A program made the position numbers and the translations under genes. The notes beneath the pieces were generated by a model that had not been told where the DNA came from, did no database searches, and worked only from the letters and a program-made list of their open reading frames with translations. From the NCBI GenBank assembly GCA_034670305.1, contig JAXMNT010000032.1, positions 1 through 64,000 on the forward strand: DNA of 64,000 nt, in the 5' to 3' direction. Of the stretch, positions 1 to 64,000 are shown one piece after another. This DNA comes from Deltaproteobacteria bacterium. GTDB lineage: Bacteria > Myxococcota_A > Polyangia > Polyangiales > Houyiibacteriaceae. Each line of letters opens with the position of its first letter. Position 1 is the stretch's first letter.

Positions 1-124
1 CGCGATGCTCGTCGCGCTGATCAAGCGATCTGACCGCTGATCCGCGGGCAAGGGCAAAGGCAAGGGCAGGGGCAAGGGGCAGGCTGCGAGAACGCCCTGC
101 GGGCGTTCTTCAGCAACCTGCTAG
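1..124 (+). repeat. 3' end of a four-helix-bundle-gene element: last codons ([12 protein letters not shown]), (GGGCAA)n array and terminal hairpin ending in CTAG
   Basis: Near-identical to the reverse complement of about 46145-46250; stop TGA at 38-40; hairpin GCAGGCTGC...GCAACCTGC at 79-121. Confidence 0.8.
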
Positions 125-347
125 AACCGGCCGCTCGACCCGCGCCGTCGTTCGGCCGACTTGTCCGCCTACGCGGCCTTTGTGGCCAGAAAAGCGTCCG
201 TCCAGACCTTTCGCGCCGGTCCGCAGTTGCACGCCGGACAAATTCTCGTATGACCGCGCCGCCGACGGGTCCCCCTCATTCAGGGCCAACGTCGCCCACA
301 TCGGGGCAAACCTGCCCCCACCGTCGGCAGAGCTCACAGGAATTCGA

Positions 348-2483
<2,136 letters not shown>

Positions 2484-2504
2484 CCCGAGCTTCCCTTTCG
2501 ACGG

Positions 2505-2540
2505 AGAGTCCGCGCCCAACGGCGCGGGCTCTTTTTCGTT
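2505..2540 (+). terminator. Rho-independent terminator after hppA
   Basis: GAGTCCGCGCC-caac-GGCGCGGGCTC followed by TTTTT. Confidence 0.8.
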
Positions 2541-2632
2541 TGGGATGCGACGGCCGCTCGCTCCGCTCTTGCCACGAAGTCTCTGCACACCAGGATTGTC
2601 ACGATGAACACATGGCGAACCGATGAGGGCTC

Positions 2633-3124
2633 GTGAACCGAAGCGAAACTGACTACCCTGTCCCCGTGACGGACGACACGGGGGACGAGGACATCGACGC
2701 GCTGCACAGCAAGCTGACGGCGTACATGGACAAGAACGGTCTGCGCTCGACGTCGCAGCGGCGCACTGTCACCGATGTGTTCTTCCGGGCGTCGGGCCAC
2801 CTCAGCATCGAAGACCTGCTCGCGATGGTGCGCGAGCGGGATCCGAAGATCGGCTACGCCACGGTGTACCGCACGCTCAAGCTGCTCAAGGAGTGTGGGC
2901 TGGCGTACGAACGGCACTTCGGAGATGGGGTCAGCCGGTACGAGATCGCGATCGAAGACGAACACCACGACCACCTGATCTGCCTCGACTGCGGCAAGAT
3001 CGTGGAGTTCGAGAACGACGAGATCGAGCGGCTTCAAGAGGTGCTGGCCAAGAAGCAGGGCTTCGTCCTCAAGCGGCACGTGCACGAGCTCTACGGCGTG
3101 TGCAGCGATTGCCGCAAGACGTGA
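2633..3124 (+). CDS. fur: Fur-family transcriptional regulator
   Basis: [25 protein letters not shown]-terminal CxxC; metal specificity and exact start uncertain. Confidence 0.88.
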
Positions 3125-3206
3125 ACTGAGTCTCTGGGACCACCTGTCGACACGTTCTGACAGGTTCACTCCGAAGCGGAGATGGTCGGTCGCGTTTGCG
3201 GCCGGC

Positions 3207-3824
3207 CTACTTCACCACCCGGTAGTAGCCGAGTTCGTCTTGCCAGTACTCCCCGTTGAACTGCCACTCACCGTCCCACTCCTCGTCCGGTCCAGCCTGC
3301 TCGACGGCCTCGAGCACCGGCCGCCACCCGGACGGTAGCCCCCCGTGGCAGTGCACGAGGCGTGAGGTCTCCCCGTCGTCGACGTGCACGTTCCATCGCG
3401 GTCCGGCGGCCACATCCAAGCACGACGTCCACCCACGCCAGCGCCGTTCGAGAAGGACCCTCCACGCGGTCGCGGCGGCCTCCCGGTCGATGGTCTCCGT
3501 GTCCGCGTACCCCTCGTGGTCTGGTTCGCCGTCGACGGTCGCCGCAGACTCATAGACATGAACCTCTGCGCTGCCATCGCGCGCGCAGTCCATGCGCACC
3601 GTCTTGATGCTTCCGTTTTCACGCCGCTCGACGAACTCGGCGAACGCAAACGCGGGGCACCGAACCTCGTACGCCGCGACCTGCGGGCTGGTCTGAGCGG
3701 CCTCGATGGGAGGCTCAGCGGTGACTCCCGTGGTGGCGCAACCCAGGAATGTGCCCATGAGCGCGCACCACAGAACGGGGATTGCGCTGGAGCGTACGTA
3801 CACATCCCCGCTTTTGAACGTCAT
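3207..3824 (-). CDS. Hypothetical lipoprotein
   Basis: ORF with hydrophobic stretch and FLGC lipobox-like motif; follows the upstream gene on the same strand; start uncertain. Confidence 0.6.
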
Positions 3825-3864
3825 GCCCCAAGCATACGCGCTGGCGTGCATTCCAGTTCCCCGG

Positions 3865-5478
3865 CTACTCGACCTCGACCGCACCGATGTCGGGCGTGGT
3901 CCGCGTGCGTCCCATGATGTCGTCGACCGACATGCGCTCGGGCGACGCGGCGTCGATCGCCGCGCTGCCCTCGCCTGGCGTGCCGTAGGTCACAAGGCGC
4001 GCGAAAGCTTCGCACACGTTGGCGCTGCCATCCGCGAACGCAGTGCCGTTCCAATGGGGACGCACCAGGCCCGCCAAGTCGGGCACGTTCGGATCTTCGG
4101 TGACTCCGTCCGGGTCGTCGCTCGGGTTGAACGCTTCGGCGCCATCGTTCGGAATGGCGCTCCCGCCGTTCCAGTAGAGGTTGTGGCTGAGCTGGGTACC
4201 GGTCACGTCGCCGGGCGCGGCGTCCGCGAAGTCCGCGGCGTCGCTTCCGTCGAGTGCGCCGAGGCTGCCCGAATCGTCCGCCCAGAGGTTGTTGTACAGC
4301 TCGATGCCTGTGAGTACCGGGTTGTCGCCCTCGCGGTTGAAACGCATCAGCGCGCGGGCAGGCAGGTCGCCGACGGTGGTGTTGTGTCGGAAGACGACGT
4401 TGCGGCAGCCCTTGATGCCGAAGGGTGCGCGCATCACGAGCGGTGAGTCACCGAGGAAGAGGTTGTTCTCGACAAGCGCCCCATCGACTTCGTGAAACGA
4501 CTGCCCGTCCTCGCCGAGCAACAGAAACCCGGTGCCCGAATCGCCCTGCCAATGCAGGAACACGTTGCGGCGGATCGTGATGTCACGGGAGCCGGTGTAG
4601 ATGTCACCGTCGGCGTTGCTGTCCTTCACCACGATGTGGCTCGAGGTCTCGCCCATGTTGGTGCGGCCGCTCGCTTCGAAGTCGTTCAGGAAGATGTTGT
4701 CCTGGATGACGACCCGCTCGGCGCTGTTCAGGTCGATGTGTTCGTCGGAGCCGGTCTGGTTGAAGAAGAGGTTCCGCTCGACCAGCACATCGGCGATGCC
4801 GTTGTTGATCTTCAAGACGTCGTTGTTGAACGAGTCGTGCAGCACGTTGTTGCGGATCGTGATTCGGCTGACTTGGTTGTTGCCGCCGCCATCGAGGTGC
4901 ACAACCAGCGCGCCGGCGCCAGCACCACTGTGCGCGATGTCGAAGCCTTCGAGCGTGATGCCCTCACACCCGGCCCCGGCTTCGTAGAACGTCATCACGG
5001 TGTCGTCGTTCCGAAGCTGCGCCATGTACGGCACCTCCGATCGCACCGTCACACCTTCGGCGAACGTGCCCCGCATCCGGATCCGCCCCGTGTACGTGCC
5101 TGGCCGCACGAGGATGGTCGCGCCATCGGCTGCGGCATCGAGCGCCGCAGTGATCGTCGCGAACGGCGCACCCATCGACCCGTCGCCCGAGCCGTCGTCT
5201 CCATCGGTGGCCACGTACAGGACCGCGCCCGCGGGCGGCTCGTAATCGCATGCGGTCGGCATGGGCGGTGGTCCGCCGTCCCGAGGCCCGGTGTCCGTCC
5301 CAGGCGCATCGACACCCGGGGCATCGACACCCGGTGCGTCGACGCCCGGTGCGTCGACACCCGCCGCATCCACACCCGCTGCATCGACCCCGCCGTCGTC
5401 GTCCGAGCCACAGCCCGCGCCGCCAACCACGCCCCAACCCAGTGCCACCAAGAGCACGCCCCACACACTTCGGTTCAT
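3865..5478 (-). CDS. Secreted lipoprotein with right-handed parallel beta-helix domain
   Basis: Signal peptide with GAGC, GVDAP linker, YVATDGDD...GSMGAPFATITAA, ILVRPGTY, repeated IxxNxF beta-helix turns. Confidence 0.8.
   Translation of the reverse strand: MNRSVWGVLLVALGWGVVGGAGCGSDDDGGVDAAGVDAAGVDAPGVDAPGVDAPGVDAPGTDTGPRDGGPPPMPTACDYEPPAGAVLYVATDGDDGSGDGSMGAPFATITAALDAAADGATILVRPGTYTGRIRMRGTFAEGVTVRSEVPYMAQLRNDDTVMTFYEAGAGCEGITLEGFDIAHSGAGAGALVVHLDGGGNNQVSRITIRNNVLHDSFNNDVLKINNGIADVLVERNLFFNQTGSDEHIDLNSAERVVIQDNIFLNDFEASGRTNMGETSSHIVVKDSNADGDIYTGSRDITIRRNVFLHWQGDSGTGFLLLGEDGQSFHEVDGALVENNLFLGDSPLVMRAPFGIKGCRNVVFRHNTTVGDLPARALMRFNREGDNPVLTGIELYNNLWADDSGSLGALDGSDAADFADAAPGDVTGTQLSHNLYWNGGSAIPNDGAEAFNPSDDPDGVTEDPNVPDLAGLVRPHWNGTAFADGSANVCEAFARLVTYGTPGEGSAAIDAASPERMSVDDIMGRTRTTPDIGAVEVE
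5303..5392 (-). repeat. Six coding 15-bp tandem repeats (GVDAA/GVDAP linker)
   Basis: Units such as GGTGCGTCGACACCC read directly. Confidence 0.85.
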
Positions 5479-5487
5479 GGCCGAATG

Positions 5488-7029
5488 CTACATGCAGCCC
5501 CGGCTCATCACGAGCGCCGCGGCCACGCAGAAGGCCGCCACCACGAACGCGCCGCCACCCCACACCTCATACGGTGGGCGCTCCTCGGCGCGCTCGCCTG
5601 ACTCGCCCGTCTCGACATCCGCCAACGCCAGGATCTCCTTGGCCTGTCCGACCGCGCGCAGTCCTCGCCGCACCACGACCGCCGCGACGAAGAACCCGGC
5701 GAGTACGATGAGCGCTGCCGCCAGCCAGCGCTTCCACGTGCGGGTGTCGTGCAGGCCCATGTTCCACTGCGCTGCGCCGCTCGACGCGCCCGGCGTCTGA
5801 AGCAATTCGAGCTCCGGCGCGGTCAGCAGGAACTGCGCGATGCGCGTGTCGCTGCAGTGGATGCCTTCGCAGCGAAGCGGACGGCCGGCGCGGATCTGAG
5901 CGGCGAGGGGATCGTCCCACGCCGACTGCTCGGGACGTTCCGCCAACGCCCGGACCGTTCCGACGAAGTACACCCGCGTGGCCGCGCGGGTGCTGGCGAA
6001 GGGATCGGTGCGCGCTTGCACCCGCCAGAGCCCGGGCTCCGACAGGGCCATGCCGGCCTCGACCGCCCCCGCAGGGTGCGACTCGGTGCGGACCCACCGC
6101 TCTTCGTGAAAGACGTCGAAGACGACCGGTCGGTCGTCGAGGGTCTGCACATCGAGCGCGACCCGCTCGCCGGGCGCGGTGAGGCGGTCGACGCGTGGTC
6201 CCGTCAACGCCGGCGCGCCTGGTCCCATCGGAAGCCGCACCCGCCGCTGGCCCACTTCGACACCGGCCCGCAGCGCGGTGACCGTCGTCGTGGCTTCGTG
6301 TCCGCGGCCCTGAACCCGGCACCGCACGATGCCGATCGTCTCGACCTGACCGTTGCATTCTGGCGTGCCGATCGGATCGGCGGAGAGCGTGTCGTCGAGC
6401 CGGATCGCGGCTGCGGGCGAGCCCACCCACACGAGCAGTTCGCATGGACCAGGTGCGCCGCAGTCTCCGCCGACGACCCGCGCGTCGAGCTGGTCGGGCG
6501 GCGCGTCGCCCCGAACAGGAAACAGTGTCCACTGTTGAAGTTCGGTTTGCAGCCGCCCGATCTTCTCGAGTGGGGGCGGCGACGATTGCACCCGCACCAG
6601 GCGCGACACCCGCGGCGCATCTGGGTCGGCCCGATCGCCGGCGATCGCGAAGAGGCGGTACTGGCCGGTCGCAGTGGGCGCGGTGAGCCCGCCTTCGGCG
6701 CCCAACACCGCCGACGATGCGAGATCGGTCTGCGCGATCGCGGGCGCCGAGACCTCGTCTCCCTCAACCGGCTGCAGTTCCACGCGCACCTCTGCCGGAC
6801 GCACCACCGGAGACGCGCCGTGGAGATCGTAGAGCACCGCGCGGATCGGAATGGGCGCGCCTGGAGCCACCGCGTTGGGCGCGAAGATCTGCAGGTCGAG
6901 GCGCGCGGTGCCGCGCTCGCCCACGAGGACGGCGATGAAGACCAGGCCCACGGCCGCCGGGAGCAGCACGGTGGCGATCCAGTCCCGCCCTTTGGGGCTG
7001 GCGCTCACGCGGTCGGGCGGGTCGGTCAC
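5488..7029 (-). CDS. Hypothetical membrane-anchored protein
   Basis: Long ORF with an N-terminal TM helix and two C-terminal TM helices; GTG start inferred. Confidence 0.65.
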   Translation of the reverse strand: MTDPPDRVSASPKGRDWIATVLLPAAVGLVFIAVLVGERGTARLDLQIFAPNAVAPGAPIPIRAVLYDLHGASPVVRPAEVRVELQPVEGDEVSAPAIAQTDLASSAVLGAEGGLTAPTATGQYRLFAIAGDRADPDAPRVSRLVRVQSSPPPLEKIGRLQTELQQWTLFPVRGDAPPDQLDARVVGGDCGAPGPCELLVWVGSPAAAIRLDDTLSADPIGTPECNGQVETIGIVRCRVQGRGHEATTTVTALRAGVEVGQRRVRLPMGPGAPALTGPRVDRLTAPGERVALDVQTLDDRPVVFDVFHEERWVRTESHPAGAVEAGMALSEPGLWRVQARTDPFASTRAATRVYFVGTVRALAERPEQSAWDDPLAAQIRAGRPLRCEGIHCSDTRIAQFLLTAPELELLQTPGASSGAAQWNMGLHDTRTWKRWLAAALIVLAGFFVAAVVVRRGLRAVGQAKEILALADVETGESGERAEERPPYEVWGGGAFVVAAFCVAAALVMSRGCM

Positions 7030-7291
7030 GGAGGAAGTGTACGCAAGGTTCGGAAGGGCACGTGGGGTTCCGACACGTGTTGAAGCGTGCGGTTCCACCG
7101 CCCGCGATCGCACGGCGTCGATCGGGGCGGCGGAACCGCGGATCGGAGAGGGCTCCCGTTGCGGAGGTGCATCCCCCCGCTTATGGTGCCGCCTCAGCCA
7201 CTTCCTCCAGATGGAGGAGAACTGTGTCCTTTCGCGAGGTTAGACCCGCGAGCGACACCCGCCTTACCAGGCAACCCAGGGAATTGACTGC

Positions 7292-10453
<3,162 letters not shown>

Positions 10454-10458
10454 AGCCC

Positions 10459-11664
10459 ATGGTTCAACCGCTCTACGCGCCGGTCCCCGGGTTTCGATTC
10501 TCGGGGATCGCGGCGGGCATCAAGAAGCAGAAGCCGGGCGCGAAACCGCCGCTCGACCTGGGACTCATCGTCGCCGACGCGCCGGTGTCGAGCGCCGCGG
10601 TGTTCACCACCAACCGCGTGAAGGCGGCGCCCGTGAGAATCGCCGCGTCCCGGCTGCGCAACGGCGCGTGCCAAGCCGCGCTCGTGAACAGCGGCAACGC
10701 CAACGCCGCGACCGGCGAAGTCGGACGCGACGCGGCGCGCTCGACCACCCGAGCGCTCGCGCGTTTGCTCGGCGTGCCGCGGACCGCCGTCGTGCCCGCC
10801 TCGACCGGGGTCATCGGCGTGCCCTTGCCTGCCGACCGGGTGGAGGCCGCACTGCCTGAGCTCCTGCGGCGCAGCTCGGAGAAGGGTGCGCAGCGGTTCG
10901 CCAAAGCGATCCTCACCACCGACCGCGGCACCAAGGGCGCACGCGCCACGAGCCCTGCGGGCAAGAAGACCTACTCCTTGCTGGGCATCGCCAAAGGCGC
11001 GGGCATGATCCACCCGAACATGGCGACCACCCTCGGCTTCGTGGTGACGGACGCCCCGGTCGCGCCCGCGGACCTTCGCGCAGCGCTGCGGCGTGCCGCC
11101 GAGCAGACCTTCAACCGCATCACCGTCGACGGGGACACGAGCACCAACGACATGGTGCTCGCGATGGCCTCGGGATCAGGACGCGTGCTCTCCGGCAAGG
11201 CGCTGCGCGTTTTCGAAGAACGACTCGAACACGTGCTCTGGCGGCTGGCGATGCAGATTGTGGCCGACGGAGAAGGCGCACAGCACGTCGCGAAGATCGT
11301 GGTGGAGGGTGCGGGGACCGAACGGCAGGCGCTCGCACTCGCCCGCACCATCGCCACCTCGCAGCTGGTGAAGACGGCACTGCATGGCGAGGATCCCAAC
11401 TGGGGTCGCATCCTCGGCGCAGCCGGCCGTGCGGGGGTGGCGTTCGACCCCGAACAGGCCCAGGTGCGGATCGGTGACGTGGTCGTCTACCGCGACGGAG
11501 TCACGACGATGACCCCGCGGGTGGAGAAGCGGGCCGCTTCCGTCATGCGGAAGAAGTCCTACACGATCACCCTGCGGCTGCAGTCGGGGGCCGCCCGGGC
11601 GCACTATTGGACCTGCGACCTCGGCCACGACTACGTCAGCTGCAACGCCGACTACCGGTCGTAG
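10459..11664 (+). CDS. argJ: Bifunctional glutamate N-acetyltransferase/amino-acid acetyltransferase ArgJ
   Basis: NSGNANA, KGAGMIHPNMAT, VDGDTSTND, DGEGA, DPNWGRI, NADYRS. Confidence 0.95.
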   Translation: MVQPLYAPVPGFRFSGIAAGIKKQKPGAKPPLDLGLIVADAPVSSAAVFTTNRVKAAPVRIAASRLRNGACQAALVNSGNANAATGEVGRDAARSTTRALARLLGVPRTAVVPASTGVIGVPLPADRVEAALPELLRRSSEKGAQRFAKAILTTDRGTKGARATSPAGKKTYSLLGIAKGAGMIHPNMATTLGFVVTDAPVAPADLRAALRRAAEQTFNRITVDGDTSTNDMVLAMASGSGRVLSGKALRVFEERLEHVLWRLAMQIVADGEGAQHVAKIVVEGAGTERQALALARTIATSQLVKTALHGEDPNWGRILGAAGRAGVAFDPEQAQVRIGDVVVYRDGVTTMTPRVEKRAASVMRKKSYTITLRLQSGAARAHYWTCDLGHDYVSCNADYRS

Positions 11665-11887
11665 TTCCTCGCGACCACGGGTCGCTTCGCGAGAGTGGAA
11701 GGCGCGAAGCGGGCCTGGCTCGCTTCGCGAGTGTTCAGAAGAAACGCGCAGAATCGGGCGGGTTCGGTTGCCACCATGACATCGATGTCGTGCCTTCGGG
11801 GGGGTGGCTACGCGAGAAGCCGGCCCCGAGGGACCGGCTTCGCTGATTTCTTCAATGATTTCGCCATTTGGGCTCGAGCTGTCAATG

Positions 11888-11903
11888 TGGCACTGACGTT
11901 GCT
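11888..11903 (+). promoter_or_regulatory. Sigma54 (-24/-12) promoter
   Basis: TGGCAC-TGACG-TTGCT matches the TGGCAC-N5-TTGCW consensus in an intergenic region. Confidence 0.75.
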
Positions 11904-11913
11904 TTAGAGTCCC

Positions 11914-12157
11914 CTGTCCTTGCTTGAATCTGGTTGTGACCTGCCCGGCTGCCACCAGAGACTTTGAGTCCGCTTCGCTTCGTTGGCTTTCTTCCTTATT
12001 GGTTGGCTTGTGCTTCGCTTGGATTCTTAGGCTTATTTGGGGTGTCCCTGAAGACCTCCTGAAATCATAGCCACGTCGATTGGGACTGTCCTCCCGAACC
12101 GACAAACATTCTTCGCATTTCTGACCGCCCGACGTTCGCGTCGGGCGGTTTCTTTTT
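11914..12157 (+). ncRNA. Candidate sigma54-dependent small non-coding RNA (~240 nt)
   Basis: Bounded by the sigma54 promoter and an intrinsic terminator; U-rich, lower GC than its flanks; no ATG-initiated ORF seen. Confidence 0.55.
12123..12157 (+). terminator. Rho-independent terminator
   Basis: GACCGCCCGACG-ttcg-CGTCGGGCGGTT followed by TCTTTTT. Confidence 0.85.
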
Positions 12158-12300
12158 GCTGCCGCTTCTTGAAGACGCCTGTGCCGCCCGTTTCATTCTC
12201 CTGTTGGTCGCCTGGCTGGGGCAAGCGTGACTTCTTCGACGACTCCTGCGTACGACCGGCGCCTCGGTGCGGTATAACCGTGTCCACGATGGGTAGGACG

Positions 12301-12696
12301 ATGCGCTCGACGGGGTTCTTGGGTCGTACAGCGGCACTGCTGCTGGCGGTGGCGGCGATGGGGTGCGCCCAGCTGAGCGAAGACATGCGCCTGGCGGAGG
12401 TCGAGTACGAGACCGCCCGCTACGAGAACGCGCTCGTCTGGCTCGACGACGTGGAAGATCAGACCCCCGACATGGATGTCGCGACTCGGGCCCGGTACTT
12501 CTACTTGCGGGGCATGACCTCCTTGCGCCTCAACCAACGCACCGAGGCGTTGCATTACCTCGCGCTCGCGCGCGAAGTCGGCGGGGACCAGGGCACCGGT
12601 CTCAAGCCGGAGTGGCGCACGACGCTCGCGAGCAGCCTCGAAGAGCTCACGCCCGTCGGACAGACCCACCGGGCCCGCTCCGCCCCCGAGGAGTAG
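12301..12696 (+). CDS. Small TPR-like lipoprotein
   Basis: Signal peptide with AMGC; YFYLRGMTSLRL...EALHYLALA helical pattern. Confidence 0.7.
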   Translation: MRSTGFLGRTAALLLAVAAMGCAQLSEDMRLAEVEYETARYENALVWLDDVEDQTPDMDVATRARYFYLRGMTSLRLNQRTEALHYLALAREVGGDQGTGLKPEWRTTLASSLEELTPVGQTHRARSAPEE

Positions 12697-12724
12697 GCGC
12701 TGGCCCGCCGCAGCCTCTGAGCGA

Positions 12725-14551
12725 CTACTCGGAGCGGAGCGCGACCTGGCGGCCGACGACGAGGCAGACGCCGGCCAAGACGGCGAGGGCCGGGCCGACC
12801 CACATGGCCGAGGTGGCGACCGGGGCGACCGCTTCGAACAAGAGCACGCCGGCGGCCCCGAAGCTCGTGCCCGCAAGGAGCGCGCGTCCGCGCTTCGCGC
12901 CGTAGAAGACGGCGACGAGACCGAGCGGGAGCGCGGCGATGAGGGCGACACCCAAGCCGCCGAAAGAGAGCAGGCCGGCGGTGCCGGTCGCGGCTGCGGT
13001 CCAGGACCCGCCGAAGCCGAACACGCCGAGTCCGCCGCCGGTCAGGAACGCCGCACCGAGCGTGGCGGCGATGCCGACACCGAGTTTGCGGCGGCGGCGC
13101 AGCCCGAGGAGCAAGAGGCCACCGAAGACCGCAGCGGTCGTGCCGCGGCCGGCGCCGAGATCCCGAGTGCCCGCGCGCAGCGCGTTGTTGGCCTGGACGA
13201 GACCCGCGCCGTAGCGACGCCGGTCGGACTTCGACTTCGCGGACTGCTGAATGAGGCGTTCCACCGCGGTCGGGTCACGGACCCCGCTCGCCTTGAGCAG
13301 CGCGGCGACACCGGCGACGTGGGGGGCGGCCATCGAGGTGCCCTGAAAGCCCAGGTAGTCGTGCCGCATGGGGTTGCCGCGAAGGATGGTGTTTTGGAGC
13401 ACGCCGTCCGGCATGCCGTCTCGGTTCTGGTCGACTCGGAGATCACCGCCGGGGGCGACGATGTCGAGGTGGCGGCCGTAGCTCGAGTAAAAGCTCAGCG
13501 TCTCGTCGTAGCGGACCGCGCCGACCGCGAAGGCGAAGCGGTTGGCCGCGGGGTACTGCACGCGGCCACGGCCGGTGTTGCCTGCCGCGACGACCACGAC
13601 CACGCCCTTGCGGTGCGCGTAGATGATGGCGGTCGCGATGGCCTGGGACGGGGTGCCGCCACCGAGCGAGAGGTTCATGACGTCCGCGCCGTGGTCGGCT
13701 GCCCAGCGGATGCCCGCCGCGACGCTGCCCCAGCTGCCGGCGCCGCGCGCGTCGAGCACGCGGATGGGCATGATGGCGGCTTGGGGGGCCACGCCGGCCA
13801 CGCCGACGCCGTTGTTGGTGGACTGCGCGACGGTGCCCGCGACATGGGTGCCGTGGCCGTGTTCGTCGTCCGGGGTCGCGTCGTTCTCTACGAAGTCGCG
13901 GCCTGCGACAAAGCGGGTCTGTTTCAGGTCCGGGGCGGTGCGGAAGCGCGAACCGAGGTCTCGGTACGAGACGCCGGTGTCGATGACGGCCACCACCACG
14001 CCCTGGCCACGCGAACGCTGCCACGCGGCGGGCATCTGAATCTGGTCGAGGTGCCACTGGTGTTTGTAGAACGGGTCGTTCGGGCGAAAACCGCCGCGCG
14101 CGTCTTCGATGTCGTCGTCGTCGAGCGGGATGAACTCACTCGCGAGCGCGTCTTCCGGCAACGTCCAGATGCGTTCGCGTTCGATCGACTCCACGTCCTC
14201 GTTCGCACGGAGCGCGGCGAAGACGTCTGCGACTTCGCTCGCGGGCGCGTGCAGACGCAGGAGCTGCGCGTCCGCGCTGAGCACGTCTCCAAGCGCCGCG
14301 TCGCCTTCCGGCCAGTCGTATGGGGCGATGGCGCCCACCACCAACGCTTCGAGGGCATCCCGCTCGGAGTCGGAGATGTCGTCGTCCAGGTCGATCAGGA
14401 TCGCCCCGGTCGCGGGATCTAGGTCTGCGGTGGCGGCCGCGGTCGGGACCGGCTCGGCGTCCTCGGGGGCTCGGACATGGAGGGAATAACCAGCCGCGGT
14501 CACGAGACCGGTGGCGACGAGGAGCACGGAGCGCAGGCGCATGAACTCCAC
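12725..14551 (-). CDS. S8 (subtilisin-like) serine peptidase with C-terminal membrane helices
   Basis: Catalytic triad motifs VAVIDTG, HGTHVAG, GTSMAAPHVAG; oxyanion AAGN. Confidence 0.92.
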   Translation of the reverse strand: MEFMRLRSVLLVATGLVTAAGYSLHVRAPEDAEPVPTAAATADLDPATGAILIDLDDDISDSERDALEALVVGAIAPYDWPEGDAALGDVLSADAQLLRLHAPASEVADVFAALRANEDVESIERERIWTLPEDALASEFIPLDDDDIEDARGGFRPNDPFYKHQWHLDQIQMPAAWQRSRGQGVVVAVIDTGVSYRDLGSRFRTAPDLKQTRFVAGRDFVENDATPDDEHGHGTHVAGTVAQSTNNGVGVAGVAPQAAIMPIRVLDARGAGSWGSVAAGIRWAADHGADVMNLSLGGGTPSQAIATAIIYAHRKGVVVVVAAGNTGRGRVQYPAANRFAFAVGAVRYDETLSFYSSYGRHLDIVAPGGDLRVDQNRDGMPDGVLQNTILRGNPMRHDYLGFQGTSMAAPHVAGVAALLKASGVRDPTAVERLIQQSAKSKSDRRRYGAGLVQANNALRAGTRDLGAGRGTTAAVFGGLLLLGLRRRRKLGVGIAATLGAAFLTGGGLGVFGFGGSWTAAATGTAGLLSFGGLGVALIAALPLGLVAVFYGAKRGRALLAGTSFGAAGVLLFEAVAPVATSAMWVGPALAVLAGVCLVVGRQVALRSE

Positions 14552-14643
14552 TGTAGGGCTCCGGACGGGCCCTGCAAAGGTTCGGGGATCGGCGCGGCGT
14601 ACAAACCATTGAAAAACTCAGGCGGGGGGCGGAGCATGCGGGC

Positions 14644-15963
14644 ATGCAGACCGTTCTCGAGCTCAGGGACCACGCCGACGCGAAGCTCTTCGCCGGAGCC
14701 TATCCGGAAGCGCTTCACGCCTACGCGCTTCTCGTGCAACTCCAGCCCAACGACCTCGACGCCCGGCTGCGCGTCGCGGACACGTTGCTCGCGATGCAGG
14801 AAGTGCCCGCCGCGGCCTACGTCTACACATCGCTCGCCCGGCACGCCGCCAATGCGGGGTATCCGTTCCGCGCGCTCATCGCGCTCAAGATCCTCGAGGC
14901 GCTCGAACCAGAGTTCATCAAGCAGCTCGCCCTCTTCGCCAAGCTCTACTGCAAGGACAGCAAGAAGTTGGGCCCCTCGGTCCGTCTCTCGCTCGCGGAC
15001 AGCAGCTTCTCCGTGCCCGGTGAGCTGAAACTCGACACGCCCCCGCCGCTCGAAGAGTTGCTTCCGGCGGCCGCGAAGATCGCGTGCAGCACGGAGCGCA
15101 TCGCGGCATATCCGGAGAAGCTCACCCCGATCCCGCTCTTCAGCCTCTTGCCGGAGGAGGCGTTTGCCAACGTCCTCGGTGCCCTCAAGCTCGTACGCAA
15201 ACGGCCGGACGACGTGATCCTCACCCAGGGCGAAGCCGGCACCGCGTTCTACATTCTCGCGCGCGGCGCGGTGAAGGTGGTTCGAAGGGACGACGAAGGG
15301 GTCGAACACGAGCTGGCGCGCCTCCACGGCGGATCGATCTTCGGCGAGATGGCCCTCGTGTCCGCCCAGCCGCGCTCCGCGACCGTTGTGGCCACCGACG
15401 ACTGCGACCTCTTGGAGTTCGACCGCTCGGCGCTTCAAGCCGCCGCGAGTGAAGTGGGCGCCGTCGCCCAGGCGCTCGACAACTTCACCCGGGAGCGCCT
15501 GCTCAACAACCTGCTCGCCACTTCGCGGCTGTTCAAACCGCTCAACCGCAAGCAGCGGCTGGATCTGGTGCGCCGGTTCACCGCCCACGACGTCGCCGCC
15601 GGCACGCACGTGATCCAAGAAGGCCAGCCCGGCCAAGGTTTGTTCGTATTGCTCAGCGGCGAGGTGGACGTCTCGAAGCGGGATGGTGGAGAGAAGGTCT
15701 TGCTCGCCACGCTCAAACCGGGCGCCGTCTTCGGAGAGATCGCGCTGCTGCACGACGAGCCGACGAGCGCGACGGTGACCGCCGGGGTGAACTCGACCGT
15801 GCTCTTCTTGAGCCGCGAACTCTTCCAGCGCTTGCTCGACGCGGTGGACGAGATCCGGGAGTACATCGAGGAGCTCGGCGACGAGCGGCTCATGGACACC
15901 CGGATCGTGTTGACCTCGGACGACGTGGACGAACTCGATCTGGACGACCTGATCCTGGTCTGA
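14644..15963 (+). CDS. Protein with N-terminal TPR-like region and two cyclic-nucleotide-binding domains
   Basis: FGEMAL...PRSATV and FGEIALL...PTSATV. Confidence 0.88.
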   Translation: MQTVLELRDHADAKLFAGAYPEALHAYALLVQLQPNDLDARLRVADTLLAMQEVPAAAYVYTSLARHAANAGYPFRALIALKILEALEPEFIKQLALFAKLYCKDSKKLGPSVRLSLADSSFSVPGELKLDTPPPLEELLPAAAKIACSTERIAAYPEKLTPIPLFSLLPEEAFANVLGALKLVRKRPDDVILTQGEAGTAFYILARGAVKVVRRDDEGVEHELARLHGGSIFGEMALVSAQPRSATVVATDDCDLLEFDRSALQAAASEVGAVAQALDNFTRERLLNNLLATSRLFKPLNRKQRLDLVRRFTAHDVAAGTHVIQEGQPGQGLFVLLSGEVDVSKRDGGEKVLLATLKPGAVFGEIALLHDEPTSATVTAGVNSTVLFLSRELFQRLLDAVDEIREYIEELGDERLMDTRIVLTSDDVDELDLDDLILV

Positions 15964-16031
15964 CCCGGAGTGGAACGTCTGGAACTGACCTAGAACTGGC
16001 CCGCGGAACCGTCCGCGGCGAACCTCGGGCC

Positions 16032-16988
16032 ATGGCACGCGTCCTCGGTGGGTTGTTGGTGGTGGGCATGTCCTTGGCCCTCTCGACTGTGGCGCACGCG
16101 CAGTGTCAGGAAGAGGACGCCCTCGCCGAAACCGCCGCCACGCTGTTGCTGTCCGATGTGCTGGATCCGGCGACCGTCCGAGACGCGCTCTTCGAATCGG
16201 GTTCGGACCTCCCCTCCGTGCGGGTGGTGCGGGACCTCGACGGAGTTGCGACCTTCGCCGCAACGGCGGACGGCGAGGTGGTGTGTGGTCAGGCGCAGGG
16301 CGACAGCGGTTCGCTCTGGGTGGTGGCCGCCCGTGGCGGGTCGCTCCAAGTGCAGGGCGACGCGCTGGTGGTCCAGCTGCATCCCGACTTCCGCGATGCA
16401 TATGTGGCGTTCGTCGGGGACTCCGGCGCGGCCGACGAGCGCGGTGGCCGCGTGGGGGTGCACGATGGTGAGCGGCTCGCGTGGCCCCAGACGTCGGGAC
16501 CCATCACCGCGCAACTGGTCGCGACTGGTCCGGGGGGTCCTCGCCCGGTGGCCGAGCGCACCCGGGGAGGCGATGTGCGTACGGAAGAGAACCTTCAGAG
16601 CGACGCGCCGCTGCCGACTCGACTCGAGCGGTTGCGCGAAGAGGTCGGAAGCGCTCCGCTTCGGGACAACCGGCTGCTGCGCGAAGAGGCCGCCGCGCAT
16701 GCACGCACGGTCTGCGCGGCTGGCCGGGCAGGACACGTGGGCGAAGGTGGACGGGACCCCGAAGCGCGGCTGCGCCGCCGTGGGATCGTGGCGCGGGTGG
16801 TCGGCGAGACGGTGGCGCGGGCACGCACCGAAACCGAAGCCTTCGCTGCGCTGCTCCAGAGTCCAAGCCACCGGCTGACCCTCATCGATCGCCGCTTCAC
16901 CGATGTGGGCATCGCGACGGTGACCCGTGGCGGCGGTACCTGCGTGGTGGTCGAGCTTGCGGCGTGGCCGCAGTACCGGCCGCGCTGA
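16032..16988 (+). CDS. Secreted CAP (SCP) domain protein
   Basis: Signal peptide; AAAHAR, VGETVA, LLQSPSHRLTL, FTDVGIA. Confidence 0.8.
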   Translation: MARVLGGLLVVGMSLALSTVAHAQCQEEDALAETAATLLLSDVLDPATVRDALFESGSDLPSVRVVRDLDGVATFAATADGEVVCGQAQGDSGSLWVVAARGGSLQVQGDALVVQLHPDFRDAYVAFVGDSGAADERGGRVGVHDGERLAWPQTSGPITAQLVATGPGGPRPVAERTRGGDVRTEENLQSDAPLPTRLERLREEVGSAPLRDNRLLREEAAAHARTVCAAGRAGHVGEGGRDPEARLRRRGIVARVVGETVARARTETEAFAALLQSPSHRLTLIDRRFTDVGIATVTRGGGTCVVVELAAWPQYRPR

Positions 16989-17069
16989 TCGCGGTTTCGA
17001 TTCGACGCCCCCTTAAACGACAAAGGCCAGCAACGCTGACCTCGTTCGCTTCGGTTCCGCGGGCCGCGC

Positions 17070-17261
17070 CTACTTCATCTTCTGCAGCTCGTCCTTCATC
17101 ACCAGTTTCTCTTTCTTGAGACGCTGACGTTCGACCTGCTCGGCAGGCGATAGGTAGCTGCGTCCCGAGAGTTCATTGACCCGTTCCTTGAGCCTCGCGT
17201 GTTTCTGCTCGAGACGAGCGATCACGATTTCTGGGCTCGAAGAACGGCGTACACGTGCCAT
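17070..17261 (-). CDS. DUF465/YdcH-like small coiled-coil protein
   Basis: LEQKHARLKERV...LKKEKLVMKDEL; strong RBS GGGAGGTG. Confidence 0.8.
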   Translation of the reverse strand: MARVRRSSSPEIVIARLEQKHARLKERVNELSGRSYLSPAEQVERQRLKKEKLVMKDELQKMK

Positions 17262-17642
17262 AGACACCTCCCTTTGGTACCTGCGTACCCCTGGTTTGGG
17301 TCTTCGACGCGTTGTCCTCGCAGCGCCGTCCACCCTGTAACTTCTCTAAGTCAACCAAGCAGGAGGGGCCGGCACGTCGCCGCCGGATTGTCCCCGATCC
17401 GTACTCCCAGGCTAAGGGAGCTTGGTCTGCCGATCAACAGGGCCCGGAGAGATCCTCTCTCCAATGACGGAAAGGCGTTTGTTGCCGGTGGGTTGGTGAT
17501 GTCCTGGTCCGGTCCTGCATGGCGTACCGACCGCGCCAGAGCCGTAGCGCGCCCCGGATCCAGCACCCATACTCCGCCCGGACGTCCACCATTCGCAGCG
17601 TCCCCTGAATACCCACCCGCCCCGAGCGTTCCAACTCCGCCC

Positions 17643-18356
17643 ATGAACCACCGCGTCCTCATTCGCCTCGTCGCGATCTCCATCGCCTCCGCTGCGGTCT
17701 TGACCGTGCATGCGCAGCAACAGCCGACCCCCGCGTCACTCGACGCACGGGGTGTCGCGGCGCTCGTCCAGTCGTTCTACGACCAGACCCGCAGCTTGCA
17801 GGCCGACTTCCACCAGACCCAGTTCACGAAGGTCTACGACCGCACGACGCGGGCACGCGGCACCGTCGTCTTCAGCAAGCCCGGCAAGATGCGGTGGGAC
17901 TACGCGCGGCCGAACGGACAGATCTTCGTCAGCAACGGCGAGCAGCTCGTCGTGTACCAGCCGCCGGACGAAGGCGAGCAGCACGGGCAGTTGATCGAGC
18001 GGCCGATCCAGGACGACCAGATCCCGCTCGCGTTCAGTTTCCTCACCGGCACCGGTCGCCTGGACCGCGACTTCAACCTCCGTTTGCTCGACCCGGCGCG
18101 CCAGGGGTTCCCTGGTGGCTACGTACTCGAGCTGCGGCCGCGGGTTCCGACGCCCCAGTACGAACGCGTGCTCTTCTACGTCCGGATCATGGAGCGCGGC
18201 GGGCGCCAGGCCGGCGTCATTCAGCGCGTGCTGATCATCGACTCCGCGGGCAACCGAAACCGCTTCGACTTCCGCGAGATGCGCTTCAACCGGAACGTGC
18301 CCGAAGCCCGCTTTCAGTTCACGCCGCCGGCCGGCACCCGGCGCGTCACTCCCTAG
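17643..18356 (+). CDS. lolA: Outer-membrane lipoprotein carrier LolA
   Basis: LQADFHQ, GTVVFSKPGKMRWDY, FQFTPPAG; signal peptide. Confidence 0.88.
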   Translation: MNHRVLIRLVAISIASAAVLTVHAQQQPTPASLDARGVAALVQSFYDQTRSLQADFHQTQFTKVYDRTTRARGTVVFSKPGKMRWDYARPNGQIFVSNGEQLVVYQPPDEGEQHGQLIERPIQDDQIPLAFSFLTGTGRLDRDFNLRLLDPARQGFPGGYVLELRPRVPTPQYERVLFYVRIMERGGRQAGVIQRVLIIDSAGNRNRFDFREMRFNRNVPEARFQFTPPAGTRRVTP

Positions 18357-18358
18357 CG

Positions 18359-18682
18359 GTGTCCACGTTGACGCTCAGTGGGACGCTCCGTTTCTGGAAC
18401 GACGGGGAAGAGCCCAGCGAGTTCGTGTTGGACCGGCTCACGTTCGCGTTCGTGGACACCTACGAACCGAGCCTGATCGTGGAGTATGTCTACCTCGCCT
18501 TCGTGGAGGGGCACCGGGTGCACTACGGCTCGTTCGAAGGCGTGGCTGATGGGATGACGATCAAGGTCAAAGGCGCTCAGCACGCAGAGCTCAAGAACTG
18601 GGGCATCCACATGCCCAGCGGCGACCTGTCGCCCCGCCCCGACTTCGTCGACACGCACACCGAGACGATGCGTCCCTTCTAA
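18359..18682 (+). CDS. Hypothetical protein
   Basis: GTG start just after the lolA stop; typical codon usage; stop overlaps the convergent glycosyltransferase stop. Confidence 0.55.
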   Translation: MSTLTLSGTLRFWNDGEEPSEFVLDRLTFAFVDTYEPSLIVEYVYLAFVEGHRVHYGSFEGVADGMTIKVKGAQHAELKNWGIHMPSGDLSPRPDFVDTHTETMRPF

Positions 18683-19806
18683 GGCGCAGAGACCTCGCCG
18701 CGGAGCGCCAAGAGGGTTCGTTCGGCCAACGCGCCGACGTCGCTCCACCGATCCATGGACGGTGGGTCCTGCGCGGGTCTGGAGTCCACGAGCGCGGATC
18801 GGACCGCGGCTCGCAGCGCCTGGACGTCGCCCGCTGGGAACACGCGTGCGTGTTCGCCGTCCACGGGCACGACGTCGCTGACCACGACCGGCGTGCCCAG
18901 ACGTTGCGCCTCGCGCACCACCACTGGCGATCCTTCGGTGCGGCCGCTGGGCAGCCGAATGCTCGGCACGACGACCACGTCCGCGGCTGCGAGCCACCGC
19001 GACTTCGCCGGTTCCGCCACGCGGCCGAGTGCGCGGATGCGGCCGTCCGAACCGCGCGCCGCATCTCGAACCAACGCCCGCAACGGACCGTCTCCGGCCA
19101 CCACGAGATCGGCTTCCGCAAGACCCACCATGGCGTCGAGCAGCACCTCCACGCCTTTCACCGGAACCAGCCGACCAAGGAAGAGCACGGTCGGGCGGCT
19201 CAGACCCAGCGCCGCCCGCGCCACGTCCCGATCCACGATGCGAACATCGGCGGGCATCGGTTGCACGAGAGAGGGCGCTCGTGCGTCGTGCATCAACGCG
19301 GCGCGGTGTTCTTCTCGGACAAACCAATGGGTGCCGCGGTCGAAGAGTGTTCGGCGAAGCACGGGGCGAAACCACGGCGCGCGATCCAGCAACCGGCGCA
19401 CGAGGTGCAGGTCGCCGGAGTGCCACACCGTGAGCACGGGCAGACCAGCGAGCTGCGCCACCAAGCCACACGGAACCCCGAAGTGCGCGACCACCGCATC
19501 CCAGCGACGCGCACGTTTCCGGACCGACAACGCGAGCGAGAGCGGGAACGTCAGCAGACCGGGCCAGGCCCGCGCGTCCGAGACGTTGTCGGGCACTCCG
19601 TCCCGGTAGAAGGTTCGCTCCCATACACGCGGCGCGTATCGGATGGGCACGAACGTCCCGCCTTCTTCCAGGTGGGGGTCGGACGGTGCGAGCACCTCGA
19701 CCGAGTGGCCGCGACTGCGCAGCGAATCCGCGAACCCGCGCACGAACGAGCCACAGTGATCCGAAGGCGTGCGTGGGTAGCCGGTCGTGAGCAGACCGAG
19801 CCGCAC
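18679..19806 (-). CDS. Glycosyltransferase family 4 (GT-B)
   Basis: LFLGRLVPVKG, VAGDGP, EGSPVVVREA. Confidence 0.88.
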   Translation of the reverse strand: MRLGLLTTGYPRTPSDHCGSFVRGFADSLRSRGHSVEVLAPSDPHLEEGGTFVPIRYAPRVWERTFYRDGVPDNVSDARAWPGLLTFPLSLALSVRKRARRWDAVVAHFGVPCGLVAQLAGLPVLTVWHSGDLHLVRRLLDRAPWFRPVLRRTLFDRGTHWFVREEHRAALMHDARAPSLVQPMPADVRIVDRDVARAALGLSRPTVLFLGRLVPVKGVEVLLDAMVGLAEADLVVAGDGPLRALVRDAARGSDGRIRALGRVAEPAKSRWLAAADVVVVPSIRLPSGRTEGSPVVVREAQRLGTPVVVSDVVPVDGEHARVFPAGDVQALRAAVRSALVDSRPAQDPPSMDRWSDVGALAERTLLALRGEVSAP

Positions 19807-19809
19807 CGT

Positions 19810-20565
19810 TCAGCGCCCGCGGGGCGACGCGGGCGCCGGCTCGGTCTCGTAGGCGGCGTCTCCCCAACGTCGAAGGGCCGCGCGCCCGAGCACCCACGGG
19901 ATGACGTAGGTGGCGTCGCGCCAGCCGAGCCCGCTCTGCTCGTCCGCGTACACCGGACGCACCGGCACATCGACGACGCGCGCGCCGACCCGTGCCAGCG
20001 ACGCGAGCAGGTCGTTCGGGTAGCCGTAGCGCGGCCAGAGCGCGCCGAGGTCGAGCGACCGAAGCGCGCGCGCGCTGATCGCGGTGTAGCCGCACTGCGA
20101 GTCCTGGATGCGGAGGCCCGTCGCGGCGCGGGTCATCGCAGAGAGCACATGGTTGCCGAGCCACCGGGCCGGCGGCATCGCGCGGTGCGCGTTCGGCCAC
20201 TGCAATCGGTTGCCCTTCGCGTAGTCGGCGCTGCCACCCACCACCGGCTCGAGCAGCGCCGGGAGGTTCGTTGGATCCATTTGCGCATCACCGGCCATCA
20301 CAGCGACGACCTCCGCGCCCAGCTGAAGTGCGCGTTCGTAGCCTGTCGCGATCGCTGCACCGACGCCTCGGTTGGCGGGATGCACCACCACCTGCACGCG
20401 GCCATCGCCGCACTGTTCTGCGCAGCTCCGGGTCGCGTCCACGCTCGCGTCGTCGACCACGACCACGTCGTCCACGTAGCCGGGCACCGACGAAAGTGTG
20501 CGCGCGATGAGTCGGGCTTCATTGTGCGCGGGCACGACCACCGCGACGCGTTGTCCTCGGAACAT
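19810..20565 (-). CDS. Glycosyltransferase family 2
   Basis: VVVPAHNE, VVDDASVD, NRGVGAA, DSQCGY. Confidence 0.9.
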   Translation of the reverse strand: MFRGQRVAVVVPAHNEARLIARTLSSVPGYVDDVVVVDDASVDATRSCAEQCGDGRVQVVVHPANRGVGAAIATGYERALQLGAEVVAVMAGDAQMDPTNLPALLEPVVGGSADYAKGNRLQWPNAHRAMPPARWLGNHVLSAMTRAATGLRIQDSQCGYTAISARALRSLDLGALWPRYGYPNDLLASLARVGARVVDVPVRPVYADEQSGLGWRDATYVIPWVLGRAALRRWGDAAYETEPAPASPRGR

Positions 20566-20573
20566 GCGGAGTC

Positions 20574-22406
<1,833 letters not shown>

Positions 22407-22499
22407 GTTCTGTGTTCCGTTCCCGTCCCCGCGAGCGGGGGTAAGCCATCGAGCCGTTGATCGCGCGGGGCAGCAACGCCACCCCGAGCTTGGTTGCCT

Positions 22500-24098
22500 C
22501 TAAGACGCCGGAGATTCGCCCTGGTGTTCCGGACTGCGATTTTGCGCGCCACCTTCGGGTGCTTCGCTGGGCACCGCCGTCTGCTGATCGAAACGCGCTT
22601 TCGGTTCCATGTTCTCGTCGACCACCGTGACCGGGCCGTACGTTCGAAGCCCCTCTGCGACTTCGTTTGCGTTGCCGACGACGAGCACGAGCATCTGCTC
22701 CGGGCGAATGTAGCGCTGCGCAACCGCGAGCGACTGCGCGGCGCTGACCTGGCCGATGCTGGTCCGGTAGGTCTCCCAGTAGTTGTCCGGCAGACCGAAC
22801 ACCCGAAGGTCCGCCACGAGCGACGCGATCTTTCCGGGCGTGTCGATCTTCAGCGGGAACGAGTCGCTCAGGTAGCGCTGCGCGTGCCGCAGTTCTTCCG
22901 CGGGCGGCGCTTCGGTGACGATGCGATCGAGGTTCTCGAAGAACGCGCCCACTGCTTCGCCCGTCACCTCGGTGCGGACCGCGGCCCACGAGATGAACGG
23001 GGCTGTGCCGACGCGTTCGCCGACCTGGCTGTAGGCGCCGTACGTGAGGCTTCGGCGTTCGCGCAGATCCATGAAGAGGCGCGACGCGGCCGAACCACCG
23101 AGCACCTGGTTGGCGACCATGAGCTGCACGTAGTCTTCGCTTTGGCGGGCGAGCGCGAGGTTGCCCATGAGGATGACCGACTGCACGGCGCCCGGCCGGT
23201 CGACCACGAGGATCTCACGTTCGGTGCGTTCCGGAAGTGCGGGCAACTCCACAGCGGGCACGTCGCGACCACGCCATCGGCCGAACGCGCGCTCGGCGGC
23301 GGTGCGGATCCGCTCCGGGGTCACGTCTCCGACCGCGACGAGGAACGAGTTGCTCGGCACGAAATGCGTCCGGTGCCAGCGCACCAGATCGTTGCGGCGC
23401 ACTCGGCGGAGGACCGCCTCGGTGGTGTCCACCCGGCCGTAGGGGTGGTCGCCGTAGAGCTGACTGTAGAGCGCGCGCCGCGCGAGGAAGTTCGGACGCT
23501 TGCTCATCAGCGCGAGACGGTCGCGTTCGCGCCGCTTGAGCTTCTCGAGTTCGCCCGCGTTGAACGCCGGCGAGGTCGCGACCTCCGCGAGAATGTCCAT
23601 GGCTTCGTCGAGGTGATCGCTGAGCGCTCGAAAGACCAACTGCACGTTCTCTTCGTCCGCCCCAGTCCACAGATCGGCGCCGAGGAACTCGATGCGCTCG
23701 GCGAGCCGCGCGCTGTTCTGGCGGCGCGTGCCTTCCTGGAGCATCTGCGCGACCAAGTCGCTCAGACCCTGAAGCGCTTCGGGGTCGCGCTCGGCGCCGC
23801 TGCGGACCACGAGCCGCAGGTACACGACCGGGAGCTGATGCCACTCGACCGTGTTCAGTTCGAGACCGTTGTCGAGCGACACACGCTGGATGGGCGGGAA
23901 CGCGATGTCGCGCGCCGGACCGGACGCGGGCGGCTCCTGTTTGGTGACGTGGGCGGGCTCAGGCACCTCCTGCCCGCCGGTCGTCTCGCCGCCCTCGAGC
24001 GGCGGGATCTCCGCGGTCGGAACCTCGGGACCACCACACGCGACGAAACCCGCAACGGTCGTGGTCAAGATGCTGAGAAGCAGAAGTCGGCGGTTCAT
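22500..24098 (-). CDS. M16 peptidase, non-catalytic subunit (lipoprotein)
   Basis: FVAC lipobox; M16 fold motifs SRLFMDLRE...LTYGAYS; lacks HxxEH; start overlaps the upstream stop. Confidence 0.85.
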   Translation of the reverse strand: MNRRLLLLSILTTTVAGFVACGGPEVPTAEIPPLEGGETTGGQEVPEPAHVTKQEPPASGPARDIAFPPIQRVSLDNGLELNTVEWHQLPVVYLRLVVRSGAERDPEALQGLSDLVAQMLQEGTRRQNSARLAERIEFLGADLWTGADEENVQLVFRALSDHLDEAMDILAEVATSPAFNAGELEKLKRRERDRLALMSKRPNFLARRALYSQLYGDHPYGRVDTTEAVLRRVRRNDLVRWHRTHFVPSNSFLVAVGDVTPERIRTAAERAFGRWRGRDVPAVELPALPERTEREILVVDRPGAVQSVILMGNLALARQSEDYVQLMVANQVLGGSAASRLFMDLRERRSLTYGAYSQVGERVGTAPFISWAAVRTEVTGEAVGAFFENLDRIVTEAPPAEELRHAQRYLSDSFPLKIDTPGKIASLVADLRVFGLPDNYWETYRTSIGQVSAAQSLAVAQRYIRPEQMLVLVVGNANEVAEGLRTYGPVTVVDENMEPKARFDQQTAVPSEAPEGGAQNRSPEHQGESPAS

Positions 24099-25666
24099 CG
24101 GATCACCTCACGCGCGAAGCCGTCGTGCCCGAGGGTTCGCGACGACATGGCGTCGTTGTCGGTGGCGTTCGTCACGCCGGTTTCGAAGTTCGGGGTCTCG
24201 GGGTCCGCGAGGAAGAAGCCTGCGGTGGCTCCACCAGCGGCGTCCTCCCCTTCGGTCCCGCCGGCGCCCGAGGTGGGCAACACGTCGAGCACGGTGCGAG
24301 AGGTCGGTTCGAAGTAGCGCTCGGCGACGCGCTGGATGTCCGCCTGCGTCACGGCGAGGTACCGATCGAGCTCGCTGCGAATGAGCTCCGCGTCGCCCCA
24401 GTACATCTCGAACTCCGCGAGCTGTCGCGCGCGGGACATGTTGGCCTGGAGCCCGAACACGAAGTAACCGCGGACCCGGTTGTGGGCCTTCTCGAGTTCG
24501 CGCGCGGTGACCCCGCGGCGCGCCACGGTCGCCAGCTCTTCGAACACGACGTTCTGCGCTTCGGCGGGCTGGTGGCCGCGGGACATGATCGCGAACACGG
24601 AGAACAGATCCGGACCGCGGCGATCGTCGGTGCCGACCGAGATCTGCTGGCAGATCTCGCGCTCCTTCACGAGCTTCTGGTAGAGCCGCGAGGACTGGCC
24701 GTCGCCGAGAATGAGGCCGAGCAGTTCGAGCGCGTAGTGGTCCGCGACCCGGCTTTGCGGGATCGGGTACGCGATGTGGAACGCCGGCAGCTCCGCGTGC
24801 GGATCGGGCATGCTCTCGCGTCGCTCCGCGGTCTGAGGCGCGAGTTCGGGTGGCTCGTACGCGGGAATCGGTCCCTGCTCGATGGCGCCGAAGTAGCGCT
24901 CGATGAGCTGCAGGGCTTCGGCCGGATCGAAGTCACCGGAGATCGCCAGGACCGCGTTGTTCGGGCGGTACCAGGTGTTGAAGAACTCTTGCACCGCTTC
25001 GAGGGGCGCGTTGTCGAGGTCTTGCATCTCGCCGATGGTCGAGTGCGCGTACGGCCAGTAGTCGCCGAAAGCGAGTTCGTTGATGCGCAACCCGCTCATC
25101 GCGTACGGCTGGTTCAGGTAGCTCTGCCGAAGCTCCTCTTTGACGACCTGGCGCTGGTTCTCGAAGTTCTCCGCCGTGACCGCGAGCGAGCGCATGCGAT
25201 CGGCTTCGAGCCAGAGCCCGAGTGCGAGTTCGTTCGAGGGCAAGGTCTCGAAGTAGTTGGTCCGGTCGTGGCTGGTCGTTCCGTTGAGCGAACCGCCCCG
25301 GTTCATGATCAGCTGGAAATGTTCGCCTTTGCCGACGTTGGCCGAGCCCTGGAACATCATGTGTTCGAACAGGTGCGCGAAGCCGGAGCGTCCCCGCTCC
25401 TCGTTCCGGGAGCCGACGTCGTAGTAGACGGCGAGCGCGACGGTCGGAATCGTGCGGTCGGAGCTCAGGACCACGCGGAGGCCGTTGGCCAGCGTGTGTC
25501 GCTGGATCGGGAGCTGCGCCAGCGGCGACGGTGCATTGTCCGTCCCCGTCGGGGCCGGTGCGCTGTCCGAGGAAGGCGCGCGGGTCTGAGCCGCGGTCCG
25601 AAGTGCCCAAACCGAGCCCAGAGTGGCCACGGAGGCGAGTGCGAGGAGCCAGTGAATCCGTCTCAT
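24095..25666 (-). CDS. M16 zinc peptidase, catalytic subunit
   Basis: SGFAHLFEHMMFQGS (HxxEH), NGTTSHDRTNY, VVKEE; signal peptide. Confidence 0.92.
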   Translation of the reverse strand: MRRIHWLLALASVATLGSVWALRTAAQTRAPSSDSAPAPTGTDNAPSPLAQLPIQRHTLANGLRVVLSSDRTIPTVALAVYYDVGSRNEERGRSGFAHLFEHMMFQGSANVGKGEHFQLIMNRGGSLNGTTSHDRTNYFETLPSNELALGLWLEADRMRSLAVTAENFENQRQVVKEELRQSYLNQPYAMSGLRINELAFGDYWPYAHSTIGEMQDLDNAPLEAVQEFFNTWYRPNNAVLAISGDFDPAEALQLIERYFGAIEQGPIPAYEPPELAPQTAERRESMPDPHAELPAFHIAYPIPQSRVADHYALELLGLILGDGQSSRLYQKLVKEREICQQISVGTDDRRGPDLFSVFAIMSRGHQPAEAQNVVFEELATVARRGVTARELEKAHNRVRGYFVFGLQANMSRARQLAEFEMYWGDAELIRSELDRYLAVTQADIQRVAERYFEPTSRTVLDVLPTSGAGGTEGEDAAGGATAGFFLADPETPNFETGVTNATDNDAMSSRTLGHDGFAREVIR

Positions 25667-25821
25667 TGGCCCAGAAGTAGCACGGTATTGGCTTTGGGCC
25701 CGCGCAGGAGCGAAGCGATCCGCGGGTCTGGAGCCGTTCCCGCAGGTCCCAGGAAAGGCGATGGGGTGGGACACCTGGCGTTTGCGGTTCGCGCGTGTCG
25801 GGAGGACACTCGGCGGTTCCC

Positions 25822-27132
25822 ATGAAAGCCGTCCTTCTCTCCATTGGCACCGAACTCACCCGCGGTGAGCTCATCGACACCAACGCCGCCTGGCTCTCCG
25901 CCGAGCTCACGGACCGTGGATTCGACGTGGTCGAACGAAGAACCGTCAGCGACGACCCCGCCGAGATCGGTGCCGCCGTCCGCGGCATGACCAAGGGCCG
26001 GGCGGTGCTGGTGGCCACCGGGGGACTCGGGCCGACCACCGACGACCGGACGGCCCAAGCGGTCGCAGAGGGTCTCGGGGTGTCCGTGGAGCGGGATCTG
26101 GCGGTGCTCGATCACATCCGCCGCCGCTACGCGCACAAAGGACGCGAGATGCGGGAGCTGGGGGCCAAACAGGCGGACCGGCCCGCCGGGTCCGATGTGC
26201 TTCAGAACAACAGCGGCACCGCGCCCGGGTTCGCCCTCGTCGTCGAGGGCTGCAAGTGTCACTTCTTGCCAGGCGTGCCTTCCGAGATGAAGGAGATGTT
26301 CCAGGTCGAAGTCCTCCCGCGGATCGGAGATCACGCGACGCACGACGCACACCAGGTGCACTTGCGCACGTTTGGGCTGCCCGAGAGCGAAGTCGGCGAG
26401 CGGCTCGAGGGCCTGGAGGCCGACCACCCCGGCATCACCCTCGGCTACCGCGCGCATTTCCCGGAGATCGAAGTGAAGGTGCATGCGCGGGCGAACGACG
26501 GAGCCGCCGCCGAAGCACTCGCGGGCGTGGTCGCCGAGCAGGTCCGCGCGCGGCTCGGCGACATCGTGTTCGGTGAACGTGACGACTCGTTTCCGGGCGC
26601 GGTCGGGGAAGCGCTGCGCCGCAAAGGGCTGCGGATCGCCGTCGCAGAGTCCTGCACGGGCGGCATGATCGGAGAGCTTCTGACCGCCGTTCCTGGAAGT
26701 TCCGAGTACGTCCTGCTCGACGCGGTGACCTACTCGAACGCCGCCAAGACGGCGATGCTCGGCGTCGCGGTGGACACGCTCCGAGCCTACGGCGCCGTCA
26801 GCGCGGAGACCGCACGGGCGATGGCGGAAGGTGCGCTCAAGCTCGGCGACGCCGACGTCGCCGTGTCGACGACTGGCGTGGCTGGCCCCGGCGGCGGATC
26901 CGAAGAGAAACCCGTGGGCACCGTGTGGCTTGGCTTGGCCACGAAGACCGCCACGTGGACACTGCGCCACGTGTTCTCGGGAGACCGGGGCAAAGTGCGG
27001 GGACTCGCGGCCTACGTGGCACTCGACCTCGTCCGCCGGGCCGCGCTCGGACTCGACCCGATGCAATGCAATCCGCACACGCTGCGAGAACACAACACCC
27101 ACGTGGGGGTGAAGGCAACGACTCCGGAGTGA
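25822..27132 (+). CDS. cinA: Competence/damage-inducible protein A (MoCF-binding plus PncC domain)
   Basis: IGTEL..G...DTNA, TGGLGPTTDD, LPGVPSEM, AESCTGG, GVAGPGGG. Confidence 0.95.
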   Translation: MKAVLLSIGTELTRGELIDTNAAWLSAELTDRGFDVVERRTVSDDPAEIGAAVRGMTKGRAVLVATGGLGPTTDDRTAQAVAEGLGVSVERDLAVLDHIRRRYAHKGREMRELGAKQADRPAGSDVLQNNSGTAPGFALVVEGCKCHFLPGVPSEMKEMFQVEVLPRIGDHATHDAHQVHLRTFGLPESEVGERLEGLEADHPGITLGYRAHFPEIEVKVHARANDGAAAEALAGVVAEQVRARLGDIVFGERDDSFPGAVGEALRRKGLRIAVAESCTGGMIGELLTAVPGSSEYVLLDAVTYSNAAKTAMLGVAVDTLRAYGAVSAETARAMAEGALKLGDADVAVSTTGVAGPGGGSEEKPVGTVWLGLATKTATWTLRHVFSGDRGKVRGLAAYVALDLVRRAALGLDPMQCNPHTLREHNTHVGVKATTPE

Positions 27133-27241
27133 TCCGAGTGCGAGCGAGTCGAACGTCGTCGGCTCCGGACCCGACGCAGGTGAGGCCACGCTCCGGGGGG
27201 AGCGTGGCCTCGAGGGTTCTGACGTCCTGCGTGGGTCTTAC

Positions 27242-28378
27242 TTAGGCTCGGGCGCGACGCTTCTTGGATTTGCCGTTCGACTTCACCGGTTCGTCGCTGC
27301 TCGTCTCCGAGCTCGAGGCGTCGGCTGCGTCGGGTGCATCCGCGGCGGGTGCGGCGGCTTCGGCGCCTTCGGTGCGTGGGGCGAGGCCGTGCTCCGCGAG
27401 GATCTTGCCTTCGATCTCCGCGAGCATGGCGGGGTTCTCTTCCAGGAAGTTCCGGGTGTTGTCCCGGCCCTGACCGAGGCGCTGACCCTGGTAGCTGTAC
27501 CAAGCACCGCTCTTGTCCACGATGTCGAACTTCACGCCGAGGTCGAGGATGTCGCCGCTGCGGCTGATGCCGCGGCCGAAGAGGATGTCGAACTCGCAGA
27601 GCTGGAAAGGCGGCGCGAGTTTGTTCTTCACGACCTTCACGCGGCACCGGTTGCCGATCGCTTGGTCGCCGACCTTGATGGTGCCGATGCGGCGAATGTC
27701 GAGCCGCTGCGAGGCGTAGAACTTGAGCGCGTTGCCACCGGTGGTGGTCTCCGGGCTGCCGAACATGACGCCGATCTTCATGCGGATCTGGTTGATGAAG
27801 AAGAGGGTGGTGTTGCTCTTCTGGATGTTGCCGGTGAGCTTGCGGAGCGCCTGGCTCATCAGGCGGGCCTGGAGACCGACGTGGCTGTCGCCCATCTCGC
27901 CTTCGATCTCCGCCTTCGGCACGAGGGCCGCGACCGAGTCGATGACGATGATGTCGACCGCGCCCGAACGAACGAGCGTGTCGGCGATCTCGAGGGCCTG
28001 TTCACCGTGGTCCGGCTGCGAGACCAGGAGCTCGTCCACGTTCACGCCGAGCTTGCGGGCGTAGGTGGGGTCGAGCGCATGTTCTGCATCGATGAAGGCT
28101 GCGACCCCGCCCTGTTTCTGACACTCCGCGATGGCGTGCAGGGTCAGGGTGGTCTTGCCGCTCGACTCAGGGCCGTAGCACTCGACGATGCGCCCACGGG
28201 CGTATCCACCGATGCCCAACGCCAAGTCCAACGAGATCGACCCGGTGGGAATTACAGGGACATCCACCTTGGTGGAGTCCCCCAGCCGCATGATCGAGCC
28301 CTTGCCATAGGCCTTTTCAATCGATCCAAGGGCCAATGCGAGCGCTTTGTCGCGGTTCGAGTCTTTGTCCGTCGCCAT
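27242..28378 (-). CDS. recA: Recombinase RecA
   Basis: [31 protein letters not shown]. Confidence 0.99.
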
Positions 28379-28386
28379 CCGTTCCT

Positions 28387-28403
28387 CCTGAACATGTGTC
28401 TAG
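28387..28403 (-). promoter_or_regulatory. Putative Myxococcus-type LexA (SOS) box overlapping the recA RBS
   Basis: Minus strand CTAGACACATGTTCAGG versus the recalled consensus CTRHAMRYBYGTTCAGS; two mismatches at degenerate positions. Confidence 0.65.
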
Positions 28404-28501
28404 TTCGTCCGCCCCGGAAGGTCAACCTCGCAGGTTGGACGCCGTGTCTCTTCTTTGAGCCCGAACGCTCCCACGAGGGTGTGACGTGGTAGAGCAGGAG
28501 C

Positions 28502-29572
28502 ATGCTCGGGTCTGCGGTTTTCGTCTCCCATCGGACGCTGAGCGCGAGGCGTGAAGCCGCATCCGGAGCCGTCTGGGCGGTGCTGGCTTCGGGAGTCGCA
28601 GTGCTGGCTTCGGGCGTCGCAGTGCTGGCCTCGGGCGTCGCAGTGCTGGCCTCAGGAATCGCAGTGCTGCTGATGGGCCTCGGATGTGGACACCCCGCCC
28701 CGGAGCGGCCGGAGCCCACCACGCCGTCCGTGCTCGGAAACCTCCTCGATCACGTGCCGGGGGCCCCCGATCTGATCGTGAGGGCGCGGCCGGCCGAGTT
28801 GCTCGAGACCCCAGCCACCCGCGCGATCGTCGATGTGATCGTGGACGAACCAGGCCGGCAGAACCTCTACGACCGGTCTGGGGTGGACGTGAGCGCGGTC
28901 TCCGAGCTGGTCTACGTCGATTACGGAGACCGCCGTTCGTTGCGTATGGCCCGCATGCCCTCCGGACCGGCGATCGTGGTGGCCAACGCGCGCGACCTTC
29001 ACATCCAGACCTCGACCGATGGCGCGATCACCCGCCGGTCCGGACACGACGGCATCCGCCACCGAGAGCTCGTCGCCGTCGATGGGGTCGTGATGATGGG
29101 CCACGAAGTGGGCACCCAGATCGCCAACGTCTTGGATGGCGTGCGCGAGGCGCGTTTGCCACCGCCACCGGAAGGCGACTGGGCAGCGCTCCGCGCGCGT
29201 TTCGTGGACGCGCCGCTGGTGTTCTTCGCACCGGATCCGCTGGGGTTGCCGCCCGAAGGGATCGGCCTGCTGCTCGCGCGCGAACGGGCGCTGGCGGTTG
29301 CTGTGCGGCCGCGCGACGAAACCTCGATCGAAGTGGTGGTGGCGATGCGCGGCGAGATGCCGGACGGGATCGAAGAGAACCTGCGCACTTGGATCACGTC
29401 GATGGCGGGCGCCGACCTCGGGCGCGCGCTGGGCCTCGGGGAAGCCCTGCACAGCCTCGAGGTCGAACGGATCCCGGAGGGCGTGGAACTGAGGCTCGAC
29501 TGGCCGGTCGTCCCCTTGGTTCGTGGGCTGCGGCTGCTCTTCCACGACGACATCCGCGCCATCGTGGAATGA
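28502..29572 (+). CDS. Hypothetical lipoprotein
   Basis: GLGC lipobox after a repeated hydrophobic segment; true start may lie within the repeat. Confidence 0.65.
   Translation: MLGSAVFVSHRTLSARREAASGAVWAVLASGVAVLASGVAVLASGVAVLASGIAVLLMGLGCGHPAPERPEPTTPSVLGNLLDHVPGAPDLIVRARPAELLETPATRAIVDVIVDEPGRQNLYDRSGVDVSAVSELVYVDYGDRRSLRMARMPSGPAIVVANARDLHIQTSTDGAITRRSGHDGIRHRELVAVDGVVMMGHEVGTQIANVLDGVREARLPPPPEGDWAALRARFVDAPLVFFAPDPLGLPPEGIGLLLARERALAVAVRPRDETSIEVVVAMRGEMPDGIEENLRTWITSMAGADLGRALGLGEALHSLEVERIPEGVELRLDWPVVPLVRGLRLLFHDDIRAIVE
28577..28669 (+). repeat. About 4.4 copies of a 21-bp repeat (AVLASGV)
   Basis: GCAGTGCTGGCYTCGGGCGTC units read directly. Confidence 0.9.
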
Positions 29573-29822
29573 AGGCCGGTCGTGGAGCGACCCAGGCCCG
29601 CGGTGCCGGCGAATCGGGCATGCCGGCTTGACCGGGGGGCCGGATGGCGCGAGGTACCTGAAACACGGGGTGGGCGTGCAGCAAACCCCGCGGATCGGGT
29701 GCCCTATGGTATCCTTTCAGGATGCGGGGGCTTCTGCGGCGAGCAGGCTGTCGTGCGGAATTCTGGAGCCAACAAGGCTCTCAAGTGACTGAAATCACGA
29801 CACTTTCGTGGGGCACAACCGG

Positions 29823-30311
29823 ATGATGCAGTTCAAGGTCGGCGACAAGGCGGTCCATCCAGCTCACGGAGTCGGAGAAGTCACCAGCATCGAGAAGAAG
29901 ACGATCGGTGGGAGCGACAAACGTTTCTACATCCTGAAGATCGTCGACACGGGCATGACCGTGATGGTCCCCACCGATGGGGTGGAGCGCCTTGGCCTTC
30001 GAGATGTCATCTCGAAGAAAGAAGCCAAGAAGGTCATGGACGAGCTGAAGAAGGACGAAGTCGCCGTCACCTCTCAGCCGTGGAACCGCCGGTACCGCGA
30101 GTACACCGAGATGCTCAAGAGCGGTTCGCCCATCGAGGTCGCCAAGGTGCTGCGCGATTTGAGCCGCCTGCGCGGCGACAAAGATCTGAGCTTTGGGGAA
30201 CGCCGGTTGCTGGAGCAGGCCCGCAACCTGCTCGTCGCCGAACTCGCGCTCGCCAAGGGCGCGACCGAAGAGAAGATCCGCAAGGACATGGACAAGATCC
30301 TCGGCACCTGA
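29823..30311 (+). CDS. carD: CarD/CdnL-family RNA polymerase-binding regulator (CdnL-type, no HMGA tail)
   Basis: FKVGDKAVHPAHGVG, WNRRYREY, KDLSFGERRLLEQAR. Confidence 0.92.
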   Translation: MMQFKVGDKAVHPAHGVGEVTSIEKKTIGGSDKRFYILKIVDTGMTVMVPTDGVERLGLRDVISKKEAKKVMDELKKDEVAVTSQPWNRRYREYTEMLKSGSPIEVAKVLRDLSRLRGDKDLSFGERRLLEQARNLLVAELALAKGATEEKIRKDMDKILGT

Positions 30312-30355
30312 AGCCGCGGAGGCGCCCTCGCCTCCTGCCGCACTTCCCGCCCGCT

Positions 30356-31027
30356 TCAGTCCGCGCTGCGGCTCGCTTTCTCTTCCAGCCCCGACACGCC
30401 TGCGCGCCGAGCCAACTCTCCGGCGACATCGCGCAGCGTCTTGCCGCGAAGCTGCAGGCCCACCATCAGGTGGTAGAGCACGTCCGCCGCCTCGGACACG
30501 ACGCGTTCGTCGGACTCGGACGCGAGCGCCTCCGCGAGCTCGCCGCCCTCTTCGCGGATCTTCGCGCCGATCTTCTCGGCGCCGCCATCGAGCAACCGCC
30601 GTGTGTAACTCGTGTCTCCGTCGGCCGAGGCGCGCGCTTCGATCGTCTCCGTCAACGTGAGCAACTCCGGGGCGCGGGTCCGCTCGTCCGCGTCGTGGAG
30701 CTCCGGGACCTCTTCGCTCAGCTCCAGAAAAAAGCAGGAGGGTTCGCCGGTGTGGCAACTCGGTCCACTCGGATCGACCAAGTAGAGAAGTGCGTCGCGA
30801 TCGCAATCGGCGCGCACCGAGAAGACGCGCAGCACGTTGCCGCTCGACTCGCCCTTCTTCCAGAGCGACTGGCGCGAGCGAGACCAGAACCACGCGATCC
30901 CCGTCTCGAGGGTGCGGCTCACCGCCTCCGCGTTGGCATGCGCGAGCATGCGGACTTCGCCGGTCAAACGATCCTGCGCCACCACGGTGACCAGCCCCGC
31001 CGCGTCCCACTTCAAATCCTCGAACAT
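30356..31027 (-). CDS. hisIE: Bifunctional phosphoribosyl-AMP cyclohydrolase/phosphoribosyl-ATP diphosphatase
   Basis: WSRSR..LWKKGESSG, DCDRDALL, CHTGEPSCF, SYT..LL, EAADVLYH. Confidence 0.95.
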   Translation of the reverse strand: MFEDLKWDAAGLVTVVAQDRLTGEVRMLAHANAEAVSRTLETGIAWFWSRSRQSLWKKGESSGNVLRVFSVRADCDRDALLYLVDPSGPSCHTGEPSCFFLELSEEVPELHDADERTRAPELLTLTETIEARASADGDTSYTRRLLDGGAEKIGAKIREEGGELAEALASESDERVVSEAADVLYHLMVGLQLRGKTLRDVAGELARRAGVSGLEEKASRSAD

Positions 31028-31280
31028 CGAGGCGTGGCTACGCGACGGGGCTACCCGAAGCAAGAGCGCATTCGCGCTCGCTGGAAGGATCGTCCAATGG
31101 CTGGTGTCATCGAACGAGGCCGCCGGGCCAAGTCTGGCCCTGGTGCCATGGCGTTCAGAGATGTGTTCGACCGGTCCGCCTCTCCCAAAACAGACTGGTC
31201 TCCTCCACCTCTACGCTTCGAGGATGGTCGCGCGGGGTCGGGACGCTGGCCTCTCCCAAAACCAACGCCCCGCGGCGCAA

Positions 31281-31820
31281 CTACCCCCGAAGCGCCGCCA
31301 TGCGTGCTTCATGAGACGCCCGAGCAATCTCGTCGAGATGGCCCTGCGCGCGGTCGGCGAGCCGGGTCGCGCGGTCGCTGTGTTCACGATCGGACTCCGC
31401 CGCTTCGGCGAATCCATCGGCCGTGATCCCGAGGCCTTCCGCATTGAGGTCCATGTTGGTTGCTCTGAACTGGAGCCCCGCGTCCACGGCCTTCGCGGTC
31501 GCGTCGGTCAACCCCGCGCCCGTCTTGTCGCCAGAAGCGGTCAAGCCGGTGGAAGCCGCGGACGCACAGCCGGACATCACGCCCGCGATGAGACGAGTTC
31601 GGGCGGCGTCGCGTTTGACGCCGAGCGCTTCGCGACGCGCTGCAGTCCGTTGGCGGCTGCTCTCTCGGGAGGCGCTCCGGCTCCGGTCCGAGGACTCTTC
31701 GAGGCGGGCGGCGGCTTGTTGGATGGTCTGCTCGAGCCCGCCACCGGCGCCGGTGGTGGGGAGTTCGAAGTCGGCGATGCCGCCGACGGGCGGGGTGGTG
31801 GGGCCTTGAATGCGGGTCAT
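31281..31820 (-). CDS. Putative SctB-like (YopD/SseD-position) minor translocator
   Basis: Helical Ala-rich 179-aa protein with a central weakly hydrophobic segment; last gene of the operon, after the SctE-like gene; RBS AGGAAG. The call is mainly positional. Confidence 0.5.
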   Translation of the reverse strand: MTRIQGPTTPPVGGIADFELPTTGAGGGLEQTIQQAAARLEESSDRSRSASRESSRQRTAARREALGVKRDAARTRLIAGVMSGCASAASTGLTASGDKTGAGLTDATAKAVDAGLQFRATNMDLNAEGLGITADGFAEAAESDREHSDRATRLADRAQGHLDEIARASHEARMAALRG

Positions 31821-31893
31821 GGGTGCTTCCTGTTCGTCATGGGTGGGATGGGTGATTGGTGATTGGTGGATGGGTGTTGGATTGCGTGATCGG

Positions 31894-32847
31894 TCAGGCG
31901 ATGGCGCGTGCGGCGACGCTGAGGGACTGCCCCCGCGCTTCTTGCACCGCGTGCATGCGTCTCGAGATCCGGGCGAAGCGGGTGCGAAGCTTCTTCATCG
32001 CTTCGATGGCTGCTTCCATGTCGTCCATCGCGACCTCGGAGTTCAGCCCATGCTCTTCCGCGTCGATCTGCTCGCCGTCTGCGCGGTAGGTGTGGACGGC
32101 GTTCGTCATCTGAAAGCGTGCTTCGTGAGCTTGCTGGGCGGTGCTGACGCACGTGGCGATGACCTGCGTGGCTTGTACGACGGTTGCCGCGGTTGACCCG
32201 GCTTGTGCGAGTCCGCCCGCGTTTCCGGCAACCGCCATCAGCACCGCTGCGACCAGCTTGAGGACAACTGCGGTGATCATGCCGGCTTTGCCGTCGATCT
32301 TGCCCTCCTTGGCCAGCTTCTCGACTGCCGCTGCAGCGACGAGCAGCACCGCTGCCGCGGCCACGAGCACCATGCTGGCGCCGCCAGTGAATACAGACGC
32401 GACGGCGGCGACGATGATCATTACCGCAGCGATCAACTTCTTCGCCCAGTCCGGCAGCTTCTGATTCAGAAGCTTCGCCAGGTGCTCCTCCGCGGCCTTG
32501 AGCGACTTCATGCGCTCCGCGTCTTCGCCCTCGGACCTGCGGGACGCGGACTCGCTCGAGGCTTCGCCGGCACGGGTGCGTGCATCCCGCACGCTGGTCT
32601 GCATCGCCATCATGGCGGTCATGGGGTCGAGTGCGCCGCCGAGTGCAACCGCAAGCGTGAACTGCTGTTCGTTGCTCAGCGGCGGACTCGAAGGGCTGCC
32701 TGTCGTTCCGCTCGTCCGTCGCGTGTCTCGCCGGGGCGCCGACTCCGCGGGGCTCGTCGTGGATCCAATCGGCGCTCCGTTGCGCCCCGCTTCCGCCCGA
32801 AGGGGCATCGGCGGCAGAGCCACCGCATCGCTTGCTACACGAACCAC
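31894..32847 (-). CDS. SctE-like (YopB/SipB/IpaB/SseC family) T3SS major translocator
   Basis: [34 protein letters not shown] resembles the SipB/IpaB hallmark (V/A)FTGGASL segment; second hydrophobic segment and coiled-coil C-terminus. Confidence 0.75.
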
Positions 32848-33080
32848 GACATCACCTCTTGCATCGCTTCGACCATGTCGGTGTTCCCCTCGCGGCGGTG
32901 GAACGCGATGTACTGCGTCCAGGTCTCGCTCCGGGTCAGGTCGAGCATCAGCAGGATGTCGAGTTGCGTCTCGGCGTCTTCGGTCGCGCCCCGCTTCGCG
33001 TCCGCCTGAGCGAGTTTGCCCAGGTGCGCGAGCTGCGGTTCGTCGAGGCCGAGCGCCGACGCCCAGGAGGCCGTGGTCAT
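32835..33080 (-). CDS. Short SycD/LcrH (class II chaperone)-like TPR protein
   Basis: [13 protein letters not shown]....[19 protein letters not shown]....TW resembles the first TPR of class II chaperones; overlaps both neighbours. Confidence 0.55.
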
Positions 33081-33733
33081 CGGCCCAGGTTCCCGACGAT
33101 GCCCGACATGCCTTCGTTCAGCTTCGTGATGAGGTTGGTGCTCATCTGGATGACTTGGGTGCGCTGCTGGGTGAGCGTCTGGATGGTCATCATCAGCATC
33201 TCGTTGCTCGAGTTCACCCGGGTCGACTGCTGCTTCACCGCCTGAATCGTGCTGTTGATCTGACCGATGTTGATCTGGCCGCTGTCGTTCGGGTTGATGC
33301 CCGGGTGGCCCGCGGCGTTGAGGATGTCGTGGCCGTTGACCTCGCGTGTTCCGCCACCAGGCACGTCCACCATGAACTTGAGGTCGTGCAGGTCGACGAG
33401 GGTGTCTTCCGCCGTTCCAGTCTTTTGTGCCTCCGCAAGAATGCTGTTCAGCGCTTCCTGCTGCCGGGTGAGGACCTCGGACGTCTGGGTGTTGTTCTGG
33501 AGTCGCTCGAGGGACCCGGCGATCTGGTTGTCCAGGTCGTTGAGGCGCTGCCGCGCCATCGCGAGGATCATCTCGGGGGAGATGGCGGCCATCGGAAGCG
33601 AGTAGCCGGTGCTGAGGGACAGTTCGCCGGCGCGGTACTCGATGTCGGCGATGAACTCGGCCGGGAGTCCTCCATCGTCGAAGTCCATGTCGGGGTAGAT
33701 GTCGAGGGCGGGAAGTTCGATGGCGGAAGGCAT
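33077..33733 (-). CDS. T3SS tip/filament-like protein (SctA; Bsp22/SseB/EspA/LcrV-type C-terminal helix)
   Basis: C-terminus [43 protein letters not shown] and an N-terminal coiled coil; RBS GGAG. Confidence 0.65.
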
Positions 33734-33742
33734 GAAGGACTC

Positions 33743-33961
33743 CTAGGCGCGCAGGGCGTGGGTTGGGATGAAGGGTTCGGAGCGGACTGCTTCGGGGGCC
33801 GCGACCTGCTTGCGCATTGCTCGCTCCGCATCGGCGAGTGCTTCGGGGTCGAGGTCGAGCTCGTCGGTGAAGAGCGCGAGCTCTTGGTCCTGACGGGCGC
33901 GTTCGGCTTGGAGGCGCTCGAGTTCGAGGCGGAGGCGGGTGGTGCGTTGTTTCTCGGTCAT
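33743..33961 (-). CDS. Small coiled-coil protein, first gene of the translocon-like operon (LcrG/SseA position)
   Basis: 72 aa, RBS AGAGGA, 9-bp gap to the next gene. Confidence 0.6.
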
Positions 33962-34120
33962 GGGGTTCCTCTGAAGACGTGCCCCTCCTCGGTGGGCGGT
34001 GCGCGCAGTTGCGGCCATGCGCGAAAAGTTTCTCGCGCGGGCGGCCGCGGGCGAGAGATGCGCGTCCACGGCCTCGGCTGGCGTTTCGCCGACGCCCGCG
34101 ACGCCGCTGTTCCGCGGGTT

Positions 34121-34387
34121 GCTGTTGCTGCGGCTGACGCTGCTGCCGACTCCGCTGCTGTCGCTGCTGCTGTCTCTGCTGCTGTCGCTGCTGCTGACTC
34201 TGCTGCTGACTCTGCTGCTGACTCTGCTGCTGACTCTGCGGCTGACTCTGCTGCTGTCTCTGCGGCTGACTCTGCTGCTGACTCTGCTGCTGACTCTGCT
34301 GCTGTCGCTGCTGCTGTCACTGCGGCTGTCTCTGCTGCTGACTCTGCTGCTGACTCTGCCGCTGACTCTGCTGCTGTCGCTGCTGTC
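34121..34387. repeat. Intergenic array of about 22 degenerate 12-mers (GCTGCTGACTCT)
   Basis: Read directly. Confidence 0.95.
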
Positions 34388-34390
34388 GTG

Positions 34391-34640
34391 CCAAAGCCGA
34401 ACCCGAAGCCGATCCCGAAGCCGATCCCGAAGCCGATCCCGAAGCCGATCCCGAAGCCGACCCCGAAGCCGATCCCGAAGCCGATCCCGAAGCCGACCCC
34501 GAAGCCGCTTCCGAAGCCGCTACCGCTTCCGCTTCCGCTTCCGAAGCCGATCCCGAAGCCGCTACCGCTTCCGCTTCCGCTTCCGCTTCCGCTTCCGAAG
34601 CCGCTACCGCTTCCGCTTCGATCCCGCTTCCGAATCCCGC
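34391..34640. repeat. Intergenic array of CCGAAGCCGATC 12-mers grading into CCGCTT hexamers
   Basis: Read directly; abuts the previous array. Confidence 0.95.
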
Positions 34641-34650
34641 TTCGCTCAGC

Positions 34651-35886
34651 TCAGCGGCGGCGGCGTCTTCGGTTGCCTGGGTACGGGCGGGCGCTGCGGG
34701 GGAGGCATTGGACTTCGTCCGGCTTGGTGTCGGTCCAGGTGGCGATGTCGGTGGTGACGGGGCGGCCGTTGCGGAAGCGGATGCGCGGGCGAAGGAGGGG
34801 GAGCGGGTCGCAGTGGGCGCCGTCGTGCACGAGCATGTAGTGGAGGTGGGGGCCGCGGCTGAGGCCGGTGTTGCCGAGCAGGGAGATGACCTGCCCGCGC
34901 GCGACGAGTTCGCCGGTCACCACCAGCAGCTCGCGGTTGTGGGCGTAGGCGGTGACCAGGCCGTTCGGGTGCACGAGGATGACGAAGCGGCCGTATCCGC
35001 CCATGCCGGTGCCCGCGTACGCGACGAGGCCGCGTTCGCTGGCGACGATAGGGGTGCCGGGGGGGGCGTAGATGTCGACGGCGAGGTGGTAGCCGCCGCG
35101 GCCGGATCCCCAGCCGCGCATGAAGGTGCCTCCGTCGATCGGCATGCCGAGGGTGCCGGGGCCGGCCGTGGGTTCCGGCGCGTCGGTGGCATCGGTGGCG
35201 GGGTCGGGATCTTCCTCGTCTTCGGTTTCGTCGGGGACGTGCTCGTCTTCGGAGACCTCTTCCTCTTCGTCGTCTTCTTCTTCCGCGTCCGCGTCGATGG
35301 GTGTGCCGACGCCGTACGCATGGGCCGGGATGGAGCGCGGTGCCCTCGCCGCGGCTGCAATCCAGCGCGGGTCGGGTGGTTGGCTCACGAGGTTCTGACC
35401 CACACGGGTGGCGCCGAGGTCGAGCCGGGTGGCGCGTTCTTCTGCCGCCGTTTGATCGGGTCGCAGGGCTCGGGTCTCGAGGCGCGGCATTCGGTTCTCG
35501 CGCCGCCGACCCGGAATGCGGAGCCGTTGACCGATCCGGATCGAATCGCCCCTCAACCGGTTGGTCCGCCGCAACGACTGTGCGGTCACGCGGTATCGGC
35601 GGGCGATGTGCGAGATGGTCTCACCTCGCCGCACGACGTGGAATCCTTCGCGCCGTGCTTGCGCGGCGGAACCACGACCGGGAATGGTCAACCGGGCGCC
35701 GATGCGCACGTTGTCGCCGCGCAGGCGGTTGGCGCGGCGTAGGTCGGAGATGGGCACTCGGAAACGACGCGCGATCCTCGCCAAGGTGTCGCCGGACCGA
35801 ACCGTGTAGGAACGATCGGCGTGTGCGGCGGGCGCCGTAGGCGCGACGCACACGATGGCGACGAGGATCCACGCGTACCACTTCAC
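34651..35886 (-). CDS. LysM x2 / M23 peptidoglycan endopeptidase
   Basis: YTVRSGDTL and HVVRRGETI LysM repeats; HLAVD, YAH, GPHLHY zinc motifs; signal peptide. Confidence 0.9.
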
Positions 35887-36118
35887 TGGGCGCGACCTTG
35901 TCGGTGCGGTCCTGTCGAAACGCAGCTCAGTTCGTTCAACTCGACCCGGGCTGAAGTCGGCGCCACCACGCACACAGGCTGAACGCGTCGCGGCAGAGTG
36001 TCGACCCGAGCGCGGAGCGGGGCCACGGACGAGGCGACGGGGGGGATCTCAGACACGGTGCAGGGACGCATTCGGGGCGAATTGCTTCAACGACACCCCG
36101 AGCCGCCAAGGCGTCGGT

Positions 36119-36817
36119 CTAAGACAGCGTGAGGAAGTCGACGTATTCCCCGTGGGTCAGGCAATGGGCGTAGACACGGATCTCTGCGCCGGCCGCCACG
36201 CCCTCGGGCAACGCCACGAGGTAGATGGTCTGCTTGCCGCCGTCGTCGGTGATCTCGCCCTCGCCCTGCACAGCGTAGGCACCGCTGTCTTCCTGGTCGG
36301 CGAGCGGCCACCCGGAGAACTGGGTCTCGACTTCTTCGGCGTCGCCATCGGTCGCGACGCGAATGCGGATCCAGTTGTACCAATGGCCGTCCGGGTTGTC
36401 CTCGCTCGGCGGCGCGTTCGGATGGGGGGCATGGCCCTTCGAAGGGTCGCCCCACATGATCGCGAGCATGCCGGGCGGCACCAGCGCTGGATCGAGTTCC
36501 GGAACGAAGGGCAGGTGTTTGCCGAGGTGTTTGAGTTCCCCTTCGGGGCCGTTGATCGATTCGAGGTAGCTGTCCGGAATCGCACCGGCGTTGCCACGGG
36601 TGCGGTTGAACGCGATCGCGTCCCAGTCCGCCGGTCGGCTGGTGGGAACCGCAATGGGCTCGGGCGTCTCGGAACCGGTGGTGGGCTCAGGCGTGGGTTC
36701 GGGGGTCGGTTGCGGCGCGGACTCCGAGCCACACCCCAAGCCGAGCACCGCGGGCGCCAACACCAAGGCGCCGGTCGCGGTCGCCAACTTCTCGAGCATC
36801 TCTCTTCGGGTAGCCAT
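36119..36817 (-). CDS. Tat-exported lipoprotein with superoxide reductase/desulfoferrodoxin-like Fe site
   Basis: TRREML Tat motif, LGLGC lipobox; KHLP, PHP, GHWYNWI, CLTHG. Confidence 0.7.
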   Translation of the reverse strand: MATRREMLEKLATATGALVLAPAVLGLGCGSESAPQPTPEPTPEPTTGSETPEPIAVPTSRPADWDAIAFNRTRGNAGAIPDSYLESINGPEGELKHLGKHLPFVPELDPALVPPGMLAIMWGDPSKGHAPHPNAPPSEDNPDGHWYNWIRIRVATDGDAEEVETQFSGWPLADQEDSGAYAVQGEGEITDDGGKQTIYLVALPEGVAAGAEIRVYAHCLTHGEYVDFLTLS

Positions 36818-36861
36818 GCCCTGGCCCTACCACGCGAGCGCTAGGCTGTCGCGAGCGTCCG

Positions 36862-38133
36862 CTACATCCGCGCGAGGCGGGCGCGGGCGAACTCGGCGTT
36901 TGGGTCGCGGTCGAGCGCTGCGCGCCACTGCAAACGGGCAGCGTCCTCGTCGCCTGCGCGCTCGTAGTAGAGCGCGAGGTTCATGACGGGATGGGGGTCG
37001 GTGGGATCGAGTTCCGCCGCGCGCGACAGGGCTTCGATCGCGCCCGCTTCGTCGCCAAGCTGCATGCGCGCTGCGCCGAGACCGTTGTGCGCGGCCGCAA
37101 GGTTCGGGGCGTTCTCCACTGCGCGTTCGTAGGCGAGCGCCGACTGAGAAGCGTCTTCCTGAAAGAGCAGGTTGCCGAGCTTGACCCACGTCGCGGAGTC
37201 GGTCGGTTTCGACCGCAGCGCCTCGCGGTAGCCCGAGAGCGCGGTCTCCACCTCGCCGCGGGCGCGCGCGATGTCGGCCAACCCGATGGTCGCCAGCGTC
37301 TCGTGCGGCGCCAGCTCGAGCACCCGGTCGAAGTCGTCCGCCGCTGCGTCGAGGTCGTCGCGATCGAGCGCGCACAACGCGCGGCCGAGCAGCGCCTGCG
37401 GGTTGGCGGGGGCGAGCTCGAGCGCGTGCTCGAACGACGCGGCGGCTTCGTCGGCGTCGCCCTCGGCCCGCCGAATGCGTCCGAGGTTGATCCACGCCGT
37501 GTGGCGTTCCGGGTCGAGCTCCAGCGCGGTGCGCCACTCACGCTCGGCATCTTCGGCGCGGCCGAGGCGCTCGAGGGCCAGGCCCCGACGGTCGTGGAGC
37601 GACGCGACGTTCGGCGCGGTCTCGAGCAGACGCCGGAGCGCGTTTTCAGCGGTTCGGGCGTCGTCCGCATCAAGCGCGAGGTCGGCCTTCTGCAGCAGCG
37701 CACGCGGGTGGTCGGGCTCGAGCGCGAGGGCTTCGGTGATGTGCGCCAGTGCGAGATCGGTGCGCTGTGCTTCCCGCGCGATGACACTCGCCAGGACATG
37801 GCGGTGGGGCGTCCATCCGGCTTCCGACCGGGCCGCGCTCATCGCACCTTCGGCGCTGATCAGATCCCCGCGGCCGAGATGAACCAACGCGTCGAGATCG
37901 TGATGCAGCGCACCCGCGTTGAGGCCCGCCTCTTCCGCGAGGTCGAGTTCGGCTTGGGCATCCGCCGCCGGGATGTCGCGAAGTTCAGGCGCGTCCGCAA
38001 AGGGGGTCGCGAACAACGCGCGGGCCCGTTCGAGGTGCGACTCCGCGGTGGCGTCCTGGTGTTGCACGACACCCACGACGACGAGCGAACAGACCACGGC
38101 AGCGGCCATGACGAGGGCGAGGGAACGGCGCAT
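36862..38133 (-). CDS. Tetratricopeptide repeat protein with N-terminal signal/TM helix
   Basis: Multiple ALxLxP / AWINLG / AHNGLG TPR units. Confidence 0.88.
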   Translation of the reverse strand: MRRSLALVMAAAVVCSLVVVGVVQHQDATAESHLERARALFATPFADAPELRDIPAADAQAELDLAEEAGLNAGALHHDLDALVHLGRGDLISAEGAMSAARSEAGWTPHRHVLASVIAREAQRTDLALAHITEALALEPDHPRALLQKADLALDADDARTAENALRRLLETAPNVASLHDRRGLALERLGRAEDAEREWRTALELDPERHTAWINLGRIRRAEGDADEAAASFEHALELAPANPQALLGRALCALDRDDLDAAADDFDRVLELAPHETLATIGLADIARARGEVETALSGYREALRSKPTDSATWVKLGNLLFQEDASQSALAYERAVENAPNLAAAHNGLGAARMQLGDEAGAIEALSRAAELDPTDPHPVMNLALYYERAGDEDAARLQWRAALDRDPNAEFARARLARM

Positions 38134-38241
38134 GGGTTCAGGTACAGAAACGCCCGATCCGTGGTCAAGAAAGTGGAGGTTTTCCTCCCCCTCCCCGCCC
38201 CGTTGTTTGCTCACGGGCGGGGATATGCTCCAATCGCCGCC

Positions 38242-39282
38242 GTGACCCACCCTGACCTCGGACGACGGCTCTGCGGCAAATACGAGCTCGTGTCGCTGGC
38301 CGGTGAGGGCGGCATGGCGGAAGTCTTCTACGCCTTTACCCACGGCGCGGAGGGGTTTCGTCGCCCCGTCGCGGTCAAACGCATCCTGGATCACCTCGCC
38401 GAAGACCCGAGCTTCGTCGCCATGTTCGTCGAAGAAGCCCGGGTCACCGCCGCGCTGACGCACCCGAACATCGTTCAGATCCACGACTTCGCAGAAGACT
38501 CGGACGGCGCCTTCTTCCTCGTGATGGAGTGGGTCGACGGAGTGAACCTCTTCCACTGGCAGCAGGCGTACCTGGTGGCGGGCGAACACACGCCATGGCA
38601 CCTGGTCGCGGCCGCCGGCATCGAAGTGCTCAAGGCGCTCCACGGCGCGCACGAACACGAGGACAACGCCGGCCGCAAGGTGCCGGTGTTCCACCGGGAC
38701 GTGACGCCGCAGAACATTCTCATCGGCGCCAACGGCGTCGTGAAGCTGACCGACTTCGGGCTCGCGCGCGCCATGGACCGCGCACGCATGACGCAGCCGC
38801 AGATGCTCAAAGGCAAACTCTCCTACGTCGCGCCCGAGATGATCACCGGCGGGGACCCGAGCGTGCAGACCGACCTGTTCGGGATCGGCATCGTGCTCTG
38901 GGAAACGCTCGCGGGCCGCAAACTCTTCGATGGGGAAGGACCACTGCAGATCCTCTCCAAGGTGAAGGACGCGGAGGTTCCCCTTCTGAGCGACATCCGG
39001 CCCGACATTCCCCGCGCGCTCAACGACGCAGTCCACCGTGCGCTCGAGAAGGAACCGACGGCGCGGTTCAAGAGCGCACGTTCGATGGTGCGGGCGCTGG
39101 CGAACATTCTCCGGATGACGCCCGAGTCGACCAGCTCCGAGGTCGTCGCTCGCACGGTGCGCCTCGCCCAGCAGCGGCTTCGCGACGCGAACCCTCCGCC
39201 GCAAGAGTTGAGCGCCAGCGAGCTCGAAGCGCTGATGGACGAGCCGAGCCACATCCCGCTCACGACCCGCAAGAAGTCCTGA
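38242..39282 (+). CDS. Cytoplasmic Ser/Thr protein kinase
   Basis: GEGGMAEV, VAVKRI, HRDVTPQN, DFG, YVAPE. Confidence 0.92.
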   Translation: MTHPDLGRRLCGKYELVSLAGEGGMAEVFYAFTHGAEGFRRPVAVKRILDHLAEDPSFVAMFVEEARVTAALTHPNIVQIHDFAEDSDGAFFLVMEWVDGVNLFHWQQAYLVAGEHTPWHLVAAAGIEVLKALHGAHEHEDNAGRKVPVFHRDVTPQNILIGANGVVKLTDFGLARAMDRARMTQPQMLKGKLSYVAPEMITGGDPSVQTDLFGIGIVLWETLAGRKLFDGEGPLQILSKVKDAEVPLLSDIRPDIPRALNDAVHRALEKEPTARFKSARSMVRALANILRMTPESTSSEVVARTVRLAQQRLRDANPPPQELSASELEALMDEPSHIPLTTRKKS

Positions 39283-39289
39283 ACGCCGC

Positions 39290-39940
39290 TTGTCCTCCCC
39301 GGTGGTCGAAGAGAATCCAGTGGCTGGCGCAGATCAGGCGGACGGTGCGGCAGAGCGCAGCGTCGCAGGCGACCACGCACCGAAGCCCTCCAATCGGTGG
39401 CGCTTGCTCGCGCTCGTGGTGCTCTTCGTCGGATCGCTCGTGGTCGCAAAACTCACCGGCCTGACAGACGAACTGAGTCTCGAGCGCGTCCGAGGGTTCA
39501 TGGAGGGCGCCGGCGTCGTCGGCTTCCTCTTGTTCCTCGCCGCGTTCGCCGTGGGCGAGTTGGTGCACGTGCCCGGACTGGTCTTTGTCGCGGCGGCGAT
39601 CCTCGCGTACGGGCGCACGCTCGGCGGCGGCGCAGCGTATGTCGGCGCGATCGTGAGCGTCTGCGTCAGCTTCTGGGTGGTCCGGGGCGTCGGCGGGCAG
39701 CCGCTCGCGGAGATCCAGCGGCCGTTCATGAAACGGATCCTCGCGAGGCTCGACCGCCACCCCATCCGGGTGGTGGCGCTGTTGCGCGTCCTGCTCTGGA
39801 TGGCGCCGCCGCTCAACTACGCGCTTGCCATGAGCCCCGTCCGGTTCCGCGACTACCTGCTTGGATCGCTCATCGGCCTGGTGCTTCCGATGGTCGCAGC
39901 CAGCCTCTTCTTCGAATGGCTGGTCGCGACCTTCTTGTAG
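39290..39940 (+). CDS. TVP38/TMEM64 (VTT/DedA-like) membrane protein
   Basis: LLRVLLWMAPPLNYALAMSPVRFRDYLLGS; several TM helices. Confidence 0.85.
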   Translation: MSSPVVEENPVAGADQADGAAERSVAGDHAPKPSNRWRLLALVVLFVGSLVVAKLTGLTDELSLERVRGFMEGAGVVGFLLFLAAFAVGELVHVPGLVFVAAAILAYGRTLGGGAAYVGAIVSVCVSFWVVRGVGGQPLAEIQRPFMKRILARLDRHPIRVVALLRVLLWMAPPLNYALAMSPVRFRDYLLGSLIGLVLPMVAASLFFEWLVATFL

Positions 39941-40002
39941 TCGAAGCCCGTACCGGCAGGGTCCCAAGGGATGCTCGGCGCCGGACGTCGTACCATCCTT
40001 CG

Positions 40003-41049
40003 ATGTCTCCCCGCCCAACCACGCTCGTCCTCCTGCTTCTCGCCGCGTGTGGCGCCGACAACGCGAGCACTGCGGTTCCCACAGCCAGCACTGCGGGTCC
40101 CACAGCCAACCCCACCCCGAGCACACCGGCCACCCCACCGAGCGCCGGGTCGTACGAGCTGCACGAATGGGGGCTCTTGACCGTGAGTGCGTCGGGCACC
40201 CAGGTCACCGCCGGACCCATGCGCCAGTCCGACGCGATGATCGTGGTGGAAAAGCCAGTGATCTACCTCCACACCTCGAGCGCGCTCGACCTCGCGATCG
40301 GGGTGCATCCGGGCGCTGGATACGGCGTCGCAGAGCACTACCCACCCCTTCGCAACGCCGACGGGGCGCTTCACTGGAGCGTCGCCACCACCGGCGCGCG
40401 CTGCGCCGACCGACACCGGTACCCAGACACGTGTGGACCGAGCGGAGCGCCGTGCGAGGTGCCCGAACTCCCGAACTACGAGACCGCCGATGCGAGCTGT
40501 CTCCGGGTCGGTCCGCACCAACTGCCGCTGCTCTTCTACCGGCTCGACCGAGACACACCTGCGTCGTTGCCTGTAGCGATCGAACAAGCCGGAGACACCG
40601 TGCGGGCGCGACGAACGCCTGGGCATGGGCAACTCGGCATGGCCTGGCGGGTGACCGCACGCGGCGGAGAGGTGCGCGCCATCCAGGTGTCGATCGGCGA
40701 AGCTGCCGCGGACATTCCGGAGGCGACGCAGTCGGTCGAAGTCGCGTCCATGGGCTTGGACGCGGCGCTCCAGGCCACCGGGCTGACGACCGAAGAGCGC
40801 AACGCGTTCGCGCGCGCGTGGTCCACCGATCTCTTCGGCGAAGGGATCACGCTGGGCGGCGGCGGCGCGGTGGAACGCACTGTCGAGGAGGTCGTCGTCG
40901 AAGAAGACATGCCGGACTCGGTCCCGACCATCGCCGATGTGCTCCTCTACCTCCTGCCCGCCGCGGACGTCGATTCGGTCGCCCGCATCTCTGCCACGCC
41001 CGCACCGACCCGAACGGTGCGGAGCTTCGTCGTACGACAGGTGTTGTGA
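40003..41049 (+). CDS. Hypothetical lipoprotein (HEWG / KPVIY motif family), paralog 1
   Basis: LAAC lipobox; YELHEWG, EKPVIYLH, LLFYR. Confidence 0.75.
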   Translation: MSPRPTTLVLLLLAACGADNASTAVPTASTAGPTANPTPSTPATPPSAGSYELHEWGLLTVSASGTQVTAGPMRQSDAMIVVEKPVIYLHTSSALDLAIGVHPGAGYGVAEHYPPLRNADGALHWSVATTGARCADRHRYPDTCGPSGAPCEVPELPNYETADASCLRVGPHQLPLLFYRLDRDTPASLPVAIEQAGDTVRARRTPGHGQLGMAWRVTARGGEVRAIQVSIGEAAADIPEATQSVEVASMGLDAALQATGLTTEERNAFARAWSTDLFGEGITLGGGGAVERTVEEVVVEEDMPDSVPTIADVLLYLLPAADVDSVARISATPAPTRTVRSFVVRQVL

Positions 41050-42170
41050 TGAATCGTCTCTCGATCGTGTCGGTCACGTGTTCCTTGCTCGCGGGTTCAT
41101 TTCTCGCGTGTGGTGGCTCGCAAGAAGTTCAGGAACAGACGCCGGTGCCTCCGACCGCAGCGCCGACTCCAACCGAGACCGAGGCCACGGCGCCCTACGA
41201 CCTGCACGAGTGGGGCCTGCTCTCGGTGACCCGCAGCTCGGTCGAGCTCGCGGCGGGCCCCAACGCACGCCGCATGCGACCCGATCCGATGGAGCTCACG
41301 GTCGACAAACCGGTCGTCTACGTGCACACGGACGCGCCCTCGGCGTTCGCGCTGCGGGTGCACCTCGGCGCGGGCTACCAGACTGCGGAGCGGTGGCCTG
41401 AACACGCAGGCCCGCTGCATTGGCACGTACATGCGACCGGCGCGCCGTGTGGGGCCGACCGTTCGCCGTACCCGGCGGAATGTACGAACACCGATGGCTA
41501 CTGCGAAGCGCTCGAGCTGCCGCGCTACGAGACCGCGGGGGCTTCCTGCCTTCACGTCGGCGCCACGAAAGCGCCGCTCTTGTTCTACCGCCTGCGCGCA
41601 GCCGACCGCACCGTCGCAGACCGGCTGCCGGTGACGCAGGAGAGCGCGGGTTTTCGCGCGCGCCGTGCCACGGTCGCGTACCGGGTGCACTGGAGGCAGG
41701 GCGTGGGGCACGCCATTCGGATCCCGCTCGGCGACACCACCACCGCACCGCCCGACGGTCCAGAAGGGCTAGACGAAGTCATCGCTTGGCTGCGGACCGA
41801 GATGACCGAACGCGGGCTCGACGCCGAAGAGCGCGGCGCCTTCGAGCGGGCGTGGTGGGGCGCGCTCTTCGGAGCGGATCTGGCACCGAGCGACGATTCG
41901 GCCGCCACCGACCACCCAGTTCGCGCGGCCGACGTACGGCCGGCCGATCGACAGGCGGCCGACGAAGACGGAGACGACGGTGTGGTCGCCGACGAGACCG
42001 TCCTCGACAACCTGACCGCCGACGTGCCCCGCGCACCGGGCGCGCCCCAGTACGACGACGTCCTCCTGTACTGGCTCGAGGATGCGGAGATCGACGCCAT
42101 CGCCCGCCTCGAGGCGACACCGGCACCACGGACCACCCGCCGCGCGTTCCTCGTCCGCCACGCGTTCTGA
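41049..42170 (+). CDS. Hypothetical lipoprotein (HEWG / KPVVY motif family), paralog 2
   Basis: FLAC lipobox; YDLHEWG, DKPVVYVH, LLFYR; TGATG overlap with paralog 1. Confidence 0.75.
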   Translation: MNRLSIVSVTCSLLAGSFLACGGSQEVQEQTPVPPTAAPTPTETEATAPYDLHEWGLLSVTRSSVELAAGPNARRMRPDPMELTVDKPVVYVHTDAPSAFALRVHLGAGYQTAERWPEHAGPLHWHVHATGAPCGADRSPYPAECTNTDGYCEALELPRYETAGASCLHVGATKAPLLFYRLRAADRTVADRLPVTQESAGFRARRATVAYRVHWRQGVGHAIRIPLGDTTTAPPDGPEGLDEVIAWLRTEMTERGLDAEERGAFERAWWGALFGADLAPSDDSAATDHPVRAADVRPADRQAADEDGDDGVVADETVLDNLTADVPRAPGAPQYDDVLLYWLEDAEIDAIARLEATPAPRTTRRAFLVRHAF

Positions 42171-42190
42171 TACGGACACAGCGAGACGGC

Positions 42191-42442
42191 GGCAGAGACA
42201 GCGGCAGAGACAGCGGCAGAGACAGCGGCAGAGACAGCGGCAGAGACAGCGGCAGAGACAGCGGCAGAGACAGCGGCAGAGACAGCGGCAGAGACGGCGG
42301 CAGAGACAGCGGCAGAGACGGCGGCAGAGACGGCGGCAGAGACAGCGGCAGAGACAGCGGCAGAGACAGCGGCAGAGACAGCGGCAGAGACAGCGGCAGA
42401 GACAGCGGCAGAGACAGCGGCAGAGACAGCGGCAGAGACAGC
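42191..42442. repeat. Intergenic array of 21 12-mers GGCAGAGACAGC (three GGCAGAGACGGC variants)
   Basis: Read directly; lies between convergent stop codons. Confidence 0.97.
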
Positions 42443-42457
42443 AAGCCGTGACGTCGT

Positions 42458-43198
42458 TCAGAAACGATGAAGGACGGAGAGCTGGGTTCCGACGAGCGCG
42501 ACTTCCGTCTCGCGCTCCTCGGCCCCCCGCGCGGACTTGATCCGCACAAGCGTCCACACCAAGCCACCCAAGAGCGCCGCTCCGCCCACCACGAGCAGCA
42601 CGTTCGCGGTGCGTTGACGGCGCTGGGCTTGGTCCACGAGCTCGACCGCCCGCTCGTGGGTCGTGCGCGGGTCGGCGGCGAGATCGTTGTCGCGCCGCGC
42701 GCCGACGCCCACCCCGAGGCCGACCGCCGCGAGCACGGCGCCACCGGAGGTGACGATGAGGGGATCGCGCACGTCGACCGGCTCCGGTTCGGCTTCGTCC
42801 TGCTCGGGTTCGCCGCGCGCCCACCAAGCGAGTTCGCCCTCGTTCGACGCCACCTCGCCGGTCGCGTGCTCGCGCTGCAGTGCGTTGAGCCGGCGCTGGG
42901 CCTCCTCGTAGTCGGGCGCGCTCGTGCCGAGCTCGAGGTACTGGCGGTACGCGTCCATGGCGTCGTCGTCTTGATCGGACTGCTCGAGCGAGCGCGCCCA
43001 GTTGAACAGCAACACCGGTTCGGGGTGCAGTTCGTACGCCGCCGCGAACAAGGTCGCCGCGCGCCGGAACGCACCTTCGCGGTACGCAGACACCGCCTGC
43101 TCGAACACGCCGAGCGCTTCGTCCCGTTCGGACTGAGCGTGCGCACGCGTCGTGATCGAGACGAGACCGAGGGCGATGGCGAGCAGAACGAAACGCAC
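42458..43198 (-). CDS. Exported TPR-like protein with C-terminal hydrophobic segments
   Basis: Signal peptide; AYELHPEPVLLFNWARSLE...AMDAYRQYL. Confidence 0.8.
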   Translation of the reverse strand: MRFVLLAIALGLVSITTRAHAQSERDEALGVFEQAVSAYREGAFRRAATLFAAAYELHPEPVLLFNWARSLEQSDQDDDAMDAYRQYLELGTSAPDYEEAQRRLNALQREHATGEVASNEGELAWWARGEPEQDEAEPEPVDVRDPLIVTSGGAVLAAVGLGVGVGARRDNDLAADPRTTHERAVELVDQAQRRQRTANVLLVVGGAALLGGLVWTLVRIKSARGAEERETEVALVGTQLSVLHRF

Positions 43199-43202
43199 CC
43201 GA

Positions 43203-44870
43203 TCACTCTACGCGGAAAAAGCCGCCGCCCGACATCGCATTCTCCATCTGGCCCGCCATGCGCGTCGTCATGCGCACCCGCATTCGAGGACGCGAGCGCG
43301 ACGCCGAGGCTTCCGGCTCAGAGGATACGAGCGCCCGGTCGAACACGACGTCGCGCGACAGATCGACTTCGGCAGCCACCAGCTCGAAGTCGTCTCGGCG
43401 AAGCTCGAGGAAGGCCTTGCCCGGTTCTGCATCGCGCTCGACCCGCAGCGGCGTGCGACCAAGCACCTGCCCGCGCAAGAGCACCTCTGCGCCGGAAGGT
43501 TCCGAGCGGATCTCCCAGCGCACCCGCCGTGGCTGGGTCGGCTCGGCAGGCTCGACCGGGGGCGGCGTCGGTGCCGACACACGCTGAGGACGCGGCGCGA
43601 TCGGTGCCGGCGTCGGCGTCGAGGGCCAGAAGACCGCCAGCGCAACGACCAATCCCACAACAGCCGCGGCGATCCATGCAAGCCGTCGCCGATCGGGGCG
43701 GACGGTTCCGAGGTCTTCCAACTGCACGGTGGCCATGGGCGAGGCGCCCGAAGACGGTTCGGAAGGAGCTTCGGAAGAAGCTTCGGCCGACTTCACGACC
43801 GTCCCTGCGGGCAGTGGTGGCAGAGGTCCGTCCGGGTCGATCCGCCGGGTGCGTGCCGACGTCTCGACCGGCAGGGGGGCGGTTGCTTTCCCTTCCACGA
43901 TGTCGACGAGGCTCAACTCCATGGTTCCGGCCTCCGCGCTGCGCGGCAAGAGCTCCGACACGAGTGCGCCCAGACGCGACCGCAGATCGTGCCGCGGTTT
44001 CGAGCGCAGCCAACCGAGCAACCCCTCGCGCATCGCCCGGGCATCAGAGAACCGGTCGTCCGGGTCCGGTGCGAGGGCAGCGCGCAGCACGTCCGCGAGT
44101 TCCGCGGGCACGTCCGCGAGTCCGTCGAGGTTGACGCGGCCGCCTTGGATCGCGCTGAGCGCCGCCACCTCGGAGTCGCCTGGATACACGTAGGCGCTCG
44201 TGATCGCTTTGAGCAGGGTCGCACCGAGCGCGAAGAGATCGGCGCGGTGGTCGAGTTGATGGCGCGCGCGGAGTTGTTCCGGCGCCATGTAGAGGAGCTT
44301 GCCCTTCACCACCCCGACCGAGGTGGCGTGATCCTGGAGCGAGCTCTTCGCGATGCCGAAGTCGATGACCTTCACGCCGCCGTCCCGGGTGACGAAGAGG
44401 TTGTCCGGGCTGATGTCGCGATGAATGATCGGCGCGGCGGCGCCCTCCTCATCGCGATGCGAGTGGGCGGCCTGAAGCGCCGCACACGCTTCCGCGCCGA
44501 TGTGCGCCGCGAGCTCGGGCTCGAGCGTTCGACCCGCATCCGAGAGGGTGCTCAAGAGCGTCGAGAGCGGGTGCCCGTCGAGGTACTCCATCGCGATGAA
44601 CAGATGGCCGCCGTCGGAGCCCAGTTCGATGACCGACACGATGTTGGGGTGGTGGAGCGACGAGAGGATGCGCGCCTCGTCGACGAACATCTGGCGGTAC
44701 TCTTCTTTCTCGCGAAACCCTTCGAGGATGCGCTTGAGCACCACCGGCCGGGTGACGTTGTGGCTGCCCTCCAGAACGCCGAGCAAGACCTCTGCCATGC
44801 CACCCTTGCCGAGTTGACGGACGATTCGGTACCGCCCGATCTGGGCCTCGGAGATCGCTTGCGCCGCCAC
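43203..44870 (-). CDS. Transmembrane Ser/Thr kinase with extracytoplasmic PEGA-like domain
   Basis: GKGGMAEV, HRDISPDN, DFG, YMAPE; TM helix; IRSEPSGAEV...LGRTPL. Confidence 0.92.
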   Translation of the reverse strand: MAAQAISEAQIGRYRIVRQLGKGGMAEVLLGVLEGSHNVTRPVVLKRILEGFREKEEYRQMFVDEARILSSLHHPNIVSVIELGSDGGHLFIAMEYLDGHPLSTLLSTLSDAGRTLEPELAAHIGAEACAALQAAHSHRDEEGAAAPIIHRDISPDNLFVTRDGGVKVIDFGIAKSSLQDHATSVGVVKGKLLYMAPEQLRARHQLDHRADLFALGATLLKAITSAYVYPGDSEVAALSAIQGGRVNLDGLADVPAELADVLRAALAPDPDDRFSDARAMREGLLGWLRSKPRHDLRSRLGALVSELLPRSAEAGTMELSLVDIVEGKATAPLPVETSARTRRIDPDGPLPPLPAGTVVKSAEASSEAPSEPSSGASPMATVQLEDLGTVRPDRRRLAWIAAAVVGLVVALAVFWPSTPTPAPIAPRPQRVSAPTPPPVEPAEPTQPRRVRWEIRSEPSGAEVLLRGQVLGRTPLRVERDAEPGKAFLELRRDDFELVAAEVDLSRDVVFDRALVSSEPEASASRSRPRMRVRMTTRMAGQMENAMSGGGFFRVE

Positions 44871-44976
44871 CCACGCAGCCTACCGCGCAATGTGGGGGCG
44901 GGTCCGAGAAGTCGAACTTTGGTCGGTCGCTGCAACGGACTTGAACGCAGGCACGGGACGTGCACTTGTCGCAGAC

Positions 44977-46110
44977 ATGGTTGCTTCCCTCCGTCTCTGC
45001 GTCTGCTCCCTTCTGGTCCTCGCTGGCTGCGCGGGGGGCGAGGTCTTTCCGGACGACGCGGGTCGCGATGCACGCGCAGTAGACGCTCCGTTCACGGACG
45101 CGCCCACCGGCGATGCACCTGGCATGGACGCGCCCGTGGACTTCGACGTGGGTCTGTTCGGGCGCGAGGAGGTCTGCGGCAACGGGGTGGACGACGACGC
45201 GGACGGCCGGGTCGACAATGGCTGCGCATGCGTCGTGGGCACGGTCCGCCCGTGCTGGCTCGGCCCGCCCGAGTCGGTGGGGGTCGGCATCTGCCAGGCG
45301 GGCCAGCAGGCCTGCGAGCCCGAGGGAGAAGAAGGCGTGTGGGGGCTCTGCGTCGACATGGTGCTGCCTTCGATCGAGATCGCCGCCACCGGGCGCGACG
45401 AAGACTGCGACGCATTGGTGGACGAAGCCGACGCGCGTTGCGTCGCGAGCGAACAACAAGAGACCCGCTGCGGCGATGAGCGCGATGGAGACTGCGATGG
45501 TCTGGTCGACTGCGAGGATCCCGACTGCGCCGACGGATGCACCACCGAATGCCAGCCCCGCGAGACGATTTGTTGGGGCGGCGCGGACGAAGACTGCGAC
45601 GGGGTGGCCGACTGCGACGATCCCGACTGCGCGTCGGAGGACGCCTGCGGCGAACGGCGATGCCCGCCCGGACAGAGCGAGATCTACACGGAACGCGCGC
45701 CGTTGACGCCGATCGTCGGGCCGCCCCAGATCGAGATGGGCGACGGGGAACCGGTCATGGAGCAGTCTTGCGGCGACACCAGCTGCACCGGCGGCCAGGT
45801 CGAGGTGCGCTTGCACGAAGGCGGCTTCGTCTGTGCGCCGCCCCCGCCGCCCTGCCCCGAAGGACAGCACGCCACCTACGAAACCGCCGGCCGCTGGCGC
45901 TGCGATCCTCCGTGTTCGGTGATTGTTCGGTATGGCTACATCTACGGGTTTCGCCGGGTCTGCGGCGGTCCGCCCGACGTCGTCTGCAGCGGCTCCGAGG
46001 TCCCCACCTTCCTCGCCAACGAGCAGCGCTGGTCGTGCGAGATGGTCTGCAACAACACGCTCTACGACCGATACATCTACGCCGGTCAACTGATCTGCTT
46101 GCCCTGCTGA
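44977..46110 (+). CDS. Cys/Asp-rich lipoprotein with repeated DxDCDGxxD putative metal-binding motifs
   Basis: LAGC lipobox; CGNGVDDDADGRVD, DEDCDALVD, DGDCDGLVDC, DEDCDGVADC. Confidence 0.85.
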   Translation: MVASLRLCVCSLLVLAGCAGGEVFPDDAGRDARAVDAPFTDAPTGDAPGMDAPVDFDVGLFGREEVCGNGVDDDADGRVDNGCACVVGTVRPCWLGPPESVGVGICQAGQQACEPEGEEGVWGLCVDMVLPSIEIAATGRDEDCDALVDEADARCVASEQQETRCGDERDGDCDGLVDCEDPDCADGCTTECQPRETICWGGADEDCDGVADCDDPDCASEDACGERRCPPGQSEIYTERAPLTPIVGPPQIEMGDGEPVMEQSCGDTSCTGGQVEVRLHEGGFVCAPPPPPCPEGQHATYETAGRWRCDPPCSVIVRYGYIYGFRRVCGGPPDVVCSGSEVPTFLANEQRWSCEMVCNNTLYDRYIYAGQLICLPC

Positions 46111-46144
46111 GGGTCTGAGCCGCCTGCGACTGCGAGATGGCCTT

Positions 46145-46810
46145 GCAGGCTGCTGAAGAACGCCCGTTCTCGCAGCCTGCCCCTTGCCCCTGCCCTTGCC
46201 TTTGCCCTTGCCCGTCAGATCGCTTGATCAGCGCGACGAGCATCGCGACGACCTGCCGAGGTGGGCGAGAGCCCGTTCGATAGTTCTTGGGGGCACAGCC
46301 CCCAAACCCCGTCCCGGTGACACCGCTGGCTCGCTTCGCGAGGCTGCACGCTGTCGAATATCGGGCCTCGATGCCTCGGCCCGTCGGTCCGTGATTTCGA
46401 GCCAGGAGACGACCTCGATCGCGCAGCGCCGGGCCATCCGATAGAAGCGGGCCTTCTCCTTGGGACTGAACTCGCCTGCGCCCTCGGCGATATTGTCTCT
46501 CGCGCGGGAGGCTCTGGCTTCCAGAGCCGTTTCCAAGGGCCCTAAGAGAGCCGAAGGCGTCTGGGCCCGCAGGAACCCCGCGAGAGACCAGCAATATCGG
46601 CGACGACGGAAGTCGCAGCGCGATCGATCTGGTCTCGGAGGTGAGCACGGCCTCGCGGGAGCTGCTCAGCGTGCGGCTGCGGAGCTGCGCCGCGTAGCAC
46701 CGACCGATTCGCGGCCTCGCCGTCGCGAAACACACGGCGTCCACGACGCGGGCAAGGGCACGGGCAAGGGCAACGGCAAGGGAGCAGGTCGCTTTTCAGC
46801 GACCTGCTAG
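46145..46810 (-). mobile_element. Putative non-autonomous repeated element: hairpin-(CCCTTG)n-four-helix-bundle remnant-(CAAGGG)n-hairpin-CTAG
   Basis: Both ends recur elsewhere in the window (1-124 and 49895-50002); hexamer arrays at the two ends are inverted; mobility is inferred. Confidence 0.5.
46215..46744 (-). pseudogene. Disrupted four-helix-bundle protein gene (23S rRNA IVS protein/Avd-like family)
   Basis: Fragments in different frames: EQLPRGRAHLRDQIDRAATSVVA / NIAEGAGEFSPKEKARFYRMARRCAIEVVSWLEI / [14 protein letters not shown], split by insertions and frameshifts. Confidence 0.8.
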
Positions 46811-47010
46811 CGAGATGCCCTGCGGAGGGTCGAAGCCGCCGTCCGGTCAGAGTTTGTGCGTCCGGGGTCACTCGACCGTGACAACCTGGCGTCCCGCTGC
46901 GGAGTCGAGGGCGGTACGTGGCTCGTCCACGTCGAAGGCAGGGCGCCCGCCGGCCGATGGCACCACCAAATGCAAGGTGCGGCGGAACGCCGGGTGCAGG
47001 CCCAGCCCGC

Positions 47011-48642
47011 ATGGCAAGAGCAGCGGGTGTGGGTTGGAGAGCGTTGTCGCTGGGCTGCTTCGTGATCGCGTGCGGGCCGACCGAGGTTCGAACGGATGGG
47101 GGTGGAAGGGACGCGTCTGCGGTGGATGCGGCCGTGGACGCGTTGGCAGCAGACGCGCCGGGCACCGACGCGCCCGGCAGCGACGCACCGGGCATCGACG
47201 GGGGCGGCCACGATGCCGGGCGCGCGCCGGTGGACTGTTCGGGTTTGGAAGCGCGCTACGAGGTCTGCAGCGCGGACGCCGACACCTGCGGGGTGGTGTT
47301 CGACGATGGCGCCGGATGCGCGGCGGTGTGCGCGAGCGCCGGACTCGTCTGTCTGTCGGTTCACGAGAACCTCGACGCCGTCTGTGGTCCCGACCTCGAG
47401 CGGCCGGAGCTCACCTGCGCCCCCGAATCCGGACACAGTTCCGACCATTGCCTCTGCGGCCGCGACGAGACGTGTACGCCGAGTTGCGCCGGTCGCACCT
47501 GCGGCTCGGATGGGTGTGGCGGAAGTTGCGGCGGTTGCGCCGATGGCGAGTCGTGTGTCTCGGGCAGCTGCGAAGTCGGCGCCCTCGACTGCGACGCGCT
47601 CCCGTACGACGTCGACGCGCTGCTCTCCGAACGCGTCGGCTTCGGGCGCCGCGCCGCGGGCGGGGATCCCACCAACCTGTACCGGGTCACCACCAACGCA
47701 GCGAGCGGCGCCGGCAGCCTTCGCACTGGGCTCGAAAGCGCCGAGGACTACTGGATCGTGTTCGACATCGGCGCGACCTCCGCGGCGACGATCGATCTCG
47801 GAGAGGATCCGGTGCGCATCCTGTCGAACAAGACGGTGGATGGACGCGGTCGCGACGTGACCATCGACGGCGCGCTGGAGATGCGCAACGGCGTGCGCGA
47901 CGTGATCCTCACCGACCTGCGGCTGACCAACAGCCACGGCCGACGGTGCACACAAGAGGGCGACGTGTTGCTCATCCGCGGCGCCGGGGCCGCCACCCCG
48001 GGCGCGTTCGAGAACCGCGACATCTGGATCCACCACGTCGACTTCTTCCAAGGGGGCGACGGGCTCTTCGATGTGCGCGGTGGCAGCCGAATCACGGTCT
48101 CGTGGTCCGAGTTCCGCGAGCACTCGAAAGGTCTCTTGCTGTCTCAGGCCGCGGCCGATGAGATCGAAGGACGGGAGATGGAGATGACCTTCCATCACAA
48201 CTACTTCAACCGGTTGAGCCGCCGCGGGCCGCGCCTCACCTACGGGCGCGTGCACCACTTCAACAACTACCAGTACGAGTGGTGGGAGTACGGCGCGGCG
48301 AGCGTCTTCGAAGCGCAGTTCCTCAGCGAGAACAACATCTACCAGGCGCGCCCCGGTCGCACCTGCGGGTCCATCTTCAGCCCCTGCACCGACCCCGCGC
48401 CCTGCGGCGACGACGACTACGAAGTCTCCAAACTCGCGGTGTCCAACGACTGGGCCGCCGAGGGCGACCCCGGCTACGTGCGTTCGACCGGCGACTTGCT
48501 GCTGCAGGACGCGGTCGTGCAGGTGCGCTCGCCCGAACGGGTCTTCACACCCGACTACCCGTTCGTCGCCGAGGTGGCGGACACGGCGCTCGCCGCGCGG
48601 GTGCGAGACGGAGCGGGGCCACGCACGTCGTACTGTCGCTGA
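47011..48642 (+). CDS. Lipoprotein with Cys-rich N-terminus and pectate lyase (PL1)-like domain
   Basis: VIAC lipobox; GFG...GG, YRVT, GSLR, SNKTVDGRG, IWIHH, DGLFDV, MTFHHNYF, RGPR, HHFNNY. Confidence 0.85.
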   Translation: MARAAGVGWRALSLGCFVIACGPTEVRTDGGGRDASAVDAAVDALAADAPGTDAPGSDAPGIDGGGHDAGRAPVDCSGLEARYEVCSADADTCGVVFDDGAGCAAVCASAGLVCLSVHENLDAVCGPDLERPELTCAPESGHSSDHCLCGRDETCTPSCAGRTCGSDGCGGSCGGCADGESCVSGSCEVGALDCDALPYDVDALLSERVGFGRRAAGGDPTNLYRVTTNAASGAGSLRTGLESAEDYWIVFDIGATSAATIDLGEDPVRILSNKTVDGRGRDVTIDGALEMRNGVRDVILTDLRLTNSHGRRCTQEGDVLLIRGAGAATPGAFENRDIWIHHVDFFQGGDGLFDVRGGSRITVSWSEFREHSKGLLLSQAAADEIEGREMEMTFHHNYFNRLSRRGPRLTYGRVHHFNNYQYEWWEYGAASVFEAQFLSENNIYQARPGRTCGSIFSPCTDPAPCGDDDYEVSKLAVSNDWAAEGDPGYVRSTGDLLLQDAVVQVRSPERVFTPDYPFVAEVADTALAARVRDGAGPRTSYCR

Positions 48643-48689
48643 CTTCGTTGGCCAGCGTCGACACGGCTCGGCTATCCTGCGCTTGTTCC

Positions 48690-49895
48690 GTGCGACTCCC
48701 TCTCTTGATCGTTCTGCTCTTCGCGGTGCCGGCCTGCGCGCTGAGCGAAGTCGACCTCGAAGGACGCGCCTGCCCTTGTGCCACCGGCTGGACCTGCGAG
48801 GGCGGCGTGTGTGTGCGCGAACCGAGCCAGGACGCCTCGACCGACACCCGCGGCGTGGACGCCCCCTCCTTCGACGCCGCGCGCGACGTCCTGCGCCTCG
48901 ACGTGCCGGAAGGCGTGTGCGGCGCGACCGGCCAACCCTGCTGCGACGGAGCGGAGCGCTGCAACGGCGTGCTCGTCTGCGACACGGACGTCTGCGTGCC
49001 GTGCGGCCGCATGGACGACCCGTGTTGCCTCGGCGACGCGTGTGCCACCGGGTTCTCCTGCGACACGCCCACTGGCCGCTGCCTCGAGTGCGGCGGCCCC
49101 GGCGCGCCTTGTTGCCCCGGCACACCGTGTCCCCGCGGCGGCGAATGCGTGGACGCGCTCTGCGTCGCGTGCGGCAGTGAGATGGGCACCTGCGTGCCCG
49201 GCACCCGCGAGAGCGAAGACTGCGGCAACTGCGGCACGCGCGAGCGGATCTGCAACGAAGGCTGCGGCTTCGGACCGTGGAGCGCGTGTATGGGCGCGGG
49301 CGAATGCGAAGCCGGCACCGTGGACAGCCGCGCCTGCGGCAACTGCGGAACCCAGACCCGGAGCTGCAACGAGTCGTGCCGGTGGGAACTGTTCGGCGCG
49401 TGTTCGGGCGAAGGCGAGTGCGCACCAGGATCCACCGGTGCGTGCGACACCTGCCGCTCGCGCACCTGTTCGAGCGCGTGCACGTGGAGCGCGTGCGACG
49501 TGTGTTCGTGCTCGCCCATCGACAAGTGCACCGCCGGCTGCCCCGCGGGGTACCACTGGAGCGCGTTCCGGTGCACCTCGGAGTGCGGCTCGTGCTCGAG
49601 CGGCGACAACACCATCACCTGCACTCCCAACTGCACGGACAGTTTTCAGATCTGTGGACTCACGTGTCCGAGCACCCACTACCGTTCTTCGATCCAGTGC
49701 CGCGGCGCCTGTGGGGCATGCAGCTCGGGCTACAACTCGGCGACATGCACCGAAGCCACCGCGACCACCGTGACGAGCTGCGGCGCAGGGTGCCCCGACG
49801 GATACACCCAGACCGGGAGCGCCTGCGTGGGCGCGTGTCTGACCCCGTGCGACCCGGGGGTGACCGCCAACGCCGTGACCTGTCGGCGGACCTAG
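48690..49895 (+). CDS. Extremely Cys-rich lipoprotein
   Basis: VPAC lipobox; CGxxGxPCC and CGNCGTxxRxC repeats; GTG start inferred. Confidence 0.8.
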   Translation: MRLPLLIVLLFAVPACALSEVDLEGRACPCATGWTCEGGVCVREPSQDASTDTRGVDAPSFDAARDVLRLDVPEGVCGATGQPCCDGAERCNGVLVCDTDVCVPCGRMDDPCCLGDACATGFSCDTPTGRCLECGGPGAPCCPGTPCPRGGECVDALCVACGSEMGTCVPGTRESEDCGNCGTRERICNEGCGFGPWSACMGAGECEAGTVDSRACGNCGTQTRSCNESCRWELFGACSGEGECAPGSTGACDTCRSRTCSSACTWSACDVCSCSPIDKCTAGCPAGYHWSAFRCTSECGSCSSGDNTITCTPNCTDSFQICGLTCPSTHYRSSIQCRGACGACSSGYNSATCTEATATTVTSCGAGCPDGYTQTGSACVGACLTPCDPGVTANAVTCRRT

Positions 49896-50002
49896 GCCTC
49901 GCGGGAGCTACGCGTCGCGAAACACACGGCGTCCACGACGCGGGCAAGGGCACGGGCAAGGGCAACGGCAAGGGAGCAGGTCGCTTTTCAGCGACCTGCT
50001 AG
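49895..50002. repeat. Partial copy of the element end; 49913-50002 is identical to 46721-46810
   Basis: 90-bp exact direct repeat, preceded by GGCCTCGCGGGAGCT, which also occurs at about 46649. Confidence 0.92.
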
Positions 50003-51087
50003 AGCCCCGGCGCTGGTCCGTATCGAAACGGGAACGACACGCGGAACTCGGCTCGGCGAAAGGGCGGGAGCGTCACCGAACGAAGCACGAACTGAAGACA
50101 GCGGTTCTGATCTGCGGTGAAGGGATTAGGGTCGCGTACGGTGGCGGTCTTGACCCGGCCGTCGCTCGAGAAGACGAAGGTCGCTGCGAACACGCCGCCG
50201 CCCGCGTCCCTCAAACACCCCGCCGCGCGCGGCACGAGCCCCCGCATCGCCGAGCCGACCGACACCCGACTTGGCGACTCGGGCAAGGTGGCCGGCGTGG
50301 CCATCGACGGGGGCGGCGGGCTGGTCGGGAGATGCGGGGGCGGCGGCAGCGCACTCGACGCTGTGCCCGCAAGGCGCACGGGGTAGTTCACCCGGAACAC
50401 GGGTTGACGGAACGGGGGCACCGCGGCGCTTCGAATGATCCCGACGATGCAGCGGGCCAGCGCGGACTCGCGGTCGAGCCGGGACAACGAAACGCTGCTC
50501 ACCGATCCATCCGAAACGAACGTCACCCGCGCGGTGACGACGCCCGAGCCACCGCAACTGCGGGCCCGTTCACTGGCCGGACGAAGCGCACTGGCGACGT
50601 CGTTGCGGGAGGGTGCCTCGGGCGGCTGAGACGCCCGTTGCCGCGCCGTGCGTTCGTCTTCGGCCCGCACCCGGTCGTGGTCGATCCCAAGACTCGGTTC
50701 GGAGAACCGAAGCGACACGGTGGTGCGTGCGCGCCGGCGGGGAAACGGGGTCGTTCCAAGCACGCTCTCGAGGCATGCGTCCGCGGCCACGCTCCCCATG
50801 GAACCGGATGCGATGTCCGCCGAAGCGCTTCCATTGGCACGGACCCTGATGTCCACCGAGAGCGGCCGATCGGGCAGGCCAGAGGAGGGGTCACGGCAGA
50901 GCACCGCGATGCACGGGATCGCAGCGCGGGCCGAGGTCTCCAGGGTCGCCCTTGGCGGTGCTCCGAAGACGGCGCGGCACACGGCCGGCGGCGGTTCGGG
51001 TGCGCCAAGGACTTCGTCCTGCGCTGCCGCGGTCTGCACCCACAACGTGCACGCCAGCAGCGCACACCCCCGAAGCAACGAGTTCAT
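49999..51087 (-). CDS. Exported protein with three AgmX/PglI/TonB-C-terminal-like domains
   Basis: Signal peptide; repeated VTFxSDGxV...CxxxxxR...PPFR...FRVxYP units. Confidence 0.7.
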   Translation of the reverse strand: MNSLLRGCALLACTLWVQTAAAQDEVLGAPEPPPAVCRAVFGAPPRATLETSARAAIPCIAVLCRDPSSGLPDRPLSVDIRVRANGSASADIASGSMGSVAADACLESVLGTTPFPRRRARTTVSLRFSEPSLGIDHDRVRAEDERTARQRASQPPEAPSRNDVASALRPASERARSCGGSGVVTARVTFVSDGSVSSVSLSRLDRESALARCIVGIIRSAAVPPFRQPVFRVNYPVRLAGTASSALPPPPHLPTSPPPPSMATPATLPESPSRVSVGSAMRGLVPRAAGCLRDAGGGVFAATFVFSSDGRVKTATVRDPNPFTADQNRCLQFVLRSVTLPPFRRAEFRVSFPFRYGPAPGL

Positions 51088-51155
51088 GGACGAACGATAA
51101 CCGATGCCCGCAGCCTCGACCCACCGCGTGGCCTGCCGTAGCAACCGGCGCCGGG

Positions 51156-52106
51156 CTACTCGAAGATCTTCGCTGCGCGCGTCTGCAGCTCGTCGTCCAT
51201 CTCCAGCCCGAGCGCGCCCACGTTGTCTTCGAGCTGATCGAGTCGCGTCGCGCCGGTGATCACGCTGCTGATGCCGGGTTGGTTCATCGTCCAGCGAAGC
51301 GCGAGCTGCGCGGGGGTGCAGCCGACCTCTTGGGCGAGCGCGGTGAATGCCCGGAGCTTTTCGCCGTTCTCGAGGGTGAGGATCCGGTCGAGCCACTGCG
51401 AGGTCGCGGCGCGGCTGCCTTCGGGAATGCCGTCGTCGTACTTGCCGGTGAGCGCGCCGCCGGCGAGCGGCGACCACACCACGAGGCCCATGCCGGTGCG
51501 CTTCGCGATCGGCACGATGCGTTTTTCGATCCCGCGGTCGAGCAGGTTGTACATGGGCTGTTCGACGATCGGCGGCGTCCATCCCCGCAGGCGGGTGATG
51601 CCGTGCGCTTTGAGCAGCGTCGCGCCGCCCCAACAGCTCGTGCCCCAGTAGAGAATCTTGCCCATGCGCACCAGATCTTCGAGCGCCCTCAGCGTCTCGT
51701 CGAGCGGCACCTCGGGGTCTTCGCGGTGACAGAAAAAGAGATCGAGGTAGTCGGTGCCGAGCCGTTTCAAGGACGCGTCCACCGATTCGAAGAGGTGTTT
51801 TCGGCTGAGGCCGCGGTCGTTGCTGCCCTTGCTCATCGGCCAGTAGGCCTTGCTGGAGATCACCAGCCGGTGGCGCGCGGTTTTGGCTTCGGAGAGAAAG
51901 TCGCCGACCACGCTCTCGGCTTTGCCGCTCGAGTACACGTCGGCGAGATCGACGTAGTCGATGCCCATGTCGATCGCGGCCGCCAGGATCCGTTTGGCCT
52001 CCGCGTCCGGCACGCTGCCGCCGAACGTCAACCAACCACCGAGGGAGAGCGCGCTGACCCGCAGCCCACTCGACCCCACCATTCGATATTCCATCTCGTG
52101 CGTCAT
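51156..52106 (-). CDS. Aldo/keto reductase (Kv-beta-like)
   Basis: GLRVSALSLGGW, DLADVY, SLKRLGTDYLDL, WSPLAGGALTGKY. Confidence 0.93.
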   Translation of the reverse strand: MTHEMEYRMVGSSGLRVSALSLGGWLTFGGSVPDAEAKRILAAAIDMGIDYVDLADVYSSGKAESVVGDFLSEAKTARHRLVISSKAYWPMSKGSNDRGLSRKHLFESVDASLKRLGTDYLDLFFCHREDPEVPLDETLRALEDLVRMGKILYWGTSCWGGATLLKAHGITRLRGWTPPIVEQPMYNLLDRGIEKRIVPIAKRTGMGLVVWSPLAGGALTGKYDDGIPEGSRAATSQWLDRILTLENGEKLRAFTALAQEVGCTPAQLALRWTMNQPGISSVITGATRLDQLEDNVGALGLEMDDELQTRAAKIFE

Positions 52107-52286
52107 CGACGCCGATACTGCCACACAGACGCCGGCCTGCGCAGGAGGTGCCACCCATGACGGGCGACATAGACGTAGTCCGCGACAGCGATCCCCCCTA
52201 CCCTCGCCGCGTGGTGTTCGCGAAGATCGGAACCGTCCAGTCATGCTGAAGTTCGCCAAGTTCTCCTCATCCCGGCGTGCGCGCTG

Positions 52287-52547
52287 TTGGCCGCCACCAT
52301 GCACCGACTCCAGATCGACGACCGAGCCGCCTACACGAGCAGTCCTTTGATCCTCGTGGAGATGCTGTTGGTTCTGGCGGCGTTGGTCTGGGTGCTGCCG
52401 CAAGTGGTCGCGGTGGGCGTCCTCATCTGGAAACGGGACGAGGCCGGCCGATGGCCTTTCGCGGGCGGTGGCGCCCTACTGGCGCTGCTCGTCGGCACCT
52501 ACGCGGCGTGCGCGATCGACAGTTCGACCATCTTGTACGCCACCTGA
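52287..52547 (+). CDS. Small hypothetical membrane protein
   Basis: Two hydrophobic helices; start uncertain. Confidence 0.4.
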   Translation: MAATMHRLQIDDRAAYTSSPLILVEMLLVLAALVWVLPQVVAVGVLIWKRDEAGRWPFAGGGALLALLVGTYAACAIDSSTILYAT

Positions 52548-52599
52548 CCATCCCCACCGAAGCGCTGGCTTGTGGGCGTGGCTTTGGTATGACCGCGCG

Positions 52600-55500
52600 G
52601 TGTCAGAGGACTACAGCGAAAGCGACATCGCGATCGTCGGAATGGCCGCGCACCTGCCCGGTGCCCGGACGATCGACGACTACTGGACCAACCTCGTGGA
52701 CGGGGTCGAATCCGTACAGCGCTACAGCGATGAAGAACTCATCGAAGCGGGGGTCCCGCGCGCGCACCTTCGGCATCCGCGGTACGTGAAAGCGGCCGCG
52801 GAGCTCCAGGACATGGAGCTCTTCGACGGAGAGTTCTTCGGGTTCAGCCCGAAAGAATCCGCGATCGTCGATCCGCAGCACCGGCACTTTCTCGAGGTCT
52901 GCTGGGAGGCGCTGGAAGACGCTGGGCACCCGCCGTCGAAGTTCGACGGTCCGATTGGGATCTACGGCGGCTGCGGCATGGGCAGCTACTTCTACTTCAA
53001 CCTCTGCAGCAACCCGAACCTCGTCGACTCGGTCGGCATGTTCCTCTTGCGGCACACCGGCAACGACAAAGACTTCCTCGTCACCCGCGTCGCCCACGTG
53101 CTCGACCTGACCGGCCCGGCCGTGAACGTGCAGACCGCCTGCTCTACCTCGCTCGTCGCCGTGCACTACGCGATCCAGTCGCTGATGAACCAGGAGTGCG
53201 ACATGGCGCTCGCGGGCGGGGTGACGATCGAGATCCCGCACCGCCGCGGCTACTTCTTCGAAGAGGGCGAGATCCTCTCGCCGGACGGCCACTGCCACGC
53301 GTTCGATCACCGCAGCCAAGGCACCGTGTTCGGAAGCGGCGCGGGCGCCGTGGTGCTGCGGCGCCTGGAAGACGCACGCGCCGACGGCGACCACATCTAT
53401 GCGGTCATCCGTGCGACCGCGATCAACAACGACGGCGCCAGCAAAGCCGGGTACCTCGCACCCAGCGTGCAAGGACAGGCGACCTGCATCGTCGAAGCCC
53501 ACGCGCTCGCGGACGTCGATCCGCGCAGCATCGGCTACGTGGAGTGCCACGGCACCGGCACCTATCTCGGCGATCCGATCGAGGTCTCGGCGCTGACCGA
53601 AGCGTTCCGCCAAGGCACCGACGACAACCAGTTCTGCGGCATCGGATCGGTCAAGACGAACATCGGTCACCTCGACACCGCCGCCGGCGTGGCCTCGTTG
53701 ATCAAGAGCGCGCTCATCCTCGACCGCGAGATCGTGCCGGCCACGCTCAACTTCGAGAAGCCGAACCCGACGATCGACTTCGAGTCGAGCCCCTTCTACG
53801 TCAACGCGAAACGCAAGGAGTGGAAGCGCGGCCCCGAACCACGCCGGGTCGGCGTCCAGTCGCTCGGTGTCGGCGGCACCAACGCGCACGTCGTGCTGCA
53901 GGAAGCGCCGGCGCCCGCACCCTCCGGACCGTCCGCCCACACCGACCACCTCTTCCTGGTGAGCGCGCGCAACCGCGGCGCGCTGGATCAGACAGCCCAG
54001 AAACTCGCGGACCATCTCGAGACCACCTCGGATCGGCTCGCGGACATCACGCACACCCTCCACGTGGGCCGCCACGAGTTCGAACGTCGACGCGTCGTCG
54101 TCGCGGCCAGCGGTGCGGAAGCGGCCACCCGTCTGCGCGGCAAGGATCCGCGCCGGGTCTTCAACCACGTGGCACTCGACCAGCCGAAGGTGGCGTTCCT
54201 CTTTCCAGGCGGCGGCGCGCAGTACGTCTCGATGGCGAAGGATCTCTACGACCGCGAGCCGGTGTTCCGCGCGGTCATGGACCGCGCGTTCAAGTACCTG
54301 GCCACCAAGGACCTCGACCACGATCCGAAAGCGCTGCTCTTCGGCGAGGTGGACGACGCGGCCGCGCGGCTCGAGAAGCCCGGCTCCCAGCTCTCGATGA
54401 TCTTCTCGGTGAGCTACGGACTCGCGCTGCTCTTCGAAGATCGCGGCGTGGTGCCGGACGCGATGACCGGACACTCGATGGGCGAGTACGTCGCGGCGTG
54501 TTTGGCGGGTGTGTTCTCGTTCGAGGACGCGCTCGGGCTCGTGCTCCTGCGCGGGCAGCTGATGGACCGGGTCGAGGTCGGCGCGATGCTCTCGGTCCCG
54601 CTCACCGAAGAGGCCATCGCCCCGCTGCTCGGTGCGGACTTGGATCTGGCGGGCGTGAACGCGCCCGACCTGATGCTCGTCAGCGGACCGGTACCCGCGA
54701 TCGAAGCGCTCGAGGAGACGCTCCAAGCACAAGACATCGAACCGCAACGGGTGCGCATCGACCGCGCCGCGCACTCGCGCATGTTCGATCCGATCCTCGA
54801 AGACTTCCGCGCGTACATCTCCAAGATGAAGCTGCAGCCGCCGACGAAACGGTTCGTCTCCAGCAACACCGGCACCTGGATCACGCCCGCGCAGGCCACC
54901 GATCCGAACTACTGGACACGCCACTTGCGCGAGACGGTCCGGTTCAGCGATGCCATCGACACACTCGCCGCGGACGCGCCGATGATCTTCGTCGAGGTCG
55001 GCCCCGGCCGCGCGATGAGCGCGTTCGCCAAAGCCAACCCGCGGGTCGACGCACAGACCGTGGTCAACGCGCTTCGGCACCGCGACGAAGTCGTCGCCGA
55101 CGACGTGTTCTTCCTCGAAGCGATCGGCCGCTTGTGGGCGCTCGGCCTCTTCTCGAACCTGGACGAAGACGCGGACAACCCGCTCGACCAGCTCTGGGCC
55201 GGAGAGACCCGCCGACGGGTGCGCTTGCCGACCTACGCGTTCCAGCGCCAGCACTACTTCATCGAACCGGGCGTCTCGAGCGGTGCGGCCGCCGCGCCCG
55301 AAGTCACGCGCCACGAGGAAGTCGCGGACTTCGGCTACGAACCCTACTACCGGCCGGTCGCGGCCGAGCCCGCCCACACCTCCGCCGATGCGCGCGACGC
55401 GGAACGGTTCCTGGTGTTCCTCGACGACGCCGGGGTCGGCAAACGACTCGTCGCGGCGCTGCGTACACGCGGCGACCAGGTCACCACGGTGCGACCGGGC

Positions 55501-58500
55501 GACACCTTCAGCAAGCGCGCCGACGGCGAGTACGTGCTCGCGCCCGAGCGCGGCCGAGAAGGCTACGACCAGCTGGTGCAAGATCTCGTGCAGTCCGCGC
55601 GGGTGCCGACCCGGATCGTGCACCTGTGGTTGACCACCGCCGACGAAGGGTTCCGCCCCGGGTCGAGCTTCTTCCACCGCAACCAGGAGCGGGGCTTCTA
55701 CTCGCTGCTCTTCCTCGCGCAGGCGCTCGCCGACGAGAACGTGCCGCGGCCGCTGCACCTGCAGGTCGTGACGAACAGCGCGCTTGCGACCGGCGACGCG
55801 CCGGCCCGCTACCCGGAGAAGGCGACCGCGCTCGGCCCGGTCCAGGTCGTGCCGCGCGAGCTTCCCGGCGTGACCGCGTCCTTGCTCGATGTGACTTTGC
55901 CGCAGTCCAGCCGCCGCCTCTTCGGCGGCCGGCTCGCGATGGCGCTCGTCGACCCGTTCGCGGGCAAGAAGACCCTCACGCTCGGGCTCGACCAACTGGC
56001 GGAGACCGTGCTCGAAGAAGCCGACGCGGTGCCGCGCGAATGCGTCGCGGCGATCCGCGAAGGCAAACGGCTCGAACGTGGCTACCGCTCTCGGGCGCTG
56101 TCGACCTCGGAAACCGGTGCCTCCAGCGAACAGGTCCTGCGCAAGCACGGGGTGTACGTCCTGACCGGTGGGCTCGGCGGACTCGGTCTCGTGGCCGCCG
56201 AAGCACTCGCCCGCAGCGTGCACGCGAAGCTCGTGCTGGTGGGCCGCACGCCGCTGCCCGAACGAGACAGCTGGGACGCCTACATCGCAGAGCACGGCGA
56301 AGCCGACCGCACGAGCCGGCGTCTGCTCGCGGTGCGGGAACTCGAAGCGCTCGGCGCCGAAGTGCTCGTGCTCGCGGCCGACGTCACCAACGTCGAACAG
56401 GTGCGCGCGGTGGTCGCCGAGACCAAACGGCGCTTCGGCCGTATCCACGGGCTGCTCCACACCGCGGGCACCGTGTCCGACGCGCTCATCCAGACCAAAC
56501 GGCTCACCGAAGTCGAGGACGTCTTCGCGCCGAAGGTGCACGGCACCGAAGTGCTCCGCGAAGTGTTCGCGCCCGAGGGGCTCGACTTCGTGCTGCTCTA
56601 CAGCTCGACCTCCACCGCGATCGCACCGACGGGCCAGGTCGACTACGTCGCCGCCAACGCGTTCCTCGACGCGATGGCGTCCACCGAGGGCACCTTCGGC
56701 ACCGCGCGGGTTCAGGTGGTCAACTGGGGGATCTGGAACCAGGTCGGCATGGCCGCCGAAGCGATGTCGAGCTCGGATCTGAGCCGGAGCCCGGACCAGC
56801 TCAAGCCCACCACACACCCGCTCTTCGATGGCCGCCTGCGGGACACCCACGGCACGCTTCACTTCTTCGGGAAACACGCGACCGACACCCACTGGATCTA
56901 CGACGAGCACCGCGTCAAATCCGCTCGAGCCGCCACGGATGGGGACAGCCGTGGTTGGGCGCTGATCCCGGGCACCGGCTACTTGGAGCTCGCGGCCGGC
57001 GCACTCGCCGAACTCGGAGAGTCCGCGCCGTTCGCGATCGAAGATCTCTACTTCTTGCGTCCGCTCCAAATCGACGACGGACAGTCGCGCGAGGTGCGCG
57101 TGAAGATGCGCCGCACCGACGCGGGCTACGCCATGGAAGTGCGGAGCGAGTGTTTGGTCGAAGGCCGCCGCGCGTGGCAACTCCACGCCCAGTGCGGCTT
57201 GAGCGTCGCGAAGGCGGAAGTGCCGGCGCGCATCGATCTGGACGCGGTCGAGCAGCGGTGCCGCGATCGGGTCGAGCGCGGAGACGGACTGCGGTCGCCG
57301 CAGGAAGCGCACCTCTCGTTCGGTGGTCGGTGGCGGGTGCTTCGGGAGGTGCGCTACGGCGAACGAGAAGCGCTCGCGGAGCTCTGTCTGCCGCCCGATG
57401 CCGAAGGCGATCCGGCAGCCGGTTGGCGTCTGCACCCCGCGCTCATGGATCTGGCCACCGGCTACGCAATGGGACTCATCGAAGGCTACGGCGGCGCCGA
57501 AGTCTGGGTGCCGGTCAGCTACGAGTCGGTGGAGGTCTTCGGTCCACTCCCGGCACAGATCCGGAGCTGGGTCCGGAGCGCGGGCGAGAACACGAGCGAC
57601 GGTCAGTTCGCGCTCTTCGACGTCGACATCACGGATCTCGAAGGCCACGTCGTGTTGCAGGTCCGCCGCTTCGCGATTCGCAAGATGGCGCAAGCGGACT
57701 TCGGGGCCACCCGCGCGCCGACGCGCGGCGACGTCGAGATGGAACGCGACCCGCGCGCGGAAGAAGACCGCCCGCTCTCACCGGCGGAGCAGCGGCTCCG
57801 GCGCAACCTCGAACGCGGCATCGTGCCGAGCGAGGGCGGCGAAGCGCTGGTTCGATTGATTGAATCGAAACGCCGGCAAGTCATCGTCACCAGCCTCGAC
57901 CTGGCCGGCTTGATGGAAGAAGCGAAGCAGGTCGTGGAGTTGCCCGAGGGCGGGAGCGCCAAGTTCGCGCGCCCCGATCTCGACAGCGACTACGTGGCCC
58001 CGCGCGACGATGTCGAGCGCACGCTGGTCGGCTTCTGGGAGGAGCTCTTGGGCGTCGACCAAGTCGGTGTGCAGGACAGCTTCTTCGACCTCGGGGGGCA
58101 CTCGCTCATCGCAGTCCGGCTCTTCGCGATGGTGAAGAAGGCGTACCAGGCCGAGTTCCCGATCAGCGTGCTCTTCGAGGCGCCGACCGTCGAAGCCTGC
58201 GCCGAGCTCATCAAAGAGGCGATCGGCTTCACCGAAGATGGGGCCGCCGAGTCCGCGCCGAGCAAGAAGGCACCGAAGCGCCGGTACACGCACCTCGTGC
58301 CGATGCATCCGGGCGTCGGTGGGCACACCACCTCGGACGACACCGAGCGGCCTCCGTTCTTCTTGGTCGCGGGCATGTTCGGCAACGTGCTGAACCTGCG
58401 CCACCTCGCGCATCTGCTCGGCACCGACCGCCCATTCTACGGGCTGCAGGCGAAGGGCCTCTACGGCGGCGACGCGCCCCACGAGACGTTCGAGGAGATG

Positions 58501-59124
58501 GCCACCGCGTACATCGCGGAGATGCGCACCGTGCAGGCCAAGGGGCCATACTTCGTGGGCGGGTTCTCCGGCGGCGGCTACACCGCGCTCGAGATCGCAC
58601 GGCAGCTTCGCGCCGAAGGCGAAGAGGTGCCGATGCTGGTGATGCTCGACACGCCCGCGCTGCTCGTGCCCCGCAAGCTCTCGCCCCGAGACCGCGCGAC
58701 CATCCAACTTCAGCGCATCCAACAGAAGGGCGCCGGCTACGTGGTGGAGTGGGCGCAGAACCGGCTCGAATGGGAGCTCGGCAAACTCCGGCAGCGCTTC
58801 GAAGAAGAAGAGCAACTCGCCGAGACCGAGTTCCACAACGAAGCCATCGAAGGTGCGTTCCGCCGCGCCCTGGCGCGCTACACCATTCCCCACTGGGACC
58901 AACGCCTGGTGCTCTTCCGGCCGCCGCTCGAGAAGGCGTACGACCTCGGGGACGGGCGGATCCTCAACCACGACCGCGAGTACGTGTACCCCGACAACGG
59001 CTGGTCCGAGCACTGCGATCAAGTCGAGGTCTACGAAGTACCGGGGGACCACGACTCGATGGTGCTGGAGCCCAACGTGCGCGTGATGGCGTCCCGACTG
59101 AAACAGATCCTCGAAGACGTTTGA
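52600..59124 (+). CDS. Type I polyketide synthase, KS-AT-KR-DH-ACP-TE
   Basis: VQTACSTS, HGTGT, NIGHL (KS); GHSMG, RAAHS (AT); GGLGGLG, GQVDYVAAN (KR); EHRV...IPGTGYLEL, LHPALMD (DH); GGHSL (ACP); GFSGG, GDH (TE). Confidence 0.95.
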   Translation: MSEDYSESDIAIVGMAAHLPGARTIDDYWTNLVDGVESVQRYSDEELIEAGVPRAHLRHPRYVKAAAELQDMELFDGEFFGFSPKESAIVDPQHRHFLEVCWEALEDAGHPPSKFDGPIGIYGGCGMGSYFYFNLCSNPNLVDSVGMFLLRHTGNDKDFLVTRVAHVLDLTGPAVNVQTACSTSLVAVHYAIQSLMNQECDMALAGGVTIEIPHRRGYFFEEGEILSPDGHCHAFDHRSQGTVFGSGAGAVVLRRLEDARADGDHIYAVIRATAINNDGASKAGYLAPSVQGQATCIVEAHALADVDPRSIGYVECHGTGTYLGDPIEVSALTEAFRQGTDDNQFCGIGSVKTNIGHLDTAAGVASLIKSALILDREIVPATLNFEKPNPTIDFESSPFYVNAKRKEWKRGPEPRRVGVQSLGVGGTNAHVVLQEAPAPAPSGPSAHTDHLFLVSARNRGALDQTAQKLADHLETTSDRLADITHTLHVGRHEFERRRVVVAASGAEAATRLRGKDPRRVFNHVALDQPKVAFLFPGGGAQYVSMAKDLYDREPVFRAVMDRAFKYLATKDLDHDPKALLFGEVDDAAARLEKPGSQLSMIFSVSYGLALLFEDRGVVPDAMTGHSMGEYVAACLAGVFSFEDALGLVLLRGQLMDRVEVGAMLSVPLTEEAIAPLLGADLDLAGVNAPDLMLVSGPVPAIEALEETLQAQDIEPQRVRIDRAAHSRMFDPILEDFRAYISKMKLQPPTKRFVSSNTGTWITPAQATDPNYWTRHLRETVRFSDAIDTLAADAPMIFVEVGPGRAMSAFAKANPRVDAQTVVNALRHRDEVVADDVFFLEAIGRLWALGLFSNLDEDADNPLDQLWAGETRRRVRLPTYAFQRQHYFIEPGVSSGAAAAPEVTRHEEVADFGYEPYYRPVAAEPAHTSADARDAERFLVFLDDAGVGKRLVAALRTRGDQVTTVRPGDTFSKRADGEYVLAPERGREGYDQLVQDLVQSARVPTRIVHLWLTTADEGFRPGSSFFHRNQERGFYSLLFLAQALADENVPRPLHLQVVTNSALATGDAPARYPEKATALGPVQVVPRELPGVTASLLDVTLPQSSRRLFGGRLAMALVDPFAGKKTLTLGLDQLAETVLEEADAVPRECVAAIREGKRLERGYRSRALSTSETGASSEQVLRKHGVYVLTGGLGGLGLVAAEALARSVHAKLVLVGRTPLPERDSWDAYIAEHGEADRTSRRLLAVRELEALGAEVLVLAADVTNVEQVRAVVAETKRRFGRIHGLLHTAGTVSDALIQTKRLTEVEDVFAPKVHGTEVLREVFAPEGLDFVLLYSSTSTAIAPTGQVDYVAANAFLDAMASTEGTFGTARVQVVNWGIWNQVGMAAEAMSSSDLSRSPDQLKPTTHPLFDGRLRDTHGTLHFFGKHATDTHWIYDEHRVKSARAATDGDSRGWALIPGTGYLELAAGALAELGESAPFAIEDLYFLRPLQIDDGQSREVRVKMRRTDAGYAMEVRSECLVEGRRAWQLHAQCGLSVAKAEVPARIDLDAVEQRCRDRVERGDGLRSPQEAHLSFGGRWRVLREVRYGEREALAELCLPPDAEGDPAAGWRLHPALMDLATGYAMGLIEGYGGAEVWVPVSYESVEVFGPLPAQIRSWVRSAGENTSDGQFALFDVDITDLEGHVVLQVRRFAIRKMAQADFGATRAPTRGDVEMERDPRAEEDRPLSPAEQRLRRNLERGIVPSEGGEALVRLIESKRRQVIVTSLDLAGLMEEAKQVVELPEGGSAKFARPDLDSDYVAPRDDVERTLVGFWEELLGVDQVGVQDSFFDLGGHSLIAVRLFAMVKKAYQAEFPISVLFEAPTVEACAELIKEAIGFTEDGAAESAPSKKAPKRRYTHLVPMHPGVGGHTTSDDTERPPFFLVAGMFGNVLNLRHLAHLLGTDRPFYGLQAKGLYGGDAPHETFEEMATAYIAEMRTVQAKGPYFVGGFSGGGYTALEIARQLRAEGEEVPMLVMLDTPALLVPRKLSPRDRATIQLQRIQQKGAGYVVEWAQNRLEWELGKLRQRFEEEEQLAETEFHNEAIEGAFRRALARYTIPHWDQRLVLFRPPLEKAYDLGDGRILNHDREYVYPDNGWSEHCDQVEVYEVPGDHDSMVLEPNVRVMASRLKQILEDV

Positions 59125-59229
59125 ACGGCGCTCGGAGCTCCCGAGCGAGAGATCAGGAGTACCCGGTCCGCGGGGGAACAGATGGCACAGTTTGAGCGGG
59201 CATGGGTCTTGCTGGGCTATGTTCCTTCC

Positions 59230-60939
59230 ATGCCTCGCTTCGTTGCCCTCCTTCTCTTCTCCCTCACCTTCGTCGGGTGTGGGGGGCGGTCCGATCTGAA
59301 GGTCTACGGAAGTCCCCGCGACGGGGGCCCCGACTCGGACGCCGCGCCGCCGCCTCCGCTCGAAGTCGACTGCGGACGCATGCTCCGGTACACGACGCCG
59401 CGGCTTCCGATCACGATGACCGCGGAGGTCACGAGCTTCAGCGGCATCGCCTCGCAAGGCTGGTCGCTGCTCGCGTCGCCCGAGGGATCGATCGCCACCA
59501 ACACCCCGACCTTCGGACCGACCACCACGCTCGATCCCGACCTCATCGGTTTCTACGCGCTGCGGTTCGAAGCGATGGACACCGAAGGCCGGGTGGAGAG
59601 CTGCGATGTGCAGGTCGAAGCGATCGTCGGTCCCCCGCGCGCCATCTGCCCCGAGGGCGAGCTGCGGGTGCCGGCCAACGAGTTCCTCACCCTCGAGGGC
59701 GGCGGCTTCGACGACGAAGCGGTGGTCTCCTACCAGTGGAGGCTGCTCGACGGTCCCTCGGAGCCGGAGCTGACGGCGCCGACTTCGCCCATCACCCAGT
59801 TCCGAGCGGCCATCACCGGCATCTACCGGATGGAGCTCGAAGTCGCGGACGCCGACGGCTCCACCCACGCGTGCACCGCCATCGTCCAGGTGGTCGGCGC
59901 GCCCCAAGTGTTCTGCCCGGAGGTCATCGAAGCGCCGACCCGCCAACCGCTCCGGATCGACGCGCGGGCCATCGACGACACGGGCATCGCGTCGCACGAG
60001 TGGTCCTTGCTCGCGCAACCGGACCGGAGCCGCGCCACCATTCGAGGCGGCGAAGTGGAAGGCGACACCTACACGGCGACGATGACCCCGGACCGGCAGG
60101 GCGAGTACCTCGTGCGCTTCGAGGTCACCGACGAGGACGGGCTCAGCGCCTCCTGCGAGATCCTCGTGATCGGTTTGCCGACGCCCCCGACCGCGATCTG
60201 CACCGACGTGAACACGACCCCACTGACCCGCACCGACATCCCAGGCGGCGGCGAAGACGACGGCGAGATCGTGCGCTACCAATGGACGCTCGTGGGACTG
60301 CCGCCGGGTTCGACCGCCCGGCCGCCGATGCCGGCCACCGAGCCGGACACGATCTTCACGCCGGACCTGGCCGGCGAGTACCGCCTCGAGCTGACCGTCA
60401 CCGACGACGACGGAGAGAGCGCGAGTTGCGTCGCGCTGGTGCGTGCGGTCGCGAGCGAAGGCCTCCGGATCGAGATGTTCTGGGACACCGGTGGAACGGA
60501 CATCGATCTGCACCTGCTCGACTCGGGCGGCGCGGCTTGGCGTACGGGCGACGACTGCTACTTCGCCAACTGCACGAACCCGCCCTACCCCTCGTGGGGA
60601 CGCGCCGGTTCGACCGAAGACGACCCCAACCTCGACATCGACGACACCGACGGCTTCGGCCCCGAGAACATCAACATCGACACCCCCGCCAACGGAACCT
60701 ACCGGGTCGGTGCGTACGCCTACCGGGGCAGCGGCACGGTGACGGTGCGCATCTACTGCGGCGGCAGCACCACCGAACCGCGGGCCACCTTCGGCCCGAC
60801 CACGATTCGAGGCACCGGTGGGAGCCTCCACGACTTCTGGCGGGTGGCCGATGTCGCGATCCGCGGCGACACGTGTTCCATCTCCGAGATCGGACGCGTC
60901 GACGGGGTCAACCACGACGGTGCCGCGTTCCCGCCTTGA
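59230..60939 (+). CDS. Lipoprotein with tandem PKD/REJ-like Ig repeats and a C-terminal DUF2135/YfaP-like domain
   Basis: GCGGRSDL lipobox region; repeated YQW...P...F.PD..GEY.L.L.VTD; DIDLH and LDIDDTDGFGPENINI. Confidence 0.75.
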   Translation: MPRFVALLLFSLTFVGCGGRSDLKVYGSPRDGGPDSDAAPPPPLEVDCGRMLRYTTPRLPITMTAEVTSFSGIASQGWSLLASPEGSIATNTPTFGPTTTLDPDLIGFYALRFEAMDTEGRVESCDVQVEAIVGPPRAICPEGELRVPANEFLTLEGGGFDDEAVVSYQWRLLDGPSEPELTAPTSPITQFRAAITGIYRMELEVADADGSTHACTAIVQVVGAPQVFCPEVIEAPTRQPLRIDARAIDDTGIASHEWSLLAQPDRSRATIRGGEVEGDTYTATMTPDRQGEYLVRFEVTDEDGLSASCEILVIGLPTPPTAICTDVNTTPLTRTDIPGGGEDDGEIVRYQWTLVGLPPGSTARPPMPATEPDTIFTPDLAGEYRLELTVTDDDGESASCVALVRAVASEGLRIEMFWDTGGTDIDLHLLDSGGAAWRTGDDCYFANCTNPPYPSWGRAGSTEDDPNLDIDDTDGFGPENINIDTPANGTYRVGAYAYRGSGTVTVRIYCGGSTTEPRATFGPTTIRGTGGSLHDFWRVADVAIRGDTCSISEIGRVDGVNHDGAAFPP

Positions 60940-61051
60940 ACTCTGGTCGCGTGGCCTGGTCCGAACGGACCTCGCGCGTGCTACACCAACAGCTGTGACC
61001 AAGTCGGGTTCAGAGCGGATTTCCGGGGTGGGTTCCTCCGGCGATCACACG

Positions 61052-62890
61052 ATGATCGACGACGGCTTGTTCGATCCCGCCGCGACCCTCCCGACCCTCG
61101 CGGACGATCGATACGTGGGACGCGGCGTGCTCGGCGAAGGCGGCATGGGCGAGGTGCGGCTGTACCGCGACCAAGTCGTGGGACGCGACGTGGCGATGAA
61201 GGTGTTGTTGCCCGCCCGGCAGCGCGACCCGCGGGCGCGCATCCGGTTCCTGCGCGAAGCACTGGTGCAAGGACAGCTCGAACATCCGGCGATCGTGCCG
61301 GTGTACGACATCGGCGCGACCGCGAGCGGGGATCCCTACTTCACGATGAAGCGGATCCGGGGCGATTCTTTGCGCGACGTGCTTCGCGCCCGCGCGATGC
61401 GGCGCAGCGGACCTGAGTCGGGAGATGCGCGGGAGAGCGATGCGGTCCTCGCCGGTCGAGTCGCAGCACACTCGACTCGGCAGCTGCTCGAGGCGTTCTC
61501 GTCGGTGTGTTTGGCGATGGAGTACGTGCACAGCCGCGGCGTCATCCACCGCGATCTGAAGCCCTCCAACCTCATGCTCGGCACCTACGGCGAAGTGTAC
61601 GTGCTCGACTGGGGCGTCGCGCGCGTCTTGCACGCCGCGCAAGGAGGACTGCTCGACACCGAGGACATCCCCGAGGTCGGCACCCGGGTGGGATCGGTGC
61701 TGGGCACGCCGGGGTACCTCGCGCCGGAGCAGATCCTCAGCTCGGCGGTGGACCGGCGGGCCGACGTGTACGCACTCGGGGCCATCCTCTTCGAGATCGC
61801 CACCGGCGCGCCGCTGCACGCGCGCACAGCGAAGATCCGCCCGAGCGACGCGCTCACGGAGGCGAACCCAGCCGAGCGGGTGCGCGCGCTCGGGCTCTCG
61901 ATGGAGCCCGCGCTGCTCTCCATCGTTGCGCATGCGACCGCGCACGATCTGGAGCGCCGCACCCCCACCGCACGCGCGGTCTACGACGCGGTCCGCGCCC
62001 ACCTGGACGCCAGCGGTCACGACGAAGACCGCGCCGACGCACACGCCCACGCCGCTCGCCGAGCCGCCGACCAACTGCTTCGCGCAAAACCCGAGGACGA
62101 GGCGGGGCTGCACCGGATGGCGCTGCGCGAAGCTGGGCTCGCGATGTCGCTGAAACCGGGTCATCCGGCCGCGCTCGAGGTCATCGCCGAGCTGCTCGGC
62201 AAACCGCCCTCGCGGCTCCCGACAAGTGCCCAAGCGCTGGCGGACCACACCCGCCATCTCACGGCCCGGCGCGGGCTGCGCGAAGGCGCCATCGCCCGGT
62301 TCAGCTGGCTTCTCTACATCCCCATCATCTTCTGGCTCGGCCTGAAGAACGTGGGTCTGGGCATCCTCTTGGTGGGCCTCTCGATGGCCGCGGGCATGTT
62401 CGAACTGTGGGCGTCGCGGCACCGGGAACCCTCCAAGTGGGTGATGCGCAGCGCCGCGGTGCTGGCGCTCGCCAGCATGGCGCCGCTCTCGTTCGTACTC
62501 GGTCCCTACGGGCTCTTGCCGCTGGTCGTGCTCGCCTCGTTGCCCGCGCTCTTGCTCAACCTCGATCGCCGCGGCCGGCACTGGGCGACGGGCGCCGCGA
62601 TGCTGGTGCTCGCGGTGCCCGCGGTGCTCGAATGGCTTGGCGTGTTCCCCGCGTACGGGGTGCAGGACGAGATGGTGCAGGTGTTCCCCGCGATGGTGGC
62701 GTTCGACGAGACCACCCTGCGCATCTGCATGCTCACGCTGTGCCTGGCCTGCGTCCTCACCTCGGCGCGCCTCGTCGGCGGCATGCGCGACACCCTGCAG
62801 CGGAATGAATCGCGCCTGCACGCCCAGTCCTGGCAACTGCGCCAGCTCCTTCCCCGCGCTACCCGCGAGAGCGAAGACTCCTCGGTCTGA
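61052..62890 (+). CDS. Ser/Thr kinase with C-terminal multi-pass membrane domain
   Basis: GEGGMGEV, VAMK, HRDLKPSN, DWG, GTPGYLAPE; about six C-terminal TM helices. Confidence 0.9.
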   Translation: MIDDGLFDPAATLPTLADDRYVGRGVLGEGGMGEVRLYRDQVVGRDVAMKVLLPARQRDPRARIRFLREALVQGQLEHPAIVPVYDIGATASGDPYFTMKRIRGDSLRDVLRARAMRRSGPESGDARESDAVLAGRVAAHSTRQLLEAFSSVCLAMEYVHSRGVIHRDLKPSNLMLGTYGEVYVLDWGVARVLHAAQGGLLDTEDIPEVGTRVGSVLGTPGYLAPEQILSSAVDRRADVYALGAILFEIATGAPLHARTAKIRPSDALTEANPAERVRALGLSMEPALLSIVAHATAHDLERRTPTARAVYDAVRAHLDASGHDEDRADAHAHAARRAADQLLRAKPEDEAGLHRMALREAGLAMSLKPGHPAALEVIAELLGKPPSRLPTSAQALADHTRHLTARRGLREGAIARFSWLLYIPIIFWLGLKNVGLGILLVGLSMAAGMFELWASRHREPSKWVMRSAAVLALASMAPLSFVLGPYGLLPLVVLASLPALLLNLDRRGRHWATGAAMLVLAVPAVLEWLGVFPAYGVQDEMVQVFPAMVAFDETTLRICMLTLCLACVLTSARLVGGMRDTLQRNESRLHAQSWQLRQLLPRATRESEDSSV

Positions 62891-62923
62891 CGCTCCGCGC
62901 GGTTCGGGTGCTAGCTTCGCCCG

Positions 62924-63370
62924 ATGGGTCGTCTCGTGCCGCTTCCCCGGTTCCTCTGGCTTCTTCCCGCGCTCGGGTTGAATGGGTGCGAGGAGCTCGC
63001 GCGGTTGTTCGTGATCATGTGGTTCGGATTCCTGGCGGTCACGGCGCTGACAGGGATCGCGCTGTTCGCGTTCTCGGTCCGCGCACTCAAGAAGAAGTCG
63101 CCGACGGTCGTGTTGGCGATCGTGTCGTGGATCCTTGGCTTGCCGATCTTCGCGGTCGTCTTGATGGTCATCGAGAGCACGCTCACGGGCGGCGAGAGTG
63201 GACGGGTCGCCATCGAGATGATCGTGGTGCTGCCGTGGGTCGGCGCATGCTCACTCTCTCTGCGGGCGGCCCGCGACACGCCGACCATGCGCATCGTCGC
63301 AACGTTCATCGGCGTGCTGCTGACCCTCCTCGTCTTGCTGGGCGTGCTCGCCCCCGTGCTCGCGGGCTGA
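62924..63370 (+). CDS. Hypothetical membrane protein
   Basis: Four to five hydrophobic helices. Confidence 0.6.
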   Translation: MGRLVPLPRFLWLLPALGLNGCEELARLFVIMWFGFLAVTALTGIALFAFSVRALKKKSPTVVLAIVSWILGLPIFAVVLMVIESTLTGGESGRVAIEMIVVLPWVGACSLSLRAARDTPTMRIVATFIGVLLTLLVLLGVLAPVLAG

Positions 63371-63394
63371 CGGCCTGTCGCTTCGACGGCCGCG

Positions 63395-64000
63395 TCAGGC
63401 GAGCGATTCGAGCAAGAGCGGCAGCGACCGTTCGTAGCGGTAAGACGTGCCTCGGTGGCCCCCGTCGTACTCTTCGCACACGCAGTCGACGCCCACGCGC
63501 TTCATCTCGTCGCGCATCGCAAGAGCGGCGAACTGCAAGCCGTGTTCGTCGCGGTTGCCGCTGTCGAGGAAGATGGTGGCCATCGTCTTGAGCGCGGGCG
63601 CGCCCTTCTCGATGCGGGTGAGCGGGTCGTGTTCGATCCACCGGGCCCACACGTCGGGCACCAGCGCGCCGGTGCCGACGTGCATCGGCAGGTCGCAGTG
63701 CGGCGGCGCGCTCTTGCTCGGTGCGTACGCAGCCGAACACGCGAGCACGAAGATCGCGTCGAACTCACCACCGCCGCGCGGACCACCTTGCACGACCCGC
63801 TCCGCAAACGCGGTCAGGCCCCCCGCTTGGCGAATGGCGATGGCCGCGTTCGTCAGCATGGGCCGCATGCTGACTTCGAAGGCGGCGTCGCCGCAGTGGC
63901 TGCCCACCGCGCCGACCACGTCCGGCCGATCCATCGCCATGCGGAGCGCGCCGAAGCCGCCGGAGGAGCGGCCGATCACCGCGCGCCCGTCTCGCTTCGG
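63395..64000 (-). CDS. Alpha/beta-hydrolase esterase (5' part outside the window)
   Basis: IGRSSGGFGA nucleophile elbow, DSGNRDE, YDGGH. Confidence 0.85.
   Translation of the reverse strand, partial: PKRDGRAVIGRSSGGFGALRMAMDRPDVVGAVGSHCGDAAFEVSMRPMLTNAAIAIRQAGGLTAFAERVVQGGPRGGGEFDAIFVLACSAAYAPSKSAPPHCDLPMHVGTGALVPDVWARWIEHDPLTRIEKGAPALKTMATIFLDSGNRDEHGLQFAALAMRDEMKRVGVDCVCEEYDGGHRGTSYRYERSLPLLLESLA

Follow-up and report, generated by a model that had tools for sequence, protein, structure and literature searches.

Organisation of the locus

In this study we analysed a window of 64,000 nucleotides from a MAG of a Sandaracinaceae-like myxobacterium of the order Polyangiales. Five co-oriented genes, encoding proteins of 72, 218, 81, 317 and 179 aa, lie on its minus strand between hisIE and tandem repeats, as an earlier note on this DNA had described. 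The features of the locus are as follows.

33743–33961, minus strand: gene 1, 72 aa from an ATG (with an open 108-aa alternative that starts at a GTG further upstream; ORF list)
33077–33733, minus strand: gene 2, 218 aa (ORF list)
32835–33080, minus strand: gene 3, 81 aa (ORF list)
31894–32847, minus strand: gene 4, 317 aa (ORF list)
31281–31820, minus strand: gene 5, 179 aa (ORF list)
31265–31278, minus strand: weak hairpin resembling a terminator, immediately behind the 179-aa gene's stop codon
30356–31063: hisIE (PRA-CH and PRA-PH domains, Pfam)
33962–34650, minus strand: upstream intergenic region with two tandem arrays and a short conserved element
34007–34028: the short element CTTTTC-N10-GCAACT (alignment of upstream regions), kept ahead of the operon in one other genus
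34128–34385 and about 34394–34643: the two tandem arrays, 12-nt period (Tandem Repeats Finder)

From gene 1 to gene 5 the spacing is 9, −4, −13 and 73 nt: at its 5' end the 81-aa gene shares 4 nt with the gene before it, and at its 3' end 13 nt with the gene after it. Genes 1 to 4 are thus tightly coupled, again in agreement with the earlier description, and a further 217 nt separate the 179-aa gene from hisIE. Shine-Dalgarno-like purine runs stand ahead of four of the five starts. For the 72-aa gene this is AGAGGAA, 4 nt upstream of a start that is also supported by the orthologues, since they begin at the same M-x-EKQR. Several observations set the five genes apart from chance ORFs: GC is distributed over their codon positions as is usual in coding sequence, none of the five frames is broken in this genome, reading frames are likewise free of internal stops in all 28 genomes matched with a protein query, synteny is conserved and the AlphaFold models are confident. 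GC across the region is 0.63–0.70, similar to the flanks. The stretch is present in four DNA sequencing runs of one study (X1–X4), from which it may have been assembled, with no RNA run listed.

The promoter probably lies in the upstream intergenic region, where a promoter scan found none of sigma-70-like type. [quoted passage not shown] The hairpin after the 179-aa gene is by itself not significant, as the three terminator-like sites in the region compare with 2.5 expected from shuffles and are at chance level.

Translocator-like proteins

Taken singly, none of the window proteins rises above any curated family cut-off; it is through the alignment of orthologues that four of the five appear as homologues of T3SS families. 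From its disordered N-terminus the 317-aa protein runs through a short coiled coil into a membrane hairpin of two helices with a TGGAS turn (about 134–180), followed by a third hydrophobic helix (186–214) and a coiled coil at the C-terminus. Hydropathy places its hydrophobic stretches at the same positions, 134–180 (with the TGGAS motif) and 186–214. It therefore has the central two-helix hydrophobic hairpin with small-residue turn and coiled-coil flanks by which the SctE family is recognised. Against PF04888 the window protein alone reaches E 0.037 (14 bits, under the cut-off of 30.2), while 15 of 26 relatives match this family (best 3.6e-11) and a protein 53% identical to it carries a precomputed PF04888 match. 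With hhalign, residues 130–198 of the family align to IpaB 305–405 (96.4% probability, E 1.4e-9), IpaB reading AFSGGASLAL where the family has its TGGAS turn. G155 and G156 are nearly invariant in 26 SctE-like sequences, and R293 is also conserved. A PDB sequence search with the SctE alignment gave coiled-coil noise only (E ≥ 0.32), and a word-index homologue search with the 317-aa protein returned three proteins only. By membership of its family, the window protein alone staying below the cut-off, we assign the 317-aa protein to the SctE/SseC-type major translocators.

The evidence is weaker for the 179-aa protein, which we regard as an SseD-like (SctB-type) minor translocator. It matches NF052420 translocon_SseD with E 0.012 (15.7 bits, cut-off 130), and so do 8 of the 21 members of its family, all under the cut-off (best 6.1e-8); PF05802 (SctB2) is matched by one of 21 relatives, and the family aligns to EspB in hhalign with E 4.5e-4. 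In the window 73 nt separate the gene from the sctE-like gene ahead of it, and 20 of 26 loci likewise have it downstream of that gene in the same orientation. Its maximum 19-residue hydropathy is 1.3 against a mark of 1.6, without a clear transmembrane segment. Cross-matches occur between the HMMs of the 317-aa and 179-aa families, and by sequence comparison the C-terminal half of the 317-aa protein and the 179-aa protein are distant paralogues.

Small TPR protein and first gene

The AlphaFold (AF2) model of the 81-aa protein (pLDDT 93.7) is that of a TPR protein with four main helices. In Foldseek, ranks 1–11 were all T3SS TPR chaperones, nearly all of the translocator type (class II), ahead of generic TPR proteins; the nearest solved folds were SycD, IpgC, AcrH, PcrH and Scc3, with SycD (2vgx_A) as best match (E 5.9e-3, TMq 0.81, rmsd 1.7 over 76 columns). 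The model spans about half of the chaperone targets (TMt 0.42–0.52). TIGR02552 LcrH_SycD is matched by 9 of 20 relatives, at best with 26.6 bits against a cut-off of 104.8, and the window protein shows a weak generic TPR match only and none to TIGR02552. It lacks both the full class II architecture (about three TPR units, 135–170 aa) and an above-cut-off score. Because of the four helices, the half coverage and the sub-cut-off scores we do not count it as a regular class II member; judged from its model it is a half-length relative of the class II (translocator) T3SS chaperones. Its complex prediction with residues 1–110 of the 317-aa protein scored 0.00 against a mark of 0.32 and is uninformative either way. 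The SctE, SseD-like and chaperone family evidence supports the earlier note in seeing a T3SS translocon-type operon here, with an SctE protein marked by its TGGAS hydrophobic segment, a chaperone-like small protein and, as last gene, an SseD-like one.

The 72-aa protein is an acidic coiled coil with a conserved C-terminal ALRA motif. Orthologues were found in 11 of 26 related loci; none of these 11 relatives matches a Pfam or NCBIfam family, and the Atlas search gave no usable match. Our guess is a helper of the SseA/CesAB or YscE kind for the 218-aa protein. The order yscE-yscF-yscG is the same as that of the 72-aa, 218-aa and 81-aa genes. That the 72-aa and 81-aa proteins are YscE/YscG-type needle co-chaperones seems less probable, as there is no YscE/YscG family match and both Foldseek and NCBIfam favour translocator chaperones.

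A large protein related to needle subunits

The AF2 model of the 218-aa protein (pLDDT 85.4) shows a 50-residue N-terminal extension and a long antiparallel helical hairpin (helices 53–104 and 156–217, ∼50–60 residues each) with a small beta-rich domain of ∼50 residues at the turn that forms its tip. The needle family PF09392 is matched by 14 of 26 relatives on the C-terminal helix (best 4.9e-6) and by 49 of 148 members of the wider family (best 4.8e-7), the window protein itself having no such match; no other family occurs in more than three members. In hhalign the C-terminal helix of the family aligns with EscF (54.7% probability, E 1.2e-4) and with MxiH (E 1.2e-3), and the best result of a PDB sequence search was a needle fragment (7y6c_F, E 0.098). 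Q185 and R191 are conserved in the needle-like helix. At the level of the family, these profile matches place the C-terminal helix in the needle (SctF) family. The protein as a whole, at 218 aa, is far larger than the bare helix-turn-helix of needle proteins (about 70–90 aa; EscF 73 aa, MxiH 83 aa).

The top Foldseek match of the 218-aa model is the EspA filament (7khw_A, E 8.8e-3), and IpaD fragments follow at rank 4 (E 0.036, rmsd above 17); all structural matches have E > 0.001 and for such a coiled-coil hairpin are non-specific. The likeness to EspA is one of fold only, hhalign giving 0.1% probability and PF03433 (EspA/SseB) matching none of the 26 or 148 members. Some Atlas look-alike clusters contain EspA in 12% of their members, and one contains LcrV in 12%; in metagenomes the family comprises 2988 clusters at E ≤ 1e-3. 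LcrV/IpaD profiles match neither the protein nor its family, and the LcrV-type tip that the earlier note had seen in this gene gives way to a candidate needle or filament subunit with an SctF/EspA-like role. No other needle-family gene was found in the genome, the best PF09392 match (E 0.16) falling inside a 957-aa ORF.

Apparatus genes and distribution

By Pfam, none of the 37 ORFs across the window other than the five operon genes belongs to a T3SS apparatus family, as had been noted before; the nearest such gene, sctU, lies outside the window about 47 kb away (C32:80896–81897). A whole-genome search of the kind that the earlier note had proposed, covering sctV, sctR, sctS, sctT, sctU, sctN, sctJ and sctQ, recovered all eight as full-length genes above their curated cut-offs. 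These eight genes occupy seven loci (sctV, R, S-T, U, N, J and Q), six of them with single genes, mostly among housekeeping genes. The genome holds one T3SS with every core gene found dispersed. The 'orphan' operon with a 'distant injectisome' of the earlier note is correct in so far as the apparatus is encoded elsewhere, but there is no injectisome cluster. No T3SS-type secretin exceeds its cut-off in the genome (best 122.8 bits against 238.45), and the genome search did not find an HrpJ-type gatekeeper (PF07201).

The operon is single-copy. Of 61 related genomes, which are MAGs with the label Sandaracinaceae or Polyangiales, 37 have it, beside hisIE and carD. The suggested search for five-gene synteny in relatives confirmed a conserved gene order in 26 related loci, and order and translational coupling are kept across families. 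In all nine relatives that we examined hisIE lies directly downstream; carD adjoins the operon in five of these nine and in three genomes of two other families. Compared with five relatives, the operon-hisIE block is inverted relative to carD. In the relative G006 only some 3 kb separate sctV and the operon (order sctV-omp85-operon-hisIE), and in our genome, too, sctV neighbours omp85. SctV accompanies the SctE-like gene in 36 of 37 of the 61 related genomes, a count that is supportive only, as related genomes are not independent samples. Among seven genomes without detected SctV, one (G022, 90% complete) has the SctE-like gene, and 18 of 54 SctV-positive relatives gave no SctE-like match. Of 401 genomes sampled across the phylum the SctE-like HMM matched 17, every one of them from the window's order; owing to a stricter first look this count is a lower bound. 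A tblastn search with the 317-aa protein found nothing in 72,556 plasmids, the low-complexity filter probably masking the hydrophobic core. Near-identical copies of the operon were not seen in unrelated taxa, plasmids or phages, and Pfam recognised no mobile-element gene among the ORFs of the window. Its single copy and its place beside hisIE and carD across these 37 genomes speak for vertical inheritance and not for the swappable module that had been suggested earlier; the ordinary GC and the same neighbours in several genera and families agree with this.

Discussion

In its gene content the operon seems to be a variant of known T3SS translocon systems, with a function that we infer from sequence. 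The same order is seen in SPI-2, where sseA-sseB-sscA-sseC-sseD encode a small helical protein, an EspA-like protein, a TPR chaperone, SctE and SctB. Pfam SseC and NCBIfam SseD are also the models matched by our two translocator families, although all matches of the operon proteins are under equivalog cut-offs. In SPI-2, SscA is a full-length class II chaperone, the needle SsaG is separate and the apparatus is clustered. LEE4 of E. coli O157:H7 Sakai (sepL-espA-espD-espB-cesD2-escF) likewise combines a filament/needle-type protein, SctE and SctB in one operon, and it holds the top structural match of the 218-aa protein (EspA), the EscF needle to which its C-terminal helix aligns, and EspD and EspB, with weak hhalign matches at equivalent positions (1.1e-3 and 4.5e-4). 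It differs in that the 218-aa family has no sequence-profile similarity to EspA, the hairpin turn of EspD is VFNPAL, CesD (151 aa) and CesD2 (135 aa) are located elsewhere in the locus and the LEE gathers all apparatus genes in a compact island. In Shigella (ipgC-ipaB-ipaC-ipaD and mxiH, pCP301) the part of IpaB that aligns with the 317-aa hairpin includes the xFSGGASLAL turn, the TPR chaperone gene also stands directly 5' of the SctE gene, and the end of MxiH (...AIIQNFR) aligns with the C-terminal helix of the 218-aa family. In contrast, IpaB is a protein of 580 aa that carries a long coiled-coil domain in its N-terminal part, IpgC has 155 aa, and Shigella makes its needle (83 aa) and its tip (IpaD) as two proteins whose genes lie beside those of the apparatus, whereas here a single 218-aa needle-family protein leads the operon and the apparatus is distant. 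The term 'miniaturised' of the earlier note clearly fits the chaperone (81 aa against 135–155 aa in CesD2, CesD and IpgC) and moderately the SctE protein (317 aa against 374 in EspD and 580 in IpaB), but not the 179-aa and 218-aa proteins, which are near the sizes of the 195-position SPI-2 SseD model and of EspA (192 aa).

The Myxococcus xanthus T3SS* (MXAN_2434–2464) and the 'Myxo' NF-T3SS of Cystobacterineae are described, in the accessible parts of the sources, as clustered and without secretin, needle SctF, tip and translocon (PMC3459982, PMC10433427). Our genome belongs to the same phylum and has no recognised dedicated secretin either, but needle-family and translocator genes are present and the apparatus genes are dispersed. 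T3SS genes spread over several loci are reported from Chlamydiales and Hamiltonella in the accessible part of PMC3459982; our genome differs in that its eight core genes occupy seven loci, six of which hold a single one. In the literature that we searched we found no description of a translocon or needle gene in Polyangia; supplementary tables, which were outside that search (e.g. of PMC3459982 and PMC11509652), may list T3SS genes of Polyangia.

Four independent family assignments lead to the same machine, and the operon is probably the distal, target-contacting module of the single T3SS of this genome. None of the five proteins has an N-terminal hydrophobic segment, hydrophobic stretches being only internal and in the 317-aa protein, which fits with Sec-independent export. 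In such a module the 218-aa protein would be secreted by the T3SS without a Sec signal and might polymerise, or cap a polymer, through its needle-type N- and C-terminal helices, with the inserted small domain on the outside, an arrangement known from EspA filaments and flagellin; for the 72-aa protein the role of a small chaperone or regulator of this subunit is probable. The 81-aa half-TPR protein, perhaps as a dimer, could hold the 317-aa translocator in the cytoplasm until, upon contact with a target cell, the 317-aa and 179-aa proteins would be secreted and, by insertion into its membrane, form a pore. The SctRSTUV export apparatus, the SctN ATPase, SctJ and SctQ would be supplied from the seven other loci. 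A further-reaching hypothesis, which we put forward tentatively and which may well need revision, is that Polyangiales possess a complete contact-dependent injection device with its genes scattered over at least eight loci, presumably co-regulated in trans, in which the needle or filament is built from a 'decorated' 218-aa subunit and the translocon is kept by a half-size TPR chaperone.

Within the same machine it is also conceivable, though less probable, that the 218-aa protein forms a tip or sheath (SctA, like SseB, EspA, LcrV or IpaD) on a short canonical needle from an undetected gene. The gene stands ahead of chaperone and SctE, the usual place of tip and filament genes, as with espA in LEE4. 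The SPI-2 and Yersinia operons also put the tip or filament gene before chaperone and SctE. The EspA- and LcrV-containing Atlas clusters and the IpaD fragments among the Foldseek matches point the same way, but the needle family is the sole recurrent one in place of any EspA, LcrV or IpaD profile, and no separate needle gene appeared in the genome, where very short divergent genes are easily missed. Decay of a once clustered T3SS into a non-functional remnant might explain small, divergent genes and the undetected secretin and gatekeeper; intact frames without internal stops, coupling and order kept across families, the conserved G155, G156 and R293 of SctE and Q185 and R191 of the needle-like helix, and eight full-length core genes make it very unlikely.

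Two further explanations were considered. Genes of T3SS descent could now act independently of the T3SS, as a secreted or self-inserting helical pore toxin of the tripartite ClyA/Hbl type or in another membrane function. There is no adjacent apparatus gene, the 317-aa and 179-aa proteins are distant paralogues as in tripartite toxins, one 179-aa orthologue weakly matches HblD (E 7e-4), and G022 keeps the operon without detected SctV. We nevertheless think this improbable, as no protein has a Sec signal-like N-terminus, SctV stands alongside the operon in nearly all genomes and the operon lies close to sctV in G006. To our knowledge, neither a dedicated TPR chaperone nor a needle-family protein has a role in T3SS-independent toxins. 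A pore-forming cassette that moves horizontally and can be swapped, served by a distant injectisome, would agree with the separation from all apparatus genes, the tandem repeats at one edge and the inverted operon-hisIE block, yet it is hardly credible given a single copy, flank-like GC, no recognised mobile-element gene, and a family that, among the 401 sampled genomes, the HMM detects in the window's order only, with recurring hisIE and carD neighbours; synteny largely refutes it.

Our findings bear on how myxobacterial T3SSs might work. The accessible parts of published accounts describe these systems without needle, tip and translocon (PMC3459982, PMC10433427, PMC11509652), which leaves open how they deliver to prey. 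Needle-family and translocator genes that can still be recognised persist in at least one order of myxobacteria; cluster-based detection would miss them because they are too divergent for single-sequence annotation and lie away from the apparatus genes. As a multi-protein machine with nearly all of its genes unlinked and nevertheless conserved, the system is an extreme case, and it offers for study a minimal translocator-type chaperone of 81 aa and a needle-family protein with an inserted surface domain. If the device is indeed complete and scattered, the 'needle-less' Myxococcus T3SS* would be a derived loss and not the condition of all myxobacterial T3SSs, and T3SS pore insertion in the membranes of prey or protists would be part of the lifestyle of this order.

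Operon layout and genomic surroundings

The earlier note had described five co-oriented genes, and ORF listing of the minus strand confirmed them at these positions:

33743-33961 (-), first gene, 72 aa
33077-33733 (-), second gene, 218 aa
32835-33080 (-), third gene, 81 aa
31894-32847 (-), fourth gene, 317 aa
31281-31820 (-), fifth gene, 179 aa

In this order the genes are spaced by 9 nt, -4 nt, -13 nt and 73 nt, with a further 217 nt to hisIE, which is followed by a convergent carD. Shine-Dalgarno-like purine runs precede four of the five starts, the codon-position GC of the genes follows the pattern of coding sequence, and orthologues of the first gene begin at the same residues as the 72-aa protein. 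On the upstream side a 690-bp spacer leads to an M23/LysM peptidase gene. Most of this spacer consists of two tandem arrays with a 12-nt period (34128-34385 and 34394-34643, with ∼21 and 10-21 copies), which would give repeated AAES and KPIP-like peptides if translated in-frame. These repeats are absent upstream of the operon in three relatives of one genus, where a small extra ORF of ∼52 aa takes their place. We also noted an element CTTTTC-N10-GCAACT at 34007-34028 (-), ∼45-65 nt ahead of the first ATG of the operon; it is kept in three relatives of another genus and was not found near the other type III secretion system (T3SS) genes of the same genome. A Pfam scan of 37 window ORFs, cassette genes excluded, returned no T3SS apparatus family, in agreement with the earlier observation that no apparatus gene lies nearby. 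About 19 kb from the operon the window encodes a type I polyketide synthase of 2218 aa (KS-AT-KR-DH-ACP-TE; 52468-59124 (+)).

Translocator families

Taken singly, none of the five proteins reached curated cut-offs. The 317-aa protein matched PF04888 (SseC) with E 0.037, the 179-aa protein matched NCBIfam translocon_SseD with E 0.012, the 81-aa protein gave a weak TPR match, and single-sequence family searches returned nothing meaningful for the 218- and 72-aa proteins. By hydropathy, the 317-aa protein has hydrophobic stretches at 134-180 (around a 13-residue motif) and at 186-214; no such segment was found in the other four proteins, and none of the five has a signal-peptide-like N-terminus.

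Ortholog alignments gave clearer family assignments. In the 317-aa family, 15 of 26 members match PF04888 (best 3.6e-11), and any other family is matched by at most two of the 26. The scores of some orthologues exceed the SseC threshold of Pfam, and a few will thus already carry this label in automatic annotation. Comparison with IpaB (pCP301) by hhalign yielded a probability of 96.4% and E 1.4e-9, with residues 130-198 set against IpaB 305-405, where IpaB reads ...AAFSGGASLALAAVGL...; the proposal that the hydrophobic motif typifies such translocators therefore holds for IpaB. EspD differs from the 317-aa family in its hairpin turn. Eight of 21 members of the 179-aa family match translocon_SseD (best 6.1e-8), one further match each being to an SctB subfamily model and to PF05802, and the family aligns with EspB at E 4.5e-4 (hhalign). 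The HMMs of both families weakly match each other's proteins; the two translocators are therefore distant paralogues.

Needle-like, chaperone-like and 72-aa proteins

The needle family PF09392 is matched by 14 of the 26 members of the 218-aa family alignment and by 49 of 148 in a second alignment of this family built from a library search (best 4.8e-7), while any other family is matched by no more than three members. The family ends in a conserved stretch (NSGNE-M--LQS-MQQR-Q-I-L-TN-L------I--N-R) that could be aligned to the C-terminal helix of EscF (E 1.2e-4), to that of MxiH (E 1.2e-3) and to a needle fragment in PDB 7y6c (E 0.098). In an AF2 model of the 218-aa protein (pLDDT 85.4), long helices form a hairpin whose turn carries a small beta-rich domain. 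In metagenomes the family comprises 2988 clusters at E <= 1e-3.

In the 81-aa family LcrH_SycD is matched by nine of 20 members, SctY by three and generic TPR families by nine. The AF2 model of the 81-aa protein (pLDDT 93.7) has four main helices, and Foldseek placed SycD, IpgC, AcrH, PcrH and Scc3 at ranks 1-11 (best E 5.9e-3), with generic TPR proteins ranking below these T3SS chaperones. The model spans about half of such chaperones (TMq up to 0.83, TMt ∼0.45-0.5). Prediction of a complex between the 81-aa chaperone and the SctE N-terminus returned no verdict. The 72-aa family matched no family in profile and Atlas searches.

Apparatus genes at other loci

Eight core T3SS genes were found in the same genome, all above curated cut-offs (C, contigs of this genome):

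C50:27707-29662, SctV (one FHIPEP gene), beside omp85, a Rieske oxygenase and a Ser/Thr kinase
C32:80896-81897, SctU, 47 kb from the operon, beside priA and an ORF without family match
C15:135560-136177, SctR, beside a K+ channel and an ECF sigma gene, then mreB
C13:130433-131465, SctS-SctT, adjacent pair
C88:8268-9545, SctN, beside an SNF2 helicase and a lycopene cyclase
C6:170245-170757, SctJ, beside a kinase-like gene and glutamate dehydrogenase
C99:9676-9885, SctQ, near the contig end, beside ctaA

These genes occupy seven loci, mostly amid housekeeping genes, and only sctS and sctT are adjacent. Profile search of the genome found no needle-family gene besides the 218-aa one; a secretin above the T3SS-specific cut-off and an HrpJ gatekeeper were likewise not found in it. 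The nearest solved chain to its SctV is the injectisome SctV 7alw (551.6 bits, versus 470 bits for FlhA). Relatives often carry two SctV paralogues, with 53-77% and 41-44% identity to this SctV, of which our genome has only the first kind; the occurrence of both in many of the relatives G005-G059 points to a pair of T3SSs across much of this order.

The SctR ORF has an N-terminal extension of ∼186 residues before the FliP domain and lies on the same strand as the upstream ECF sigma gene (L014:9546-10736 (-) and L014:11354-12109 (-), the examined locus on C15). It is possible that this sigma factor regulates the dispersed system. Also on C50, a 976-aa ORF (C50:17050-19980, equal to L003:7051-9981 (-)) has an unusual fused, truncated RNA polymerase-like architecture, a single protein with parts of beta (Rpb2 domains 6 and 7), beta' (Rpb1 domain 1) and an alpha C-terminal domain.

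Distribution and inheritance

With the 317-aa protein as query, intact homologues without internal stops were found in 28 of 61 related genomes, including 21 of the 36 of the same family (24-40% identity); the family HMM raised this to 37 of 61. In all 26 loci a 218-like gene occurs together with a 317-like one, and in 20 of them a tightly coupled ORF of 65-110 aa stands in between; a 179-like gene comes next in 20 and a 72-like gene stands in front in 11. Every named record with a 218-like gene (15 loci) is a MAG, the labels being Sandaracinaceae, Sandaracinus, Polyangiaceae, Polyangiales, Myxococcota or Deltaproteobacteria. In a sample of 401 genomes of the phylum, at least 17 were matched by the SctE-like HMM, a lower bound because of a stricter first look, and all 17 belong to the order of the window. 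The 218-like HMM found 23 of 301, 18 of them in this order; in the other five (G086, G091, G237, G252 and G344, from other orders), open frames of 119-363 aa match only the last 40-70 residues of the 218-aa family, with its needle-like C-terminal helix.

The operon had been proposed to be possibly a swappable module. It is present in a single copy, its GC (0.63-0.70) resembles the flanking GC, and its neighbours recur: five relatives, belonging to several genera, have carD-operon-hisIE in this order on one strand, four more have hisIE immediately after the operon, carD adjoins the SseC-like gene in three genomes from two other families, and G006, another relative, has the order sctV-omp85-operon-hisIE. 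SctV is present in 36 of 37 operon-positive relatives, the operon occurs in only one of seven SctV-negative ones (a genome 90% complete), and one whole genus without SctV also lacks the operon; as the genomes are related, this co-occurrence is only supportive. We therefore reject the plug-in module: the operon is old, was inherited vertically and belongs to a dispersed T3SS. A comparison of 29808-33961 with the loci L048, L049, L050, L053 and L054 of five relatives, where carD, operon and hisIE are collinear, shows the operon-hisIE block of the window to be inverted relative to carD, with the tandem repeats at the far edge.

Discussion

According to PMC3459982, 'Myxo' systems are confined to Cystobacterineae and have no secretin, SctF, tip or translocon. 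That paper names Chlamydiales, Hamiltonella and one Yersinia plasmid as cases of scattered T3SSs, and the system of our genome is more broken up than the chlamydial one described in it. Myxobacterial systems are treated as needle-less T3SS* in PMC10433427 and PMC11509652, and full-text searches of the main texts in the literature turned up no account of needle or translocon genes from Polyangia.

The homology, the operon structure and the co-occurrence were observed, and on the best-supported reading the operon is likely to be the distal module of the genome's T3SS. The 218-aa protein would be its needle or filament (or tip) protein, the 81-aa protein a miniature translocator chaperone, the 317-aa and 179-aa proteins the major and minor translocator, and the 72-aa protein might be a small helper outside known families. 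For such a module we infer secretion, polymerisation, pore formation, chaperone-client pairs and a target cell. What distinguishes it is a divergent operon whose chaperone is half-size and whose needle-family protein carries an inserted domain, in a genome whose T3SS genes are almost wholly unlinked.
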